Source: a virus
Reading direction: 5' to 3' (one strand)
Length of the DNA stretch: 64,000 nucleotides
IMG/VR virus record: IMGVR_UViG_3300035670_000062
Location: 32,001-96,000 of that record
This document shows, piece after piece, positions 1 through 64,000 of the stretch. Made by a program: the position numbers and the translations under genes. Under the pieces are notes generated by a model, which did no database searches, was not told the DNA's origin, and worked only from the letters and a program-made list of their open reading frames with translations. Numbering within the stretch: the first letter of the stretch is position 1; every line of letters begins with the position of its first letter.

Positions 1-1
1 C

Positions 2-778
2 TTAATTACAACCTCAGAAAAACCAATTACAATTGAAAAATCAACTTCTATAAAGAAATTAATTGGATATCAAAATGAAAAAGATAATACTATTATATCT
101 CAAGATGAATATGATAATTTATTAGAAGGGATTAATAAAGAGTGGAATGATGATGAAAATGAATGGGAATTTGGAAATATAGAAGACGAGATAAAATATA
201 ATATTATATGTAAATCTTATACTCCCAAATATGAATATGAAACTCAATTAACTCAAATCGAATTTGAAATAATTGAATATCCAGCAAGTCAATATGATGA
301 AATTATTCCATTATATTCATTAGATGCTAAAAATATTTTTGAAACTAAATGTACTTTTACTCCAAATCTATTTAAAACTTTTAGAGAAATATGTGAAAGG
401 GAATATGGAATAGAAGCCAAAAATATAGAAAATGCAACTCATTCAGGAATTAGATATATAAAAATTAATAATGAATATATTCAAGGAATGGATGATTTTA
501 ATATGAGATATAATAAATCTATTATAGATTCATATGATGGATGTATTGAAAGAATGGATACTCTTAAAAAAGATTTAAATAATATATTATCATTTCATTT
601 TGCTAAAAAATCTCAAAAAATTCTAGATACTACTACATTAGGAGGATTTTTAACCGAATTAGATTCTATTAGAAATACCATTTATAAGTTAGAAATCAAA
701 ACTAAAAGTTATGGAGATTACCAAAATGCATGTGGAAAAATCAATAAATTAATTAATCTAATCATTGAAAAAAATTAA
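2..778 (+). CDS. hypothetical protein, 5'-partial (extends beyond window start)
   Basis: Frame of ORF 488..778 stays open back to position 2. Confidence 0.7.
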   Translation, partial: LITTSEKPITIEKSTSIKKLIGYQNEKDNTIISQDEYDNLLEGINKEWNDDENEWEFGNIEDEIKYNIICKSYTPKYEYETQLTQIEFEIIEYPASQYDEIIPLYSLDAKNIFETKCTFTPNLFKTFREICEREYGIEAKNIENATHSGIRYIKINNEYIQGMDDFNMRYNKSIIDSYDGCIERMDTLKKDLNNILSFHFAKKSQKILDTTTLGGFLTELDSIRNTIYKLEIKTKSYGDYQNACGKINKLINLIIEKN

Positions 779-915
779 AATGAATAATAAATTTTATAAA
801 TCTAAAATAATAGGCAAATCATACTCCGCAAATGAATATATTAACCATGGTTATGGTGGTATAATGTATGGTAAAAAAGATTTACCACATAATGAATATC
901 CTTATGAAATAATTT

Positions 916-1206
916 ATGAAACACAGAAAAAATATATTAGGAGGCAGTACCTCAAATAAACCTACATCAACCATAGAATTAGTTAAAGTTCCTGATGAAG
1001 TTATTGTTGAAATACAAAGAGAAGAAATAGAGACCCTTAAAAAAGAAATAGATAAGTTAAAATATAAATCCGAAAATAAGATAATAACAGAACTTAAAGA
1101 TAAAAATAGAAGATTAAAATCTGAAAATAAGAAGTTAAAACTTCAATTAGATGTTTTAAATAATAAAATTAGGAAGTTTAATTCAAAAACCTTACCAAGA
1201 GGATAA
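916..1206 (+). CDS. coiled-coil hypothetical protein
   Basis: K/E/L heptad-rich 96 aa ORF. Confidence 0.6.
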   Translation: MKHRKNILGGSTSNKPTSTIELVKVPDEVIVEIQREEIETLKKEIDKLKYKSENKIITELKDKNRRLKSENKKLKLQLDVLNNKIRKFNSKTLPRG

Positions 1207-1221
1207 TAATTTCTATTTGAT

Positions 1222-1281
1222 TTTGTTTGGCTCCCCAGGGAGCCATTCGTATCTTTAGCGTATAAGAAACAAATAAAAGTT
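1222..1281 (+). promoter_or_regulatory. repeated Bacteroidota-type early promoter with palindromic spacer, copy 1
   Basis: TTTG-N20-TATCTTTA resembles the Bacteroidota -33 TTTG / -7 TAnnTTTG consensus; spacer GGCTCC-ccag-GGAGCC; followed by TATAAGAAA and AAAAGTT-ATG. Confidence 0.8.
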
Positions 1282-1686
1282 ATGTTATACGAATTGATTG
1301 TAAAAAGTAAAATTAATACTTATAGAAGTAGAATTACTTCTTCTAATACTATTAATATTTCTAATGGAATTTATAGAGAATTTAAATATCAATATTCTCA
1401 CCCCATTATACCACCTAGTTTAGTAAGTTTAAATGATAAAAAATTTATAGTACCTGAGTGGATAGAGGTTCATCCTAATACTGAATTAACAGATATTGAG
1501 TGGATAAAACCTATAAAAGAATATGTAAAACCTAATATTGAAATAATTGAATTTAAATCATCATCTAGTTCAGAAATTCATAGAGTTACTATTAAAGATG
1601 GGAAGATGAAATGTTCATGTATGGGATTCTTTAGGGGGAGAGGAAAGTGTAAACATACAAAAGAAGTTGAAGAAAGTAGAAAGTAA
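1282..1686 (+). CDS. SWIM zinc-finger protein
   Basis: C-terminal CSC-x9-CKH (CSCMGFFRGRGKCKH). Confidence 0.75.
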   Translation: MLYELIVKSKINTYRSRITSSNTINISNGIYREFKYQYSHPIIPPSLVSLNDKKFIVPEWIEVHPNTELTDIEWIKPIKEYVKPNIEIIEFKSSSSSEIHRVTIKDGKMKCSCMGFFRGRGKCKHTKEVEESRK

Positions 1687-1693
1687 GTAATGA

Positions 1694-1741
1694 TTTGTTT
1701 GGCTCCACAAGGAGCCATTTGTATCTTTAGCGTATAAGAAA
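1694..1741 (+). promoter_or_regulatory. repeated early promoter, copy 2
   Basis: tttgtttggctccacaaggagccatttgtatctttagcgtataagaaa. Confidence 0.8.
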
Positions 1742-1773
1742 TTAAAAATAATTGTAGAAGAAATAGAAAAAAT

Positions 1774-2847
1774 ATGAAAAAATTACCAACATTATATAAG
1801 TATAATACTAAAAATAAAGCTCAACAATGGGAAATTATTGTTGAGGGAAATTCATTTTACACCATAGAGGGATTGGTAGATGGTAAATTAACTATTTCTT
1901 CTTCTACATTATGTGAATCTAAAAATGTAGGTAAATCAAATGAAACTACTCCTCAAGAACAAGCTTTTTTTGAAGCTAAAGCTAAATGGCAAAAGAAACT
2001 AGATGAAGGTTATAATGAAGTTTTAACTACTCAAGTTAAATTTATTAAACCTATGTTAGCTCAAAAATATGAAGATTATAAGAAATTAATGTTTAAAAAT
2101 AGAACATTTATTCAACCTAAATTAGATGGTTTAAGATGTGTAAATGGGAGTAATAAACAAATGAGTAGAACAGGTAAAGAATATTTGTCTACTCCTCATT
2201 TAAATCAATCAACTACATTATTAGATGGTGAGTTATATTCCCATGAGTATAAACATGATTTTAATACTATAGTAAGTTTATGTCGTAAGACTAAACCTAC
2301 AAAAGAAGACATTGAGTTGAGTTCTAAAATAATTGAATATTGGATATATGATTTACCTAATGATGGTAGAGTATTTTCTAAAAGATTTGAAGATGTTTTA
2401 AAATTAGTTGAATTAAATCCCATGTTTAAAGTAGTACCTACGTATGAGGTTTTTAATGAAGAAGATATCGAAAAATATCACTTACAGTTTATCGAAGAAG
2501 GATATGAGGGAAGTATTATTAGAATGGATATGGGAGGTTACGAAAATAAAAGAAGTAAACAATTATTGAAAAAGAAAGATTGGATGGATGAAGAGTTTAC
2601 AATATTAGATATAGAATCAGGTAAGGGACAGTTGAGTGAAATTGCTGCTAGACTTATACTTCAACTACCTAATGGTGAAACTTTTAATAGTGCATTAAAT
2701 TGTAATCATGAAGAAATGAGTAGAATTTTTGTTAATAAAGAAAGTATAATAGGTAGACAAGCTACTGTTAAGTTTTTTGATTACACTCCAGATGGAAAAC
2801 CTAGATTTCCAAAAGTTGTAGTTATTGATAGATGGAGTTTTGAATAA
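1774..2847 (+). CDS. lig: ATP-dependent DNA ligase
   Basis: Motif I QPKLDGLRC, LDGELY, EGYEGSIIR, LLKKK, C-terminal PRFP; WGR-like N-terminus. Confidence 0.93.
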   Translation: MKKLPTLYKYNTKNKAQQWEIIVEGNSFYTIEGLVDGKLTISSSTLCESKNVGKSNETTPQEQAFFEAKAKWQKKLDEGYNEVLTTQVKFIKPMLAQKYEDYKKLMFKNRTFIQPKLDGLRCVNGSNKQMSRTGKEYLSTPHLNQSTTLLDGELYSHEYKHDFNTIVSLCRKTKPTKEDIELSSKIIEYWIYDLPNDGRVFSKRFEDVLKLVELNPMFKVVPTYEVFNEEDIEKYHLQFIEEGYEGSIIRMDMGGYENKRSKQLLKKKDWMDEEFTILDIESGKGQLSEIAARLILQLPNGETFNSALNCNHEEMSRIFVNKESIIGRQATVKFFDYTPDGKPRFPKVVVIDRWSFE

Positions 2848-2944
2848 TATTAAACAAGCAAAAAACTAATCAAATACCAAGTTTCATTACCCTTAATAGG
2901 ATGTGTTTTAAAGGTATTTTATAAATTAATTATATTATTATATT

Positions 2945-3268
2945 ATGAAAAAAGTTATTATAATGTGTTTATTTCCTATAACTATGTGGAGTCAACAATC
3001 TACATTGAACTATAAAACACCCATTAAATTCAACCTAAATACAAACAATGTAACTTATTCAAGTTATTCTTATTCACCTATAGGTCCTGGTTTGATGTTA
3101 GGTGGTGCTATTTTTACTACAGCAGCATTATTAACTGTACCTAATTATAATGTAAGGGGAGTTCAACAATATTCTCCTTATGTAAAAACAACACCTAGAT
3201 TTACAGCTATGATGTTGGGAATTGGTTGTTTCAGTATTGGGACTGTTTTAACAATTGGGGGAAGATGA
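2945..3268 (+). CDS. secreted/membrane hypothetical protein
   Basis: Bacteroidota-style signal peptide MKKVIIMCLFPITMWSQ plus two hydrophobic segments. Confidence 0.65.
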   Translation: MKKVIIMCLFPITMWSQQSTLNYKTPIKFNLNTNNVTYSSYSYSPIGPGLMLGGAIFTTAALLTVPNYNVRGVQQYSPYVKTTPRFTAMMLGIGCFSIGTVLTIGGR

Positions 3269-3582
3269 AACTTATTTATAAAATAATATCAGATCACCCT
3301 GAGGTGAAAGATCATCCAGATGTTGTAAAATTAATAGATTATATTGATAATCTTGAGGAGAGTAAAATTAAGAAGGAACAAGATTTAAAATTTAATAAGG
3401 AATTATTATATCTTGAATTACTCAGAGAAATTTATAAAGATATATTATTTCAAATCGAACAAGATGAATTATCAATAAGATTTAAAGAAACAAATAGAGT
3501 TGATTTTAAAGAATGTTTAATTTATTTAAAGAAATATTTAGATAAATTTCAAGAGGAAAATAAAGTAAATTTAAATAGATAA
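3265..3582 (+). CDS. hypothetical protein
   Basis: ORF 3226..3582; ATG at 3265 overlapping the upstream stop (ATGA) is the likelier start. Confidence 0.6.
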   Translation: MKLIYKIISDHPEVKDHPDVVKLIDYIDNLEESKIKKEQDLKFNKELLYLELLREIYKDILFQIEQDELSIRFKETNRVDFKECLIYLKKYLDKFQEENKVNLNR

Positions 3583-3601
3583 AAAAACTCCCACGAAATC
3601 A

Positions 3602-3645
3602 TTTGGTTACCTGAAAAATGGTTCGTATATTTACAGTATAAGAAA
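3602..3645 (+). promoter_or_regulatory. early-type promoter upstream of the tRNA leader
   Basis: TTTG-N20-TATATTTA followed by TATAAGAAA, same architecture as the repeated promoters. Confidence 0.65.
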
Positions 3646-3688
3646 GAAAAGATCGACTTAAAAAAGAAAACACATATTTATAATAAAA

Positions 3689-3808
3689 ATGAAAAATTGT
3701 AGCCTAAATATTAACCTTACGAATACATGGAGTCGCCCGACTAATCATGATGGGGTCTATTCATTTAGAGCGAAATCATCAGACAAAATAAAACCACCCG
3801 GTTTATAA
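3689..3808 (+). CDS. putative attenuator leader peptide (39 aa, MKNCSLNINLTNTWSRPTNHDGVYSFRAKSSDKIKPPGL)
   Basis: A-rich start context after TATTTATA; 31 distinct codons in 39; ends 27 nt before a terminator stem. Confidence 0.8.
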   Translation: MKNCSLNINLTNTWSRPTNHDGVYSFRAKSSDKIKPPGL

Positions 3809-3834
3809 ATAGAATTATATATAATAATTATATC

Positions 3835-3869
3835 AACCCGGGTTTACAAAGTTAAGCTCGGGTTTTTTT
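3835..3869 (+). terminator. intrinsic terminator (attenuator) in front of the tRNA array
   Basis: 12-bp stem AACCCGGGTTTA/TAAGCTCGGGTT with 2 GU pairs, 6-nt loop, T7 tract. Confidence 0.85.
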
Positions 3870-3875
3870 GTTTTA

Positions 3876-3949
3876 AGGCTTTTTAGTTTAATTGGTAAAA
3901 TACGATACTTGTAATATTGAGAAAATGGTTCGAATCCATTAATGGCCTC
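3876..3949 (+). tRNA. tRNA-Thr(TGT)
   Basis: Anticodon arm cgata-CTTGTAA-tattg, T loop TTCGAAT; one acceptor mismatch. Confidence 0.75.
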
Positions 3950-3957
3950 TTAAAATT

Positions 3958-3968
3958 GTTCTTTGACA
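3958..3968 (+). promoter_or_regulatory. boxA-like (rrn-type Nus antitermination) site
   Basis: GTTCTTTGACA between the first two tRNAs; resembles the GYTCTTTRAMA boxA consensus. Confidence 0.6.
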
Positions 3969-3986
3969 TATTGGAAATTAAAAAAT

Positions 3987-4069
3987 GGAAGTGATCCGGC
4001 TGGATGAGGAGCTGTTCTTGAAAAGCAGTAATGCTTATGGTATTGTGAGTTCGAGTCTCACCGCTTCCG
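3987..4069 (+). tRNA. tRNA-Ser(TGA)
   Basis: ctgtt-CTTGAAA-agcag, long variable arm, G73. Confidence 0.9.
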
Positions 4070-4075
4070 CAATAA

Positions 4076-4151
4076 CGAGTAGTAGAGGAGTCAGGTTTAT
4101 CTCGCTTGGTTTGGGACCAAGAGCACGCAGGTTCGGATCCTGCCTACTCGA
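4076..4151 (+). tRNA. tRNA-Pro(TGG)
   Basis: cttgg-TTTGGGA-ccaag; cgagtag/ctactcg acceptor. Confidence 0.92.
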
Positions 4152-4193
4152 CTAAAAATAAAATCATATAATTATGAAAAGTGACAAACAAAC

Positions 4194-4267
4194 GCTCTCG
4201 TAACTCAGTTGGATAGAGTACTAAGCTTTTAACTTAGGAGTCAATGGTTCAAATCCATTCGGGAGCA
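4194..4267 (+). tRNA. tRNA-Lys(TTT)
   Basis: ctaag-CTTTTAA-cttag. Confidence 0.92.
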
Positions 4268-4274
4268 CAAAAAT

Positions 4275-4349
4275 GGTCTATTGGTGAAGTGGCTATCATC
4301 TCTGCCTGTCACGCAGAAGTAGACGGATCGTAACCGTCATGGACCGCCA
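4275..4349 (+). tRNA. tRNA-Asp(GTC)
   Basis: tctgc-CTGTCAC-gcaga; encoded CCA. Confidence 0.9.
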
Positions 4350-4353
4350 AAAT

Positions 4354-4429
4354 ATATCCTTAGCTCAGTTGGAAGAGTAACATGTTTACATCATGAAGGT
4401 CCTAGGTTCAAGTCCTAGAGGATATACCA
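4354..4429 (+). tRNA. tRNA-Val(TAC)
   Basis: catg-TTTACAT-catg; encoded CCA. Confidence 0.88.
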
Positions 4430-4489
4430 TCACAAGTAGAGGACATTGGCCGTGTAAAGGTGCCACTACCAAGAAAGATGTCCAAATTT

Positions 4490-4570
4490 GGGAGATTATA
4501 CCGTAGAGGTAGCGGGGCAGCCTGTAAAGTTGTTACGAAAGTTCGGGTGGTTCGACTCCATCATCTCCCA
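4490..4570 (+). tRNA. tRNA-Tyr(GTA)
   Basis: gcagc-CTGTAAA-gttgt, extended variable arm. Confidence 0.88.
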
Positions 4571-4577
4571 CTTCTAA

Positions 4578-4691
4578 GGGTAAAACGCTTCCTGAACCGA
4601 TGTTGGGAGGTTATTGAAGAGTGGTTAAAGGCCATAATATATCTTTGTCGGGGATATATAGTTTTGTAAAAGCTTCAATTTAGTTTTACCC
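4578..4691 (+). ncRNA. unidentified multibranch structured RNA
   Basis: Closing stem GGGTAAAAC/GTTTTACCC; internal ATTGAAG/CTTCAAT stem and several hairpins; located inside the tRNA array. Confidence 0.55.
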
Positions 4692-4701
4692 CCGGTACTT
4701 T

Positions 4702-4773
4702 GGCTCTATGGTGAAATGGTTATCACTGCGGACTGTTAATCCGTCATTCCAAGTTCGAGTCTTGGTGGAGCCG
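4702..4773 (+). tRNA. tRNA-Asn(GTT)
   Basis: gcgga-CTGTTAA-tccgt. Confidence 0.92.
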
Positions 4774-4782
4774 CAATAAAAC

Positions 4783-4859
4783 AGACACATATACCCTCCG
4801 CCTGATACGCGGTAGAAAGGTTAATTGGTTGCATGTAGGTTCAAGTCCTACTGTGTCTA
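4783..4859 (+). tRNA. atypical tRNA-Ile(GAT) lacking a D arm at the normal position
   Basis: Perfect acceptor AGACACA/TGTGTCT, T arm GTAGG-TTCAAGT-CCTAC, anticodon ccgc-CTGATAC-gcgg, A73. Confidence 0.7.
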
Positions 4860-4864
4860 CATTT

Positions 4865-4947
4865 GGAAAATAAAATAGAGAGGATCTATAACCGCCTGCT
4901 AAGCGAGTTGTACCATCAGGTATGTGTTTCGAGTACACTGTTTTCCG
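4865..4947 (+). tRNA. tRNA-Ser(GCT)
   Basis: cgc-CTGCTAA-gcg, long variable arm, G73. Confidence 0.8.
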
Positions 4948-4949
4948 CT

Positions 4950-5025
4950 GTGTTCATAGTGTTAAGGGTTAGCACGTTTGGTTGTGGTTCAAAAAGTATG
5001 GGTTCAAATCCCATTGAACACCCCA
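4950..5025 (+). tRNA. tRNA-His(GTG)
   Basis: tttgg-TTGTGGT-tcaaa, C73, encoded CCA. Confidence 0.88.
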
Positions 5026-5028
5026 ATT

Positions 5029-5100
5029 GCGGATTAGGTTATGGTAACCAAGAGGCCTCCAAAACCTCAGGACAAGGTTCGATTCCTTGAGTCTGCGCCA
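5029..5100 (+). tRNA. tRNA-Trp(CCA)
   Basis: gagg(c)-CTCCAAA-(a)cctc; encoded CCA. Confidence 0.85.
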
Positions 5101-5105
5101 TGTAA

Positions 5106-5178
5106 GGGAGTATAGCAAAGATGGTTTATGCGCTGGACTGAAAATCCAGAGATACAGGATCGTTACCTGTTGCTCCCA
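5106..5178 (+). tRNA. tRNA-Phe(GAA)
   Basis: ctgga-CTGAAAA-tccag. Confidence 0.9.
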
Positions 5179-5190
5179 CAAAAATAAAAT

Positions 5191-5263
5191 GGGTCTGTGT
5201 CCGAGTGGTTACAGGTGACTTCCTGCAAAGTTGTTTACATAGGTTCGAATCCTATAAGACCCT
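5191..5263 (+). tRNA. tRNA-Cys(GCA)
   Basis: CTGCAAA loop, U73; two U-U mismatches in the anticodon stem. Confidence 0.75.
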
Positions 5264-5270
5264 CTAAAAT

Positions 5271-5344
5271 GCCTATATGGCGGAATTGGTAGACGCGCTT
5301 GATTTAGGATCAAGATTTTACAGGTTCGAGTCCTGTTATGGGTA
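5271..5344 (+). tRNA. tRNA-Leu(TAG), short variable region
   Basis: Leu-type D arm GGCGGAATTGGTAGACGC; cttga-TTTAGGA-tcaag. Confidence 0.88.
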
Positions 5345-5349
5345 CAAAA

Positions 5350-5422
5350 GTATTCTTAGTTCAATTGGATAGAACCTCTAACTACGGATTAGAGAATGTA
5401 TGTTCGAGTCATACAGAATACT
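5350..5422 (+). tRNA. tRNA-Arg(ACG)
   Basis: tctaa-CTACGGA-ttaga. Confidence 0.92.
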
Positions 5423-5427
5423 CAAAT

Positions 5428-5499
5428 GTCTCTATAGTTCAATGGATAGAATTTTTCTCTTCTAAAGAAAAGATGCTGGTTCGAATCCAGCTAGGGATA
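5428..5499 (+). tRNA. tRNA-Arg(TCT)
   Basis: tttct-CTTCTAA-agaaa. Confidence 0.92.
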
Positions 5500-5505
5500 C
5501 TAAAA

Positions 5506-5578
5506 GCGGGTATCGTATAATGGTTAATTACACTAGCCTTCCAAGCCTGTGATGTTGGTTCGATTCCAACTACCCGCT
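5506..5578 (+). tRNA. tRNA-Gly(TCC)
   Basis: GCGGGTA/TACCCGC acceptor, CTTCCAA loop, U73; mismatched anticodon stem. Confidence 0.8.
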
Positions 5579-5596
5579 CATATATTTATTTTAAAT

Positions 5597-5670
5597 GGGG
5601 ACGCATGTACCAAGACTGGCGAAGGATACTTGCAATATCCTTGTGGTGGATTTGATTTCCACCGTCTCCA
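5597..5670 (+). tRNA. tRNA-Ala(TGC)
   Basis: ggata-CTTGCAA-tatcc, G3:U70 pair, A73; atypical D and T loops. Confidence 0.8.
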
Positions 5671-5673
5671 CTT

Positions 5674-5850
5674 TATTTTACTGGATTGGGCCAGTTAAAA
5701 TAGTTGCTTAAGCCCAAAGCGTTATATTACATAATATAGATGCAATGCATGTAGTTTAGCAGCTTAGACACCATTCGAGTGAAAGCTGTAGGGATAGATA
5801 CCTAGTATTTTAAGAGAAGAATAGTAACTTAATCTCAAACCATCTATGCG
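5674..5850 (+). ncRNA. possible structured RNA with a 5' H-type pseudoknot
   Basis: TATTTTACTGG/CCAGTTAAAATA hairpin whose loop TTGGG matches CCCAA at 5713-5717; further stems downstream. Confidence 0.4.
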
Positions 5851-5852
5851 AA

Positions 5853-5918
5853 TTTGTTTGGCTCCTCAGGGAGCCATTCGTATCTTTATGGTATAAGAAA
5901 CAAATAAAAATAAAAGTT
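5853..5918 (+). promoter_or_regulatory. repeated early promoter, copy 3
   Basis: tttgtttggctcctcagggagccattcgtatctttatggtataagaaac. Confidence 0.8.
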
Positions 5919-6464
5919 ATGAAAACATTAGTTAAGCATCTTAAAAATGAGAGAATTGGAGAGATAATCAAAGAAAATCCCAAAACATTTTTAGTTAAAA
6001 CTCTAAAAGTAGGATATGAAACTATATATGAAAAGGTTTTATGGAAAAAGGAAGATGTATCATCTTATACAGAACCAGTTAAAGAAAAATCATTTTATGA
6101 TAAAATGAGAGAACGAAATATGGAAGACGCAAAAAACCTACCTACAACTCCTAAAGAAGCATCTCAAACAATTTTGTTGTTAAAAATGGCTATTATAGAT
6201 AGAGTAGAAAAAATTGAAAAAAGAGATCATAAAGAAGATAACATATTTACTTTTAGAGAAAAATCTACAGACAGATTTGGCTTTACAGAAAATTATGTTA
6301 ATATATTAATGCAAATGGCTTATGATGAGGGTCATAAAAATGCAACCGAAACTTTAACTAAAAGATATAATTCTTCTACTCAATTAATGAAAGATGCTTT
6401 AGATAAAATAAAGGATGCTTTAGATGATGCTAATTGGATTGAAGAATGTAATTGTAATTATTAA
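5919..6464 (+). CDS. hypothetical protein
   Basis: 181 aa ORF directly behind promoter copy 3. Confidence 0.75.
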   Translation: MKTLVKHLKNERIGEIIKENPKTFLVKTLKVGYETIYEKVLWKKEDVSSYTEPVKEKSFYDKMRERNMEDAKNLPTTPKEASQTILLLKMAIIDRVEKIEKRDHKEDNIFTFREKSTDRFGFTENYVNILMQMAYDEGHKNATETLTKRYNSSTQLMKDALDKIKDALDDANWIEECNCNY

Positions 6465-6467
6465 AAT

Positions 6468-6734
6468 ATGAGGAAAGAAAAAGTTATATCCTTAATATCA
6501 GGAAGGATTCAAACAGAATATGAGAAATATTCTGATAAGGGAATGGATTGGGCTCAAATTTCAGCTAAAAAAATATATTCTTCTCTATTTATGGATAAAG
6601 AGGGGGGTAAAGAATTTTATAGTAAAGATGAAGTTAGTTCATTATTATTTAAAGCAATAATAGAAAATAAAGAGTTCCCTACCTATACAGACTTAACAAA
6701 CCACATAAAACAATTTAAAGAAAAAAATATGTAA
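6468..6734 (+). CDS. hypothetical protein
   Basis: 88 aa ORF, tightly packed. Confidence 0.7.
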   Translation: MRKEKVISLISGRIQTEYEKYSDKGMDWAQISAKKIYSSLFMDKEGGKEFYSKDEVSSLLFKAIIENKEFPTYTDLTNHIKQFKEKNM

Positions 6735-6736
6735 TT

Positions 6737-7267
6737 ATGAAAAATTTAATAAGAACTTTTAAAAATGGAGTAAAAAATTTAATAAAATGGTTTCCTATTA
6801 TTTGGAAAGATAGAGATTGGGACCAACATTATATTTATGAAGTTTTAAAATTTAAACTCCAAAAACAGGCAAAATATATTTCTCAAAGAGGAAACCATCT
6901 TTCAGCTCAAAAAGATGCTCGTAATATGAATATATGTACTTCCCTTATTCAAAAAATCCAAGATGGTTATTACGAGTTAGAATATATGAATTATTGTATA
7001 GATAAGACTTGGTTTGAACCTATTAAAGATTCATATTCATGGGAAAGAGAAATATTAGATGAAAATTATGATTCATATTTCAAATTATATCCCTTAATCT
7101 ATAAAAAAGTTATTAATGATGAAATAAAATATTATGATATTAATAATGTTCATGGCAGCGAACGAAAAGAAAGGATTGCTATGAGTATAGCTCAATATAA
7201 TCAAAAAAGAGCCCAAGACTTATTATTTAAAATAATGAATGAACAGATTAATAGTTGGTGGGATTAA
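6737..7267 (+). CDS. conserved-type phage hypothetical protein
   Basis: WFPIIWKDRDWD N-terminus and SWWD C-terminus, a pattern recalled from large-phage proteins. Confidence 0.7.
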   Translation: MKNLIRTFKNGVKNLIKWFPIIWKDRDWDQHYIYEVLKFKLQKQAKYISQRGNHLSAQKDARNMNICTSLIQKIQDGYYELEYMNYCIDKTWFEPIKDSYSWEREILDENYDSYFKLYPLIYKKVINDEIKYYDINNVHGSERKERIAMSIAQYNQKRAQDLLFKIMNEQINSWWD

Positions 7268-7315
7268 TGTAGAATAACAAATAACTTTATATTTATATAT
7301 AAACAATATACTATT

Positions 7316-10300
7316 ATGAAACTAACAAAACTTTTAAGTCTATTTATAACGTTTATTGCTGTATTTATTAATATTAATACATACGCACAATACAACACAG
7401 GATTCGAAGGGTCAGATGAAACTAAAACATCCTATGCTTCTGGTGATGTTATTTTAAGTGGTATTCAATGGAATATGACTGAGGCATTGATTGGTACTCT
7501 TTCTAATGATAAAAAGATTGGTAGTCGATCCATGCGTATGAGGAGAAATGGTACTATTCCAGGAACAGCAACTATGTTGAATGATAAACCTGATGGGATT
7601 GGTACTATATCCTTTAAATATGCTAGATTTGGTACTGAAACAGGTCAGCCAACGTTATTTGTGGAATATAGTATAGATGGGGGTATTTCATGGACTCAGG
7701 CAGGATCATCCATAACATCTTTCCCAAATAGTTTAACAAATTGGTCAGCAACTATTAATCAGGGTGGGAATGTTAGGATTAGATTTAGAACAAATACTGG
7801 TGGTACCAGTCAAAGAAGGTTTAATATAGATGACATTCAATTAACCAACTACATACCAGCATGCTATCAACCAACTGCTTTTGGAACAGCATCAGCTCCA
7901 ACAACTCCAACTCCCCTTACAATAAGCACGTGTACATACGCAGGAGAATACAACACTATAAACTCTATAGTCTCAGGTCAAACTTATCAATTCGAATCTA
8001 GTATTGGAAGTGATTGGCTTGTTTTAACTGATGCTTCAAATAATCTTATTACTTCAGGCACCTCTCCTATAAATTGGACAGCAAACTTTAGTGGTACAGT
8101 TAGATTACATATTAGTACTAACTCTAATTGCGGGACTCAAAATATATGCAGAACAACCAAAGTAACTTGTCTTTCTTGCATTCCACCTCCTTGCATCCAA
8201 CCAACACCATTTATATCAATTAATGCCCCAACAACTCAGTCTCAACTAACAATAAGCACGTGTACTTATGCAGGGGAGTATAACACTATAAATTCTGTAG
8301 TTTCTGGGAGTACTTATCTATTTGAGTCTAGCATTAATACAGATTGGCTTGTTTTAACTGATGCTCAAAATAACCTACTCGCATCAGGTACCTCATCAAT
8401 TAACTGGACAGCAACCTTTAGTGGTACAGTTAGATTGCATGTTAGTGTGGATAATAACTGTGGCATTCAGAATGTATGTAGAACAACTAGTGTAATATGT
8501 ACTTCATGCATTCCAGTTCCTTGTACTCAACCTACACCATATGTGTCAATAAACGCACCTACAATTCCAACTCCCCAAATCATCACCAACTGTACATACG
8601 CTGGAGAATACAATACTATAAATTCTGTAGTTTCTGGGAGTACTTATCAATTCGAATCTAGCGTTGGAACTGACTGGCTTGTTTTAACCGATGCTTCAAA
8701 TAATGTAATCGTTTCTGGAAGTTCACCTATAAATTGGACGGCAAATTTTAATGGCACAGTCCGACTTCATGTTAGTACCAACTCTAATTGTGGAACTCAA
8801 AATGTATGTAGAACAACTACTATAACATGTAACTCTTGTCAATTTCCTCCTATTATAAGCTCTTTTACTCCAACTAATACTTGCTTTAACAGCAACGAAC
8901 AAATTATCATAACAGGACAAAACTTTACAAATGTTATAAGTGTAAGTTTAGGAAACAATAATGTTCAATCATTTGTTGTAAATAGCTCAACTCAGATAAC
9001 CATTTCAATTGGTTCAAGTATGTCTGGTTTTATTACTGTAGTTACACCTGGAGGTAGTACAACTAGTTCGAGTATTTTTACAGTAAATGCATCTCCCTCT
9101 CAGTCAGTTTCGGTTATTAATGTTGGATGTTTTGGTGATTCTAGTGGAAATATTAACCTAACTCCATCAGGTGGAAGTGCTCCATATTCCTTTAGTTGGA
9201 ACAATGGCGTCACTACTGAAGACTTAACAAACGTACCCGCTGGGATATATTCAGTAATTATCACCGATCAAAATAATTGTACCACTTCAACGTCAGTAAC
9301 AATAACCCAACCAACATCAACTTTAAACGATTCTATTGTTAAAACTAATGTTCTTATTTATGGTAACTCAACAGGAGCAATAGACTTAACAATGTCGGGT
9401 GGTACAGCTCCATACACATACTTATGGTCTAACGGAGCGACCACTGAAGACCTTACTGGTCTTGCCGCAGGAACCTACACTGTAACAGTTACTGATGCTA
9501 ATGGTTGTCAGCTTATAACAAGTGTAATAATTGAAGAACCTATTGATTGTACTATTGGTGATATTGAAGGGGCTCAAATATTATGTGGTTACTCTCAAGT
9601 CAGTTACACAATAGAAATACCTTCATGTGTTGTAAACTACTATTGGAATATGCCACAAGGAATGACGATAATTGATGAGGACACTGACGTAGCTGGATAT
9701 ATTACTGTGGATGTTTCAATTGATGAGTTAGATTTTGTATCGGGTGATATAATTTTTACTGCTGTTTATAGTGGAGGTACAAGTTCAGATACACTAGCTG
9801 TTAGTCAAATTCCATTTACACCAGAATTTATAACTACGGCTACTTGTGGTATACCTAATACTACTGTCACTTTTGAAGTAGAAGAAATTGAAGGTGTTGA
9901 AAGTTATGTTTGGACTCAACCAAATTTATCTAGTTTATTGTTTGGGCAAAATACAGACTCAGTTCGTGTAAAATTTGGTTCATTGTTTAATAGTGGAACA
10001 CTTTCGGTTGTTGCTACCAACCTTTGCGGTTCGAGTCCTGCTGCTGAATTCTTTATTTTAGCACCTCCCGCTACTGCAAATAATATTCAAGGACCAACTA
10101 CAATATGTTCAGTGGAGCCTTCACAACTTTATTATGTGGATTCGGTTGCCAATGCTTCCTACTACATTTGGGGTATGCCAAACGGAGCAACAATTATTTC
10201 AAATCCAGCTACTAATGATTCGGTTAATGTAATGTTCCAAAACTTTAGTTCGGGTGTAATTTCTGTGAAATCAGCAAATACCTGCGGAAGTTCCTCAATG

Positions 10301-11689
10301 AAATACTTAACTGTAACGGCTCCTTCTATTGCTGCACCAACGGGAATATCTGGTCCACAATCAGTTTGTTCGTATGTAGGAACAGGTCAGATTGTCAATT
10401 ACACAACCCCAATGGTGTCTGGAGTGACTAATTATATTTGGTCTATGCCTTCAGGAGCAACTATAAGTAATGGTTTGGGAACCAATACAATTGGTGTTCA
10501 GTTTGCTGCTGGATTTACAGGTGGTAACATAGGAGTGTCATTAAGTAATGGCTGTAGTTTAAGTCAACAATCAACATTACAATTATTGGGTGTGTCTGCA
10601 GGAGGTGCACCTCAATATATAGATCTTAATGGACAGTCTAGTGTTTGTTCGTTCATCGGTACTGGCAGCACTGTTTATAGTGTTACTCCTCCAATAGGAG
10701 CAAACAGTTATGTTTGGTCGGTACCTAATGATGCAACTATCATCAGTGGTTCAGGTACATCAAGTATTACTGTTTCGTTTGCTTCAAGTTTTGTAACCGG
10801 TACGATATCTGTTACCGTAATAACGAATTGTGGGACAACCTATCAACAATCTAAAACAGTGACAAAAATCCCTTCTGATGCTGGAGCGATAACTGGACCA
10901 AATTGTATTTTACTTGGATCAACTTATACCTATTCAATAGCAGCAGTTTCTGGAGCCACATCTTATCACTGGACGGTACCTTCAAATGCCACTATTACTA
11001 GTGGACAATGGACTTCAAGTATTACTGTACAATACTCAAATTCGTTTTCTGGTGGGGATATGACAGTTACACCTATTAATAGTTGTGGTAATGGAACATC
11101 CTCAACTATTACTATAGGTTTGGCAATAGTTGTACCGAGTCAAATTTTTGGTGCTACTTCGGTTTGTTTAGGTCAAACATTGACCTACTATGTTACACCT
11201 GTACCTACTGCCACATACTATATTTGGGCTGTTCCAGTTGGTATGGCTATAATTGGATATCAATATGGTGATAGTATCGTTGTGTCAGTAGATAATCAAT
11301 TTATTTCAGGTTTAATTTCTTGTAAATCTGTAAATGACTGTGGCAGTAGTCCAATGCGATACTCAAACACTATTTCAACCGGCAACTGTTCTACGGCTAT
11401 ATCAACATCACCTCAAGTTATTACTAAAATAAGTATAAATGAAAATAATGAAGTTGGATTATATCCAAATCCAACAAATGATAAAACATTTATTAAACTA
11501 ATAAACAATGAAGAAAAGTTAATAAAAATTATAATTTATGATAATAGTGGTAGATGTATATTTAATCAAGTTATAGATATAGATGGAGATTCAAACTTTA
11601 TAGATTTATCTATGTATAATTCTGGGGTTTATTTAGTTTTTATTATAACAAGTAATAGCAAGGATATATATAGAGTAATTAAAATTTAA
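7316..11689 (+). CDS. T9SS type-A sorting domain protein with SprB repeats, IPT/TIG and PKD-like domains (adhesin-like)
   Basis: Signal peptide; two SprB-type repeats (SGGSAPYSFSWNNGVTTEDLTNVPAGIYSVIITDQNNC); PKD-like YxWxVPxGA repeats; C-terminal LYPNPT...IYDNSG...SGVYLV...RVIK. Confidence 0.88.
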   Translation: MKLTKLLSLFITFIAVFININTYAQYNTGFEGSDETKTSYASGDVILSGIQWNMTEALIGTLSNDKKIGSRSMRMRRNGTIPGTATMLNDKPDGIGTISFKYARFGTETGQPTLFVEYSIDGGISWTQAGSSITSFPNSLTNWSATINQGGNVRIRFRTNTGGTSQRRFNIDDIQLTNYIPACYQPTAFGTASAPTTPTPLTISTCTYAGEYNTINSIVSGQTYQFESSIGSDWLVLTDASNNLITSGTSPINWTANFSGTVRLHISTNSNCGTQNICRTTKVTCLSCIPPPCIQPTPFISINAPTTQSQLTISTCTYAGEYNTINSVVSGSTYLFESSINTDWLVLTDAQNNLLASGTSSINWTATFSGTVRLHVSVDNNCGIQNVCRTTSVICTSCIPVPCTQPTPYVSINAPTIPTPQIITNCTYAGEYNTINSVVSGSTYQFESSVGTDWLVLTDASNNVIVSGSSPINWTANFNGTVRLHVSTNSNCGTQNVCRTTTITCNSCQFPPIISSFTPTNTCFNSNEQIIITGQNFTNVISVSLGNNNVQSFVVNSSTQITISIGSSMSGFITVVTPGGSTTSSSIFTVNASPSQSVSVINVGCFGDSSGNINLTPSGGSAPYSFSWNNGVTTEDLTNVPAGIYSVIITDQNNCTTSTSVTITQPTSTLNDSIVKTNVLIYGNSTGAIDLTMSGGTAPYTYLWSNGATTEDLTGLAAGTYTVTVTDANGCQLITSVIIEEPIDCTIGDIEGAQILCGYSQVSYTIEIPSCVVNYYWNMPQGMTIIDEDTDVAGYITVDVSIDELDFVSGDIIFTAVYSGGTSSDTLAVSQIPFTPEFITTATCGIPNTTVTFEVEEIEGVESYVWTQPNLSSLLFGQNTDSVRVKFGSLFNSGTLSVVATNLCGSSPAAEFFILAPPATANNIQGPTTICSVEPSQLYYVDSVANASYYIWGMPNGATIISNPATNDSVNVMFQNFSSGVISVKSANTCGSSSMKYLTVTAPSIAAPTGISGPQSVCSYVGTGQIVNYTTPMVSGVTNYIWSMPSGATISNGLGTNTIGVQFAAGFTGGNIGVSLSNGCSLSQQSTLQLLGVSAGGAPQYIDLNGQSSVCSFIGTGSTVYSVTPPIGANSYVWSVPNDATIISGSGTSSITVSFASSFVTGTISVTVITNCGTTYQQSKTVTKIPSDAGAITGPNCILLGSTYTYSIAAVSGATSYHWTVPSNATITSGQWTSSITVQYSNSFSGGDMTVTPINSCGNGTSSTITIGLAIVVPSQIFGATSVCLGQTLTYYVTPVPTATYYIWAVPVGMAIIGYQYGDSIVVSVDNQFISGLISCKSVNDCGSSPMRYSNTISTGNCSTAISTSPQVITKISINENNEVGLYPNPTNDKTFIKLINNEEKLIKIIIYDNSGRCIFNQVIDIDGDSNFIDLSMYNSGVYLVFIITSNSKDIYRVIKI
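7862..8851 (+). repeat. three tandem 330-bp (110 aa) Cys-containing domain repeats
   Basis: Units start at 7862, 8192 and 8522 (CTYAGEYNTINS...DWLVLTDA...NCGTQNVCRT). Confidence 0.9.
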
Positions 11690-11711
11690 TATTTATATTA
11701 AAATAATTAGT

Positions 11712-11954
11712 ATGAAAAAATTTATAATGACTATGCTTTCTAATAATTCAGGAGTATCTTCAAAACGAGTAATTGCATTTATAGGGTTCTTATTTTTATC
11801 AATAAGTATGTTTATTACTGTCTTTAAAAAAGAAGCAACCCCATCTCAATCATTAGTAACAGCAGTTGAAACTATTATAATAGTAGCATTAGGTGGTTCT
11901 ACTGTTGAAAAATTTTCAAAACAAAACTCAAAAATCAATCCAGAAGACGAATGA
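11712..11954 (+). CDS. putative holin
   Basis: 80 aa, two TM segments, SSKR motif, overlaps amidase start. Confidence 0.55.
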   Translation: MKKFIMTMLSNNSGVSSKRVIAFIGFLFLSISMFITVFKKEATPSQSLVTAVETIIIVALGGSTVEKFSKQNSKINPEDE

Positions 11955-12826
11955 TACTACAAAAAGGAAGCAAAGGTAAATTAGTTATTAACCTACAAAA
12001 TTTTCTAAAAATAACCCCAGATGGTAATTTTGGGCCTATGACTGAAGTGGCAGTTAGAAATTGGCAATTAAAAAATAATATTAAAGTAACAGGAGTTGTT
12101 GATTCTGTAACTTGGGATTCAATGGGATTAGCATCTACAGATGAATCTGAAAGAAACAACCATCAGGAAAATATTATAATAAATAAAGATTTTCTTCCTA
12201 AAGGAGAATATATGAATGGACCAACTAAAAAAGAATGGTTATTTTTACATCATACTGCTGGGTGGAATGATCCTTATAAAGTAATAAAATCATGGGGTAG
12301 AGACAATAGAGGAGCTATTGCTACTGAATTTGTATTAGGTGGTCCTAGTATAACTAATAATGATAATAAGTTTGATGGTGAAATTGTTCAAGCGTTTCCT
12401 GAAGGAGGATATGGTTGGCATTTAGGGACAGGAAATAATGAAATGCATAGAAATTCTGTTGGTATTGAAGTGTGTAATTTTGGTTACATTAAAGATGGTA
12501 AAACATACACAGGTAATGTAGTAAATCCTAATCAAATTGTTGAGTTAAAACAACCATTTAGAAAATATAAACAATGGCATAAATATTCTGACAATCAGTT
12601 AAATGCTCTTAAAAATCTTATTCTATATATAGCCAACAGAGACAACATTGATGTTAGAAAAGGATTACCTGAGTTGATTAAAACTATGGGAGTAGATGCT
12701 TTTGATTTTGTTAATATAAAACATGTAGAAACTAATAAAGGTTTATGGAATCATACAAACGTGAGATCAGACAAATTTGACATGTTTCCTCAACAAGAAC
12801 TTATAGACATGTTATTAAGTTTATAA
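11951..12826 (+). CDS. N-acetylmuramoyl-L-alanine amidase (endolysin) with N-terminal peptidoglycan-binding domain
   Basis: PG_binding_1-type DGNFGPMTEVAVRNWQ; LHHTAG, SVGIEVCN, H...KFD zinc-amidase motifs. Confidence 0.88.
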   Translation: MILQKGSKGKLVINLQNFLKITPDGNFGPMTEVAVRNWQLKNNIKVTGVVDSVTWDSMGLASTDESERNNHQENIIINKDFLPKGEYMNGPTKKEWLFLHHTAGWNDPYKVIKSWGRDNRGAIATEFVLGGPSITNNDNKFDGEIVQAFPEGGYGWHLGTGNNEMHRNSVGIEVCNFGYIKDGKTYTGNVVNPNQIVELKQPFRKYKQWHKYSDNQLNALKNLILYIANRDNIDVRKGLPELIKTMGVDAFDFVNIKHVETNKGLWNHTNVRSDKFDMFPQQELIDMLLSL

Positions 12827-12828
12827 TA

Positions 12829-13836
12829 ATGAAAAAATATATATTCCCTTTTATAATTGCTCTATCTGCAATTAGTGTTAGTGCGTCTGCTGCTTTCTAT
12901 AGTGTATATGGTTTATTTAAATTATTTAGTGGTGCAGGTATTGCTATTATTATTATGGCTTCTGCACTTGAAATATCAAAATTAGTAGTAGCTTCATTGT
13001 TACATCAGTATTGGAAGGAGTTAAATAAGTTACTTAAAATATATTTGTCTGTAGCTTTAGGGATATTAATGCTTATTACTAGTTTAGGTATATATGGATT
13101 TTTAACTCATTCATATCAGCAAACATATAATGCATCTATGATGGTTGAAAATCAATTAGAATTAATTGAAAATAAACTCGATTATTTTAATAATAATATA
13201 GATAATATAAACTCACAAATATCCCTTAAATCTCAACGAATTATCACTTTAGTTGAACTTAGAACTCAACAAGAAACTAGATTAGATTCATTATATAATA
13301 AAAATAAATACAAACAAGCTAAAGCAACTGAAGGGGTTATATTTGAAGCTAATAATGATATTAAGTTTTTGGAAAAGGAAATGGATACTTTAAATATAAA
13401 TTTAAATAAATGGAATGATTCAATTAATATTACTAAATATAAAATATTAGAATTAACCAACAATAATCAAGCTTCAGCTGAGTTAGGTCCCTTAAAATAT
13501 TTATCAAACCTATTAAATAAACCAATGGATCAGATTATAAATTGGTATATGCTTTTAATCATATTTGTATTTGATCCTTTAGCTATAGCTTTAGTATTAG
13601 TTGCTAATTTTACTTTTTCAAAGATTAAACCTAAAAAATTATATTATACTAAAGATTCACCTGTTATATATGAAGAAAAGAAGGAGGAAATAATCTCCCA
13701 ACAAAGTGATTTACCTGAAGATGTAATTGATATTGATGATAGAATTAGTAACATATTGAATAGTGATTTAAGTGAAAAAAAGAAAAATAAAATAATTAAT
13801 CAAATAAAAAATGATGATTTAACTATAAATTATTAA
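12829..13836 (+). CDS. membrane protein with periplasmic coiled coil
   Basis: 3 N-terminal TM segments, coiled coil, C-terminal TM with IFVFDPLA. Confidence 0.75.
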   Translation: MKKYIFPFIIALSAISVSASAAFYSVYGLFKLFSGAGIAIIIMASALEISKLVVASLLHQYWKELNKLLKIYLSVALGILMLITSLGIYGFLTHSYQQTYNASMMVENQLELIENKLDYFNNNIDNINSQISLKSQRIITLVELRTQQETRLDSLYNKNKYKQAKATEGVIFEANNDIKFLEKEMDTLNINLNKWNDSINITKYKILELTNNNQASAELGPLKYLSNLLNKPMDQIINWYMLLIIFVFDPLAIALVLVANFTFSKIKPKKLYYTKDSPVIYEEKKEEIISQQSDLPEDVIDIDDRISNILNSDLSEKKKNKIINQIKNDDLTINY

Positions 13837-13851
13837 AACCACTTCTATGAA

Positions 13852-13897
13852 TTTGTTTGGCTCCACAGGGAGCCATTCGTATCTTTATATTATAAGA
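13852..13897 (+). promoter_or_regulatory. repeated early promoter, copy 4
   Basis: tttgtttggctccacagggagccattcgtatctttatattataaga. Confidence 0.8.
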
Positions 13898-13926
13898 TTA
13901 ATTAATAAAAACAAAAAATAAAAGTT

Positions 13927-14703
13927 ATGAAAACAAAACAATGGTTACAAGAAAATGTAAAATCAATTTTTACAACAAGTGGTAGTGAAAATACATCAGA
14001 AAAATACACACATATCCCAACTTATAAAGTTGTAGAAGACATGGAATTATTGGGATGGGAAGTTGAAGAAGCTAAAGAAGTTAAAGCTAGAAAAAATGTA
14101 GGTTTCCAAAAACATCTTTTAATTTTTAGAAATCCAAATGTTGTCATTAATGGAAAAGATGGTGATACAATTCAACCACAAATCATATTAACTAATTCAA
14201 GTGATGGTAAGAATGCATTTTCTTTCAGAGCAGGTATGTATAGATTCATTTGCGAAAATGGATTAATAATTGGTGAAAATATTGTTGAACCAATTAAAAT
14301 AAGACATATGGGTTATTCATTTGAGGATTTAAGAATTAGTATTAATTCAATAATTGAAAAACTTCCACTTACTGTTGAGTCAATGAATAAAATGAAAGAA
14401 ATTGAATTAAATGAAACTCAATTAGTTGAATTTGCTAACAAAGCCTTAACTGTTAGATTTACAGAAGAAGAATTAAAAACATATAAAGTTGACATCTTTA
14501 ATTTACTTCAACCAACACGAGATGCTGATTCAGGAAATGGTTTATGGGAAATATTTAATGTATTTCAAGAAAAAATTATTAAAGGAAATTTTCAATATTT
14601 CAATGGTAAAAAATATAGAAAAGCTCGCCCAATTAAAAACTTCAATCAAGATTTAGAAGTCAATTCAAAATTATTCGATTTAGCATTAGAATATGTTTCA
14701 TAG
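13927..14703 (+). CDS. DUF932/DUF945-family protein
   Basis: SEKYTHIPT, KHLLIFR, NSSDG, GMYRFICENG, LWEIFNVFQE motifs. Confidence 0.85.
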   Translation: MKTKQWLQENVKSIFTTSGSENTSEKYTHIPTYKVVEDMELLGWEVEEAKEVKARKNVGFQKHLLIFRNPNVVINGKDGDTIQPQIILTNSSDGKNAFSFRAGMYRFICENGLIIGENIVEPIKIRHMGYSFEDLRISINSIIEKLPLTVESMNKMKEIELNETQLVEFANKALTVRFTEEELKTYKVDIFNLLQPTRDADSGNGLWEIFNVFQEKIIKGNFQYFNGKKYRKARPIKNFNQDLEVNSKLFDLALEYVS

Positions 14704-14721
14704 AAATATGAAAAAATAATT

Positions 14722-14748
14722 AAAGCTCCTATAAATGGAGCTTTTTTT
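14722..14748 (+). terminator. intrinsic terminator
   Basis: AAAGCTCC-tataaat-GGAGCTTT followed by T tract. Confidence 0.85.
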
Positions 14749-14919
14749 ATCTAATCTTATATATAAACATATGTTTATTTCTTACTTTAAGTCGATTTAA
14801 AACCATTTAAATTAAAAATCATATATTTCATCAATAGTAATAATATAACGTTTTTAATTAATCTTATCTTAATTGATTATTATTTTGTTTGGTTATATTT
14901 TATTCGTATATTTATAATC

Positions 14920-15354
14920 ATGAATGTAAATAAAATATTTAATCTTTTTGGGAATGATGAAGTTCCTGAGGATAATAATGAAATTGATAATATTATTGAT
15001 TGGAGGGATACACCTACATATAAAATAGGTATGTTCAAGAAAATCATTATTAATAATAAGATGATTAAAAATGTTTTTATAAAAAATTTAAAGGAAAATG
15101 GCATTATAGATTTAGATGAAGAAGACATGGAAAAAGCTGGTGAATTTTTAGCTTATAATAGGTCATGGGATTATATTAAAGATTGTGATATTAATAATGA
15201 TGTTTGGAAAGATGCATTGTTGTTATCAAATAAAGAAGAAATTATTTCTATATTAATCAATTCAATCTTATTCTTTGAAAATTCTGAAGAATATGAAAAA
15301 TGTGCACTTTTAAAAAGTATTTTGGATTTTTTAAATTTAAATTTGGCTTCGTAA
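14920..15354 (+). CDS. hypothetical protein with C-terminal UVR-like motif
   Basis: FFENSEEYEKCALLKSI. Confidence 0.65.
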   Translation: MNVNKIFNLFGNDEVPEDNNEIDNIIDWRDTPTYKIGMFKKIIINNKMIKNVFIKNLKENGIIDLDEEDMEKAGEFLAYNRSWDYIKDCDINNDVWKDALLLSNKEEIISILINSILFFENSEEYEKCALLKSILDFLNLNLAS

Positions 15355-15545
15355 AAAAAGTTTTATAACTATACGATAGGGGTGTTTAGAGAGATACTTA
15401 AAAGTATAAATAACATGAGAGAGATGAGAGATAGGAGAACATGAGATAACTGAGATAATAGGTGGTTATATGTTTACATATATCGCTAAGGAAAATGAGT
15501 TATAAAATAACATAATAAGAATTATAAATAATATAAATATAGAAA

Positions 15546-15716
15546 ATGAGAAACAAAGAACTAACATTGAGACGATTGAGAACCTTAAGTGGAATGTTAA
15601 AACAACTAGATACTCTAGTTAGACGAGGGGGGAGTTTGACAGATATAAACAATCTACAAATAGAAATAACCAATATTATTCAGGATATCGATGATATTAT
15701 TTCAAGAGAAGATTAA
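15546..15716 (+). CDS. small hypothetical protein (56 aa, not in ORF track)
   Basis: MRNKELTLRRLRTLSGMLKQLDTLVRRGG...IISRED; A-rich start context. Confidence 0.6.
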   Translation: MRNKELTLRRLRTLSGMLKQLDTLVRRGGSLTDINNLQIEITNIIQDIDDIISRED

Positions 15717-15759
15717 TACGCTCTAATTAACTTACATAAATATAAAATAAAAAACAGTT

Positions 15760-16566
15760 ATGAACTTAACACCAGAACAACTTAAACAAAATTGGGATAC
15801 ATTAATCAATTATATTGAAACATATATCTCCAACCCTAGAAAAAAACATCTATTAAATTTCTATAATAAATTTCAGGATAGGTTAATGTTTATCCCAGCA
15901 TCAGGAAAAAAAGAATATCACAATGCATTCCCAGGTGGATACATAGATCATATTAATAGAGTAGTTGAATGTGCTTTAAAATTACATGGTGTTTGGACTG
16001 AAATGGGTTCAAATTCAAATACATATTCAATTGAAGAACTTGTATTTGCTGCTATAAATCATGATTTAGGTAAATTAGGAGATGAATATGAAGATGCATA
16101 TATTCCTCAAACAGATCAATGGAGACGAGAAAAATTAGGAGAGGATTATATGAATAACAATAAAATAGCATATGCATCAATTCCTGATAGAGGATTATAT
16201 TTACTTCAATTACATGATATTAAATATACATTCAATGAAATGGTAGCTATTCAGACTCATGATGGTTTATATGATGAGGGTAATAAAAAATATTTAATGG
16301 GATATCATGCAGACACTAAACCTAGAACTAACTTAATTTATATATTACATCAAGCAGATATGATGGCTTCAAGAATTGAATTTGAAAAAGAATATAAGTT
16401 CCCTTCAATCAAATCCCCTTCAGAAAAACTATCATCTAAAAAGTCAGATGATAATTTTAGTTTAGTTAATTCAATGCAACCTAAAACCTCAACTTCAAAA
16501 TCAAAAGAAAAAGCATTATCAACAATTAAAAGTGATAATTTGTTGGATATGTTAAATAAAATGTAA
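15760..16566 (+). CDS. HD-domain phosphohydrolase
   Basis: H(NAFPGGYID)H, NHDLGK, THDG, HQAD motifs. Confidence 0.88.
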   Translation: MNLTPEQLKQNWDTLINYIETYISNPRKKHLLNFYNKFQDRLMFIPASGKKEYHNAFPGGYIDHINRVVECALKLHGVWTEMGSNSNTYSIEELVFAAINHDLGKLGDEYEDAYIPQTDQWRREKLGEDYMNNNKIAYASIPDRGLYLLQLHDIKYTFNEMVAIQTHDGLYDEGNKKYLMGYHADTKPRTNLIYILHQADMMASRIEFEKEYKFPSIKSPSEKLSSKKSDDNFSLVNSMQPKTSTSKSKEKALSTIKSDNLLDMLNKM

Positions 16567-16570
16567 ATAT

Positions 16571-16873
16571 ATGATATACATAATAATAACATTGTCAATA
16601 CTATTAATATTAGCTATTTTTATTATAGTTAATCTATTAATAAGAAACGAAAAACAAGAAGATATACTAATTGAATATTTTAAATACATTGATAAAATAT
16701 CTAAAGTAATAACAATATCTTCAAAAAAGATAAAAGAAGTAGATTATGCTGGTTCATTTGAAAATGATGATGAAACTGGGACTATATTTAAATCAATAAA
16801 GGAAATCCAAGATATTTTAAATCAATTTATAGTACATACAATTAAAGAAGAAGAAGATGCCAAAAAAATCTAA
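16571..16873 (+). CDS. single-TM hypothetical protein
   Basis: N-terminal hydrophobic helix; FENDDETG motif. Confidence 0.7.
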   Translation: MIYIIITLSILLILAIFIIVNLLIRNEKQEDILIEYFKYIDKISKVITISSKKIKEVDYAGSFENDDETGTIFKSIKEIQDILNQFIVHTIKEEEDAKKI

Positions 16874-17732
16874 AAATCAATACTTCACAAGAGAAACTGA
16901 GGATGCAATTGTATTATACAATAATACAACAGATCCTATTGAAAAAAATAAAATATATGAATTAAAAATTCATCAACCTTTATTTAAGTTGACTCAAAAT
17001 ATTATTCATACATTTAAATTTTATTATACTGAAGTAGATAATATTGAACATCTTCAACATGAATTAATAATTTTTGCTTTAAGTAAAATCCATTTATATG
17101 ATAGAAAAACAAGTCTTAATAAAAGATTTAATAAAATAATTACAAAGGAGTTTAATGAAATATATAATGGTGATTTTGAAGCTTATATAGGTGATCATGA
17201 TGATGTAACTCAAGATCAAATCAATGATTTTATATCAACATTAAATATATCTGAAAAATGTAAGGAGAAACTATTAAAGATAACTCCTCCTAAAGCATTT
17301 TCATATTTTGGTACTATTATTAAAAGATGGTTAATTAATTATAATAAAGAAAATTATAAAAAATTATTAAATAATACTCCAACAGGTGACTTAAAGGAAG
17401 CAGACCAACTAATTGATGAAAATAATGAAGATCCTATTATATCTGAATTTTTAGATTTTTACATTTCATATGTAGAAAAGAATTTTGATAAATTATTCAT
17501 AAAGTATGAAGATAAACAAATAGCTGATGCTGTATTGGAAGTAATAAGAAGAAGAAATTCAATTGATATAATTCATAAAAAAGCATTATATTTACAAATA
17601 AGAGAAATATTACATATAAATGGTATCACAGAAGTAAAATCACCAAGAATTACAAAAAATACCAAAAAATTATACACTATTCTTAAAGAAAAATACTATG
17701 AATTCAATGAGAATATGAATGATGGCTATTAA
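16857..17732 (+). CDS. putative phage sigma factor (T4 gp55-like)
   Basis: KAFSYFGTIIKRWLI resembles sigma region 2 (gp55 PFAYFT); N-terminal YFT..E motif; sits just before the structural genes. Confidence 0.6.
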   Translation: MPKKSKNQYFTRETEDAIVLYNNTTDPIEKNKIYELKIHQPLFKLTQNIIHTFKFYYTEVDNIEHLQHELIIFALSKIHLYDRKTSLNKRFNKIITKEFNEIYNGDFEAYIGDHDDVTQDQINDFISTLNISEKCKEKLLKITPPKAFSYFGTIIKRWLINYNKENYKKLLNNTPTGDLKEADQLIDENNEDPIISEFLDFYISYVEKNFDKLFIKYEDKQIADAVLEVIRRRNSIDIIHKKALYLQIREILHINGITEVKSPRITKNTKKLYTILKEKYYEFNENMNDGY

Positions 17733-17758
17733 TAATATTTATACCAAATATAATAAAT

Positions 17759-18118
17759 ATGAGCTTAGATAAAAAAATATTTAAAAATAAAACATATTCA
17801 GACTTACTGGGTGAGATTTATACTAATCAAAAAAAGAAAGAAACACAAATAAGTGCATTAATCAATGAATTAAAACCATTAATTAATGAGATAGGTGATG
17901 CTACATTACTAGTTCCATTAATTAAAGAATACATGGAATTAGGTATTAAAAACGATGAAGCATTAATAAAACTAGCAACAATCTTCCAAAGAATATTCTC
18001 AAATACTCCATCAGAAGATGGAAATTATGGCTTATCAGAAGCAGAAAAAGAACAGATATTAAAAGAAGCTAAAAACATAGGTAAATCACTCCCTCCAGGA
18101 GAAACTAAAAATGATTAA
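17759..18118 (+). CDS. hypothetical protein
   Basis: 119 aa helical ORF. Confidence 0.7.
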   Translation: MSLDKKIFKNKTYSDLLGEIYTNQKKKETQISALINELKPLINEIGDATLLVPLIKEYMELGIKNDEALIKLATIFQRIFSNTPSEDGNYGLSEAEKEQILKEAKNIGKSLPPGETKND

Positions 18119-19361
18119 TAGAAAAGGAATTAATGCTAATAATCCATCAACAGCTCCATCCTCATTAAATAAAAAAAATTCAAATAACAATAGAATAGGA
18201 AGAGTTAAGGATATAATTCTAAATGAAAATTTTCCAAATATTGAACAATATGGTGGTGTAAATGCTATTGGTAGTGTATTCTATGAAGACGCAGAAGTAA
18301 TAGGTAATAGTTTAGGTCTTGCTAAACCATTAAATCCCAACATTCAATCTTACCCATTAATAAATGAATTAGTAATAATCCATAAATTACCTTCACAAAA
18401 CATAGGAGAAAATAACACCGATAAAGTATCATATTATTCTCAAATAATTAATATTTGGAATCACCCCCATCATAACGCTTATCCATCTACATTAGATTTT
18501 TTAAATCAAGGTAGTGCTAATCTTAATGAATCTTATAAAGATAATGAAGCTGGAGTAATAAAAACTAGTGAAAATAATTTTGAAGATATATCATTAGATA
18601 GTCCATCAAACCCAACCCAACCAAAATTTATAGAAAAAAGCAATATTCAACCTCTACTTCCTTTCCCTGGAGATAATATTATACAGGGGAGATTTGGAAA
18701 TAGTATTAGATTTGGAAGTACTTCATTTAATGACAGAGATTTACTAAATAATTGGTCTGATGATGGAGAGAATGGAAACCCAATAACTATAATCAGAAAT
18801 GGCCAACCAGATGGAGAAAATGAAGGTTGGAAACATATTACTGAAGATATAAATAATGATAAATCATCAATATATTTAACTTCAAATCAAAAAATTAATA
18901 TTAAATTACCTAGTAATAAATTTAATTCTTTTAGACAACTCCCAACATTACCTTCACAATATAAGGATTCTCAAATATTAATATGTTCAAATCAAATAAC
19001 AATATCTTCAAAAAAAGATAATATATTTATAAATTCAAATAAATCTATAAGTTTATCTTCAAATGAAAATGTAAATATAGATTCAAAACAAACAGTAGTA
19101 AGTTCATCTGATATTAAATTAGGTGGTGAAAATGCTGAGGAAAGACTAGTTAAGGGAGATACTTTATTAAAAAATCTAAATTTTATGTTAGATTCATTAT
19201 CTTTACTTGTATCTGCTATGGAAGTACAGCAGTTATGGCCTGGTGGTCTTCCTACTCCTGATGGAGTTACAATGATGACCGCCAACACATTAAAAAATAA
19301 TATTAAATTAGTAAAAAAAGACTTAACAAACATCTTATCAAAAACCACTAAAGTAATATGA
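18111..19361 (+). CDS. putative baseplate spike/hub (gp5/Vgr-like)
   Basis: OB-like YPLINELV, GDNIIQGRFGNSIRFGS, beta-repeat C-terminus, LVKGD. Confidence 0.65.
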   Translation: MINRKGINANNPSTAPSSLNKKNSNNNRIGRVKDIILNENFPNIEQYGGVNAIGSVFYEDAEVIGNSLGLAKPLNPNIQSYPLINELVIIHKLPSQNIGENNTDKVSYYSQIINIWNHPHHNAYPSTLDFLNQGSANLNESYKDNEAGVIKTSENNFEDISLDSPSNPTQPKFIEKSNIQPLLPFPGDNIIQGRFGNSIRFGSTSFNDRDLLNNWSDDGENGNPITIIRNGQPDGENEGWKHITEDINNDKSSIYLTSNQKINIKLPSNKFNSFRQLPTLPSQYKDSQILICSNQITISSKKDNIFINSNKSISLSSNENVNIDSKQTVVSSSDIKLGGENAEERLVKGDTLLKNLNFMLDSLSLLVSAMEVQQLWPGGLPTPDGVTMMTANTLKNNIKLVKKDLTNILSKTTKVI

Positions 19362-20461
19362 AATTTAAAACATCAGGAACTATAATCAATTCCCAAGAGG
19401 AACCAATAATAGGATGTATTATAACTTCATCTAATGGATATTCTACTGTTACTGATAAAGAAGGAAAGTTCATATTAAAAGGAGAATATGAAAAGGGATT
19501 TCCATTCACTATTGAAATTTCTAATCCCCTTTATTCTTCAATAAGTAAAATCCCCTTTACTTTAAATGGTGATATAATAGAAAATGTAGGAATTATAAAA
19601 TTGATTCAACAGGACAAAACATTAAAAGATTCTACTATTTCAAATTCATTAATATCATCTCAACATCTAGAATTATTAAAATCATCAAAATCTAATTTTG
19701 AGACTTTACAAATGAATACTTTAATTGGAGTTGGAGAAAAAATTAAATATGATATCTTACCAAGACTAATAGAAGAAATTGTAAAATTTGGTATAACTTT
19801 AACACCTAAAATAAATCCTAATAATATTTTAGATCAAAAAATATTTTGTCCATCTGATATTAATATTATTATATCAAATAAAAATAAATTAGTCAAGAGA
19901 ATAAATATTATTTATCAAACATTAAATAGAGTTAAAATTGTAGTATCAACAACAGATAAAATAATAACAGCATCACAAATAGCAATTGAAATATTAAAAC
20001 TTACACCTACACCTGCCCCTCCTGGTGTGTCAAGTTCCCTGATTGAAATTGAAAATAAACTAAGAAAATATAAAATCATATCATCCGTTACTCTTATTAT
20101 CTTAACGATAATAATCGATTTACTCAGGCAGTTAATTGATATGTTAAATATGCTAGATAAATTAGTTGCTCATTGTATTCCTGATAATACAAATAATATG
20201 GAATTATTATCACAAGAATTGCTTGCTTTAACTCAACAACAATCACAAATACAACCAGTCATAACTAATGTAAATGGTTTTGAAATGGGTGTAGAAAGTG
20301 AACCTAATACTATTAATCAAATAAAAAGAAAAAGAGCTATAGCAAAAAATAAAAAAGGAATAATAATGCTAAAAGGAGAATGGTCTTACAGTTCAATTGA
20401 ACAAATTTTGATAGATGAATTAGTGTTCTATATTCAACAAAACGATTTAAAAGCAGATTAA
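19358..20461 (+). CDS. structural protein with N-terminal carboxypeptidase-regulatory-like domain
   Basis: GTIINSQEEPIIGC...TVTDKEGKFIL. Confidence 0.55.
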   Translation: MKFKTSGTIINSQEEPIIGCIITSSNGYSTVTDKEGKFILKGEYEKGFPFTIEISNPLYSSISKIPFTLNGDIIENVGIIKLIQQDKTLKDSTISNSLISSQHLELLKSSKSNFETLQMNTLIGVGEKIKYDILPRLIEEIVKFGITLTPKINPNNILDQKIFCPSDINIIISNKNKLVKRINIIYQTLNRVKIVVSTTDKIITASQIAIEILKLTPTPAPPGVSSSLIEIENKLRKYKIISSVTLIILTIIIDLLRQLIDMLNMLDKLVAHCIPDNTNNMELLSQELLALTQQQSQIQPVITNVNGFEMGVESEPNTINQIKRKRAIAKNKKGIIMLKGEWSYSSIEQILIDELVFYIQQNDLKAD

Positions 20462-20478
20462 CTTAATATTTATAACAA

Positions 20479-20808
20479 ATGAAAACATCAGAACTAAAAA
20501 ATTTAATAAAAGAGGCAGTAAGAGAGGCAATTAAAGAAGAATTAAAAGAAATATTATTAGAAGCAATAAAATCTCCTAAATCTCAAATTAATGAACATAT
20601 GATACCTCAAGTAAATTTATCCTCATCATCACCTCAAACAATGATAGATAAAAGAAGAGCGTATCAAGATGTAATAAATCAAACATCTCTAAATTTTTCA
20701 TCTAAAGATATATCACAACCATTTATCCCAACTCAAACAGATCCTATAAATGGTGCATTACCTTCTGGTGAATTAAGTATGGATCAAATAATGAATCTAA
20801 TGAAATAA
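20479..20808 (+). CDS. hypothetical protein with MKxSEL leader
   Basis: MKTSELKNLIKEAVREAIKEEL. Confidence 0.7.
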   Translation: MKTSELKNLIKEAVREAIKEELKEILLEAIKSPKSQINEHMIPQVNLSSSSPQTMIDKRRAYQDVINQTSLNFSSKDISQPFIPTQTDPINGALPSGELSMDQIMNLMK

Positions 20809-21215
20809 TGGCATTTAACCAACAACAAATAAATCCCCTAGATATAGATCCTAATGTTGCTATTGGAATTAATATTCCATTTTCTGCATTAGCTGTATTT
20901 ACATCTAATTATACAACAAAAGATGCAATTAGAAATAATTTATTAAATTACTTTTTAACTAATAATGGGGAAAGATTCATGAATCCATTATTTGGAGGTG
21001 GGTTAAGAGGATTTTTATTTGAACAAATAACAAATAATAATTTAGAATTTCTTGAAGGAACTATTAGTAATGATATAGCTGATTCATTTCCTAATGTTAT
21101 AGTAGATACTTTAAATATATTAAAAAATGAAGATAAAAACACTATAATAATAGAATTTAAATACAGCATAAGAAATACTAATATTCAAGATTCAATAGAA
21201 ATATCATTTCAATAA
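20808..21215 (+). CDS. baseplate wedge protein (gp25/GPW family)
   Basis: NLLNYFLTNNGERFMNPLFGGGLRGFLFE. Confidence 0.88.
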   Translation: MAFNQQQINPLDIDPNVAIGINIPFSALAVFTSNYTTKDAIRNNLLNYFLTNNGERFMNPLFGGGLRGFLFEQITNNNLEFLEGTISNDIADSFPNVIVDTLNILKNEDKNTIIIEFKYSIRNTNIQDSIEISFQ

Positions 21216-23065
21216 TGGAAAATAAATCAATAAAATACATAAATAGAGACTTTTCAAGTTTTAAAACAAAATTAGTAGAATTTGCTAAAACATATTTTCC
21301 TAATTCATATAATGATTTCTCACCCTCTTCGCCAGGGATGATGTTTATGGAAATGTCAGCCTATGTTGGAGATGTTATGTCATTTTACTTAGATAATCAA
21401 ATCCAAGAAACATTCATACAATATGCGAGACAAGATAATAATTTATATGAATTAGCATACATGTTTGGATATAAACCAAAAATTTCAACAGCAGCTCAAA
21501 CAACAATAGACATATACCAACAAGTCCCAGCAATATTATCAGGTTCTAGTTATATACCTGATTATTCTTATGCTTTAACATTAAATGAAAATACTACATT
21601 ATCATCACCTATATCAGATAAAGTTAGTTTTTTAATAGAAGATAGATGTGATTTCAGTGTTTCAAGTTCATTTGATCCAACTGAAGTTTCTATATACCAA
21701 ATAGCAGGTAATATACCTCAATATTTTTTATTAAAAAAATCAAGAAAAGCAGTTTCAGCAAATATAAAAACTCAATCATTTATATTCAATGATTTTACAC
21801 CATTTCCAACAATATCAATAACTGATAATAAGATATTAGGAATACTTGATATAACTGATAGTGATGGAAATAAATGGTATGAAGTAGATCATTTAGGACA
21901 AGAAATGGTATTTGATAATATAAAAAATACAAATCCAAATGACCCAAATACATACACAGATATTGATGTTCCATTTTTATTAAAATTAAAGAAAATCCAA
22001 AAAAGATTCTCAACAAGAATTTTAAATAAAACAACACTCCAAATCCAGTTTGGTGCTGGTAATCCTAATTCAATTGATGAAGAAATAACTCCTAACCCAA
22101 ATAATGTAGGTTTAGGATTACCATTTAAAAAAACAAAACTTACAACAGCTTTCTCACCTGATAATTTCTTATTTACAAATACTTATGGAATTGCTCCAAC
22201 TAATACAACTCTAACAGTAAGGTATTTGTCTGGTGGTGGGGTTGAAGCTAATGTCCCCTCAAATTCTTTAACAAGAATAAATAAAAATACAATAAAATTT
22301 AATTCAATAAATTTAAACTCATCAACAGCTGACTATATATTCAATTCATTATCAACAACTAATCCTCAAGCAGCAGATGGAGGAGGATCAGGAGACTCAA
22401 TTGAAATTATAAGACAAAACACATTAATGAGTATTTCAGCTCAAAATAGATCAGTAACATCAAATGATTATTTAATTAGAGCTCTTAGTATGCCTAGTGA
22501 TTATGGTACAATTTCAAAAGCTCATATACAACAACCTCAATTAGTAGATAATCAAGTATCAACAATTGAAACATTAAATTTATTTGTTTTATCTAAAGAT
22601 AATAATGGGTATTTATCAACATCATCAAATACTTTAAAAAATAATCTAAGAACATACTTGTCTCAATATAGAATGATTGGAGATAACATTGAAATAAGAG
22701 ATGCTTTTATAATTAATATAGCAGTTGATTTTGAAATTATAGTACTTCCTAATTTTAATAATAATCAAGTAATTTTATCTTGTATAGAAGTATTAAAATC
22801 ACATTTCAATATAGATAATTGGCAAATCAATCAACCAATTTTCTTACGTGATATATATGTAAAATTAGATAGAGTAGAAGGAGTACAAACAGTAAAAAAC
22901 ATAAAAATAAGTAATAAAGCTGGAGTATCCCTTGGATACTCAGAATATGGTTATGATATTGAAGGAGCAACACAAAATCAAATAATTTACCCATCATTAG
23001 ATTCAAGTATATTTGAACTAAAATACCCAAACCAAGATATAAAAGGGAAAATATCACCATTATAA
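21215..23065 (+). CDS. baseplate wedge subunit (T4 gp6/baseplate J-like)
   Basis: DFSSFK...AYVGDVMSFYLD...A...GYKP; QNRSVTSNDY. Confidence 0.88.
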   Translation: MENKSIKYINRDFSSFKTKLVEFAKTYFPNSYNDFSPSSPGMMFMEMSAYVGDVMSFYLDNQIQETFIQYARQDNNLYELAYMFGYKPKISTAAQTTIDIYQQVPAILSGSSYIPDYSYALTLNENTTLSSPISDKVSFLIEDRCDFSVSSSFDPTEVSIYQIAGNIPQYFLLKKSRKAVSANIKTQSFIFNDFTPFPTISITDNKILGILDITDSDGNKWYEVDHLGQEMVFDNIKNTNPNDPNTYTDIDVPFLLKLKKIQKRFSTRILNKTTLQIQFGAGNPNSIDEEITPNPNNVGLGLPFKKTKLTTAFSPDNFLFTNTYGIAPTNTTLTVRYLSGGGVEANVPSNSLTRINKNTIKFNSINLNSSTADYIFNSLSTTNPQAADGGGSGDSIEIIRQNTLMSISAQNRSVTSNDYLIRALSMPSDYGTISKAHIQQPQLVDNQVSTIETLNLFVLSKDNNGYLSTSSNTLKNNLRTYLSQYRMIGDNIEIRDAFIINIAVDFEIIVLPNFNNNQVILSCIEVLKSHFNIDNWQINQPIFLRDIYVKLDRVEGVQTVKNIKISNKAGVSLGYSEYGYDIEGATQNQIIYPSLDSSIFELKYPNQDIKGKISPL

Positions 23066-23084
23066 TATATTTATAATAAAAAAT

Positions 23085-23573
23085 ATGAAAATTTTAAACG
23101 AAATAGGAAATTTAATACTACTTTTAATAGCTGTAGTTTTAGGTTCAATATTATTACCTATAGGTATTTTATGGAATGTGTATAAATCTATATTGAAATC
23201 TAAAGGTTATAAATTTTTAACAACTATTAAATTAATATTATTATATTGGTTGAGATTGTTATATCAAGTGTGGGTTGTTATTAAACAAACATTTCTATAT
23301 GTTGCTTATTTAATAGATTTATTAGGTAATGTGATATTAGGAGAATTATTAGAATCAACAATGTCTAAATCACCTCAACATCTATTTGGGAGAGGGGAAA
23401 TAACAATTTCTGCAGCTTTAGGATACTTAAAAAGAAGAAATGAATTAACATTAGTTGGGAAAATTTTATGTAAAATATTAAATAAATTAGACCCACATTA
23501 TGAAGATCATTGCATATCATCTATTGAGTTATATGAATATAAAGAATCTTTAAAAACAAAATCAAAAAAATAA
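23085..23573 (+). CDS. membrane hypothetical protein
   Basis: Hydrophobic segments; TISAALG...LNKLDP...DHC. Confidence 0.65.
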   Translation: MKILNEIGNLILLLIAVVLGSILLPIGILWNVYKSILKSKGYKFLTTIKLILLYWLRLLYQVWVVIKQTFLYVAYLIDLLGNVILGELLESTMSKSPQHLFGRGEITISAALGYLKRRNELTLVGKILCKILNKLDPHYEDHCISSIELYEYKESLKTKSKK

Positions 23574-23574
23574 A

Positions 23575-23871
23575 ATGAAAAGAAGTGAATTAAGACAACT
23601 TATTAGAGAAACATTAAACCAAGTTAATGAAAACGAATATTATGGTGAAATCCAAGAACCATTAAACCTATATGATAAATTAGATGAAGTCCTAACAGAT
23701 TCTATGATGACATTCAGTATGGGAACCTCTGAAGAAGATTTTGACTCAGCTGATAATACTCAAAAAGATAAAATTCAAGATATAATGGATCAAGCTATCA
23801 ATTATTTACATAAATCAAAAATATCATTTGATGAGGTAATACGATTAATAGGAAAAGATTACCAAAAATAA
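23575..23871 (+). CDS. MKKSEL-leader protein
   Basis: MKRSELRQLIRETLNQVNE. Confidence 0.75.
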   Translation: MKRSELRQLIRETLNQVNENEYYGEIQEPLNLYDKLDEVLTDSMMTFSMGTSEEDFDSADNTQKDKIQDIMDQAINYLHKSKISFDEVIRLIGKDYQK

Positions 23872-23898
23872 AAAAATAACAGTTATTAAATAAAAATT

Positions 23899-24636
23899 AT
23901 GGAAGAAAAAAAGTATGATTTCCCAACGGAAACAGTAGAATTACCATCAAAAGGATTAATATATCCTAAAGACAATCCACTATCATCTGGTAAGATAGAA
24001 ATGAGATACATGACAGCATATCATGAGGATATTCTTACGAATCAAAACTACATTAAACAAGGTATTGTATTAGATAAATTAATCCAAGCATTAATAGTAT
24101 CGAATGTTAACTATGATGATTTAATAGTAGGAGATAGAAACGCAATCCTAATATCAGCAAGAATATTAGCTTATGGTAAAGATTATACATTTTTATATAA
24201 AGATGAAGAAATTACAGTCGATTTAAGTGAACTTGAATTAAAATACCTAGATGAAAAAGACATAACTCCAGGTATAAATCAATTTCATTTCCAATTACCT
24301 CATACAAATACATCAATAACATATAAATTATTGACTAATGAAGACGAGAGAAAAATTGATAATGAAATAAAAGGTATTAAAAAAATTCATAAAACAGCCT
24401 CACCTGAATTATCAACAAGATTGAAATATTTAATTACATCTGTTAATGGAGATAGTGATACTAAAACTATTAGAGAATTTGTTGATAAACATATGTTAGC
24501 AAGAGATTCAAGAGCCTTAAGAGAACATATCAAAAACACTCAACCAGATATTTTATTAACATTTAATAATGGTACAGAGGAGGGTACAGTGCCTATTACG
24601 GCAGGATTTTTTTGGCCTGACTCTGGAATATCGTAA
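23899..24636 (+). CDS. baseplate hub assembly / tail assembly chaperone (T4 gp26-like)
   Basis: VELPSKG, MRYMTA.HEDIL, L.VGDRNAILI.ARI..YG; ends FFWP; precedes tape measure. Confidence 0.75.
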   Translation: MEEKKYDFPTETVELPSKGLIYPKDNPLSSGKIEMRYMTAYHEDILTNQNYIKQGIVLDKLIQALIVSNVNYDDLIVGDRNAILISARILAYGKDYTFLYKDEEITVDLSELELKYLDEKDITPGINQFHFQLPHTNTSITYKLLTNEDERKIDNEIKGIKKIHKTASPELSTRLKYLITSVNGDSDTKTIREFVDKHMLARDSRALREHIKNTQPDILLTFNNGTEEGTVPITAGFFWPDSGIS

Positions 24637-24895
24637 AAGTTTATTTATTATGATCCATCAAATAGTTACATTTGGTGGAGGTGGGTATGATTTTGAAACA
24701 GTATATAGAATGCCTATTTGGTTAAGAAAATTTACATACTTACAAATAGTAGAACAAAAACAAGCTGAAAAAGAAGAAATAAACAAAGTAAAAAATAAAT
24801 CAAATTCAAATCAAACAAAATTTAATTTGGGAGATAAAGTCCCTCAACAATTAAAACAAACAAACAACACATACAACACAACAATGAAAAAATAA
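24569..24895 (+). CDS. second chaperone segment (gp51/gpGT-like), probably expressed by frameshift
   Basis: Overlaps previous ORF in the +1 frame across a T7 run; VYRMPIWLRKF motif. Confidence 0.6.
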   Translation: MVQRRVQCLLRQDFFGLTLEYRKSLFIMIHQIVTFGGGGYDFETVYRMPIWLRKFTYLQIVEQKQAEKEEINKVKNKSNSNQTKFNLGDKVPQQLKQTNNTYNTTMKK

Positions 24896-24935
24896 AGCCC
24901 TAAATAGGGCTTTTTTTGTCTATTTATAATAAAAT
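24893..24935 (+). terminator. terminator plus TATTTATA cassette, copy 1
   Basis: AAAGCCCTA-aa-TAGGGCTTT, T tract, then TCTATTTATAATAAAAT. Confidence 0.85.
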
Positions 24936-24941
24936 AAAGAT

Positions 24942-27308
24942 ATGGCTGATTCTGAAGAAATAGAAAGAAATAAAGCATTACAAGAATCATTAGATTTAAT
25001 GGATGAATTATTATTTGCAAGTAGGGATTTTACCTCAGAAGTTAGAAAAGTTGCTAAATTACATTTCCAAAATAATGAACAAGTAAATGCTACTGTAAAA
25101 GGATTTAGAGATATTTCAAAATCAGTAGCTTCATATTCTACTATTATTAAAGATGTTTATAAAGGAACAGCATCAATAAGAACTCTTGAAAAAGAACAAG
25201 AAAAATTTTTAAAAACTAGAAAAAACTTTGAAGTCGAATTCAATCAAGCTCTTGGTTCAATAAAACTCACAGAAGAACAAATTAATAAAATAAAAAAAGG
25301 ACAATTAGATGTATTTGCTGCTATAGGGGATAAGGGAAGTGAATTTGGAGATCAAACTAATAAGCTTACAGAAGTACAATTTTCACTTTTAGAATTATAC
25401 CAGGAACAATTAAGTATATTAAGGGAAGAGAATGAAGCAATGGAAGAGGCTTCTCGAAGAGCTAAAAATATTGAAGCATCTATGGGAGGGGTAGGAACTG
25501 CATTTGAAGGAATAGAAGGAGTCATGGATAAACTTGGACTTGGAAGTTTAAGTAAAAAAATGGGATTTGCTAAAGCACAAGCAGACATGAAAGAACTAGC
25601 AGCAGAGATTACAGATGGTGGAGATAGAAGTGCTACATTAGGAGAAAAATTTAAAATAGCAGGAGCAGGTATAAAATCCATGGCTTCAAGTTTAGCATCA
25701 GCTTTTGGACCTATGGCTATAGCATTGATTGTTATAACACAAATAGTAAAAGCATTTAAGGCATTAGATGAACAATCAGGAAAACTAGCTAAAAGTATGG
25801 GTATATCATATAATGAAGCAGTAAATCTAAATGCAGAATTTAGAGACATGGCTTCTAATTATGGAGATTCACTAGTTACTTCTAAAGATATAGCAGAGTC
25901 CCAATCTAAATTAAACGAATTATTTGGAACAGGAGTTAAATTTTCAGGAGAAATGGCTGCTGAATTCTCATCAGTCCAAAAAAGATTAGACTTGTCAGAT
26001 GAAGCTATGAAATTATTTACTAAAAATCAATTAATTTCTGGTAAAAGTATTAAAACTCAATTAAAAGATGTCAATGCTACTACATTAAAAATGAATGAAC
26101 AATATGGTTTAGGTTTAAGTTTTAAACAAGTTCAAGAAGGTATAAGCAAAGCATCTAACGCAGTACAATTAACAAATAAAGGAAATGTAAAAGAACTTAC
26201 AAAAGCTGTTTTTGCTGCTAAAAATTTAGGAGTAGAAATGTCTAAAGTAGAAGCTATATCAAACAGTTTATTAGATTTTGAATCTTCAATAGCATCTGAA
26301 CTTGAAGCTGAATTACTGTTAGGTAAAGACATAAATCTTGAAACAGCTAGACAAGCAGCATTACAAGGAGATGTAGCTAAAGTAGCTGATGAAGTTATGA
26401 AAAATAAAGCTATAATGAATGCTTTCGACACTAAAAATGTTATAGCACAAGAAGCAGCAGCTAAAGCATTAGGTATGAATAGAGATGAATTAGCTGACAT
26501 GATAATGCAACAAAAACAATTAGAAGGTATAAGAAAAAATGGCTTTGAAAATATGGCCGCTGCTCAGGAAGAATATAATAAATTAAGAGCACAAGGCATG
26601 TCTGCCGAGGAAGCAGCAGCTAAAATAGGAGATAAATCATTACAAGATCAACTAGAATCAGTGTCAGTAGCACAAAACCTTGAAGCAGTAATGGCTTCTA
26701 TACAAGAAATATTTGTAGGTATGGTTGAACCTATATTGATGGCAGTAAATTCAATGATAGAATTAGTTGGTGGAGCTGATAATTTGGCTGCTATATTAGT
26801 AACAATATTAGGTATTTACACAGCTATAAAATTAGCTATACTAGGAGCTAATATGGCGGCAACTATAGGATTAGCTCTTAAGAAAAAAGAAGTAAAAGAA
26901 GAAAAATCAAAAGCATTAGCATCAGCTGGCAGTATTACTTCAGCTTTTATTCTAAATCCAATAGCAGCAGGTATTGGATTAATAGCAGGATTAGCAGCAA
27001 CAGCCTTGGTTATTAGTCAAATGAAAGATGGTATGATTGATCCTAAAGGAGGAATGATAGTTTCAGGAGAAAAAGGTACAATCCAATTAGATAAAGAAGA
27101 TAGTATAATAGCAGGAACAAATTTATTTGGAGGAGGAAATGGAAAAAATCAAACATCAAATAACAATCAAGATAATTCTCAAATAATAGCCCTACTCCAA
27201 CAACAAAACCAACTACTGAGACAAATGTTATCTAAATCTACAACATTAGAAATGAATGGAGATAAAGTAGGTCAAGGTATCCAAAAGGCAGACAGAGCAA
27301 TACAATAA
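24942..27308 (+). CDS. tape measure protein
   Basis: 788 aa Ala-rich helical protein with hydrophobic stretches, downstream of the chaperone pair. Confidence 0.82.
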   Translation: MADSEEIERNKALQESLDLMDELLFASRDFTSEVRKVAKLHFQNNEQVNATVKGFRDISKSVASYSTIIKDVYKGTASIRTLEKEQEKFLKTRKNFEVEFNQALGSIKLTEEQINKIKKGQLDVFAAIGDKGSEFGDQTNKLTEVQFSLLELYQEQLSILREENEAMEEASRRAKNIEASMGGVGTAFEGIEGVMDKLGLGSLSKKMGFAKAQADMKELAAEITDGGDRSATLGEKFKIAGAGIKSMASSLASAFGPMAIALIVITQIVKAFKALDEQSGKLAKSMGISYNEAVNLNAEFRDMASNYGDSLVTSKDIAESQSKLNELFGTGVKFSGEMAAEFSSVQKRLDLSDEAMKLFTKNQLISGKSIKTQLKDVNATTLKMNEQYGLGLSFKQVQEGISKASNAVQLTNKGNVKELTKAVFAAKNLGVEMSKVEAISNSLLDFESSIASELEAELLLGKDINLETARQAALQGDVAKVADEVMKNKAIMNAFDTKNVIAQEAAAKALGMNRDELADMIMQQKQLEGIRKNGFENMAAAQEEYNKLRAQGMSAEEAAAKIGDKSLQDQLESVSVAQNLEAVMASIQEIFVGMVEPILMAVNSMIELVGGADNLAAILVTILGIYTAIKLAILGANMAATIGLALKKKEVKEEKSKALASAGSITSAFILNPIAAGIGLIAGLAATALVISQMKDGMIDPKGGMIVSGEKGTIQLDKEDSIIAGTNLFGGGNGKNQTSNNNQDNSQIIALLQQQNQLLRQMLSKSTTLEMNGDKVGQGIQKADRAIQ

Positions 27309-27333
27309 TGTATTTATAATAAAACCAATAACT

Positions 27334-27561
27334 ATGTCATTACTAAATAAACTTCAAACACAAGGTTCTCCATTATCAAATAATGGTGTAACACCTTTAA
27401 CATCAGTATTTATTACAACTGGATCACCATTACATAATCAATATTCATTAAATGGTAATCCTACATTATCAGGAAAACCATCACCATCATTATTAGATAT
27501 GAATGGTCAAGTACCACCTTACAATTATGCAGACAATGCACCTGAAGGGGCTAGCTTTTAA
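27334..27561 (+). CDS. small virion-associated hypothetical protein
   Basis: Preceded by TATTTATA; PSPSLLD motif. Confidence 0.6.
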   Translation: MSLLNKLQTQGSPLSNNGVTPLTSVFITTGSPLHNQYSLNGNPTLSGKPSPSLLDMNGQVPPYNYADNAPEGASF

Positions 27562-29480
27562 TGAGTCTAATAACTAAAAATACAAATTTAAAATCATTAG
27601 GGTTTGGTAAGGATAGACCTGGTGGTGGGAGTAGTAATCAACCATACATCAAGTCAAAACCTGAATCTCAAACTCCAAATGAGGATTTTATCCTTAGAGG
27701 AGGACTTAGAGCACCTGAAAGAGCAGCTGAAGATTTAGAAAGAATGACTAAAATGTTATTCGATTTAAAATCACCTAAAGGATTATTATTCACTGTAAAA
27801 CAAAATTTATTATCTAGACTTTCCGTAGCCACTGAAGCCAGTATAGGACCTGCATATGGTAGTCCATCATTCATAAACACATCAACAAATGATTTACTAT
27901 GGACTAAATCAGCCGTAAATCAAGGTATTTACAACCCATTATCTTCCCTACTTCAAGTAAGTACAGGATATCTAGGCAACCACCTAAATACATTTGGTAT
28001 CAACCCATATTCGCCTTTAACTAACGTCATTGAAACTAATTTCTTACCTAATCTAGGATTAATTAGATATGAAGACGCAGTTAAACAAACTACTACTCTT
28101 ACTAAAAGAATAAAAGTTCAAGAGTATAAACAAGACCCCAATGGAAGAAAAGATAGTTTTCTAGGAACAATTCCTTACACTATAGTTTCATCTAATAAAA
28201 GAGTACCTATAGGTGAAAATGGTCAGCAAAATAGATTAATTTATCTATATGAAAAACATACAGCAATTAAATCAGAAAACCCAACATTATTAATAGAATA
28301 TAATGGTGGTCCTGGTGCTGTTATGGGAGTAGGTAAAACTCAAATTAAATTTTCAAGGGAACAAAGAACGGGTATAAATAATTTTAATTTAACAACTAAT
28401 CCATTTTTCCTTAAGGGAGGAATTGAATCATCTCCAACTTCAAGAGAAGATGACCTTAAAACAATAAATCTATTAGGATTATCAAAACTATCAAAACAAT
28501 CAGAATTATCTGAACCCCTTGAAGAAAATTTAACCTTAGATAAATACACTGGATATAATGAAGATTTCCAAAAAATTACAATAGAACCAGAAATAAAATC
28601 TGAACCAATAATTGTTGATTTTAGAGGATTATACCCATATAGTGATTCAAGTAAAGTAATTGAAGGAAATGATGGTTCAAGAATAAATCAAAGATCCCCA
28701 GGGAGAAAAGATGTTGAAGGTAAGACTTTAAATAAATATTCATTATCCAACAAACCAAAAGCAGTTGATAAAATAAATGCATATCCAATATATGAATCAC
28801 CACTAAGAACAAAAACAGAAACAGAAGATATTGGAAATGATTTAGTAAAATTCAGAATAGGAGTTATAAATGGTAATAAAAAAGAATATATCCATTTTAG
28901 AGCATTTATAGATTCATTTAGTGATTCATATTCAGGAAAATGGGACCCATTAAATTACATGGGAAGGGGAGAAAGTTTTTACAAATATGGTGGGTTTGAG
29001 AGAAATATAAGTCTTTCATTTACAGTAGCAGCCCAATCAAGAGCAGAATTAATACCACAATATCAAAAATTAAACTTTCTAGCTTCAACTTTAGCTCCTA
29101 ATTATGGAGGTTCTGATTATATGGGAGGTCAATTAATTTCTTTGACTATGGGTGGATGGTTATATGAACAAATAGGATTTATTTCTCAAATAACTTTAGA
29201 TGTTCCACAGGAATCCCCATGGGAAATAGGTATTGATGATGATGGGAATTATAGTAGAAATGAAAAAGACGAATATAATAAAACAGTTAAAGAATTACCT
29301 CACATAGTAAAAGTTACTGGTCTCCAATTCACTCCAATCCACTCATTTAGACCTGAAAAACAAAAAATTGATTTTAACGAAAGTGGAGATATAGAATCAT
29401 ATGGTGAACAAAGATTTATTGCTTTGGATGCAGGAAGGGAAGATACTAATGGTTGGAGTTATATCCCCCCAAAACCATAA
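27561..29480 (+). CDS. baseplate/tail-tube initiator-like protein
   Basis: C-terminal FRAFIDSFSDSYSGKW..MGRGE..YKYGGFERNISLSF tube-fold-like segment. Confidence 0.6.
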   Translation: MSLITKNTNLKSLGFGKDRPGGGSSNQPYIKSKPESQTPNEDFILRGGLRAPERAAEDLERMTKMLFDLKSPKGLLFTVKQNLLSRLSVATEASIGPAYGSPSFINTSTNDLLWTKSAVNQGIYNPLSSLLQVSTGYLGNHLNTFGINPYSPLTNVIETNFLPNLGLIRYEDAVKQTTTLTKRIKVQEYKQDPNGRKDSFLGTIPYTIVSSNKRVPIGENGQQNRLIYLYEKHTAIKSENPTLLIEYNGGPGAVMGVGKTQIKFSREQRTGINNFNLTTNPFFLKGGIESSPTSREDDLKTINLLGLSKLSKQSELSEPLEENLTLDKYTGYNEDFQKITIEPEIKSEPIIVDFRGLYPYSDSSKVIEGNDGSRINQRSPGRKDVEGKTLNKYSLSNKPKAVDKINAYPIYESPLRTKTETEDIGNDLVKFRIGVINGNKKEYIHFRAFIDSFSDSYSGKWDPLNYMGRGESFYKYGGFERNISLSFTVAAQSRAELIPQYQKLNFLASTLAPNYGGSDYMGGQLISLTMGGWLYEQIGFISQITLDVPQESPWEIGIDDDGNYSRNEKDEYNKTVKELPHIVKVTGLQFTPIHSFRPEKQKIDFNESGDIESYGEQRFIALDAGREDTNGWSYIPPKP

Positions 29481-29535
29481 AGACATTTGGCTACCTCCTA
29501 ATTTCTTCTTATATTTATAACAAATAACAAACTAA

Positions 29536-29835
29536 TTGTCTAGATACTCTCAAATACCTCAAATTAAATCCCCTAATAGGAAATTAATGTATAAAAACAT
29601 TAAATATCCTCAAATACCAAGAAATATTAATGATATTTATGTTTACACTACTATAGGAGACAGATTTGATACTTTAGCATTACAATATTATAATGATTCT
29701 TCATTATGGTGGATTATATCAATTGCAAATGAATCATTACTTCAAGATTCTTTAATTCCCCCAATTGGGTCTCAAATTAGAATACCTACAAATTATTTAA
29801 ATATTTTAGATGAATTTAATAGAATAAACATATAA
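29536..29835 (+). CDS. LysM-like baseplate wedge protein (gp53/tail X-like)
   Basis: GDRFDTLALQYYNDSSLWWIISIAN...GSQIRIP; TTG start. Confidence 0.8.
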   Translation: MSRYSQIPQIKSPNRKLMYKNIKYPQIPRNINDIYVYTTIGDRFDTLALQYYNDSSLWWIISIANESLLQDSLIPPIGSQIRIPTNYLNILDEFNRINI

Positions 29836-30187
29836 AAATAAACAAATAAACATGAAAAAATCAGAACTAAGACAAATCATTAAAGAAGAAATTTCTAAAG
29901 TATTAAAAGAAGATACAAATACTGAAGTCCAAATAACTCCATATTATGATTTTTATAAAATAATTTTTCCATCAGGATTCGAAGATGAATTTTTCGAATC
30001 TAAAGATGAAACTAAATTATTTACAGATACAATAATGGGAAACAACCATTATAATAAATTAATTGATAATTTAAAGAAGAACAATATTCCATATAAAGAA
30101 AGAAAAGCAAGATTAGATAATTCTGTTAGAATAGAAATACCTAGAACTTTATGAAATTAGATGAATTTAACAGAATAAACATATAAA
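29806..30187 (+). repeat. 31-bp direct repeats (29806-29836, 30157-30187) flanking an MKKSEL gene
   Basis: TTAGATGAATTTAA(T/C)AGAATAAACATATAAA. Confidence 0.85.
29852..30154 (+). CDS. MKKSEL-leader protein
   Basis: MKKSELRQIIKEEISKVLKE. Confidence 0.8.
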   Translation: MKKSELRQIIKEEISKVLKEDTNTEVQITPYYDFYKIIFPSGFEDEFFESKDETKLFTDTIMGNNHYNKLIDNLKKNNIPYKERKARLDNSVRIEIPRTL

Positions 30188-30226
30188 GCCCTAAATAGGG
30201 CTTTTTTTATCTATTTATAATAAAAT
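30184..30226 (+). terminator. terminator plus TATTTATA cassette, copy 2
   Basis: 42/43 identical to 24893-24935. Confidence 0.85.
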
Positions 30227-30231
30227 CAGGT

Positions 30232-31350
30232 ATGGCTAATATAATAGGAGAACCTTTTAAAGATTATGTAAATAGTCAAATTGAAGCTAGACAAGAAGTT
30301 CATGGTAAAATTTCTGATAGGACTATAGATGAAATTCAATATCTTAATTCAAGAAATGCTTGGATTAAAATGGCATCTGGTATAACTATAGATAAAGAAA
30401 GATTAGGCTATTTAAAAAAATCTAACCCACTAATCACAGATTCTATGTTAGGTAAAGAGTTAGCAATGAAATACATTTTATTTAATGGAATATCGACAGT
30501 AAGTCAAACATTAATAAATGATCCTAATGATTCAACCAAACAAATCCAGCAAGGAACATTATCTCAAAAGTCTGGTTTAAGTGATAAAAACTCTTCATAC
30601 GATTATACCTCTCAATTTAAATATTCTCCAATGCCTGGTATATTGAATGCTGATATAAGATGTATAAATAGAGGTTCAATCAAAAAAGCAACAATTAATA
30701 TTAAAGTTCATAATAAATATCAGTTAGATATAATTGATACTTTATATATGAGATTAGGATATACTGTAATGTTAGAATGGGGTTATGATAAATATTGGGA
30801 TGATAAAACTAAATCATTAGAAAAAATGGGTCCATCTTTAATAGACAATGAATATTGGCAAGATATATACAACAATACTGATTATTCAAAATGGTTACCT
30901 AAAATAGAAGAGAGAAGAAAGATATGTAGAGGAAATTATGATGGAATGATGGGTATGGTTACTAACTTTTCTTGGAATTTTAATAGTGATGGTAGTTATG
31001 ATGTTAAAATAGAAGTAATAAGTTTAGGAGATATCATAGAATCACTTAAAGTAAATTTACCTCCACTATCAACAGAAACAGACAAAAGTTTATACGCACA
31101 ATTTGCAACAAATAGTTTTGGAATATCTGCCGAAGTTCTAGAAGCATACAGAAATAGCCAAGATGAAAATTTCTTCTCTTTACTAGAAAAAAATAAGAGT
31201 AAAAACAGAATATATAATTATTTTTATAATATAAGAAAATACTACAATACTCTCCCACAATCAGATATAGAATATTATACAAATACAGGTGAAGAACGTT
31301 TCGATTATACAACCACCAAACCAATTCCTGGATTAAGTGGAGCAGGCTAA
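30232..31350 (+). CDS. baseplate hub-like structural protein, N-terminal part
   Basis: PMPGI, YMRLGYTVMLEWG, GNYDGMMGMVTNFSW. Confidence 0.6.
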   Translation: MANIIGEPFKDYVNSQIEARQEVHGKISDRTIDEIQYLNSRNAWIKMASGITIDKERLGYLKKSNPLITDSMLGKELAMKYILFNGISTVSQTLINDPNDSTKQIQQGTLSQKSGLSDKNSSYDYTSQFKYSPMPGILNADIRCINRGSIKKATINIKVHNKYQLDIIDTLYMRLGYTVMLEWGYDKYWDDKTKSLEKMGPSLIDNEYWQDIYNNTDYSKWLPKIEERRKICRGNYDGMMGMVTNFSWNFNSDGSYDVKIEVISLGDIIESLKVNLPPLSTETDKSLYAQFATNSFGISAEVLEAYRNSQDENFFSLLEKNKSKNRIYNYFYNIRKYYNTLPQSDIEYYTNTGEERFDYTTTKPIPGLSGAG

Positions 31351-31363
31351 ATAAAAAAATATA

Positions 31364-33454
31364 ATGAGTAAGAAAATAGAATTTAATATAAATAATATAG
31401 GACTTAATGAAATAGGTAAAACATTAAATCCAACTATAGAAGATACTTCCGAGAATGTGAGGAATAATTATATGAATGAATGGAATACTAATGTTACATA
31501 CCCCATATACACTCCCGAAATTGACTCATCAGATATAATAAAACTATTTATTAAAAATGAAGAAGAAAGTTTTTTTATTAGATTAGGTACTTTATTAGGA
31601 TTCATTAATGATAAAATAATTCCTAAGATAGAATCAACCTCCCAACCATTAATTACTATAGATACTGATGAAAAAACTAACATATGTTATGTTATAGATA
31701 ATATTATATCTAACGATATAAGAAAAGTAATAATAAAAAATGATAGATTTTATAATGGAACTGAAACTGAAGATTTTTTATTTACTGGGTTAAATGATTT
31801 TATAGTAGAAGAGTATGATAGTAGTACATTATATGGTCAAATAATGAACATTTATATAAATTTTAATGAAGTGTTAACGTTATTTGATAATGTAGATGAA
31901 AAAAATGAAATTAATTTATTTGAAATTTTATCCTCTATATGTAAAATGATAAATCAATGTTTAGGAAATGTAAATAATTTAGAACCTATAATTGATGAAG
32001 AAAATATTACTGTAAAAATTATTGATCAAACACCTATTCCAAATATAGATCTAATAGTTAAAAAACTAAACCCTCAATACCTACAACCAGAAGATAATAA
32101 AGAAGTAATATTACAATTATATGGATATAATAATAATAAATCTAACTTTATAAGAAATATAAATCTTGTTACTGAAATCTCAAAAAACTACTCAACGATG
32201 ATATCCATTGGTGCTACATCTAATGGAGCTATTCCAGGAGCTGAATCAACAGCATTTTCAAAATGGAATGTAGGACTAACAGACCGATTTAAAACTCAAA
32301 TAATAGATGCCAATGCGAATACGGGCTCATTAGAAGACCAGAACTCAGTAGTAATAAATAATTATATAGATTTTATTGCTCAAACATTCCTCAAAATAGG
32401 ATTAAATCAATCCCCACCATTTGAAGTAAACACAGAAGTAGTAGATACTAACACTACAGTAATAGAAAACTTTTACAAATACGCTCAAGCTCAATCTTCA
32501 AAAAATGAAGAAAATTCAATTGAAAGTTCAGTAGGATTCTTACCATTTAATTTAAAAATAGAAATGGATGGAATAGGAGGTATCAAAATATATAATAGAG
32601 TAAAAACAGACACTAGATTTCTCCCATCCAACTACCCAGATACTTTACAATTTATAATAACTGGAGTGAACCATAAGATATCAGATAATGATTGGGTAAC
32701 ATCATTAGAAACAATAGCAACTATAGATAATAATCAAGGTAAAAAAAATATATCTGTAAAAGAAATATTAAAAAATTATTCTACTCAAATAGCAATTATA
32801 CAACAACGACAAGCATTAGAAGCTAGAAACCAAAGTACTCGAAGACAAGACTCTTACAACAATTCAGATTGTTCAGAAGATTCTAAAATACCACTATCAG
32901 ATAATTATAATTTAGCACAACTTTCATGTAATACCGATTATGCTAAATATTCATTACCTAAAATAAAAAAAACAGGAAATTCCTATTATGATCCTTCAAG
33001 AGAAGAAATAATTCAAAATCTTACACAATTAGCAAAAAATATTTTAGAACCATTAAGAAAAAATTACCTTATAAATAATGAAAATGATATCTCAATAACA
33101 GCAGGATATAGGAATCAAGGTAAAATAAGCCAACATGAAATAGGTCAAGCGGTAGATATCCAATTTTATTCCATAAGAAAACAATCTATATCTGACCAAA
33201 ACAGATTAATGTTAGAAAGAGCTAAAGAAATTGAAAAATTATTATTTCCAAATTACGATGATTTTATATTAGAATATAAAATAATAGGTACACAACAACC
33301 ATGGATTCATATATCTTACAGAACAAACCCATCACCACGTAAGCAAAAACGGACAGCTATTACGTATGGAGACCCCCAAAAGCCTACAGTAGAATATTTT
33401 GCTGGATTTCTTAGTTTTGAGGATGCTAAAAAAAAGATGTCAAAAAATAAATAA
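31364..33454 (+). CDS. tail/baseplate hub protein with C-terminal peptidase M15
   Basis: ITAGYR...SQHEIGQAVDI...WIHISY zinc-peptidase motifs; EMDGIGGIKI...V.H.I..NDW.T hub-like segment. Confidence 0.75.
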   Translation: MSKKIEFNINNIGLNEIGKTLNPTIEDTSENVRNNYMNEWNTNVTYPIYTPEIDSSDIIKLFIKNEEESFFIRLGTLLGFINDKIIPKIESTSQPLITIDTDEKTNICYVIDNIISNDIRKVIIKNDRFYNGTETEDFLFTGLNDFIVEEYDSSTLYGQIMNIYINFNEVLTLFDNVDEKNEINLFEILSSICKMINQCLGNVNNLEPIIDEENITVKIIDQTPIPNIDLIVKKLNPQYLQPEDNKEVILQLYGYNNNKSNFIRNINLVTEISKNYSTMISIGATSNGAIPGAESTAFSKWNVGLTDRFKTQIIDANANTGSLEDQNSVVINNYIDFIAQTFLKIGLNQSPPFEVNTEVVDTNTTVIENFYKYAQAQSSKNEENSIESSVGFLPFNLKIEMDGIGGIKIYNRVKTDTRFLPSNYPDTLQFIITGVNHKISDNDWVTSLETIATIDNNQGKKNISVKEILKNYSTQIAIIQQRQALEARNQSTRRQDSYNNSDCSEDSKIPLSDNYNLAQLSCNTDYAKYSLPKIKKTGNSYYDPSREEIIQNLTQLAKNILEPLRKNYLINNENDISITAGYRNQGKISQHEIGQAVDIQFYSIRKQSISDQNRLMLERAKEIEKLLFPNYDDFILEYKIIGTQQPWIHISYRTNPSPRKQKRTAITYGDPQKPTVEYFAGFLSFEDAKKKMSKNK

Positions 33455-34068
33455 TGTATTATCCTAAATCCCAAATAAAAACCAGTTTATATACTAATGG
33501 TGGAGAGTATTTTGTTAAAAGTACTAATGATGATTATGTAGGTTATTATTGGATGAATTCTAAGAATGAAACTTACGCTGGGAAAACTCCCCCACCCCCT
33601 CCAAGAAAAGGAATAAAAATAGTAAAATATACTACACCTAGAACTGTTGATTATGATGACCCTGAACCAAATATAGATCCTCAATATCAAATAATACCTC
33701 AAACTGAATTTGTTTTAGTATCAACTCCTAACTTACAAAATAATTTTAATTATCCTGTTCAAACTCAATCTAGATTTATTCCTAAACCTTATCAATCAAA
33801 TCCAACAAGTGAAGATATAAATAAAGGAGAATATTTTAGATATTTTTGTAAAAAAAATAATGAGAATATTTACTTTGAAATAGATAAATCTACCCATTTT
33901 AGTTTAAATTCAAAATCTAAAACTATTGCTTTTGATTTATATTCATCAATAGAAGTAAAATGGTATATAGGTGTTAATTCCGAATCAAAAAATAAAACAA
34001 ACATTCAACTTGCTTCTACTAAATATAATTGGGCTGGTTTTATATTTTATTTTAAAGATAAATTCTAA
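33454..34068 (+). CDS. hypothetical structural-module protein
   Basis: MYYPKSQI..LYTNGGE; RYFCKK. Confidence 0.65.
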   Translation: MYYPKSQIKTSLYTNGGEYFVKSTNDDYVGYYWMNSKNETYAGKTPPPPPRKGIKIVKYTTPRTVDYDDPEPNIDPQYQIIPQTEFVLVSTPNLQNNFNYPVQTQSRFIPKPYQSNPTSEDINKGEYFRYFCKKNNENIYFEIDKSTHFSLNSKSKTIAFDLYSSIEVKWYIGVNSESKNKTNIQLASTKYNWAGFIFYFKDKF

Positions 34069-34097
34069 AAATATACGACTCGTATATTTATAATAAA

Positions 34098-35243
34098 ATG
34101 GCTGTTTATAAATTATTCCCAAGTAAGGATACAACTCTATACTCAAAATACCCTGACATGAATTCAGGTATAGACCCTATTATAGAAACTTCCAACATTA
34201 ACATAGCATTAGATGCAGAGCCTCAAATATCAAGATTCTTAATCCAATTTGACCAAGATGAAATTATAAATACTATAAATACATATGCTAATAATAGTAT
34301 TTGGAATACTACTTTGAAAGTATTTATAGCAGAAGCAGAAGGATTAGTAAGTGAATCTAATTTAGAAATTTATCCTATAGCTCAAGAATGGAAAATGGGG
34401 ACAGGAACTTATTTAGATGTTCCAATCACAACAAATGGAGCATGTTGGGTATCTCCTACATTTAATGGTAGTGTAGCTTGGTCATCTAGTGGAACTGATT
34501 CAAATGGTAATCTAATAACTAGTTCATATAATTCAAGTTATACCTCACAAGGAGGGGGAAGTTGGTTTTATGAAGATAATTCAAGTAATAGTTATAAACT
34601 TACTCAATCTTTTGACATCAAAACATATAAAGACATTAAAATAGATGTTAAAAATATTGTAGAAAATTGGTATAGTGGTTCTCTTGAAAATAATGGATTT
34701 ATAGTAAAATGGGAAGATACAATAGAATTTAACTCATCTTCCGCTATTCAACCCATCCTTCAATTCTTCAGTTCAGATACAAATACTATATATCCCCCTC
34801 AATTAGAAATAAAGTGGGATGATTATTCAAGTGTATTAAACTTAATCCCAACATCTTCTATCCTAACAGATCCCACAAACATATTAATATCAGTAACAAA
34901 TAATATAGGTACATTTAAATTAGATAGTGTTAATAAATTTAGATTAAATATAGCTCCTAAATATCCAATTAAGACTTGGAGTACTGAATCTATTTTTGTA
35001 TCTACTAATTATCTACCATCATCATCATTTTATGCTGTTAAAGATTTAGATACTAATGAAATGATTATTGATTTTGATGATATTTATACTAAAATAAGTT
35101 CTGATTCAAATGGTAATTTCTTTACATTATATATGAATGGCCTCCAACCAGAAAGATATTACAAAATATTAATTAAAACTATAATGGATGGTACTACATT
35201 AATAATAGATGACAATTATTACTTTAAAATAATAAATGGATAA
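34098..35243 (+). CDS. virion protein (DNRLRE-like domain)
   Basis: KDTTLYS...SRFLIQFD...W..GTG...NNGFIVK...FFSSDTNTIYPPQLEIKW. Confidence 0.6.
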   Translation: MAVYKLFPSKDTTLYSKYPDMNSGIDPIIETSNINIALDAEPQISRFLIQFDQDEIINTINTYANNSIWNTTLKVFIAEAEGLVSESNLEIYPIAQEWKMGTGTYLDVPITTNGACWVSPTFNGSVAWSSSGTDSNGNLITSSYNSSYTSQGGGSWFYEDNSSNSYKLTQSFDIKTYKDIKIDVKNIVENWYSGSLENNGFIVKWEDTIEFNSSSAIQPILQFFSSDTNTIYPPQLEIKWDDYSSVLNLIPTSSILTDPTNILISVTNNIGTFKLDSVNKFRLNIAPKYPIKTWSTESIFVSTNYLPSSSFYAVKDLDTNEMIIDFDDIYTKISSDSNGNFFTLYMNGLQPERYYKILIKTIMDGTTLIIDDNYYFKIING

Positions 35244-35586
35244 TATGGATGAAAGTATTAAAATGAATAAAACAGTTTTTAATAAAGTAAATTATTTAAA
35301 AACAATTGATACTTCTATAAGACAATTAGGTGTTAAAACTATTCAAGAACAAATAGAAGAACAACCAACAACAGAGGATTTTTTTAATTTATATCAAAAA
35401 TTATTTTATGACATACCAGAAAGAGGAGAATTTAATTCTCATGAATTTTTAATAAAATCTAGTAGTGAATATATTAATTTTGATGAAATAGATCAACAAA
35501 TATTATTATTACAAGATGAAATTTCTCAATTAAGATTAGAATTATTACAAACACAAAAAGACTTAGCAGAAGCTAAAACTCAATAA
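35236..35586 (+). CDS. hypothetical protein with C-terminal coiled coil
   Basis: 116 aa, coupled to both neighbours. Confidence 0.7.
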   Translation: MDNMDESIKMNKTVFNKVNYLKTIDTSIRQLGVKTIQEQIEEQPTTEDFFNLYQKLFYDIPERGEFNSHEFLIKSSSEYINFDEIDQQILLLQDEISQLRLELLQTQKDLAEAKTQ

Positions 35587-38500
35587 TGACTACAATAACA
35601 AAACTTGATCCTTCTAATTTACTAATTCAAGAATATAGTTCTAATGATACTAATTTAATCAATAATTTTGATTTAGATTTTTCATTATCTCCTTCAAGTT
35701 ACATTGAATTATCAATATTCAATTCAAACAATGAAATATTATTAACTAATTATAATTATAATTTATATAAAGTAATAAATGATGGTCAATCATCCCTTAC
35801 TAACAATATATCACAAATCCAAATAAACCCAGAAAATGACTTAGCTTTATATTCATATGAACAGGGTGAATTTATTACATTTTATAATTTCCTAGAAAAA
35901 AAAATAGGAGCTCCATTTGAAACATTATATATAGAAGAGATTTCATCTGACAGAACAGAAGTAAGAATAAATACTACTTCATTAGAATTAGAAACATTTC
36001 TTTCTCAATCTCAAAAATTTATAGATGAAAGAGAAAATAGTACATATTTTACTGATTTTTATTTAAATTTAGGTTCAAATATCTTATTAATATGTAATAA
36101 TATTATAATAGATAACGATTCAATCATAGTTAAACTATACGAACCTCTACCTATATCAGTTAATATAAAACGAGAATTATGGATAGTCACATCAATCAAT
36201 GAACCAGAAGTTTACTTAGTTAATTTTCCTTTTACTCCCATTGAAATACAAGATTTTACTTTTTTAAATGGTCCTAACTTTAATATTCCTATAAAAGACC
36301 AAATAAATAATTCATCTCCTTTACAATCATATACTGATATTACATTATCTTCAATATCTTCTTCTACTAATCAATTAAATTCATTATTAACATCTCAATC
36401 AATTGAAATAAACGTTGATTATTCTGATTTTAATGATTTTATTCATTTTAGTTCAATTGAAACTAGATTAAGAAATTTTAAAAGTAAAGTAGAATTAATA
36501 GAAAATTATTCTTCTTCAATAAATTTAGTTCAATCTACTACTAGTTCTTTAAGTACTATAAATATACTTCAAAATAATATATCTGAAATAATTAATACTT
36601 TTGATAATTATGAGTATTTTTTATATTATGATAGTGGTTCTACTTCTTCTTGGCCTAAGACTACAACAACTCTCCCATACGAATTAGCAAAATCAAATTC
36701 TGTTCAATTACAAACTTGGTTTGGTAATATTGATGAGAATTCACCATACTATGGAGGAATTATATTATCAGCTTCATTTTACGATAATGAAAATAAAGAC
36801 CAATTATTAAAATCTATACCTGAATATTTAAGAGAAGATCCAAATAATAAACCATATGAACTATTCATAGATATGATAGCTCAACATTATGATAATATAT
36901 GGTTATACACTAAAGATATTACTCAAAAATACAATAATGATAATAGATTAGATTTTGGTATATCTAAAGATGTAGTAGCAGAAGCAATTAAAGATTTTGG
37001 TATAAAAATATATCAAAATAATTTTTCAACTAATGATTTATATACTGCATTTTTGGGAATTACTCCTAGTGGTTCATTATTTCCCTTCCCAAACATAACT
37101 CCAACTCTTCCAGCACTTACAGGAGAAGAATATATAGATTCATTTATATCTGCATCTAATGACATAATCCCTTTAGATGATGTTAATAAATCATTATATA
37201 AAAGAATATATCATAACATCCCATACCTATTAAATTCAAAAGGAACAATAGCAGGATTACGAGCATTAATAACTACGTATGGCATCCCAGATACAATACT
37301 TAAAATCAATGAATTTGGTGGGAAAGATAAAGTAAATGAAAACGATTGGGATTTATATTTTAATAAATTTAATTATTCATATTATACTCAAGGTAATAAT
37401 AACATTATAACGAATTGGGGAATAAATCCCCAAGCTACAATATCTTACCCTTACCCTGGCACTGTGGCTTTCAGATTTAAAGCTGGAGACATACCAACAA
37501 CTTCTTCCCAACAAGTATTATGGATGACTTCAGATTCATCTGGAACTACAATATCTAAAACTTTAATATTAGAATATACAGGTTCTGGTATGACAAGTGG
37601 ATCCTATTCAGGTTCAATAGTAGATCCATACAATGAATATGGAACATTAAAATACATCATAGATCCAGATACAGTAAATGAAACTTCATGTAGTATATAT
37701 TTACCATTTTTTAATGATGGTTGGTGGAGTGTTATGGTTAGACAAGATGGATTTGATACTGATATTGAATATCTAATCACTGAAGATGGAGATTTTATAT
37801 TAACTGAAAATGGAGATTATGTTATAAATAATAATCACATAACTCCCCCAACATTAGGAACAGCAAGTTTATATGTAGGAAATAATATTTACAATGGTTT
37901 AGATGGAACTGGAATAGGATTTATTGCTTCATCATCATTAAATGACCCAACAATATCAGGAAGTTGGTTTACAGGTGATGTTTCATATTTTACTAATGGG
38001 TTTATATATAATTCAAATCTTATTCCTTCATTTGTAGGTGAATTACAAGAAATAAGATATTACAATATTCCCTTAGGTAATTCGAGGTTTTATGATTTCG
38101 TAATGAATCCATTGTCTATAGAAGGAAATTCTATAAACAGCTCTCCCGAACATTTAGTATTTAGAGCATCATTAGGGAGTGAATTAGATTTAATTACTAC
38201 TCAAACAGGTTCATCAATTCATCCTAAAATATCTTACACTACACCAGTAAACTCATTTACAAATAATAGCGAATATTACTTTGGTAAAGTTCCTACATTT
38301 AATAAAAATTATGAAACATATTTCCTAGACCAATTCCCAACTGGATTAAAAAATAGAATATCAGACAAAATAAGAATAGTAAACAATAATATTCCATCAG
38401 GTAGTACTTTATCATCTATAACTAATATAAATCAAACAAAAAACCAACCATATACAAAAAATAGTAACCATTTAGAAGTAACATTTTCTCCTCAAAATGA

Positions 38501-41500
38501 AATAAATGATGACATTACTTCACAATTAGGTTATTTTAATATTGGTGATTATATTGGTGATCCATTAAATAGATTTGATAAATTAAATTCATATACATCA
38601 TTTGATAAATTAAGAGATGGATATTTCTTAAAATATACTCAACCATATAACGTAAATGATTTTATAAGATTAATAAAATATTTTGACAATTCATTATTTA
38701 AATTAATTAAAGATTTTGTTCCTGCTAGAACTAGTTTAGCAAGTGGAGTAACTATTAAACAACATTTACTAGAAAGAAATAAATATCCTCAACCTTCATT
38801 TACTCCTATATCTCAACTACAAGTATCTTCTTCAGTAGAAGATATAGTAATACCTAATGGAGGAACTGGAGGTGTTTTAGAAGATTTTAATTCATTAAAT
38901 ACATCTCCATATGGTTTATCTTCTATGGGATTATCAAATAAATATAAATTGACTCAAAGTTGGGAAGAAACTTTACCTACTCTTTATGGAGATACAGTTA
39001 AAGTTTATACTAATCAAGATGAATTTTACGATGGAGTATTTAAAGGTTCTAATATAACAGTTACTACTCAAAGTCTTGCTCAACCATTCCCACAAAATAT
39101 AACAGCATATGAATATAAAAGAGTTCATTATTTTGGTATAACTAAAAATGATGAAATCGAATTTGAAAATGTTTTTCTTAAAAAACAAACAACACCAAAA
39201 CCAGGTGAAATTCTTTTATACCATAAATCAAGAATAGCATTAGGTAGTGACCCTACAACTTGGGGTTCTTTAGTAAGTGTAATTTATGATACTAAATATT
39301 TAAAAATTTCTAAAACAGATTGTGATTTAAATAATATATCTGTACAATTGGGGCAAGTAAATAAATTAAAAGTCCAACAACAAAATGATAGTTATTTAGA
39401 ATATGAGTTAAATCCATTAAGTGAAGAATTAACATACTATTTATTTGAAATAACCTCACCCACACAATTTACATACCTAGCCCCTGGTCAAATATTTGAT
39501 TATTATGTTTCTGCATCTTTTACTACTCCCCAAACAGGCCCAATATTTGGATTTTCATGGGATACAGTAACAGGAAATGATGCTCATTATGGTACTCCAT
39601 ATTTCGATACTTCAAGTGGTTTATATACATTGGAAAATACTCCTAATACATTATTACAAGTAACAGCATCAATAGAATCAAGTGGTTCAAATGGTGCACT
39701 TGTTTACATTGCTAAATATGTATTTGATTTAAACCAAAACCAATTCATAGGATCTCCAATATCAAATACAGTAAATATACCTGCAGGCCCTTCGGGAATT
39801 GCAAATATGTCTGGGTCTTTAGAATATATTTTAGAAAACGAATATGTAGGTTTAGTTTACTTAAGTGCAGATACAGTTTTAAATGGTAATCTAGAAATAA
39901 ACCAATCAAGAAATAATCCAATTTTAGATGCAGCTACGTTTCCTATAACTTCAAGTTGTAAAAATGTAATATTATCACCTAACATTACATTATATAATTA
40001 TTTTAATAGTAATTTTTATCCATTACAAAATAATGTATCATTAAATTCATTAAATTCTTTTATTAATAAAGTAGATTACTCTTCAGATAGTATAACTCCA
40101 GTTAATTTAACAACTTTACAAGATAATACAGCTACCAAAGCACAAATCCCAGATTCTAATTACACTCAACTTCAAAGTATAAATCCTAGATATATAGGTA
40201 CTAAAAATCAAAGTGAAAAAATTAATGAGTGGACAGATAATGAGGGTATTAATATTGGTAATTATGGAAAAACCCCATCAATTGAATCTAAATATAATTC
40301 TTTAACTTATTGTATAAATGGAGGTGGATTACCACCTGAATATATGGATGCAATTCAACCTAAAATTCAATATTTAATTAAAGATAACGATGAAGTAATA
40401 ACTGCTAATACTAATGAAATATCAATAAGAGATGTTCAAAATATTTTTAGAACAGGTGAATACGTTAAATTAAATTATACATCAAATACAGCTCAAAATA
40501 CAGAAAACTTATATAGAATAATAAGGGGAGGATATAGAGTAGTTCCTATTATGTATAACCAAATAGGCCACTCTCCATCAGCATTTACACAATCTATAGA
40601 ATTTAAAAACATTTTAGGAGGAACAGAAATAGTAAATGATTATATGGTAAAGAAAAAACCAATTGTAAACATAACTTATCCATTAGATCAATCGATAACA
40701 GGTAATGATACTTTTTCTGATTTAAACTTTTTTGAAGTATTATCTAGTGGAAGTGATGTAACTTCTGCTATTACTACAAATTCTTTAAATTATTACGAAA
40801 TATCCTCAGATATCATAAATGACCTTAATATAGAAAGTCTAACATTTTCTACATCAGTACAACTATCATATAACACAGGTCCTCAAGCAAATTGGCAAGT
40901 AGCTATAGCTAGAATAAGAGGAGGAGTAATTACAATTCAAGCATTTAGTACTACTCAATCTGTGGGATCTGGAGTAAAAACATTCACAACAACAATAACA
41001 ATACCTAAATCAGATCTTCAATTAAATGACCGTTTTCAAGTGGGTAGATATAGAGCTAATGGAAGTAATTCAAGTTCAGTAAAATTACTTACTAATACAT
41101 CAACCTTTACTATTTCTCAAACACCACTACCTACACCACCAATATCAACAAATCCTCTTTTCTTTACACAACTATCAACACCAAACACTTTAATTATATT
41201 AAATCAAGATTTTATATCAATATATGGAAATTCTAATATTAAACAAAGAGACATACCAAATTCTGGCTTTTTTCCAATACAAGATAATTTAGAATTTAAA
41301 GCTGGAGATGAAATTAGATTTGAAGGAGACGAAACTAAAACATACATGATACAATCTGTTATATCTTCAACTTTCACATTAATAACAACATTCCCAGCTT
41401 TATATATCACATTAAACAAACCAATTCATAATGTGGGGATAGATGTAAATGAATTTTTAATTAGAAGATTTGTTGAAGATGGAAGTTCTGTTATATTAGC

Positions 41501-41621
41501 ATTAGATGGTAAATCTACACAAGGTGGTCCTTTCTATATGATACCTCAATTCATAACAGATGAATTGGATAATAAATTAGATAAACTTACTATTAATTTA
41601 GTAAGTAAAGGTTTGATATAA
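35586..41621 (+). CDS. large baseplate/tail structural protein (2011 aa)
   Basis: IPEYLRED, YLLNSKGT..GLRALI..YGIP, IKDFVPAR wedge-like motifs; variable C-terminus. Confidence 0.7.
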   Translation: MTTITKLDPSNLLIQEYSSNDTNLINNFDLDFSLSPSSYIELSIFNSNNEILLTNYNYNLYKVINDGQSSLTNNISQIQINPENDLALYSYEQGEFITFYNFLEKKIGAPFETLYIEEISSDRTEVRINTTSLELETFLSQSQKFIDERENSTYFTDFYLNLGSNILLICNNIIIDNDSIIVKLYEPLPISVNIKRELWIVTSINEPEVYLVNFPFTPIEIQDFTFLNGPNFNIPIKDQINNSSPLQSYTDITLSSISSSTNQLNSLLTSQSIEINVDYSDFNDFIHFSSIETRLRNFKSKVELIENYSSSINLVQSTTSSLSTINILQNNISEIINTFDNYEYFLYYDSGSTSSWPKTTTTLPYELAKSNSVQLQTWFGNIDENSPYYGGIILSASFYDNENKDQLLKSIPEYLREDPNNKPYELFIDMIAQHYDNIWLYTKDITQKYNNDNRLDFGISKDVVAEAIKDFGIKIYQNNFSTNDLYTAFLGITPSGSLFPFPNITPTLPALTGEEYIDSFISASNDIIPLDDVNKSLYKRIYHNIPYLLNSKGTIAGLRALITTYGIPDTILKINEFGGKDKVNENDWDLYFNKFNYSYYTQGNNNIITNWGINPQATISYPYPGTVAFRFKAGDIPTTSSQQVLWMTSDSSGTTISKTLILEYTGSGMTSGSYSGSIVDPYNEYGTLKYIIDPDTVNETSCSIYLPFFNDGWWSVMVRQDGFDTDIEYLITEDGDFILTENGDYVINNNHITPPTLGTASLYVGNNIYNGLDGTGIGFIASSSLNDPTISGSWFTGDVSYFTNGFIYNSNLIPSFVGELQEIRYYNIPLGNSRFYDFVMNPLSIEGNSINSSPEHLVFRASLGSELDLITTQTGSSIHPKISYTTPVNSFTNNSEYYFGKVPTFNKNYETYFLDQFPTGLKNRISDKIRIVNNNIPSGSTLSSITNINQTKNQPYTKNSNHLEVTFSPQNEINDDITSQLGYFNIGDYIGDPLNRFDKLNSYTSFDKLRDGYFLKYTQPYNVNDFIRLIKYFDNSLFKLIKDFVPARTSLASGVTIKQHLLERNKYPQPSFTPISQLQVSSSVEDIVIPNGGTGGVLEDFNSLNTSPYGLSSMGLSNKYKLTQSWEETLPTLYGDTVKVYTNQDEFYDGVFKGSNITVTTQSLAQPFPQNITAYEYKRVHYFGITKNDEIEFENVFLKKQTTPKPGEILLYHKSRIALGSDPTTWGSLVSVIYDTKYLKISKTDCDLNNISVQLGQVNKLKVQQQNDSYLEYELNPLSEELTYYLFEITSPTQFTYLAPGQIFDYYVSASFTTPQTGPIFGFSWDTVTGNDAHYGTPYFDTSSGLYTLENTPNTLLQVTASIESSGSNGALVYIAKYVFDLNQNQFIGSPISNTVNIPAGPSGIANMSGSLEYILENEYVGLVYLSADTVLNGNLEINQSRNNPILDAATFPITSSCKNVILSPNITLYNYFNSNFYPLQNNVSLNSLNSFINKVDYSSDSITPVNLTTLQDNTATKAQIPDSNYTQLQSINPRYIGTKNQSEKINEWTDNEGINIGNYGKTPSIESKYNSLTYCINGGGLPPEYMDAIQPKIQYLIKDNDEVITANTNEISIRDVQNIFRTGEYVKLNYTSNTAQNTENLYRIIRGGYRVVPIMYNQIGHSPSAFTQSIEFKNILGGTEIVNDYMVKKKPIVNITYPLDQSITGNDTFSDLNFFEVLSSGSDVTSAITTNSLNYYEISSDIINDLNIESLTFSTSVQLSYNTGPQANWQVAIARIRGGVITIQAFSTTQSVGSGVKTFTTTITIPKSDLQLNDRFQVGRYRANGSNSSSVKLLTNTSTFTISQTPLPTPPISTNPLFFTQLSTPNTLIILNQDFISIYGNSNIKQRDIPNSGFFPIQDNLEFKAGDEIRFEGDETKTYMIQSVISSTFTLITTFPALYITLNKPIHNVGIDVNEFLIRRFVEDGSSVILALDGKSTQGGPFYMIPQFITDELDNKLDKLTINLVSKGLI

Positions 41622-41667
41622 TGAAAAGCTTTCATATATTATATATTTATAATAAAATTACATAAAA

Positions 41668-42333
41668 ATGGGATACTTAAACAATACAGTCCTTAGTATA
41701 GATGCAATTCTTACTAAAAAAGGAAGAGAATTATTGGCAAAAAATGATGGTTCATTTAGAATCACTCAATTTTCATTAGCAGATGATGAAATTGATTATA
41801 CACTTTATAATCCTACACACCCATCAGGGTCTTCATTTTATGGAGAAGCATTAGAGAACATGCCTCTATTAGAAGCATTTCCTGATGAATCTCAAATAAT
41901 GAAATACAAATTAGCAACTCTACCTAGAGGAACAGCAAAACTTCCTGTTTTAGACTTAGGCTACTCAGCTATATCATTAAAACAAGGAGCTTCATTAGCT
42001 ATTACACCACAAACATTAAATTATTTAGGTAATAACAACATATTTGAAACATCAGGTTATTCAGCTACTATAGCAGATGTAAGATTATTAAATACATTTA
42101 ATGGGATAGGTATTAATACAACAACAGCAACAACTCAAAATACTACATCTACAACTACATTAGGAACTAACGTATCATCAACGGTTATAGGTTCTCAAAT
42201 AAATTTAAGAGCAACTACTGTAAATACATTATTTGGTTCAAATACACAATTAAATACAACTATAACATTCATTGGATTAGATAGTGGAGCAAGAATTACT
42301 ATTCCTTTAACAATAATAAAAACAACTAATTAA
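41668..42333 (+). CDS. virion structural protein (tail-collar/fibre-attachment-like)
   Basis: DAILTKKGRELLA...ITQFSLADDEIDY. Confidence 0.6.
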   Translation: MGYLNNTVLSIDAILTKKGRELLAKNDGSFRITQFSLADDEIDYTLYNPTHPSGSSFYGEALENMPLLEAFPDESQIMKYKLATLPRGTAKLPVLDLGYSAISLKQGASLAITPQTLNYLGNNNIFETSGYSATIADVRLLNTFNGIGINTTTATTQNTTSTTTLGTNVSSTVIGSQINLRATTVNTLFGSNTQLNTTITFIGLDSGARITIPLTIIKTTN

Positions 42334-42342
42334 AAATAAACA

Positions 42343-43353
42343 ATGGGATTCAAAAGATTAGAACCAGAAGACATAGTAGTAAGTGCTGACGCAGTACAAT
42401 CAACATTGTGGTCAACAGGACAACCTACATTAACATCATTCTTCACTTCATCAATACAAGCCTTAAGCCCATCAGGTGAATATTATTTAAGCGTATATCA
42501 AACAGCATCAACTGAAGATAATGCAGCAGTACAATTTCAATTATTGTATGCTGATGTTTTAGGGAGTGGAAGTGAATACTATAACTCATCAATCCCAGCT
42601 AATACTCCTTCAAGTACTATATATGGTCAATATAGATCTTTAATATTAGAAGACGAAAATGCTGAATTTTATTTTGGTGATTCTAATAATATAGTAACAG
42701 GAAGTCATTTTTGGGTAATATCAGTAGATAGAGCAAGATACAAAGAAAAATTATTTCCCTTTACTTTTAATATGACTTTATCTGGGTCTGGAGGTGAATT
42801 ACATTTAACCAATAACTCAGCTGAAACAACAACTCAGACATTTATTGGTTCAAATAGAGTGTACCAAATAGTTTCAGGTTCAAATGGTATATCTAATTCA
42901 GGAAGTGGATACTCAGTTTCAAATGGTTCTTATGGTTTATTTTTCCCAGATATTGCTACATTATTATTAAATCCTCAAGCTGTATCTGAATCAATAGGAG
43001 TAGTAGCAAACAGAACAGCTAATTTAACAAATGGTACTAATCAAGCTACAATATTCGATAGTATAAAATTAGGAGCATCATTCCAATTAAATTCAGAAGA
43101 AACTATTACAGCAGATTATATATTTGTGAGAGCAAGAAATTCAGAATTTAATTATTCAATGAATCCTTCGTATATAGCTGGTTCAACTGGAGAATTGATT
43201 TATTCTAATTTTATTAATAATCCTCAAACATATATTACTACAGTTGGGTTATATAATGATGCTAATGAATTATTGGCAGTTGCTAAATTATCTAGACCTA
43301 TAATAAAAGACTTCACAAAAGAAATTCTTTTAACTACAAAACTTAGTTTCTAA
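42343..43353 (+). CDS. virion structural protein
   Basis: C-terminal YITTVGLYNDANELLAVAKLSRP, paralogous to the next gene. Confidence 0.65.
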   Translation: MGFKRLEPEDIVVSADAVQSTLWSTGQPTLTSFFTSSIQALSPSGEYYLSVYQTASTEDNAAVQFQLLYADVLGSGSEYYNSSIPANTPSSTIYGQYRSLILEDENAEFYFGDSNNIVTGSHFWVISVDRARYKEKLFPFTFNMTLSGSGGELHLTNNSAETTTQTFIGSNRVYQIVSGSNGISNSGSGYSVSNGSYGLFFPDIATLLLNPQAVSESIGVVANRTANLTNGTNQATIFDSIKLGASFQLNSEETITADYIFVRARNSEFNYSMNPSYIAGSTGELIYSNFINNPQTYITTVGLYNDANELLAVAKLSRPIIKDFTKEILLTTKLSF

Positions 43354-43371
43354 CTCAATAATTAAACAAAA

Positions 43372-44268
43372 ATGAGTGTATTTAAACCTTTTCTATCATC
43401 TGATATAATTCTAGTCCCCTTTGAAGTAAATAAAGAACATACTTATAGTGGATCTTCAGAATTAATCCAAGATGAAATAGAAAGATATTTAGGTGTAAAT
43501 ATAAACTCAACCATTTATATATCAGGTTCAAACCAAACAGGAGTAAATACTCCATTTAGTCAAGAATTAATATATAATTCCATAAAACAATTATATTATA
43601 CTAATTTCATTAATTCTCCATCATCATCAGAAGCTTTTACTTCATCTATCCAATTAGATGGAACTATAACAGGTTCAGGTGGTACTCAACAACCAATGTA
43701 TGATAATTATTTATCAAGTACTTTACTCCCATACAGAAATTTTCCTAAATCAGTAAATGATAATATTTCTATTATTTCAATTCCATCTAATATATTTGGA
43801 GAAAAAATAGAACCTAGTACAGTTACAATTAATTTTACTTCTTCTTCAATAGAATATAATATAACTGATGATGGAGAAGGAAATATGATTTATAGTGGAA
43901 GTAATGTAGGTAATATAATATATGAACATGGTTTAATAATTTTAAATATAGATAATCAAACCAATCAAGAAATAATATCATCAAATAATTTATATTTGAA
44001 CTTTAAAGGTGCTATTACTATATATGAAAACCAATTTAAATGCACTATAAGAGAAAATGAATTTAATTTCTCAAATAACCCAACCTTATTATCTGGGTCT
44101 GGAGGTGATATGTATGAATTTGCTACTAAAGAATATTTCTCACCTTATATTACTACAGTTGGATTATATAATAATAACAAAGAATTAATAGCAGTAGCTA
44201 AATTGGCTCAACCTTTACCATCCCCAAACTCAACAGATATTAATATATTAATTAATTTAGATATGTAA
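43372..44268 (+). CDS. virion structural protein (paralog of previous gene)
   Basis: C-terminal YITTVGLYNNNKELIAVAKLAQP. Confidence 0.65.
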   Translation: MSVFKPFLSSDIILVPFEVNKEHTYSGSSELIQDEIERYLGVNINSTIYISGSNQTGVNTPFSQELIYNSIKQLYYTNFINSPSSSEAFTSSIQLDGTITGSGGTQQPMYDNYLSSTLLPYRNFPKSVNDNISIISIPSNIFGEKIEPSTVTINFTSSSIEYNITDDGEGNMIYSGSNVGNIIYEHGLIILNIDNQTNQEIISSNNLYLNFKGAITIYENQFKCTIRENEFNFSNNPTLLSGSGGDMYEFATKEYFSPYITTVGLYNNNKELIAVAKLAQPLPSPNSTDINILINLDM

Positions 44269-44269
44269 T

Positions 44270-44490
44270 ATGGTTGAAATAATAGGTAATAATGAATATA
44301 ATTTCCATTTGCAATAAATCTAAATTTAATGTTTTTTGCTACTAAGGATTCTAATAGATTATTGTCAGCAACTGACATTGACTCAACCGATGGTCAAATA
44401 ATCTGGTCATTTAACGGAACAGACGCACCAGAAAGAGGCTGGAGAGTACATAATACTCAAATAAAGGGGGGAATGGGATTTATTGGTTAA
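44270..44490 (+). pseudogene. possible frameshifted small gene
   Basis: ATG 44270 frame stops after 15 codons, but a shifted frame from ~44302 runs open to TAA at 44490. Confidence 0.35.
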
Positions 44491-44518
44491 GTAAATAACT
44501 CAACATATTTATAATAAA

Positions 44519-44977
44519 ATGATAGATCAAAATAAATGGATATATAGAAAAAGTAATATAATTAGTTTAGATGATTTTGGTAATAATACTCCATTTGGTT
44601 TTATATATATTACAACACATAACCCAACAGGTAAAAAATATTTAGGTAAAAAGTCATTATTTCATACTTTAAATAAAAAATTAGGTAAAAAAGAATTAGC
44701 TGAACAACCTATTACTAGAGGTAGAAATAAATTAACTAAAAAAATAATTAAAGAATCTGATTGGTTAAATTATTATGGTTCTGAAGAATTCATTAAACAA
44801 AAAATTAAAGAAAAATGTCAACATGAATTCCATAGAGAAATTGTAGATATAGCGTTAAATAAAAAACATTTGACTTATCTTGAAACTAAACATTTATTTA
44901 TAAATAATGTATTAGAAAGCGATAAATGGTTAAATTCAAATATTCTTGGAAAATTTTATAAAAATGATTTTAATTAA
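44519..44977 (+). CDS. GIY-YIG-like nuclease
   Basis: GFIYITTHNPTGKKYLGKK...SDWLNYYGS...F.REI...E. Confidence 0.75.
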   Translation: MIDQNKWIYRKSNIISLDDFGNNTPFGFIYITTHNPTGKKYLGKKSLFHTLNKKLGKKELAEQPITRGRNKLTKKIIKESDWLNYYGSEEFIKQKIKEKCQHEFHREIVDIALNKKHLTYLETKHLFINNVLESDKWLNSNILGKFYKNDFN

Positions 44978-45000
44978 GCTTGGTTATTCAAGCTTTTTTT
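44976..45000 (+). terminator. intrinsic terminator overlapping a possible promoter
   Basis: AAGCTTGG-ttat-TCAAGCTT followed by T tract. Confidence 0.6.
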
Positions 45001-45014
45001 ATTACATTTAAGTT

Positions 45015-45959
45015 ATGGTTATAAATGAAATGCTAGTTAATTTAGTTAATTCTATTTTAGGTGATGGAAAGAGAACATCTAAAGGTAACATTGCCTATAA
45101 ATGTCCTAAATGTCATCATCATAATAATAAATTAGAAATTAATTTTGATGAATCTTCAAAAAATTATCAATCCTACCAATGTTGGGTTTGTGGTTTTAAA
45201 GGTAAAAAAATATCTCCATTATTTAGATTAATTAATCCCCCAAAAGATAAATTTGATGAACTATATAGATTAACAAAAACAAAACCATCATCATTATACT
45301 TAAATACTACAGAACCAGAAAAAAAACCTATATCTTTACCTAAAGAATTTATTACATTATCAAAACCTTCATCAAGTATAGAATATAAAAAAGCTTACAA
45401 ATATATTAAATCAAGAAATATAACAGATGAAGATATCATAAAATATAATTTAGGATATTGTGAGTCTGGTATATATAAAAATATGATTATAATTCCTTCA
45501 TATAATGAAGATGGAAATCTTAATTTTTTCACATCAAGATCATATGAAAAAGAGGCATTTAGAAAATATATCAACCCTGATTATTCAAGAAATATAGTCC
45601 CATTTGATAATCTAATCAATTGGAATTCACCTGTAATATTATGTGAAGGTGTGTTTGATGCTATTGCTATAAAAAGAAATGCTATACCACTTTTAGGTAA
45701 AAATATACAAAATGAATTATTAAAAAAAATAATTTCATCAAATATAAAACATATTTACATTGCATTAGATGATGATGCGAAAGAAAAATCAATAAAATAT
45801 TGTGAATATTTTTTAAATCAAGGAATAAAACCATATTTAATAGAATTAGATGGGAAAGACCCAAGTGAAATAGGATTCAAAAATTTCACCAATTTAATAC
45901 AAACATCAAAACCTCTTAATACATATAGTATAATAGAGAAAAAAATCTCACTTTTATGA
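45015..45959 (+). CDS. DNA primase (zinc finger + TOPRIM)
   Basis: CPKC...CWVC; LCEGVFDA; ALDDDA; KDPSE. Confidence 0.9.
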   Translation: MVINEMLVNLVNSILGDGKRTSKGNIAYKCPKCHHHNNKLEINFDESSKNYQSYQCWVCGFKGKKISPLFRLINPPKDKFDELYRLTKTKPSSLYLNTTEPEKKPISLPKEFITLSKPSSSIEYKKAYKYIKSRNITDEDIIKYNLGYCESGIYKNMIIIPSYNEDGNLNFFTSRSYEKEAFRKYINPDYSRNIVPFDNLINWNSPVILCEGVFDAIAIKRNAIPLLGKNIQNELLKKIISSNIKHIYIALDDDAKEKSIKYCEYFLNQGIKPYLIELDGKDPSEIGFKNFTNLIQTSKPLNTYSIIEKKISLL

Positions 45960-46726
45960 GTAAATTTAAAAACAAAAAATACAAAAGAATCTTAGAAATA
46001 TCCGAGGATGCTAAAAGGATAACACTCCCAGATTCTAGGTATTACCGAAGAAATGGAGAATATTATCCATCTATAACTTATGTTTTATCATCATATCCAA
46101 AGGGTACACATTTTGAAGATTGGTTAAAGAAAGTAGGATATGCTTCTGAACATATAATGAGAAAATCTGGTGATGAAGGTACTCAAGTTCATAATATGAT
46201 TGAAGAATATTTAGAAGGTAAAGAATTAAATTTTTTAACTGCATTTGGTGACCCTCAATACTCACCAGATGTATGGCAAATGTTCTTAAAATTCACAGAA
46301 TGGTGGGAACAATATAAACCTACATTAATCGAAACAGAAGTACATTTATTTTCAGATGAACTAAAGGTAGCTGGAACTTGTGATATTATATGTGAAGTAG
46401 ATGGTGAACTTTGGGTTGTAGATTTTAAAACATCAAATAACTTACATACCTCATATGAATTACAAGCAGCATTTTATGGTAAATGTTATGAAGAATGTTT
46501 TGGTAAAAAAATAGATAGATTTGGTTTATTATGGTTAAAATCTAATAAACGAAAACCATCTAAAGGAAAAATACAAGGAAGAGGATGGGAAATGTATGAA
46601 TCAGAAAGAACATTTGAGGAAAATATAGATATATTGAAAACTGTAAAAAAATTATTCGACTTAGAAAATCCCTCACATAACCCTATATTTACTGAATTCA
46701 AAACATCAGTTAAAAGAACTCACTAA
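45956..46726 (+). CDS. PD-(D/E)XK exonuclease
   Basis: YPSITYVL, GTQVH, E...AGTCD...VDFKTS, QAAFY. Confidence 0.88.
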   Translation: MSKFKNKKYKRILEISEDAKRITLPDSRYYRRNGEYYPSITYVLSSYPKGTHFEDWLKKVGYASEHIMRKSGDEGTQVHNMIEEYLEGKELNFLTAFGDPQYSPDVWQMFLKFTEWWEQYKPTLIETEVHLFSDELKVAGTCDIICEVDGELWVVDFKTSNNLHTSYELQAAFYGKCYEECFGKKIDRFGLLWLKSNKRKPSKGKIQGRGWEMYESERTFEENIDILKTVKKLFDLENPSHNPIFTEFKTSVKRTH

Positions 46727-46741
46727 TAAGTATTTATTATC

Positions 46742-47494
46742 ATGATATCATTAATAAAACCATATAAAGAATTAAATAAAAAACCTAAAGCCATATTCAT
46801 GGCAGGACCTCCTGGTTCAGGTAAATCATTTATATTAAATAAATTTTCAATACCATCTAAATTCCAAGTAATTAATGTAGATGATATTTATGAAGAATTA
46901 CTTAAAACTCAAATAGGTAAAATGGATTTGAAAAAAATGAATCTTGATGAATTATCTAAAACAGGGGAATTAATGAATCAAGCTAGAAAACAGACAAAAG
47001 AAAAAGAAGAAGATTTATTAATACAAAAACAAAATGTTGTAATTGATGGAGTTGGTGCATCATCAAAAAACTTATTAGAAAAGAAAAAATATATTGAATC
47101 ATTAGGTTATGAAACTTTTATGATTTTAGTTTATGTATCTCCTATAGTATCCTTAGAAAGAAACCTAAAAAGAGATAGACAACTACCAACCAGAGCAGTA
47201 TTGGATAGTTGGGTTAAAGTAATAAATAATATTGATACATATAAAAACGAATTTAAGAATAATATAATAATAATTAACAACAACCCTTCAGAAATAACTC
47301 CATTAGATATTGATACTATATTTAACCAATACCCAGACCCAGAAGGTAAAGAGAAAACACCTGAAGAAATAGAAAAAAGAAATAAACTAAAACAATCTAT
47401 AATAGATAATATAAAAGTTTTAATAAAAAAAGAACAATCTTTTACACCTGATTCTCAAATCCAACCTAAAATCAATGAGTTCATTAGTCAATAA
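46742..47494 (+). CDS. P-loop kinase (zeta toxin/AAA_33-like)
   Basis: MAGPPGSGKS, INVDD, VVIDG, SLERNLKRDR. Confidence 0.8.
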   Translation: MISLIKPYKELNKKPKAIFMAGPPGSGKSFILNKFSIPSKFQVINVDDIYEELLKTQIGKMDLKKMNLDELSKTGELMNQARKQTKEKEEDLLIQKQNVVIDGVGASSKNLLEKKKYIESLGYETFMILVYVSPIVSLERNLKRDRQLPTRAVLDSWVKVINNIDTYKNEFKNNIIIINNNPSEITPLDIDTIFNQYPDPEGKEKTPEEIEKRNKLKQSIIDNIKVLIKKEQSFTPDSQIQPKINEFISQ

Positions 47495-49445
47495 TTTAAT
47501 TAATCCTATATTAGAATCTAATCAAGAATATACTGTATATTTTGATGTAGACGATACTCTAACTAATTACACTGAAAACTTACTAACAACTAATATTAAA
47601 GATAAAAAAATATTAGAAATAAGACAAATAAAACCATCAGACACAGCATCCAATAAAGAATTTTGGGTAAATGCAAAATGGTATCCTGGTTCAAAAGAAA
47701 TGTTTAATTACATAAAATCAAAATTCCCAAACGTAAAAATATTATCTGCAGTACCTGAATTATCAAAACTTAAACAACAAGAAACTGGTAATAAATTCTA
47801 TAATGAACCTATAGAAGGTAAATCTGAATGGTTAAATAAAAATGTAGGTAATATTGAAAAGATATGGGTCAAAAATGGAAAAGAAAAAGCAGAATATGCT
47901 TCACCTACATCTATATTAATTGATGATAAATTAGAGAATATAAAACATTTTGAAGATGCTGGTGGAATAGGTATATTGATGGATAATCCTAAAAATGTAA
48001 TCAATAAAATAAATACATTATCCAACACATTAAACGAATTAACAAATCGATCTTTACCATATCAGCAAATTATACGAGATAAGTATAGTAGCGTTTTAGA
48101 TAAACTGTTTTTAATTCCATATAATGATAATTATGTTGAACTAAATATTATAAAAATAAAACCTGAATTTAGAGATAAAGGATATGCTACTAAAATATTA
48201 AATGATATTACTAAATGGGCTGATGAAAATAATAAAATATTAACATTAGACCCAAATGAAACTTTTGGATCAAATAAAGATAGGTTAATTGATTTTTATA
48301 AAAGATTTGGATTTAAATTAAATAATGGTAATGATAAAAAAGCAGATAATGAAATGGTAAGAACACCTCAATTATCATTAAATGAAAATGCTACTTATTC
48401 TAATAATATAAATTATAAAAATGAAATTAAAGAAATTACTAAATTTTTATTAGATAAAGGAGAAAACATTCAACCATTACCTAAAGTTACATTTAAAAAC
48501 GGAGATAAAACGAATGCTAAGGATTTTATGGGAAAAACAGCATATTATGACCCTAATTCCTCTGAAATTGTGTTATACACCGAGGGTCGCCATCCTAGAG
48601 ACATAATAGCTTCATATTTACATGAATTAATCCACCATATACAAAACATAGAAGGTAGATTACATAATATACAAACACAAAATGTCCATGAAGATGAATC
48701 ATTAGAATTACTTGAAAGAGAAGCATATGAAAAAGGAGGTATGTTTTTGAGATCTTATAAAGATAATAAAAGGATAATAGATATACCTAAATTTAATTAT
48801 GAAAAAACAATATATCATGAGTTATATGATACTTTAAATGAAATAACTTTATCTAAAGAAAATGCTGTTGGTATAAATGGAGATTTAGAAGGAGGAGATT
48901 TTAAAGTAGGAGATATAACTTATGTATATTCTATAAATAACATAATAAATCCTTATAAAGATGAAGGTAAATTTTATAATATTTCTTTTTATCCTGATGG
49001 AAATATAAATGCTGAACCACTAGAAGGAAAGGAAAATTATATTAAAATTTTATCTACAATATATAAAATTGTAGTTGATTTTGCTGAAAAAGTAAAACCT
49101 GAATATATAGGAATTGCATCTATGGATAATAACGAAAATAAAAACTACCACAGAATATATGCAAATTTAACAGATAATAAATACAATAGGATACCTGGGT
49201 ATTTTAGAAAAGATGTTAGTAAAGAATTTATAACTCCTCAAGGTAAAGGTAGATTTGTAGTATTAAAAAGAAACAAAAATATTGAAGAGGATCTTAAAAA
49301 AAATGAAATTAAATATTGGGCTATTTATTATTCAATATATGAAAAATTAAAAGAAAATATTAATTATTATTCATTTTTAAAAGACAGATTAAAGGGAGAA
49401 CAATTAAGCGCATTAGATTATTTTTACAATATTTTAACTAAATAG
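47475..49445 (+). CDS. multidomain protein: HAD nucleotidase + GNAT + HExxH zincin + unknown domain
   Basis: YFDVDDTL...ILIDDK; PEFRDKGYATKIL...FYKRFGF; LHELIHHIQ...EREAY; domains separated by LNE. Confidence 0.8.
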   Translation: MSSLVNNLINPILESNQEYTVYFDVDDTLTNYTENLLTTNIKDKKILEIRQIKPSDTASNKEFWVNAKWYPGSKEMFNYIKSKFPNVKILSAVPELSKLKQQETGNKFYNEPIEGKSEWLNKNVGNIEKIWVKNGKEKAEYASPTSILIDDKLENIKHFEDAGGIGILMDNPKNVINKINTLSNTLNELTNRSLPYQQIIRDKYSSVLDKLFLIPYNDNYVELNIIKIKPEFRDKGYATKILNDITKWADENNKILTLDPNETFGSNKDRLIDFYKRFGFKLNNGNDKKADNEMVRTPQLSLNENATYSNNINYKNEIKEITKFLLDKGENIQPLPKVTFKNGDKTNAKDFMGKTAYYDPNSSEIVLYTEGRHPRDIIASYLHELIHHIQNIEGRLHNIQTQNVHEDESLELLEREAYEKGGMFLRSYKDNKRIIDIPKFNYEKTIYHELYDTLNEITLSKENAVGINGDLEGGDFKVGDITYVYSINNIINPYKDEGKFYNISFYPDGNINAEPLEGKENYIKILSTIYKIVVDFAEKVKPEYIGIASMDNNENKNYHRIYANLTDNKYNRIPGYFRKDVSKEFITPQGKGRFVVLKRNKNIEEDLKKNEIKYWAIYYSIYEKLKENINYYSFLKDRLKGEQLSALDYFYNILTK

Positions 49446-49447
49446 TT

Positions 49448-49936
49448 ATGTTTAAGAAAAAAAACTTATATAAAATATTCTGTGATTTAGATGGGACTTT
49501 ATCTAATTTTGATAAAAGATATAAAGAATTAACGGGCTATTCCCCTACTACATATAGACAAAAATTTGGTAAAACTTCATTTTGGGATGTTATAGACAAA
49601 AAACATAAAGAGCAATTTTGGTCTGAGATGGAATGGCTGGAAGATGGACCTATATTATGGGATTATATTAAAAAATATAACCCAACAATAATAACAGCTC
49701 CATCCCCAGACATATCATCAAAATTTGGTAAAAGAAAATGGTTAGAAAATCATCTACCTAACTCTCCATTTATAATTTGTCCTAGACAAGAAAAACAATT
49801 ATATTCAAAACATAATCACATCCTAATAGACGACCACTCAGAAAATATAAAAGAATGGTCTGCTCAAGGAGGTATAGGTATTTTACATTCTGATGCTAAA
49901 TCTACAATAGAACATCTTAAAAAATTAGGTATATGA
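49448..49936 (+). CDS. HAD-family 5'(3')-deoxyribonucleotidase-like protein
   Basis: FCDLDGTL, ITAP, GKRKW, ILIDD, GGIGILH. Confidence 0.85.
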   Translation: MFKKKNLYKIFCDLDGTLSNFDKRYKELTGYSPTTYRQKFGKTSFWDVIDKKHKEQFWSEMEWLEDGPILWDYIKKYNPTIITAPSPDISSKFGKRKWLENHLPNSPFIICPRQEKQLYSKHNHILIDDHSENIKEWSAQGGIGILHSDAKSTIEHLKKLGI

Positions 49937-49961
49937 AATTGTTAAAAATATTATTAGAATT

Positions 49962-50534
49962 ATGAGTAAAGAAAACGTATTAAAAAAAGAATTTCAACCT
50001 AAAGATGTAGAACGTTTAAGGAATATATTAAAGGGAAAAGCAGGTGAAAAAACAACACAAAGTATAGGATATGAAATATCAAAAGAAGAACATAAAGATG
50101 GAGATATATGGATTGAAAATGGGAAGAAATGGACAATAAAAGATGGTATTAAACAAAATATAACTAAATTAGATTTAGCTAAAAAATATGGAGTTCCATT
50201 ATTTTGCCCAAGTTGTAATAATATAATGAATAAACAATTAGATTCTCATTATTTTAGTTCATTTGGATGTTGTATGGAATGTAATATGAAAAAAGAAACT
50301 GAATTAAAATTGAATGGAGATTGGGAATCTCATAATAAAGAAATCCATAATAAAGAGATTGACATAATGATAGAAAATTATAAAGCATATATGGAGGATG
50401 CTTTAAATGAATCTAATAATAGTTTTATAGCTGAAAATGGAGATGTTGAAAGATGGGTGGGAGGTATTAATAAAGAAAGAGCACTAAATTCCTTAGAAGA
50501 AGGTATTTTATATCTTAAATCATTAAAAAGATAA
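49962..50534 (+). CDS. hypothetical protein with CxxC pairs
   Basis: GDIWIENGKKWTIKDG; CPSC...CMEC. Confidence 0.7.
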   Translation: MSKENVLKKEFQPKDVERLRNILKGKAGEKTTQSIGYEISKEEHKDGDIWIENGKKWTIKDGIKQNITKLDLAKKYGVPLFCPSCNNIMNKQLDSHYFSSFGCCMECNMKKETELKLNGDWESHNKEIHNKEIDIMIENYKAYMEDALNESNNSFIAENGDVERWVGGINKERALNSLEEGILYLKSLKR

Positions 50535-50566
50535 TTTGATGTATTTATAATAAAAATCAATATATC

Positions 50567-50866
50567 ATGGGTGACCCTACAATAATAATTACCGCAATTA
50601 CTGCTATTCTTACTTCTTTAGGTATAAAAGAAATTTGGAATATAATCAAAACAAGAAATGATTATAAAAATCAAAAAGAAAAACATGATGAATATACTAA
50701 AGACTCTCTCACAGCTAAAATAATAACAGAACTAAGAGATAAAATAATAGAACTTGAAGAAAAAATTGATTCATTAATTCAAGAAAATATTTCATTAAAA
50801 GAAAAATTAGCTAGAATGGAAGAACGATTCTTATTTTCACCTAAAAAGAAATCCAATAAACCATAA
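50567..50866 (+). CDS. TM + coiled-coil protein (holin/chaperone-like)
   Basis: N-terminal TM segment then heptad repeat. Confidence 0.55.
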   Translation: MGDPTIIITAITAILTSLGIKEIWNIIKTRNDYKNQKEKHDEYTKDSLTAKIITELRDKIIELEEKIDSLIQENISLKEKLARMEERFLFSPKKKSNKP

Positions 50867-50898
50867 ATACAATATATTTATACTAAAATTAAAATAAA

Positions 50899-51288
50899 AT
50901 GAGTGATAACTTTAACCTACAGAAATTCTTAAAAAAGAATACTCTACTAACAGAAAATAAAAACATCCCTTCATCATCTCAATTGAAAGAAGATATACTA
51001 AGAAAACATCTTAGAGAAGAAATTCAATCTATTATGAGAGAAGAAAGTGATTTATATGAAGCTGAAGAAGATACAGAAGAATTAGATAATGAATTAGATA
51101 ATATACTTGATGATGAAGAATCAATAGATGGTGAAGTAAACCCAGATGTATCTGAATTACAAGATTTATTAACACAAGCTCAAGCAAAAGCTGAAGCTAT
51201 TGGAGATAAAAAATTAATAGACCAAATAGGAAATACAATTACTTTCTTTACTAGAGCTCATGTAGTAAAATCTGATGGAACAAGATAA
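50899..51288 (+). CDS. acidic hypothetical protein (possible head core)
   Basis: FNLQKFL..N.LLTE leader; acidic tract. Confidence 0.65.
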   Translation: MSDNFNLQKFLKKNTLLTENKNIPSSSQLKEDILRKHLREEIQSIMREESDLYEAEEDTEELDNELDNILDDEESIDGEVNPDVSELQDLLTQAQAKAEAIGDKKLIDQIGNTITFFTRAHVVKSDGTR

Positions 51289-51896
51289 TGGAAAATTTTG
51301 ATTTAATTAAATACTTAAATAATAACTTATTATTAGAGTCTGAAGATTCAATAGTAGATAAAGTTGTTGATGAAATAGATGATGAAATGGATTTAATTTT
51401 AAAATCTATTGAATCTGAATTAAAAAAGAAATCAACAGAAGATAACTTGAATGAAGGTTTTATGACTATTGTTGGTGTAGGTTTAGCTTTACCTGCTATA
51501 TTAGGTATAGTAGCTAAAATAGGTAAAAAAGCAGGGCAAGTTATTAGTAAGATGGTAGGTAAAAAACCAACAGATAAAGATGAAGTTGATAAATGGTTTA
51601 ATAGATTATCAAAAATAGCAGATGAATTACATCATTTATATATGGTTCCTTTAGAATCATTAATGAGTAAATTCATTAAAGATAAGAAAAAAGCAAAAAA
51701 AGCAGCTCATCTATTGTTTCATGTAATAATAGCAATATTCCTTATATCAGCAGGTACTACTGCAGTAAAAGCATTTCAAGCAAAAAACATAAGTTTAACA
51801 ACATTAGAAGGAGTATTAACTGCTATTAAAAGTGGTGAATTAACTACATTTATAGGAAATGCATTAGAAATAGCATCTGAATCTCCTATAGATTAA
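51288..51896 (+). CDS. hypothetical protein with hydrophobic segments after LNE
   Basis: FDLIKYL..N.LLLE leader; LNE followed by a TM-like helix. Confidence 0.65.
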   Translation: MENFDLIKYLNNNLLLESEDSIVDKVVDEIDDEMDLILKSIESELKKKSTEDNLNEGFMTIVGVGLALPAILGIVAKIGKKAGQVISKMVGKKPTDKDEVDKWFNRLSKIADELHHLYMVPLESLMSKFIKDKKKAKKAAHLLFHVIIAIFLISAGTTAVKAFQAKNISLTTLEGVLTAIKSGELTTFIGNALEIASESPID

Positions 51897-51926
51897 ATAA
51901 ACAAATAAATAAAAATAAATATAAAC

Positions 51927-52094
51927 ATGAACACAACAGAAGTTTTAGAAAAAATCAAATCATTAGTTGCTGAAATTGAAGTAGAACATTCAAAAACAAC
52001 TAAAAAATCAAAAGCAGTAACAAGAAAATTAATGCAAGAATTAAAACAAACTGCCTCTGAATTTAGAAAATTATCAATCGCTGAATCTAAATAG
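51927..52094 (+). CDS. histone H1-like (Hc1-type) small basic protein, 55 aa, not in ORF track
   Basis: MNTTEVLEKIKSLVAEIEVEHSKTTKKSKAVTRKLMQELKQTASEFRKLSIAESK resembles Bacteroidota H1-like proteins (RK...L...EFRK.S). Confidence 0.6.
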   Translation: MNTTEVLEKIKSLVAEIEVEHSKTTKKSKAVTRKLMQELKQTASEFRKLSIAESK

Positions 52095-52633
52095 TGAAAA
52101 AACAAATTGAAGAAATATTATCCCCAAAAGTAGTAAAGAAAGCCGAGGAATTCAAAGCTCAAATTATTAACAATAATGGGGATAAAATTTTTCAAAAATA
52201 TGGAAATGAAGCTGAAAACATAATTCAAGGTAGAGCCATAAATTTAGCAAAAAAACATTTTGAAGAAATGAAAAACACAAAATTAACAGAGTTAATAAAA
52301 CAATCCTTATTAAAGTCATCTATAACTGAACAAGATGTAGAAGTTGGAGCTGATAGATATGAAGAAGAAAATGAATTGAAAGAAGTTTCTAATTTATTGG
52401 ACCAATTAGAAGAATTATTGAAAGTTCATGATTGGAATTATGAATATTATGATGATTATAAAAAATGGAAAGTTGGTGCTAATAGTTGGGCCCAAATAAC
52501 AAGAATAGCAAATAGAATTGAATCTAAAGGAGACAAATATAAAAAAGATGTAAATGATTTGATTAAACAATATGAACCTAAGTTAAATGAAAATTTAACA
52601 GAAAATATATTTAAAATATTAAGAAAAAAATGA
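52094..52633 (+). CDS. hypothetical protein
   Basis: GTG start; internal MKNTKLTELIKQSL; HDWNYEYYDD. Confidence 0.65.
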   Translation: MKKQIEEILSPKVVKKAEEFKAQIINNNGDKIFQKYGNEAENIIQGRAINLAKKHFEEMKNTKLTELIKQSLLKSSITEQDVEVGADRYEEENELKEVSNLLDQLEELLKVHDWNYEYYDDYKKWKVGANSWAQITRIANRIESKGDKYKKDVNDLIKQYEPKLNENLTENIFKILRKK

Positions 52634-53085
52634 ACAAAGAACAACTAAGAGATAAAATTAGAAAATTAGCCCTTAGTCTAAATTCAAAACCATCTCCATC
52701 ACTCCCATCAGTTCAAGAATATGATGAATTAACTAAATTTGATGAACTTAAACAAGTAATCATTAATTTACTTTCAACTGAATATAAACCTTTCGTAGCA
52801 TCTATAGACTGGGTCTCTCCCAAACCATCAACATTCAGAATAAACTTAAAAAACGACCAAAATTTCTACTTAACTTACACTGAAAGAAGTTGGATAGCTC
52901 AAATAGAAGGAAAAAAATACTATTTATTAAATTTAACTGAAGAACAAAATGCTTCAAATGCCTTAGCAAGAATACTAAGATACAATGCAGATATTTCTAA
53001 AGAAAATGATACAATAGAAAATGAAGAAACAGATATAATAGATAATATTACATCTTCAGAACCAGAACCAGAAGAAACAGAATAA
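52630..53085 (+). CDS. hypothetical protein
   Basis: IDWVSPKPSTFRINLKN. Confidence 0.7.
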   Translation: MNKEQLRDKIRKLALSLNSKPSPSLPSVQEYDELTKFDELKQVIINLLSTEYKPFVASIDWVSPKPSTFRINLKNDQNFYLTYTERSWIAQIEGKKYYLLNLTEEQNASNALARILRYNADISKENDTIENEETDIIDNITSSEPEPEETE

Positions 53086-54221
53086 TGGATATAATAGAAC
53101 AATTTTTAAATAAAATTTCATATAAATTTGAAAAAGGATATCCTGACATGAATAATGAACAGGATATTTTACTTTTAGAAAATGAATTAATGAAAGTGGG
53201 AATCAATATAAAAGAATCAAAAAAACCCTTTGAATCTTTATCTCCTAAAGCACAAGAGATAGGTAAAGAAATAATGGATTTACTGTCTATACCTATTGAG
53301 CAAATCAAAAGCCAAACATCTAATCGAATTATAGTTTTAACCGATGAAAATCGCCTTAAAATAATGACTAAATTGGTAGATAATGGATTTACTAGAAATG
53401 TTAATATACCAGGTTCGTCCCAAGGTGGAGTTGAAAAAAACGGAGTAGAAGTTATAATTAAACCTTTATCTAAACAAGGATCTCAATCAGCGGGTAAACA
53501 AAATGAAACAGATTTTAATAATATAATTAACTCTCATATAAATGAATATGGAAGTCCTATAAATGTATTATTAAAAAGTGATAAAAAAACATTATTATAT
53601 AAAAATGTAGCTAAAGCAGTAGATGCTTCTACAAAAGGAGCTACGGATTTTGATAAATCTGATACTGATTTGATTGATGAAAATGGAAAAATAATTGTTG
53701 GTATTTCATTAAAAAAAAGAAATGCCATAAGATGGGAAAGTTCAAAAACTAGACCTTTAGATGGTGTAAATGTATTTAAATCTTTTATAGAAAAAGCATT
53801 ACAAGGTAAGTTTGAAAATATATCTTTACTTCCTCTAGAACAAAAGAATAAATATAAATTATATAATCCCATTAAAAATAAAATTTTATCTAAAGTTATA
53901 ATCAAGAATACCCCATCAGACATTCTTGATAAAATAGTATTTGGTAATACTAGTACTGAAACTATAGTAGTGAAGGAGACATTTGAAGGAGGATTTAACG
54001 ATTATAATTTCAATAATGGAGTTTTAACAATAAATTGCTATTTAATTTACACTGAAATAGAAGATATAATAGGAACAGATGATGAACCTGTATTTGCTTT
54101 TTCAAACCACATAGGACAAGCATATGGTATTGAATTTAGAAGTTTCAGTAAAGGATTATTATATAGTGGAGATGAAACAAAGGGTTCAAGTGAAGAAATA
54201 GATTTTAATGATTTAAAATAA
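53085..54221 (+). CDS. putative PD-(D/E)XK-fold nuclease with N-terminal leader
   Basis: AGKQNE...KSDTDL...GISLKK resembles a restriction-like catalytic triad. Confidence 0.5.
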   Translation: MDIIEQFLNKISYKFEKGYPDMNNEQDILLLENELMKVGINIKESKKPFESLSPKAQEIGKEIMDLLSIPIEQIKSQTSNRIIVLTDENRLKIMTKLVDNGFTRNVNIPGSSQGGVEKNGVEVIIKPLSKQGSQSAGKQNETDFNNIINSHINEYGSPINVLLKSDKKTLLYKNVAKAVDASTKGATDFDKSDTDLIDENGKIIVGISLKKRNAIRWESSKTRPLDGVNVFKSFIEKALQGKFENISLLPLEQKNKYKLYNPIKNKILSKVIIKNTPSDILDKIVFGNTSTETIVVKETFEGGFNDYNFNNGVLTINCYLIYTEIEDIIGTDDEPVFAFSNHIGQAYGIEFRSFSKGLLYSGDETKGSSEEIDFNDLK

Positions 54222-54231
54222 TATATTAATT

Positions 54232-55074
54232 ATGAATCTTAAAAATTTACAACAACTCATAAAAGAAGTTCTTTTTGAAGAAAAAACAAAACGGGATAGA
54301 TGTCTTCGTATAGCAGACAAAAAATTTGATAAACCATCAGCTTATAAATCAGGAGCAGTAGTTAGATGTAGAAAAGGTGATATTTGGAAAGGATTAAAAG
54401 AAGCCAAAGAATTAAACGTCCAAGATATAGCATACCAACAAACACCAGGCTTATTAGAAAAAGGGATTAAATATGAATTAGCTCATTTTAGGGGATTTAT
54501 GAAATCCTTTTATAAATGGAGTGGTCCAAAAGATAGAAATGATTTTTTTGATTTTATAGAAAATGTAAAAGGAGAAATAAAACGAGTTCCTTTATCATCT
54601 ATAAAACCTTCCCAACTTGATAAAGACTACAAAAACCCATCTTCAGAATACGAAGCAGAAGAATTTCAAAAAATATTATCAGATGAAAAGGATGCTAAAG
54701 ACCATAGAATGGCAGATTTTTATCCTATATTAGTTAATAAAAGAGATAATAAAATAATAGATGGTAATCATAGACATTATGCATTATCTGCTATAAATTC
54801 ACCATATGCTGTAGTATTGCATGTAGATGTACCTAAACAATATTTAAATGAAGATGAATCACTTCATAAATGGTTTAAACGCTCAGGCACACCAGGTAAA
54901 GAGGGTGGTTGGGTTGATTGTAATGCTCCAATTCGTAAAGATGGTGAAATAACAGGATATAAATCATGTGGTAGAAAAGAAGACGAGAAACGTGCAAAAT
55001 ATCCTTCATGTCGTCCTACACCATCTCAATGTAAAACACCTGGTAAAGGTACTAAATGGGGTAAAACAAAATAA
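54232..55074 (+). CDS. leader-bearing protein with internal ParB/Srx-like domain
   Basis: VPLSSIKPSQ...PILV...IIDGNHRHYA, located between LKE and LNE. Confidence 0.7.
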   Translation: MNLKNLQQLIKEVLFEEKTKRDRCLRIADKKFDKPSAYKSGAVVRCRKGDIWKGLKEAKELNVQDIAYQQTPGLLEKGIKYELAHFRGFMKSFYKWSGPKDRNDFFDFIENVKGEIKRVPLSSIKPSQLDKDYKNPSSEYEAEEFQKILSDEKDAKDHRMADFYPILVNKRDNKIIDGNHRHYALSAINSPYAVVLHVDVPKQYLNEDESLHKWFKRSGTPGKEGGWVDCNAPIRKDGEITGYKSCGRKEDEKRAKYPSCRPTPSQCKTPGKGTKWGKTK

Positions 55075-55695
55075 TATATTTACAATAAAAATATGAAAAA
55101 ATCTGAATTAAGACAAATTATTAAGGAGGAAATTATAAGAGAGTTATTTGATACAAAAGAAAAAATCAGATGGCGTGAGGGTGAAGATTCAGATTTCACT
55201 GCTACCTTTACTGGTCCTAACGATCAGAAATACGTAATAGACATTACTTCCTTAGAATGGTTAACATTACCTAATAGTGCTACTATTACTGCAAGTAAAC
55301 TTTTACCTGACGCAGCTATTGAAATGTGGGAAGACGGTCAAGGATATCATGTTGAATTTAGAGATGTTAAGAAAGGTAAAGGTATTACTGGGTTAGGTGG
55401 TACTGATACAGCAAAAATCTTCGGTATTGTTATTAATGCGTTAGTTGATAAAATGAAACGTGAAAAGGCTGAGCTTGTATTCTTTTCAGCCAAAGAGCCT
55501 TCTAGAAAAGAGTTGTATAAAAAAATAGCACCACTTATAGCAACTAAGTTAGGAATGAAGCAAGTTAATAATGGTACCTATTATTTTTTATATCTTTAAA
55601 TTATGAGAAAATACATAAAAATAAGAGTGGATGTAGAGGACCTCTATGTAAAACACCTGGTAAAGGTAAAAAAATGAGGTAAAATAAAATAATAT
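55029..55695 (+). repeat. ~49-bp imperfect direct repeats (55029-55077, 55646-55695) flanking an MKKSEL gene
   Basis: ATGTAAAACACCTGGTAAAGGTA identical over 23 bp, then a degenerate extension. Confidence 0.85.
55093..55599 (+). CDS. MKKSEL-leader protein
   Basis: MKKSELRQIIKEEIIRE; body resembles the 4th domain of ORF 47475. Confidence 0.8.
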   Translation: MKKSELRQIIKEEIIRELFDTKEKIRWREGEDSDFTATFTGPNDQKYVIDITSLEWLTLPNSATITASKLLPDAAIEMWEDGQGYHVEFRDVKKGKGITGLGGTDTAKIFGIVINALVDKMKREKAELVFFSAKEPSRKELYKKIAPLIATKLGMKQVNNGTYYFLYL

Positions 55696-56314
55696 GTTAA
55701 ACGAAAATATTCCAAGTTTCAAAGCCTTAGTTCGTAAATCATACTTTACCAAAAACCACAAAGATTCAGATGAGTTCTATAATGTATATGTTTTTGGCAT
55801 TCAATCATATACTGGAACTATATTAACATTTCATGTTATGACAGATCATGGAATGGTCCGTTCTAGAGTACCCATTTCAGAAATTTACACAAAAATTCCT
55901 ACAAACAATATACCATTTAATTTTAAACAATTGTGGGATTGTTTTAGTGAAAATGTAGCTATTATAAAATATGATTTTTTAGTATATCATAGAGCACAAA
56001 TTGTGTTAAGAGACGGAAGTAAAGTTTGGGGGACATATATGTTTACTGTAGATTGGTATAATAACCCATACAGTGACGAACCTACTGATTATAAATGTGG
56101 TCATATATTTGAATCAGATGAAGGTTACTTATTATGTATGCCTAACAATAGAATATTTTGGAAAGACAGCAATTGGGTTACTAAAAAATTACCAATAGAT
56201 TTAAAACAATTTAAAGTAGACACTGAATTATCTTCTGTAGAAAATCAATCTGACAAATGGATAACTGAAGATGGAAATTCATTTTATTATGACATGAATG
56301 AAACCATACATTAA
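55694..56314 (+). CDS. conserved-type phage hypothetical protein
   Basis: QLWDCFS, YMFTVDW, YKCGH, PNNRI.W. Confidence 0.7.
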   Translation: MLNENIPSFKALVRKSYFTKNHKDSDEFYNVYVFGIQSYTGTILTFHVMTDHGMVRSRVPISEIYTKIPTNNIPFNFKQLWDCFSENVAIIKYDFLVYHRAQIVLRDGSKVWGTYMFTVDWYNNPYSDEPTDYKCGHIFESDEGYLLCMPNNRIFWKDSNWVTKKLPIDLKQFKVDTELSSVENQSDKWITEDGNSFYYDMNETIH

Positions 56315-56561
56315 TATTTCAACCACCTCAACTCATACAATACGTGAGTTTAATGAAAATATAGACTCTACCGAACTTCTTTGGCATCGGGATTTAAAAG
56401 ACCGTAAAGTAACAATATTAGAGGGTAATGGTTGGTATTTTCAAAGAGACAATGAACTTCCTTTGGAATTAAAAGAAGGAGTTAGTATATTTATACCAAA
56501 ATTAGAATGGCATAGAGTGATTAAAGGAAACACTACATTAAAAATAAAAATAGAAGAATGA
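56298..56561 (+). CDS. small cupin-like protein
   Basis: WHRD...IFIPKLEWHRVIKG. Confidence 0.7.
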   Translation: MKPYINISTTSTHTIREFNENIDSTELLWHRDLKDRKVTILEGNGWYFQRDNELPLELKEGVSIFIPKLEWHRVIKGNTTLKIKIEE

Positions 56562-57091
56562 AAAAATCAGAACTTAGACAACTTATTAGAGAAGAAATCT
56601 TAGCAGAAGCTAAGAAAAAAGACAAATCAGGTTTACCATTTGCGTTAGCAGCTAACCTTGAAAAATATGGAAAACCACAAACTCCAAAAGATGCTAAACT
56701 TGTTGATTTCACTCAAAAACAAGAAAAAAATGTAAAGAAAACAGCAGAAAAACTAAAAAAATCAATTAAAGAAGATTTAGGTAACTACATGTTTTTCCAA
56801 AACCTTAAAACCATTAAACAAATGGTTGATGATTTGCTTAAATTAGATGAAAAAATGGTTGATGATATTTTAGCAAATGAACATGATTGGGCAAATGACC
56901 ATATTACAACATCAAAAGATGATGTTGAAGAAGTACATAATTTTTTAATGAATAAAAAAGTTGCTATGTCTGTTGAAATGAATGAAAAGAAACAATTGTC
57001 TCCTAAACAAAAGAAAATAGCCTCAGCAGCATCACCAGAAGATGAAATAACTAGTGATGATTTTAAAGTATTAAGAAAAAATAAAAAATGA
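56558..57091 (+). CDS. MKKSEL-leader protein
   Basis: MKKSELRQLIREEILAE; modules split by IKE/MNE. Confidence 0.8.
   Translation: MKKSELRQLIREEILAEAKKKDKSGLPFALAANLEKYGKPQTPKDAKLVDFTQKQEKNVKKTAEKLKKSIKEDLGNYMFFQNLKTIKQMVDDLLKLDEKMVDDILANEHDWANDHITTSKDDVEEVHNFLMNKKVAMSVEMNEKKQLSPKQKKIASAASPEDEITSDDFKVLRKNKK

Positions 57092-64000: not shown

Follow-up and report, generated by a model that had tools for sequence, protein, structure and literature searches.

Organization of the leader region and tRNA array

The window (the whole stretch of phage DNA analysed, 64,000 nt) contains a compact unit on the + strand in which promoter motifs, a short open reading frame (ORF) and an intrinsic terminator precede a cluster of tRNA genes:

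3602-3633, + strand: early promoter, with a -33 element TTTGG and a -7 box TATATTTA; transcription is predicted to start near 3638
3675-3687, + strand: gene-start or late-type promoter motif, identical to TATTTATAATAAA and 1 nt 5' of the ORF's ATG
3689-3808, + strand: leader ORF P0001, 39 codons, with the C-terminal end Lys-Pro-Pro-Gly-Leu-stop
3835-3876, + strand: intrinsic terminator (hairpin 3835-3864, T7 run to 3869, then GTTTTAA)
3877-5671, + strand: tRNA array of 19 genes, 15 of them canonical and 4 non-canonical, beginning with tRNA-Thr at 3877
4430-4489 and 4572-4701, + strand: two unassigned spacers inside the array
5680-5745, + strand: Pistol self-cleaving ribozyme (Rfam RF02679), directly 3' of the last tRNA
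5857-5888, + strand: next early promoter, which restarts protein-gene transcription 3' of the array

The early promoter, located 51 nt 5' of the ORF, is a member of the phage's own early-promoter family (TTTGG-N15-TTCGTATCTTTA). The roughly 20 copies of this family all lie in the early region on the + strand, and a gene start follows every one of them. The -7 box of the promoter fits TAnnTTTG, the consensus of Flavobacterium sigma-A at -12 to -5 (PMC9723704). TATTTATAATAAA is found 21 times in the 64-kb window against an expectation of 5.2, and precedes most late gene starts; genome-wide, with one mismatch allowed, 25 of its 27 copies fall between genes, and most of the copies are followed by a real ATG after 0-17 nt. 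The size of the early family and the exact TATTTATAATAAA copy bear out the two promoter motifs that an earlier note on this DNA had placed at 3602 and 3675.

The terminator proposed in the same note at 3835-3869 is confirmed as a strong one. The 113-kb genome contains about 12 strong candidate terminators, and this 12-bp hairpin (-15.4 kcal/mol), the stem of which runs into the T7 tract, is one of the top three or four. The gene for tRNA-Thr begins 8 nt after the T run, and none of the phage's promoter families is represented between the two. Because the array itself is promoterless, expression of the tRNAs must pass through the terminator.

ARAGORN at default settings identifies 15 tRNAs in the array, and Ser-TGA and Ser-GCT are recovered when the settings are relaxed. 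A narrow search with the Rfam tRNA model gives Ile-GAT (4783-4859), which is without a D arm, a score of 32 bits; Ala-TGC (5597-5671), with G3:U70 and a cloverleaf fold z of -3.1, is seen only in the mitochondrial mode of ARAGORN. The total of 19 tRNAs counted previously is credible, although these four are non-canonical. The ribozyme that follows matches its model over the full length (55.8 bits; gathering score 34.5). The phage's other tRNA cluster lies outside the window, 5.4 kb upstream (genome 30053-30475), and serves Met, ATA/Met, Leu-TTR, Gln and Glu with the anticodons CAT, CAT, TAA, TTG and TTC; the suspicion that tRNAs for Glu, Gln and Met might be encoded beyond the window proved correct, and Leu-TAA accompanies them. 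Two protein genes precede this second cluster, which has neither a leader nor a terminator in front of it.

The leader ORF and its codon boxes

The start context of P0001 scores as well as a median real gene start and belongs to the top 4% when all ATGs are considered; its start obeys the phage's own gene-start pattern, and the ORF is predicted to be translated. Its codon usage is atypical, falling at the 0.4th percentile of real-gene windows and resembling that of spurious ORFs, with a GC3 of 0.29 against 0.13. The GC content of the segment from promoter through ORF to terminator is 36%, compared to 27% in the flanks. A phmmer search of 1.84 billion representative sequences returned only six weak matches to P0001, all in proteins of 610-4371 amino acids, and tblastn against phages gave no match.

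Translation of 3689-3808 reproduces the codon diversity and amino acid content described earlier: there are 31 distinct codons and, start Met aside, 17 amino acids, the full set being reached by codon 28, with Glu, Gln and internal Met absent. The correspondence between leader and array that had been proposed on this basis also holds, and is stronger than claimed, when codon boxes are compared over one segment of the ORF:

3692-3787, + strand: proposed sensing zone, codons 2-33

Codons 2-33 represent exactly the 19 codon boxes that are read by the 19 tRNAs of the array, and the five boxes that belong to the other cluster are all absent from them. The only foreign codons in the leader are ATA (codon 34) and TTA (codon 39), both placed where a stalled ribosome would already mask the ACCCGG motif discussed below. 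The analytic probability of the match over codons 2-31 is about 1.6e-6 to 8e-6 for random frames, and that of the codon-box match under phage codon usage is about 1e-8, although these statistics, like all others given here, were chosen post hoc, once the pattern was known. A scan of 1.6 Mb of phage DNA, covering approximately 0.9 million open windows, found no second exact window, and the codon-box match is far beyond chance. At the level of amino acids the match has a probability of 3e-4 to 7e-4 by simulation and is present in 3 of 3130 natural short ORFs; the clearly spurious ORF 5595-5711 carries the same 17-amino-acid set. Tandem regulatory codons are absent, each of the 19 boxes being sampled once to a few times. 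By inspection, the leader codons show no Watson-Crick preference for the phage anticodons (about 8 of 19), and so this comparison adds no support to the link between leader and array.

Predicted alternative pairing in the leader RNA

The end of the ORF and the 5' arm of the terminator contain complementary hexamers, with a small AU-rich hairpin between them:

3796-3801, + strand: ACCCGG, proposed 5' strand of the antiterminator, within CCA CCC GGT
3813-3829, + strand: AU hairpin (AAUUAU / AUAAUU), apex of the antiterminator structure
3838-3843, + strand: CCGGGT, 3' strand of the antiterminator, in the 5' arm of the terminator

The complementarity of ACCCGG to CCGGGT and the inner AATTAT/ATAATT stem are as the earlier note described. 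The codons CCA CCC GGT, which contain the strand that would be masked, read as Pro-Pro-Gly, an EF-P-dependent pausing motif. In nascent-RNA folds, 3796-3801 pairs with 3838-3843 with a probability of 0.7-0.96, and a ribosome positioned on the stop codon reduces this pairing to zero; no other ribosome position blocks it. Co-transcriptional folding with and without a mask over the ORF end, which had been suggested as a check, gives loss of antiterminator pairing only under a ribosome at the end of the ORF. The probability of finding a GC-rich 6-mer complement within the 30 nt under the stop-codon ribosome is p = 0.004 (p = 0.023 for anywhere in the ORF), and a comparable complement is present near none of the 11 other strong terminators. 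When pairing probability is tested in general terms, shuffled versions of the upstream sequence do equally well in 10% of cases (p = 0.1).

The antiterminator pairing comprises 6 bp, and the antiterminator state is approximately 10 kcal/mol weaker than the terminator state, confirming a caveat raised beforehand. When ribosome masks are applied in equilibrium folding, the terminator keeps a probability of at least 0.998 in every state; the E. coli trp attenuator, subjected to the same test, gives 0.9998 in every state, so that this result does not argue against a switch. The barrier to refolding from antiterminator to terminator is 8.1 kcal/mol, compared to 5.8 kcal/mol for the trp attenuator by the same procedure, and the nascent-fold behaviour of the two leaders is likewise comparable. 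Given that the trp attenuator yields similar folding results, the energetics neither support nor refute attenuation.

ACCCGG has only two copies in the 113-kb genome, at 3796 in the ORF end and at 3836 in the terminator arm, and reading the sequence places both within a 15-nt imperfect direct repeat, ACCCGG(G)TTTAYAAA (3796-3809 and 3836-3850). Instead of selection for RNA pairing, a duplication or a binding site for a protein could underlie this repeat. The leader contains no convincing pause hairpin (the ORF-internal hairpin has a z of -1.27), and a protector hairpin of the trp 1:2 type is absent. Lacking such a protector, an untranslated leader is predicted to be read through, and the OFF state would need tight coupling of transcription and translation. 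A structured non-coding RNA was considered as the main explanation of the region and rejected, the z values being -1.27 for the ORF-internal hairpin and +0.1 for 3650-3795; the fold z of -2.25 for 3689-3876 is contributed mostly by the terminator. These elements, their statistics and the alternative folds are observed properties of the locus.

Searches for related leaders

The phage has no close relative by its ligase, for which the best match among 5.8 billion proteins is 59% identical and matches in cultured phages reach at most 39%; no cultured relative was found. A single-protein ligase query of viral contigs gave no match, whereas an alignment-based search returned 80 loci, the closest being 56% identical. 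The leader is present at none of these 80 loci. It had been proposed that related arrays be examined for a preceding leader and terminator, and this expectation failed at the family level, where a terminator lies directly upstream of none of 20 tRNA clusters. Exact DNA patterns for the terminator, tRNA-Thr and leader core have no match in viral or metagenome contigs. The early-promoter pattern is found in 4 viral and 21 metagenome stretches, which have only promoters and diverged genes in common. Matches to Rfam leader families over 3700-3884 are sub-threshold and at chance level (L20_leader, 28.9 bits against a cut-off of 58.7; L10_leader, 23 against 44), and there is no Rfam match to a T-box.

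Discussion

We tentatively interpret the region as a ribosome-mediated (leader-peptide) transcription attenuator gating the phage tRNA array, a reading to which we assign slightly under an even chance of being correct. Transcripts would begin near 3638, from the early promoter, and/or near 3685, from the ATG-adjacent motif, and a ribosome would translate the 39-codon leader. A ribosome keeping pace would reach the Pro-Pro-Gly-Leu-stop end and cover ACCCGG (3796-3801), allowing the terminator hairpin to form, and transcription would end 8 nt before tRNA-Thr. If, instead, the ribosome were delayed anywhere in codons 2-33, ACCCGG would pair with CCGGGT in the terminator 5' arm and RNA polymerase would enter the 19 tRNA genes. 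We infer the coupling of ribosome and polymerase, the efficiency of termination and the regulatory outcome from this arrangement. Since codons 2-33 hold all of the boxes of the array and none of the other five, the leader would report a shortage of any tRNA that the array supplies, and the net logic would be on-demand, or negative-feedback, control of tRNA supply. The attenuator proposed in the earlier note gains partial support from the start context, the terminator, the pairing in nascent-RNA folds and the codon match, and loses from the family-level relatives and the other tRNA cluster, which are without this arrangement.

A more specific version, which we regard as possible but would not yet favour, is a pan-tRNA attenuator that samples every box of the 19-tRNA array, deliberately avoids those of the other, constitutively transcribed cluster, and opens the terminator upon shortage of any array tRNA. 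Shortage of one tRNA would then replenish the whole set, whether it was caused by the codon demand of the phage, by shut-off of the host or by defences that cleave tRNAs. A link to anticodon nucleases is conjecture, and a simpler homeostatic reading, with the leader giving feedback on the speed of translation or on tRNA supply, is an equally good fit.

Several other explanations deserve consideration, of which the main one is an unregulated, autonomous, moron-like early/late unit made up of the promoter, the short ORF (or a short non-coding RNA) and a constitutively leaky terminator, with basal readthrough supplying stable tRNAs, a coincidental codon match and a repeat that arose by local duplication. 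The unit has its own promoter, its own terminator and a distinct composition (GC 36% against 27% in the flanks), the anatomy of a moron, although the promoter is one of the phage's own family; the definition of a moron is silent on function. The spurious-like codon usage and GC3 of the ORF, the lack of a P0001 homologue, the absence of the arrangement from relatives and from the other cluster, and the 15-nt direct repeat, which suggests duplication, all speak for this explanation, as do the p of only 0.1 in the general pairing test and the occurrence of the same 17-amino-acid set in spurious ORF 5595-5711. We nevertheless consider it rather unlikely. Coincidence would have to account for a codon-box match with a probability of about 1e-6 to 1e-5 that has no counterpart in 1.6 Mb of control DNA, for two foreign codons located exactly where stalling could not signal, and for a complement within the footprint of the stop-codon ribosome (p = 0.004). 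Moreover, some reason is needed for a strong terminator to lie 8 nt ahead of a 1.9-kb tRNA array that otherwise has no promoter.

Factor-dependent antitermination, modelled on lambda Q at tR' or on RNA-binding antiterminators of the BglG/LicT type, would make the ORF incidental: a phage or host protein would bind the direct repeats, as RNA or DNA, or modify RNA polymerase, and override the terminator at a set time of infection. The order of promoter, leader of about 200 nt, strong terminator and genes is that of lambda PR'-tR', the repeat is longer than the palindromic core that RNA-RNA pairing requires, and both early and late-type start motifs lie upstream. We judge this improbable, however, given that the codon-box match is left unexplained and that NusG-like and Q-type proteins (PF02357, PF06530, PF03589) have no match in the 113-kb record (69% complete, with most of its proteins unannotated). 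A boxA-like element is located 3' of the terminator and cannot, from that position, act on it. Finally, codon sampling might be functional without involving the terminator, either as an array-tRNA-dependent check of timing or quality or by affecting the stability or processing of a leader-tRNA precursor. The codon-box statistics tie the ORF to the array without identifying a mechanism and are compatible with this idea, but we see no target for it, such as a downstream ORF, and it would leave unexplained both the terminator and the complement at the end of the ORF, making it highly improbable.

Were the attenuator reading correct, the element would resemble E. coli trpL, hisL, thrL and ilvL and Bacteroid-trp (RF01692), in which a promoter-proximal short ORF and an intrinsic terminator precede the regulated genes and ribosome position sets the availability of pairing with the terminator 5' arm. 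It differs from these amino-acid-operon attenuators in having neither tandem codons nor a protector (1:2) hairpin, and in controlling phage tRNAs rather than biosynthetic genes. In resistance-gene leader ORFs found by Term-seq, and in the bmrCD and vmlR leaders, a stall anywhere relieves the terminator and the signal is the speed of translation. Leaders of this type are drug-responsive and regulate resistance genes in Firmicutes, whereas the phage element occurs in a phage of Bacteroidota and has codons matched to the tRNA set that it would regulate. T-box riboswitches also couple the status of tRNA supply to a choice between terminator and antiterminator in a leader; they bind uncharged tRNA directly through conserved Stem I and T-box sequences, and their targets are aminoacyl-tRNA synthetase and amino-acid genes, mostly in Firmicutes. 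With lambda PR'-tR' and morons the phage element shares a short, strongly promoted transcript, a strong terminator before the genes and a composition distinct from the flanks, but those models predict no relation between ORF codons and downstream genes, and no Q-like or NusG-like protein was detected in the 69%-complete record. Leader-peptide attenuation, together with candidate leaders, has been reported in Flavobacterium (PMC9723704), which gives a host precedent.

The roles proposed for phage tRNAs, including codon compensation, response to host shut-off and escape from tRNA-targeting defences, have been debated for decades (PMC10264068, PMC11464382), and we found no regulatory mechanism for a phage tRNA array described in the literature. 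If the pan-tRNA version is true, no regulatory logic for the tRNA genes of a phage would have been described before it, and the leader would be the first attenuator tuned to an entire tRNA repertoire rather than to one amino acid. Should the leader work as proposed, the supply of phage tRNAs would be sensed and corrected via translation itself, the principle of attenuation would reach beyond single amino acids to a complete set of tRNAs, and the leader would represent a compact natural sensor of translational capacity.

The candidate leader ORF and its promoter motifs

The IMG/VR phage record (113,098 bp, 28% G+C, estimated to be 69% complete; its bases 32001-96000 form the window) carries nearly all of its genes on the + strand, and its promoters are of the Bacteroidota type, with a -33 TTTG element and a -7 box resembling TAnnTTTG, a consensus described together with its position in PMC9723704. 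Both promoter motifs that the earlier note had placed ahead of the short ORF preceding the tRNA array belong to recurrent families. The motif at 3602 is one of ~20 plus-strand copies of an early promoter, each with a gene start 20-45 nt after it, and this family is also present in distantly related metagenome phages. The motif at 3675 is a copy of the four-fold over-represented 13-mer TATTTATAATAAA, which has 27 genome copies when 1 mismatch is allowed; 25 of these fall between genes, and the majority precede a real ATG, usually that of a late gene, by 0-17 nt. TATTTATAATAAA is probably a late promoter giving very short or no 5' leaders.

Leader region and early promoter copies (window coordinates)
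1226, 1698, 3602, 5857, 13856 and 59392, and genome-wide, + strand: early promoter copies, TTTGG-N15-TTCGTATCTTTA
3602-3633, + strand: early promoter of the leader
3675-3687, + strand: TATTTATAATAAA copy, ending 1 nt before the ORF ATG
3689-3808, + strand: leader ORF, 39 residues, 31 distinct codons
3835-3869, + strand: intrinsic terminator, 12-bp hairpin, -15.4 kcal/mol, T7 run

Many early promoter copies hold a GGCTCC-N4-GGAGCC palindrome between their boxes. This palindromic form was also found in other phages, in 4 viral and 21 metagenome stretches; their G+C content is 27-41%, and apart from it they have little DNA in common with the present phage. Copies of TATTTATAATAAA are listed from window 11690 to 60653 and genome-wide, those at window 24921 and 30212 standing directly behind terminators. 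Outside the window, two relatively GC-rich stretches without a long ORF (genome 13857-14570, ~700 nt, and 16447-16890, ~440 nt) may be non-coding RNA genes; one of the two contains a TATTTATAACAAA motif followed only by a 7-codon ORF.

Conceptual translation of the leader ORF agrees with its earlier description: Glu and Gln are absent from the peptide, as is any Met beyond the start, and the other 17 amino acids all occur. A position weight matrix built from real starts places its ATG at the median of real genes and among the best-scoring 4% of all ATGs. Its codon usage, on the other hand, falls at percentile 0.4 among windows of real genes (GC3 of 0.29 versus 0.13), and peptide homology searches found no homologue. 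A structured small RNA, considered as an explanation of the leader, is unsupported by the folding statistics of the region.

The tRNA genes

The count of 19 downstream tRNAs holds for the 15 that ARAGORN detects in the array by default, but the other four emerge only in less stringent or different searches, both Ser tRNAs requiring relaxed ARAGORN settings. These four are nevertheless supported because they complete a set without redundancy, which would have exactly four gaps if they were absent. The Glu, Gln and Met tRNAs that the earlier note suspected of lying outside the window are indeed found there, in a second cluster.

tRNA-related features
4783-4859: tRNA-Ile(GAT), 32 bits with the Rfam tRNA model (narrow search), without a D arm and with 20 nt inserted behind the anticodon arm
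5597-5671: tRNA-Ala-TGC, mitochondrial mode only; cloverleaf-like fold (z -3.1), UGC anticodon loop, G3:U70 pair
5680-5745, + strand: pistol self-cleaving ribozyme, RF02679, 55.8 bits, full-length
genome 30053-30475 (window -1947 to -1525, outside): second tRNA cluster, CAT, CAT, TAA, TTG, TTC (Met, Met or Ile2, Leu, Gln, Glu)

The second cluster has neither leader nor terminator and is co-transcribed with two small genes that precede it, behind the early promoter at genome 29564. Combined, the two clusters supply 24 tRNAs for 24 codon boxes, one each and split 5 + 19, which is a near-minimal complete set.

The ribozyme starts 8 nt behind the last tRNA-like gene, with ~110 nt between its end and the early promoter that comes next, and it may cut the tRNA precursor from downstream RNA. 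Such an arrangement would parallel the HDV-like theta ribozymes that adjoin phage tRNAs (PMC10879173). No gene is assigned to the array spacers 4430-4489 and 4572-4701; in the latter, a 9-bp stem encloses a multibranch fold whose z-score is weak (-1.5), and relaxed ARAGORN settings place a doubtful second Asp-GTC in it.

Codon match between leader and array

The proposal that the leader amino acids are those of the 19 tRNAs is exact at the level of codon boxes too, where it is statistically stronger than first claimed. For amino acids, random frames of matched composition hit the exact set of 17 with P of 3e-4 to 7e-4, and 3 of 3130 natural short ORFs have it; one obviously spurious ORF of the same genome also matches. 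Next, we split the genetic code into the 24 boxes defined by the phage's 24 tRNAs. Leader codons 2-33 sample every one of the 19 boxes that the array serves and no others, the five that belong to the second cluster being absent. Foreign codons come only later, as ATA (codon 34) and TTA (codon 39). Since a ribosome usually reaches ~13-14 nt 3' of the first base of its P-site codon, one that stalls would begin to cover ACCCGG (3796-3801), the segment proposed to pair with the terminator, once about codon 34 is in its A site.

The analytic P for the exact box set in an open 30-codon frame is 1.6e-6 with ORF composition, 8e-6 with array composition and ~1e-8 with phage codon usage. A six-frame scan of 1.6 Mb of phage DNA (the phage's own genome and all fetched loci; ~0.9 million open 27- or 30-codon windows) returned only three exact matches, which overlap and all lie inside the leader ORF. 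Among 27-codon windows, 1.2% reach at least 19 boxes and, separately, 1.2% avoid the five. Because this statistic was defined after the pattern had been seen, we treat it as one to two orders of magnitude weaker than computed; even then the codon-box match remains hard to dismiss.

The terminator and its alternative pairing

The terminator stands just ahead of tRNA-Thr, the first array gene (start at 3877). It ranks with the strongest of the genome's dozen or so, and the early region of the + strand has only two others. Its hairpin lies 26 nt beyond the ORF stop codon. In E. coli experiments, terminators are near-fully efficient again ~26 nt beyond an upstream stop codon (PMC4824070), so that a terminating ribosome should not block the hairpin.

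ACCCGG is the perfect complement of CCGGGT (3838-3843) in the 5' arm, as had been noted, and it occurs at only two sites in 113 kb, 3796 and 3836; the first is complementary to CCGGGT because the terminator core is palindromic. (CCCGGG likewise has only two genome copies; the second, at genome 14307, belongs to a long stretch without coding sequence.) When the sequence is shuffled with its composition preserved, 0.4% of shuffles have a GC-rich 6-mer complementary to the 5' arm among the 30 nt next to the stop, and 2.3% have one anywhere in the ORF. Of 11 other strong terminators, none has such a complement within 150 nt; a looser test, pairing of the 5' arm with anything upstream, is matched by 10% of shuffles. 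The segment lies within CCA CCC GGT, the codons for Pro-Pro-Gly, a motif known to favour ribosome pausing. The pairing argument is tempered because the repeated sequence extends to ~15 nt: ACCCGG(G)TTTAYAAA recurs as an imperfect direct repeat at 3796-3809 and 3836-3850, 40 nt apart, which suggests a duplication or a protein-binding site.

Masked co-transcriptional folding, advanced earlier as a check, gives the pairing in folds of nascent RNA and the terminator at equilibrium. In folds ending at 3845, ACCCGG/CCGGGT pairing has a probability of 0.70-0.99 without a ribosome or with one at codon 15 or 28; a ribosome placed at the stop brings it down to zero. Once the fold extends to 3850, the probability falls to ~0.4-0.5 for a codon-28 stall and 0.6-0.8 for codon 15. 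Equilibrium folding gives the terminator a probability of at least 0.998 in every ribosome state. This test is uninformative, since the validated E. coli trp attenuator gives the same outcome (0.9998) by the same procedure. The antiterminator is weaker than the terminator, as anticipated, at -10.1 versus -20.4 kcal/mol, a larger gap than in trp (-15.6 versus -18.3). To refold from antiterminator to terminator along the direct path, the phage RNA must cross a barrier of 8.1 kcal/mol, compared to 5.8 for trp. Unlike trp, the phage leader lacks a protector hairpin, and readthrough is therefore the predicted outcome when the leader is not translated. No significant pause hairpin was found in the leader.

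Relatives and competing explanations

No relative is near enough for a useful comparison: in a search of 5.8 billion proteins the best ligase match has 59% identity, and those of cultured phages are at most 39% identical. The check proposed earlier, whether leader and terminator precede tRNA arrays in related phages, gave no instance among family-level relatives: none of 20 clusters has a terminator just upstream, these clusters directly following protein genes. In one distant relative (G003, locus L101/L102, 22399-23336), the order is tRNA-Ala, terminator, promoter-like site, an unrelated 48-aa Lys-rich ORF, a ~150 nt GC-rich spacer and tRNA-Glu/Gln/Ser/Thr, without a terminator between ORF and cluster; the amino-acid content of the ORF is unrelated to the tRNAs behind it.

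We consider an attenuator gating the tRNA array, in which ribosome delay in the leader would free ACCCGG and allow the array to be read, to be the best single explanation, although we hold it tentatively, at slightly under even chances. A constitutive, leaky terminator behind a chance ORF is a less probable account; odd codon usage and absence of homologues are expected of a regulatory leader, yet of a chance ORF too. Antitermination by a protein seems improbable: the direct repeat and a lambda-like layout suggest it, but no Q-type or NusG-type protein was found in the 69% complete record, and the codon match would be left unexplained. If the array is gated by an attenuator, a role of this control in counter-defence is conjecture, and feedback control of the tRNA supply explains the same facts.

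Follow-up and report, generated by a model that had tools for sequence, protein, structure and literature searches.

The window, a 64,000-nt stretch of viral DNA (positions 32,001 to 96,000 of IMG/VR record IMGVR_UViG_3300035670_000062), carries within a phage tRNA array a 77-nt tRNA-like element at 4783-4859 on the plus strand, 8 nt 3′ of a tRNA-Asn and 5 nt 5′ of the next tRNA-like gene. The locus raises the question of whether an RNA with the outer arms and anticodon of a tRNA, and with its D-loop-like segment on the wrong side of the anticodon arm, can be a functional tRNA. Read from the window sequence, the element has an anticodon hairpin built from CCGC (4798-4801) and GCGG (4809-4812) around the loop CUGAUAC (4802-4808), with the anticodon GAT at 4804-4806; this loop has U33 and a purine at 37. 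The T arm has 5 bp and a 7-nt loop of the UUCRANY type (UUCAAGU). Only 8 nt (4790-4797) separate the acceptor from the anticodon stem, with no D hairpin there, and the 22 nt that follow the anticodon stem (4813-4834) include UAAUUGGUU. The first-pass annotation had described this arrangement of acceptor and T arms, CUGAUAC loop and segments of 8 and 22 nt, and the layout is as it claimed. The element can be divided as follows, in window coordinates, with element positions counted from 4783 and member counts taken from the family of relatives described below.

4783-4789, plus strand: 5′ strand of the acceptor stem, element positions 1-7, with 7 of 7 pairs formed with 4852-4858
4790-4792, plus strand: U8, A9 and U10; U8 and A9 are invariant (UA in 215 of 215 members)
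4793-4795, plus strand: ACC, 5′ strand of the 3-bp helix that would replace the D stem, equated with canonical strand 23-25
4796, plus strand: C14, lone spacer between the 3-bp helix and the anticodon stem (C in 214 of 215 members)
4797-4813, plus strand: anticodon arm, comprising a U-U mismatch, 4 bp and the 7-nt loop CUGAUAC
4814-4818, plus strand: 5-nt linker A-GAAA, leading from the anticodon stem back to the 3-bp helix (GAAA in 215 of 215 pattern-selected members)
4819-4822, plus strand: GGU and U40, 3′ strand of the D-stem-like helix, equated with canonical strand 10-13
4823-4833, plus strand: putative relocated D loop, A41 to A51, with A41 likened to A14, A42 to R15 and U47 to position 20
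4827-4828, plus strand: G45 and G46 in the relocated D loop, which would stand for G18 and G19
4834, plus strand: U52, partner of A42, comparable to position 48 of the Levitt pair and directly 5′ of the T stem
4835-4851, plus strand: T arm, GUAGG (4835-4839) and CCUAC (4847-4851) with the loop UUCAAGU
4852-4859, plus strand: 3′ strand of the acceptor stem and discriminator A (4859); the next bases are CAT

In the minimum-free-energy fold of the single sequence, ACC (4793-4795) pairs with GGU (4819-4821) around the anticodon hairpin. At the end of this helix U10 faces U40 in a conserved U-U mismatch where a cloverleaf has pair 13-22 (UU in 203 of 215 members), and at its other end C14 would stand at canonical position 26. 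The anticodon stem consists of just 4 Watson-Crick pairs and a conserved U-U mismatch of its own. The GAAA of the linker possibly makes groove contacts; its sequence varies, and is not fixed, in divergent members of the family. CCA is not encoded at the 3′ end of the element, where a C follows the discriminator in 78 of 79 members.

Routine tRNA annotation passes over this locus, as had been predicted from the window sequence. ARAGORN makes no call at 4783-4859 at default settings, and nothing sensible is obtained there with relaxed thresholds, in mitochondrial mode or in intron mode; a 92-nt ‘tRNA-???’ with a 4-base anticodon, offered under -ps70, was discarded. The Rfam tRNA model (RF00005) does not report the element when run over the whole window; under sensitive filters the score is 32.0 bits, the cut-off being 29. 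The resulting alignment places the 4797-4813 stretch as the anticodon arm, and it needs the D arm deleted (15 model positions) and an 18-nt insertion in the variable region. Across the family, ARAGORN left 151 of 152 members uncalled.

Five pattern scans of IMG/VR returned more than 340 loci, a lower bound on the size of the family. Deduplication yields at least 215 distinct sequences of 75-80 nt, mostly 77, all with the same layout, and another sample yields a contig with a sequence identical to the element, so that an assembly error is ruled out. The gene had been proposed to be an intact, selected tRNA-Ile(GAU)-type gene and not a decaying one, and the at least 215 distinct relatives that keep the layout with compensatory changes bear this out; normal-cloverleaf homologues would have marked the element as a one-off, and its homologues instead share the rearrangement. 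A covariance-type model built from the family (R1) gives 91.3 bits for the window element, which is one of its training sequences, and below 30 bits for canonical tRNAs.

Among cultured phages, BLAST matches the element to about 37 Streptomyces phage records and to one 462-kb uncultured phage. The Streptomyces phage EGole homologue (gene 108) is labeled tRNA-Leu, codon UUA, and the other BLAST-matched homologues are unannotated. Cultured carriers include Streptomyces phages of the BE cluster, of which Mildred21 has three or four copies, and Microbacterium phages, and the crAss-like Kehishuvirus ‘tikkala’ of Bacteroides cellulosilyticus carries an isoleucine member (95577-95653 of OQ198717) in an unannotated 90-nt gap of its tRNA array. 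A divergent and unannotated arginine member lies at 25951-26029 of Salmonella phage Felix O1 (NC_005282; 47.1 bits with R1); its helix is CUC/GAG, its anticodon is UCU, and A follows its GG. Its scaffold is common to the window element, which belongs to the isoleucine branch with U after GG and an A discriminator, whereas its linker is longer and different. The Felix O1 member overlaps the annotated start of an HNH endonuclease ORF. Two of the viral scans each recovered more than 120 loci, as lower bounds, against 6 matches, all on MAG contigs, in a scan of 185,579 prokaryote species genomes (596 Gb); the family is therefore essentially viral.

The secondary structure was evaluated in a gapless alignment of 120 distinct members (A2). 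Standard pairs occupy 99.2% of its 2520 cells, compared with 62.3% in shuffles and at most 46% with slid partners, and double-sided changes are found at 20 of 21 pairs. RNAalifold yields the same structure unprompted, the 3-bp helix included. Each arm contributes to this signal. The acceptor stem is paired in 100% of cells with double changes at all 7 pairs, the T arm is paired in 97.7% with 4 of 5 pairs covarying and an invariant loop-adjacent G-C, and four pairs of the anticodon stem covary. In the anticodon loop, U33 is invariant and A37 nearly so across the family.

The helix formed by positions 11-13 and 37-39 is likewise paired in 100% of cells. In the main subfamily of the window element it is invariant as ACC/GGU, and its support comes from other subfamilies. 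A test scan in which position 38 was forced to be non-G and the 5′ strand was left unconstrained recovered members whose 5′ strand had changed to match: CUC/GAG in 40, CGG/CCG in 15, CGC/GCG in 3, CAC/GUG in 2, and AAC/GUU and AGG/CCU in 1 each. With ACC/GGU, at least seven Watson-Crick versions of a 3-bp helix around the anticodon arm are known, and a search of the loci with R1 adds CCC/GGG, CCG/CGG and GCC/GGC. Covariation in relatives proves this predicted helix to be real. Two other placements of a D stem were rejected. A local D hairpin inside 4813-4834 is contradicted by the minimum-free-energy fold, by covariation in A2 and by RNAalifold, in none of which a self-contained hairpin appears in that segment. 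A stem UACC/GGUA, closing a giant D loop that contained the CUGAUAC hairpin, would deprive the element of an anticodon arm; GGUA is absent in EGole, and the covariation identifies the CUGAUAC hairpin as that arm.

Couplings outside the helices were sought by mutual-information analysis and by counts over the 215 sequences. Position 42 covaries with position 52 (A-U in 156, G-C in 39 and other combinations in 20 of 215), which matches the canonical R15-Y48 Levitt pair. Position 46 is coupled to the C of the T loop: GG occurs with UUC in 200 sequences, and GA with UUU in 10 of 10. On this substitution pattern, the coupling is that of the G19-C56 elbow pair, compensatorily changed. A further combination, AG with UGC in 3 of 3, fits the 18-55 contact, and the three may share one lineage. 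U8 and the A14-like A41 are both invariant, and a U8-A14-type contact between them is proposed on that ground; the invariance is consistent with it and uninformative about it. Since covariation resembling both 15-48 and 19-56 is present, the 3′ segment appears to behave as a true, working D loop. The alternative fold that had been proposed, with a D-loop-like segment 3′ of the anticodon arm, is thus upheld by the covarying helix and the tertiary-like couplings. The sizes given for the 8-nt and 22-nt segments stand as well, and neither segment is a loose connector: ACC pairs with GGU, and the remainder seems to act as a D loop.

The anticodon was left free in the search patterns, and the amino-acid repertoire that emerged is narrow. 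Among 215 sequences the anticodons are GAU (59), UAU (61), CAU (15) and arginine types (80), the last comprising ACG (61), UCU (12), CCU (3), UCG (2), GCG (1) and CCG (1). No amino acid beyond isoleucine and arginine was found on the scaffold in the pattern scans or with R1 in the window and 99 loci (about 0.94 Mb), where weak R1 matches of about 27-28 bits lie at 4658-4728 of locus L033 and 1242-1315 of locus L074. Four scan matches with A35 and a base other than U36 all lack tRNA features and were set aside as chance matches. Isoleucine and arginine members occur on the same helix types, namely ACC/GGU (79 and 74, respectively), CUC/GAG (35 and 5) and CGC/GCG, which also carries both, so the restriction to two amino acids looks functional and not purely genealogical.

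Outside the anticodon, two further sites change with identity. Directly after GG, A is found in 80 of 80 arginine members and U in 131 of 135 isoleucine or CAU members. In E. coli, A20 is the main ArgRS determinant. The coupling of this base to the anticodon argues, from sequence, that the loop occupies the position of a D loop and that the RNAs are charged. The discriminator is A in 135 of 135 isoleucine or CAU members, and G, A or U in arginine members. For E. coli IleRS, the determinants reportedly defined by Nureki et al. in 1994 are the anticodon GAU, A37, A73, C4-G69, C29-G41 and U12-A23. The window element has GAU, A37 and discriminator A73, together with C4-G, a C-G at the presumed equivalent of 29-41 and U39-A11 at that of 12-23, pairs that vary across the family. 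G1-C72 is rare among isoleucine members (9 of 120), which is unusual for bacterial tRNAs. Comparison among relatives has thereby shown three stems, an extra helix, contacts like 15-48 and 19-56, and coupling between the anticodon, the A20-like base and the discriminator, each as a predicted feature of the RNA.

Members of the family lie within tRNA arrays, the median number of other tRNAs at a locus being 8. Only 10 of 78 isoleucine loci and 1 of 74 arginine loci also contain a canonical tRNA that shares the anticodon of the member; about one in eight isoleucine loci holds a canonical tRNA-Ile(GAU) as well, so supply does not always depend on the rewired form alone. The phage genome from which the window derives is 113 kb long, 27.9% GC and about 69% complete. 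ARAGORN finds 20 canonical tRNAs in these 113 kb and none for Ile GAU, and apart from the element this portion of the genome contains no tRNA for AUU or AUC. Isoleucine is the commonest amino acid there, at 9.2% of codons in long ORFs, and AUU and AUC together account for 1355 codons. No phage IleRS or CCA-adding enzyme was found in the 113 kb of this approximately 69% complete genome. As CCA is not encoded either, host enzymes must mature and charge the element.

The element is very probably a functional, topologically rewired tRNA-Ile(GAU) that belongs to a large phage-specific family. In this model host enzymes would excise it from the array, add CCA and charge it, and it would then serve as the elongator tRNA-Ile(GAU) of the phage and read AUU and AUC; we infer its maturation, its charging by host IleRS and its ribosomal use from its conserved features. 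Following U8-A9, the chain would enter the strand that is normally the 3′ half of the D stem (ACC, with U10-A11-C12-C13 corresponding to 22-25). One spacer (C14, corresponding to 26), the anticodon arm and the 5-nt N-GAAA linker would come next, followed by the strand that is normally the 5′ half of the D stem (G37-G38-U39-U40, corresponding to 10-13), the D loop (A41 to A51, corresponding to 14-21), U52 (position 48) and, last, the T arm. The net change would be the transfer of one block, the D-stem 5′ strand with the D loop, to the 3′ side of the anticodon arm. The 3-bp helix would still stack on the anticodon stem and the loop would still lock onto the T loop, with the anticodon arm leaving from the 25/10-type end of the helix and the loop leaving towards the elbow. 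Because the helix ends would then be oriented correctly, an L-shape seems sterically plausible; this three-dimensional fold is a proposal drawn from covariation.

Several other readings have to be weighed against a decoding tRNA. Default tRNA finders reject the element and EGole gene 108 is annotated as tRNA-Leu, codon UUA, as might be expected of a decayed pseudogene, a one-off rearrangement, an assembly artifact or a tRNA-Leu(UAA). Hundreds of relatives that keep the layout with compensatory changes, and the identical sequence in a second sample, reduce the probability of such an origin to a negligible one. The tRNA-Leu(UAA) reading was rejected on structural grounds as well: its UAA would be the unpaired U40-A41-A42 of the relocated D loop, where there is no hairpin and where A42 varies as part of the 15-48-like pair. 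It is also very improbable that the element is processing punctuation, whose acceptor/T-arm half would recruit RNase P and RNase Z to the polycistronic tRNA transcript and whose released RNA would have no role. The spacing of 8 nt from tRNA-Asn and 5 nt from the next tRNA-like gene and the conservation of the elbow recognized by RNase P would suit this idea, but the adjoining tRNAs have processing signals of their own, and punctuation would not keep the U33/A37 loop, anticodons for isoleucine and arginine only, or a coupled A20-like base and discriminator.

A more serious challenge is posed by function outside translation. Phage tRNAs counter tRNA-targeting defenses, and the element might be a non-decoding mimic that is processed and diverts a host factor (an anticodon nuclease, a tRNA-targeting toxin, a modification enzyme or a T-box) while remaining unused in translation. 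The non-canonical architecture and its phage specificity (the 6 matches, all on MAG contigs, in 185,579 prokaryote species genomes) are compatible with a decoy, as is the canonical tRNA-Ile(GAU) at about one in eight isoleucine loci. However, a decoy for a single factor needs neither an isoacceptor set (GAU, UAU and CAU; ACG, UCU, CCU, UCG, CCG and GCG) nor synthetase determinants that switch with the anticodon (the A20-like base in 80 of 80 arginine members, A73 in 135 of 135 isoleucine or CAU members), and the element fills the sole AUU/AUC gap in the window’s phage. Identity-element coupling and the gap in the tRNA set argue for ordinary decoding rather than a decoy, which we regard as improbable. 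The remaining reading would refine the preferred one instead of replacing it: the element is a working tRNA-Ile, and its rewiring was selected to escape a host defense or enzyme that recognizes the normal D arm. Such selection is a tentative possibility, to which restriction of the family to phages lends itself, as does the presence of two amino acids only, both on ACC/GGU, CUC/GAG and CGC/GCG, a distribution that suggests a functional filter rather than descent alone. Yet no defense system has been linked to the family and no nuclease specific for both isoleucine and arginine tRNAs has been identified, and tolerance of the scaffold by particular synthetases could explain the limit of two amino acids equally well.

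With the element read as a decoding tRNA, a broader proposition is reasonably likely: phages may maintain widespread, translationally active non-cloverleaf tRNAs, in which the two D-stem strands have exchanged sides of the anticodon arm and the D loop lies beside the T arm, for isoleucine and arginine only. These RNAs would be accepted by host IleRS and ArgRS, EF-Tu and ribosomes, and escape from host factors that recognize an ordinary D arm may have driven their selection. In bacterial-type translation the cloverleaf is regarded as universal. If the proposition is true, no other non-cloverleaf architecture for an elongator tRNA would have been shown before to function with bacterial machinery, and that machinery would read the L-shape, reached by another strand order with the same tertiary contacts, and not the wiring of the cloverleaf. 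The family would also offer a natural scaffold for orthogonal tRNA engineering, and its use for isoleucine and arginine only may reflect synthetase tolerance or host defenses.

There are more immediate consequences for annotation. The family escapes routine procedures, being unannotated in Felix O1, in one crAss-like phage and in nearly all of about 80 Streptomyces phage records. Missed members bias phage tRNA counts and analyses of codon usage against tRNA supply, and the window’s phage would wrongly score as having no tRNA for its commonest amino acid. No published description of the rewired architecture was found in the part of the open-access literature that was consulted, which does not prove that none has been published; a 2020 review of non-canonical tRNAs makes no mention of phages (PMC7609411). 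New here are the isoleucine branch, the recognition that isoleucine and arginine members share a scaffold, the demonstration of the helix by covariation, and the couplings at 15-48, 19-56 and position 20.

How the element relates to known tRNAs is best seen by comparison with its canonical counterpart. Like canonical tRNA-Ile(GAU), it has a 7-bp acceptor stem, A73, a 5-bp T arm with a UUCRANY loop, a length of 77 nt, and a 7-nt anticodon loop with U33, GAU and A37. Equivalents of U8, A14, R15-Y48, G18 and G19-C56 can also be recognized, supplied in part by the relocated loop. Unlike the canonical tRNA, its D-stem strands flank the anticodon arm, its D loop lies 3′ of that arm, no D hairpin follows position 9, and its anticodon stem has 4 pairs and a U-U mismatch.

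Permuted and split tRNA genes, as in Cyanidioschyzon merolae and Nanoarchaeum, have a break at the level of the gene, and processing restores a canonical mature tRNA. They resemble the element in that the order of tRNA parts in the DNA departs from that of the cloverleaf. In the element, by contrast, the acceptor ends stand where they do in other tRNAs, and the altered order has to be retained after maturation. Class II tRNAs (Leu, Ser and bacterial Tyr) share a long stretch between the anticodon and T arms, but there the stretch forms its own hairpin alongside a normal D arm, whereas that of the element pairs with the 5′ connector and carries the D-loop motifs. The closest parallel to the missing D hairpin is found in animal D-armless mitochondrial tRNAs (mt-tRNA-Ser(AGY) and nematode mt-tRNA-Ser), which the 2020 review describes as flexible, with a short variable region and no GG/T-loop elbow lock (PMC7609411). 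The absence of a D hairpin, the short connector between acceptor and anticodon and the lengthened anticodon helix are common to both. In contrast to these RNAs, the element has a 21-22-nt region that would supply a full D loop, the GG of which covaries with the T loop, and whereas D-armless mitochondrial tRNAs use specialized mitochondrial machinery, the element must use that of bacteria.

In the rewired tRNAs, phage tRNAs in which the D-arm strands surround the anticodon arm and the D loop lies 3′ of it, the first acceptor pair of the Ile members is C-G in 51, A-U in 23, U-A in 19, G-U in 16 and G-C in 9, so that G1-C72 is rare at this position, as counted within the rewired family alone. Of 79 rewired members, 78 have C as the nucleotide 3′ of the discriminator, while genes with a complete CCA make up only about 15%. 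Model R1 of this family also retrieved divergent members and weak matches among the fetched loci (L-numbers):

L016 5182-5262, divergent member
L016 5269-5347, divergent member
L026 872-950, divergent member
L100 2956-3032, divergent member
L100 5066-5139, divergent member
L051 5174-5253, divergent member
L072 7169-7245, divergent member
L033 4658-4728, weak match
L074 1242-1315, weak match

The divergent members score 29-53 bits, replace the GAAA linker with other linkers and have longer loops, and their anticodons are exclusively Ile or Arg. The L051 member matches GA with a UUUGA T loop, a further instance of the GA/UUU pairing. The two weak matches (27-28 bits) resemble tRNA-like genes that lack a D arm; their anticodon loops differ from those of the family, the anticodons possibly being GUA and CAA, and they may be further odd phage tRNAs.

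Within the window, the rewired Ile gene shares its surroundings with the following features:

1774-2847 (+), ATP-dependent DNA ligase (PF01068 plus OB domain)
4572-4701 (+), 130-nt gap from tRNA-Tyr to tRNA-Asn
4865-4948 (+), class II-like tRNA-Ser(GCU) candidate, 84 nt
5680-5745 (+), Pistol ribozyme (RF02679)
7316-11689 (+), ORF of 1457 aa

In the Ser(GCU) candidate directly 3′ of the Ile gene, a D arm is accompanied by a variable arm formed by GUACC/GGUAU; the T stem has 4 bp, but the anticodon stem just three clean pairs. ARAGORN calls it at -ps80 only, and Rfam gives no match to it at E values up to 10. Were both this candidate and the Ile gene counted, the phage tRNA set would span all amino acids but Ala. 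Elsewhere in the array, the 130-nt gap contains neither a tRNA call nor an Rfam call. The DNA ligase gene lies upstream of the array, and the Pistol ribozyme (55.8 bits against a cut-off of 34.5) is located about 100 nt 3′ of its last tRNA. The 1457-aa ORF combines seven PKD-like domains with SprB repeats and a C-terminal sorting domain for type IX secretion, an unusual cargo in a phage; this domain set hints at a member of the Bacteroidota as host.

Rewired tRNAs are also found in records of cultured phages:

MK494112.1 75265-75341 (L001 594-670), EGole gene 108, GAU member
NC_005282.1 25951-26029, Felix O1 rewired tRNA-Arg(UCU)

EGole gene 108, directly 3′ of a nucleotidyltransferase gene, is annotated as tRNA-Leu (codon UUA), yet it belongs to the rewired family. 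The Felix O1 tRNA-Arg(UCU) is absent from the annotation, and the start of an annotated HNH endonuclease ORF (26003-26395) falls within it, so the start codon of that ORF may be mis-set.

Follow-up and report, generated by a model that had tools for sequence, protein, structure and literature searches.

The DNA analysed here (the window, 64,000 nucleotides) belongs to the 113-kb genome of a T4-like marine phage and contains an ORF for a multidomain protein of 656 aa, which we call P0001. From its N-terminus this protein comprises a 14-residue leader ending in ILE, a putative HAD nucleotidase, a small GNAT, an HExxH zincin, a GNAT-fold module (C), and a helical module (T). The ORF and its three LNE triplets are found exactly where an earlier note on this DNA had placed them. 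That note had described four modules, and its identities for the HAD, GNAT and zincin modules hold, but there are actually five modules plus the leader, the helical module T following a further site, IEE/D (here and below, a slash marks the joint). The features are:

46742..47494, plus strand: zeta-toxin/PNK-like P-loop kinase, 250 aa (Pfam Zeta_toxin, 1.2e-12)
47475..49445, plus strand: P0001, stop codon included
47475..47516, plus strand: N-terminal leader, residues 1-14 (MSSLVNNLINPILE), ending in I-L-E (AF2 helix 2-13, pLDDT about 33-51)
47517..48038, plus strand: module H, HAD-superfamily 5'(3')-nucleotidase-like, residues 15-188, ending in T-L-N-E (phrog_2643, DxDxT, VIA)
48039..48386, plus strand: module G, small GNAT acetyltransferase, residues 189-304, ending in S-L-N-E (Pfam)
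48387..48767, plus strand: module Z, HExxH zincin, residues 305-431, with HELIH at 48621-48635 (residues 383-387) (motif, VIA)
48768..48842, plus strand: spacer or leader of module C, residues 432-456 (IIDIPKFNYEKT...TLNE), always accompanying C
48843..49289, plus strand: module C, GNAT-fold domain, residues 457-605, ending in N-I-E-E (VIA)
49290..49442, plus strand: module T, three-helix domain, residues 606-656, about 50 residues (AF2, relatives)
49448..49936, plus strand: stand-alone HAD/NT5C paralog, 162 aa (Pfam NT5C, 1.3e-5; phrog_2643, 2.8e-28)
55093..55599, plus strand: MKKSEL-leader protein with a GNAT-superfamily fold in its body, residues about 20-168 (AF2 pLDDT 81.7)

Gene neighbourhood and domain make-up

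The P0001 gene is located not among the head genes but within a primase-exonuclease-kinase-HAD cluster, which is syntenic in Flavobacterium phage vB_FspM_immuto (immuto). Its start overlaps the 3' end of the kinase gene by 20 nt (frames checked). A recent frameshift that split a fusion of both genes is ruled out, the P0001 frame being open for only 16 codons upstream. Upstream of P0001 there are only late-type promoter motifs (44506, 44895), and a terminator-like hairpin (44976-44995) lies in between; a scan for sigma-70-type promoters did not return more sites than in shuffled sequences. A nucleotide search with the 16-kb neighbourhood against annotated phages gave no match. The cluster setting fits a cytoplasmic job in nucleotide or nucleic-acid metabolism, and the location among replication genes counts against packaging of the product. 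P0001 could thus be an uncut multidomain enzyme that acts in the infected cell together with the kinase, the HAD paralog, the exonuclease and the primase in nucleotide or nucleic-acid-end metabolism, the (L/I)-N-E triplets being a conserved motif that caps or links domains and moves along with the modules. We consider this unlikely but a serious alternative. The synteny with replication genes kept in immuto and the translational coupling by the gene overlap speak for it, and the combination of kinase and HAD recalls the T4 polynucleotide kinase/phosphatase (VIA Z 7.2 to 1rrc; matches to phrog_505 and phrog_415).

Domain ranges were taken from VIA-align, while Foldseek with the whole model against the PDB gave just weak HAD and GNAT matches, and NCBIfam and PDB sequence-profile searches with P0001 yielded nothing significant. 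The leader is predicted, at low confidence, to form an amphipathic helix. Module H matches phrog_2643 over residues 15-188 (5.5e-19), and its modelled fold aligns to 3cnh over residues 15-183 (VIA Z 8.8; 133 residues aligned, rmsd 5.1). Motif I (D24-V-D-D-T28) and the Rossmannoid fold place it in the HAD superfamily, probably as an NT5C-type member with a putative nucleotidase role. The stand-alone HAD paralog that the earlier note had recognised behind P0001 is indeed homologous to module H (28% identity, E 8e-13); it has neither the leader nor the terminal LNE. Module G is matched over residues 215-281 by PF13508 (Acetyltransf_7; 2.7e-6, 28.1 bits against a cut-off of 27) and PF00583 (Acetyltransf_1; 1.7e-5, 25.5 bits against a cut-off of 20.7), and the acetyl-CoA motif A can be read in the sequence as R-D-K-G-Y-A. 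The domain is only about 100 residues long, and its AF2 model is poor (pLDDT <50) because few homologs are present in the alignment.

Module Z is assigned to the zincins by HExxH, a downstream third ligand, and the modelled fold, and its peptidase role is predicted. Residues H383, E384, H387, E414 and E416 are invariant in 44 relatives, and the fold over residues 305-441 resembles Wss1 (5xbn, VIA Z 8.0), IrrE (3dte, Z 7.7) and SPRTN (6mdw, Z 7.3). The module is 42% identical to immuto35A_182, a 907-aa immuto protein; in Pfam it finds only DUF6647 at 0.042, too weak to place it in a particular zincin family. In the spacer behind it, AF2 models a coil (residues 432-445) followed by a helix (446-456), with pLDDT about 57. 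Module C has no match to Pfam or other profiles and no recognisable cofactor-binding motif, and appears GNAT-like at the fold level: its model over residues 460-600 aligns to many GNATs with VIA Z 7.0-8.3 (3dns 8.3; 2ob0 7.6; 6wf3, Naa50, 7.5; 6bfh, AAC(6'), 7.5). Two modules of P0001, G and C, would therefore share one fold, a correction to the earlier note, which had called its four modules unrelated. The resemblance that had been noted between module C and the MKKSEL-leader protein stands only at the level of the fold, nearly all of the best 50 VIA matches of that protein's body belonging to the GNAT superfamily (Z 6.0-7.3); in sequence it is not significant (HMM E 0.13, hhalign probability <1%).

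The L/I-x-E joints and the head protease

The LNE codon triplets at 48030-48038, 48378-48386 and 48834-48842 encode residues 186-188, 302-304 and 454-456, the leader ends in ILE at residues 12-14, and a fifth site, IEE/D, directly precedes module T (after residue 605). According to the AF2 models and VIA ranges the joints are at domain ends and none is inside a fold, as had been claimed for the LNE triplets. LNE186 is found two residues past the point where the stand-alone HAD paralog ends, LNE302 in a modelled coil (pLDDT <50), and LNE454 where a short linker helix ends. LNE186 and LNE454 are both modelled at helix ends and could therefore be structural, which would suit an uncut enzyme. A DNA-level recombination scar as origin of LNE is unsupported, given ordinary codon usage and variation of P2 at the protein level.

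The genome of P0001 encodes a T4-type head module including the gp20 portal, a gp21-like Peptidase_S77, and the gp23 capsid protein. The S77 prohead protease (L003:6677-7306) is well supported by PF03420 (1.4e-24) and phrog_207 (8.8e-50). In T4, gp21 cleaves after L/I-x-E, and the internal proteins and Alt are loaded via 10-residue N-terminal targeting peptides (PMC9026906). P0001 contains 4.57 LNE per 1000 aa against a density of 0.60 for the remaining proteome (Fisher P 0.0098), and the head-module proteins, which do not have HExxH, contain 2.65, an about 4-fold enrichment over the rest (P 0.0017). The protease itself has SLNE/S just past its catalytic domain, and at the same tail position the proteases of relatives have SLNE/G (immuto, immuto35A_200), QLNE/S (L088), and V-K/R-E in three others. 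Covariation between this tail motif and the joint motif across phages (LNE versus VKE/VRE; P2 compared) was not seen. S77 is encoded on four of the five long viral contigs that carry relatives of P0001, and the fifth is a 47%-complete fragment. The attribution of the cutting to the head-maturation protease, made in the earlier note, thus becomes plausible inasmuch as a gp21-type S77 is encoded, the joints fit L/I-x-E, and the motif is present in the protease tail and in head proteins. An inter-domain linker in an uncut enzyme would leave the enrichment of LNE in these head-module proteins and behind the catalytic domain of the protease unexplained.

Modules and joints in the relatives

P0001 has several hundred metagenomic relatives, in which the modules are permuted (Z-C or C-Z, HAD at either end, T at the front or back). 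The orders in 119 long relatives are Z-C (62), Z-C-H (23), C-Z-H (12), C-Z (8), H-Z (6) and T-Z-C (4); that the zincin seems to be always present reflects a bias of the search, which was seeded with it. The family is very large and uncharacterised and consists of modular multi-enzyme proteins of aquatic phages with T4-like heads. The earlier note had suggested checking whether relatives gain or lose modules exactly at LNE, and gain, loss and permutation at the joints are far above chance. In 80 contexts with unrelated upstream sequence, compared to random positions in 2000 trials, [LI]NE immediately precedes a module in 28 (0.87 expected, maximum 5), [LI]xE in 49 (3.4 expected), and [LIVM]xE is found not more than 3 residues from the module in 68 (9.3 expected). 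Within modules [LI]NE is nearly absent (3 of 336); since the modules are homologous, this depletion is not counted as evidence in its own right. It might be argued that three LNE happened to fall at borders in an AT-rich, Leu/Asn/Glu-rich proteome. At the proteome rate three LNE in 656 aa have a P of only 0.025 (uncorrected for 130 proteins), the LNE codons are the commonest ones, and [LI]xE as such is common with 15 per 1000 aa. However, the enrichment in the 80 contexts was never equalled in the random trials, and the joints are conserved across several hundred relatives and also in the stand-alone modules, so that the border positions cannot be ascribed to chance, which we regard as extremely improbable.

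At the joint before module C, all 53 unique contexts have L or I at P3 and 52 have E at P1, whereas P2 is variable (N, H, Y, K, G). Stand-alone modules on contigs of 66-164 kb start with a Met-leader of 6-30 residues that ends in the joint motif (MKPLTE/NSTYS, MVFNIVSPVLNE/NATYS, MKDIIKE/QATYS, MIVDIPKYN...KINE/ITLNP), and one stand-alone C protein has MKKSEL as its leader. A shared leader, M-N-x-L-x-K-x-L-I-x-x-L-L-(P)-E-E, which is common among the relatives but not universal, precedes different first modules, namely HAD, a HIGH-motif nucleotidyltransferase, or T, and in some relatives the N-terminal leader is followed immediately by T. Another reading takes the triplet before Z as the start of the module itself, inherited with Z by descent. 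In the immuto homolog the Z joint reads RLPE/G instead of LNE. Taken together, the modules are reshuffled at joints bearing the head-protease motif, and the chain is therefore probably cut within the capsid into separate enzymes. For an uncut enzyme it can be said that LNE before C is part of a well-conserved segment of 25-30 residues, with P1'-P4' conserved as well, and that G and Z are kept together in distant giant proteins. It would leave unexplained why stand-alone modules have a Met-leader ending in the motif, why one leader stands ahead of unrelated first modules, and why variation is confined to P2, with P3 and P1 fixed.

A head protease is not the only candidate for the cut. The embedded zincin might cleave the chain at the same joints, acting in cis or in trans and either prior to packaging or once delivered, and processing of polyvalent proteins by zincin-like metallopeptidases has been predicted (Iyer et al. 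2017, PMC5512222). Module Z is the best-conserved module with invariant catalytic residues, and BFVD matches of P0001 include IrrE-like, SprT-like, and 'large polyvalent protein-associated' proteins. In addition, G and Z have homologs among the modules of giant proteins of the PLxRFG, DarB-like and N4-RNAP types, P0001 matches phrog_10691 (1.3e-9), and G together with the start of Z is 32% identical to residues 2622-2787 of the PLxRFG giant protein of Klebsiella phage ZX1 (E 1e-18). However, this homologous G-Z pair of ZX1 does not have LNE at its joint, the motif agrees with the cutting rule known for gp21-type proteases, head-module proteins without HExxH are enriched in it, including the tail of the S77 protease, and the constancy of the zincin is only apparent. 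Cutting by the zincin is thus quite improbable.

Proposed processing and comparison with known systems

P0001 is a small version of the phage 'polyvalent proteins', and we give about an even chance to its being a cargo polyprotein of this type that is processed by the head protease. The amphipathic leader ending in I-L-E would act like the T4 capsid-targeting sequence and bring the chain into the prohead core, where the gp21-type S77 protease would cut after Glu at ILE14, LNE188, LNE304, LNE456 and IEE605. This would release the HAD nucleotidase (about 20 kDa), the small GNAT, the zincin, the GNAT-like domain and the small helical domain, and the pieces might be retained in the head and delivered to the host along with the DNA, where they may serve host takeover or anti-defence, as the earlier note had proposed. 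In this model we infer targeting, cutting, retention and injection as well as the job of each enzyme. The family could further represent a plug-in cargo system, in which enzyme modules preceded by the motif are swapped, permuted or split as cassettes at protease sites behind one capsid-address leader. One gene would then provide a changeable kit of injected enzymes, and each site would be both a processing signal and an evolutionary seam for module exchange, which we hold tentatively, at slightly below an even chance.

Cutting of the joints in the prohead, if real, would widen the paradigm of the T4 internal proteins and Alt from single cargo to multi-enzyme polyproteins, and would make the head serine protease, instead of the embedded zincin, a concrete processing enzyme for polyvalent proteins. 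It would also account for the varying content that abundant ocean and freshwater phages inject, and would assign a role to a family of hundreds of members that has neither a curated profile nor a solved relative. Leader and L/I-x-E joints would constitute a simple sequence rule for predicting virion cargo in uncultured phages.

Like P0001, the polyproteins that RNA viruses of eukaryotes make are single translation products whose functional units are separated by short conserved cleavage motifs. Their proteases and domains differ, and the likely protease of P0001 is encoded separately and would be restricted to the prohead, so that this is an analogy only. In phiKZ, 201phi2-1 and SPN3US, head and ejection proteins are processed by the gp21 homologs gp175 and gp245 (PMC10052503, PMC9026906). 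As proposed for P0001, cleavage in these giant phages occurs after Glu at a short motif, the protease trims off its own C-terminal propeptide, and many proteins are packaged and ejected. In contrast to P0001, P3 of the motif is a small residue, and each reported cut takes away an N-terminal propeptide so that a single mature fragment is left, the release of enzymes from a multi-enzyme chain being unreported there.

The polyvalent proteins (PMC5512222) share with P0001 several unrelated effector-type domains including GNAT and an embedded zincin, and their Pol-beta and other nucleotidyltransferases are also found in relatives of P0001. Recognised giant proteins of this kind (the ZX1 PLxRFG protein, DarB-like proteins) contain a homologous counterpart of the G-Z pair. 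However, P0001 is small (656 aa) and sited among replication genes, its conserved L/I-x-E joints fit a head serine protease rather than the proposed self-processing by the zincin, and its family has a HAD nucleotidase and a HIGH-motif nucleotidyltransferase as partners.

Close parallels are the T4 proteins IPI, IPII, IPIII and Alt, which like P0001 belong to a phage with a T4-type head module and S77 protease and carry a short N-terminal leader ending in L/I-x-E, although the leader sequence of P0001 differs. T4 Alt is found beside ModA and ModB, as P0001 is found beside the leaderless HAD paralog. Alt is an ADP-ribosyltransferase that is cut at both ends (PMC9026906) and thus enzyme cargo, as proposed for P0001. 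Each T4 cargo protein loses a propeptide and ends as a single mature unit, whereas the P0001 chain would yield up to five modules, which are permuted in the relatives.

Modules and fold assignments

The phage contig that holds the window is a single contig of 113,098 bp with about 26% GC and a tRNA array, and almost all of its genes are located on the same strand. The multidomain protein P0001 and the features around it are as follows, with an arrow marking proposed cut points.

46742-47494: zeta/PNK-like P-loop kinase gene, N-terminus MISLIKPYKE, end PKINE↓FISQ
47475..49445, +: ORF of P0001, 656 residues, opening with a 14-residue leader
Residues 15-188: module H, HAD-type 5'(3')-nucleotidase-like (DxDxT 24-28; phrog_2643 5.5e-19; VIA Z 8.8)
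48030-48038, +: first LNE triplet, residues 186-188
Residues 213-304: module G, small GNAT, profile matches exceeding Pfam cut-offs
48378-48386, +: second LNE triplet, residues 302-304
Residues 305-431: module Z, zincin with HELIH motif, superposing on Wss1, IrrE and SPRTN (Z 7.3-8.0, middling scores)
48834-48842, +: third LNE triplet, residues 454-456
Residues 460-600: module C, GNAT fold, Z 7.0-8.3 against many GNATs, entire domain covered
Residues 603-605: fifth hydrophobic-x-Glu site, IEE↓D, preceding module T
Residues 606-656: module T, three helices in the model
49448..49936: leaderless HAD paralog gene downstream of P0001, 28% identical to module H (E 8e-13)
55093-55599: MKKSEL-leader protein, 18-residue leader helix followed by a GNAT-superfamily body

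The zincin assignment is, despite the middling scores, consistent with the motif and with the IrrE-like and SprT-like labels of viral models, and the residues H383, E384, H387, E414, and E416 do not change in 44 relatives. The LNE positions read in the earlier note match the codons exactly, and the stand-alone HAD paralog that it had placed at 49448 is indeed present. Its modular chain holds, but the four modules that it had counted are five plus a leader. The likeness that it had seen between the fourth domain and protein 55093 is not significant by sequence comparison, although both are predicted to be GNAT folds: the 55093 body (AF2 pLDDT 81.7) has almost exclusively GNATs among its top 50 VIA matches (Z 6.0-7.3). 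The basis of the likeness is the common pattern of beta-strand, Gly-loop, helix, and beta-strand. The 55093 family is unusually conserved (75-89% identity across about 100 metagenomic clusters). In the head module of Flavobacterium phage immuto, a gene located between those of the portal and the protease encodes a 73-aa protein with the N-terminus MKKSQIVKAVQEVLEE (locus L004:5696-5917), and MKKS-type leaders thus adjoin head genes in this cultured relative.

Joints between the modules

LNE186 is located two residues beyond the end point of the stand-alone HAD paralog, LNE302 in coil with a pLDDT below 50, and LNE454 terminates a short linker helix that joins two confident domains of the model. 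Two of the sites are modelled at helix ends and not in free coil. None of the three is predicted to lie inside a folded core of P0001, so that the model and the paralog end agree with the earlier claim of LNE at domain borders.

A search of a large collection resulted in 766 matches that are similar in length and 239 that are shorter. Mapping the five modules onto these relatives by BLAST shows that they permute freely (Z-C 62, Z-C-H 23, C-Z-H 12, C-Z 8, H-Z 6, T-Z-C 4), and further partners are HIGH-motif cytidylyltransferase-like domains, Pol-beta nucleotidyltransferases, and DUF6934. The sole cultured relative, immuto, has a syntenic 907-aa protein that shares the zincin (42% identity) but differs in its other partners. 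Gain and loss of modules at LNE, a check proposed in the earlier note, was analysed in 80 distinct junction contexts (merged when the upstream 15 residues were at least 40% identical) against 2000 trials at random positions. [LI]NE immediately precedes the module start in 28 of the 80 contexts (random mean 0.87, maximum 5), [LI]xE in 49 (mean 3.4, maximum 12), and [LIVM]xE is at most three residues away in 68 (mean 9.3, maximum 19). About 35 unrelated upstream sequences finish with [LI]-(N/T/K/S)-E right at the zincin start N-A-S/T-Y-S. At the C joint, the third residue before the cut (P3) is L or I in all 53 unique contexts and the last (P1) is E in 52, while P2 is variable, which is, judged by sequence, the pattern of gp21. 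HSP starts, alignment breakpoints that are independent of the module definitions, occur within five residues of [LI]NE at 3.2 times the uniform expectation. Of 336 [LI]NE in relatives, 161 are at mapped module starts and three within mapped modules, a depletion that carries little weight given the homology of the modules. The codons at the LNE sites show ordinary usage and a DNA-level scar is therefore unlikely.

A conserved linker, D-P-F-G-(L/I)-N-(E/A)-(L/Y)-A-x-E-L, is found in the relatives P0006-P0029, P0057, P0069, P0091, and others at positions between modules, in front of C-terminal HAD modules and of some zincins. One zincin subfamily (e.g. P0045, P0063, P0095, P0101) has the joint [LIVM]-x-E-[NDGH]-C-G-C, and in another G-G-D-D-L-Y-x-C-H-K-C-G-x-D-N stands before the module. 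The CGC and C-H-K-C-G stretches beside the joint possibly represent small inserts that bind zinc.

Some contigs of 66-164 kb encode solo zincins: those with 137 aa begin with MKPLTE↓NSTYS, others with MVFNIVSPVLNE↓NATYS or MKDIIKE↓QATYS, and many zincins end with NWTDSLNE↓ or NWTDTLTE↓. Solo C proteins begin with a segment of about 29 residues, DIPK(F/Y)N...[LI]NE↓ITL, and one carries the MKKSELRQIIKE leader. Most long relatives open with the consensus M-N-x-L-x-K-x-L-I-x-x-L-L-(P)-E-E, irrespective of whether the first module is HAD, nucleotidyltransferase, or T; the M-N-x-L leader is common among the relatives and absent from some. It would be hard to explain these leaders and solo forms by a plain cytoplasmic fusion protein. 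The start of the kinase, MISLIKPYKE, resembles MIKL(I/V)DLL leaders on stand-alone C proteins.

Candidate protease and genomic setting

T4 gp21 cleaves after L/I-x-E (PMC9026906). Beyond the window (locus L003), the phage encodes a T4-type head module consisting of a gp20-type portal, a gp21-type Peptidase_S77 prohead protease (1.4e-24), an acidic scaffold-like protein, and a gp23-type capsid protein.

LNE triplets per 1000 aa
Ordinary proteins of the genome: 0.60
Head-module proteins (without HExxH): 2.65 (P 0.0017)
MKKSEL-leader proteins: 2.28
P0001: 4.57 (P 0.0098)

The S77 protease itself has KGSLNE↓S directly behind its catalytic domain, where immuto has PISLNE↓G, one metagenomic relative GQLNE↓S, and three other relatives V-K/R-E. 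The 832-aa protein encoded immediately upstream (L003:4158-6653, genome 99158-101656, just past the window) contains four LNE sites and two homologous internal repeats of about 75 residues with GLNE ahead of each, and looks like a head-core polyprotein.

Self-processing through embedded zincins has been predicted for polyvalent proteins (PMC5512222), and the zincin of P0001 could likewise process its own chain. G and Z have homologous counterparts in a segment of the PLxRFG protein (3867 aa) of Klebsiella phage ZX1 and in giant proteins of the DarB-like and N4-RNAP types. However, the G-Z joint of ZX1 is REPQ-ETRMS without LNE, LNE is over-represented among those head proteins of the phage that have no zincin, and of the five long viral contigs with relatives, four carry an S77 gene and the fifth is a 47%-complete fragment. 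We favour S77 over the embedded zincin as the putative cutter.

The P0001 gene overlaps the kinase gene within a primase-exonuclease-kinase-HAD cluster that is also found in immuto. A late-type motif, ATATTTATAATAAA, precedes structural, head, and MKKSEL genes by 11-30 nt (e.g. 44506, 50542, 60653), and an early-type motif, TTCGTATCTTTAT..TATAAGAAA, precedes genes in the left 46 kb by 26-70 nt (e.g. 1248, 5879, 13878) and is hardly ever seen within genes of the whole genome. Upstream of the P0001 cluster only the late-type motif is present (44506 and 44895), with a terminator-like hairpin (44976-44995) between these motifs and the cluster.

Within 44506-44995: GIY-YIG/homing-endonuclease-like gene, 152 aa (phrog_447, phrog_7363)

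This gene has a late-type promoter motif of its own 13 nt ahead of it, and its stop is directly followed by a terminator-like hairpin; it is possibly a mobile cassette, self-contained and inserted ahead of the primase gene.

Comparison with T4-type processing

The earlier note had proposed that the head-maturation protease cuts the chain into separate injected enzymes. This is supported in part, by the S77 gene, the gp21-pattern joints, and the shuffling at the joints, while the replication-type gene neighbourhood counts against packaging. The joints are probably proteolytic processing sites; for the complete course, S77 cutting in the prohead and subsequent delivery, we regard the chances as evenly balanced.

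The P-loop kinase and the HAD domain are, taken as a pair, reminiscent of T4 polynucleotide kinase with its kinase and phosphatase parts, and the leaders and stand-alone behaviour of the family are as expected for T4-type propeptide cargo. T4 internal proteins are loaded via ten-residue N-terminal capsid-targeting sequences, and T4 Alt is shortened at both termini (PMC9026906). The reported substrates of gp21 homologs lose an N-terminal propeptide and leave one mature fragment (PMC10052503), and a polyprotein of several enzymes would therefore be a new variant.
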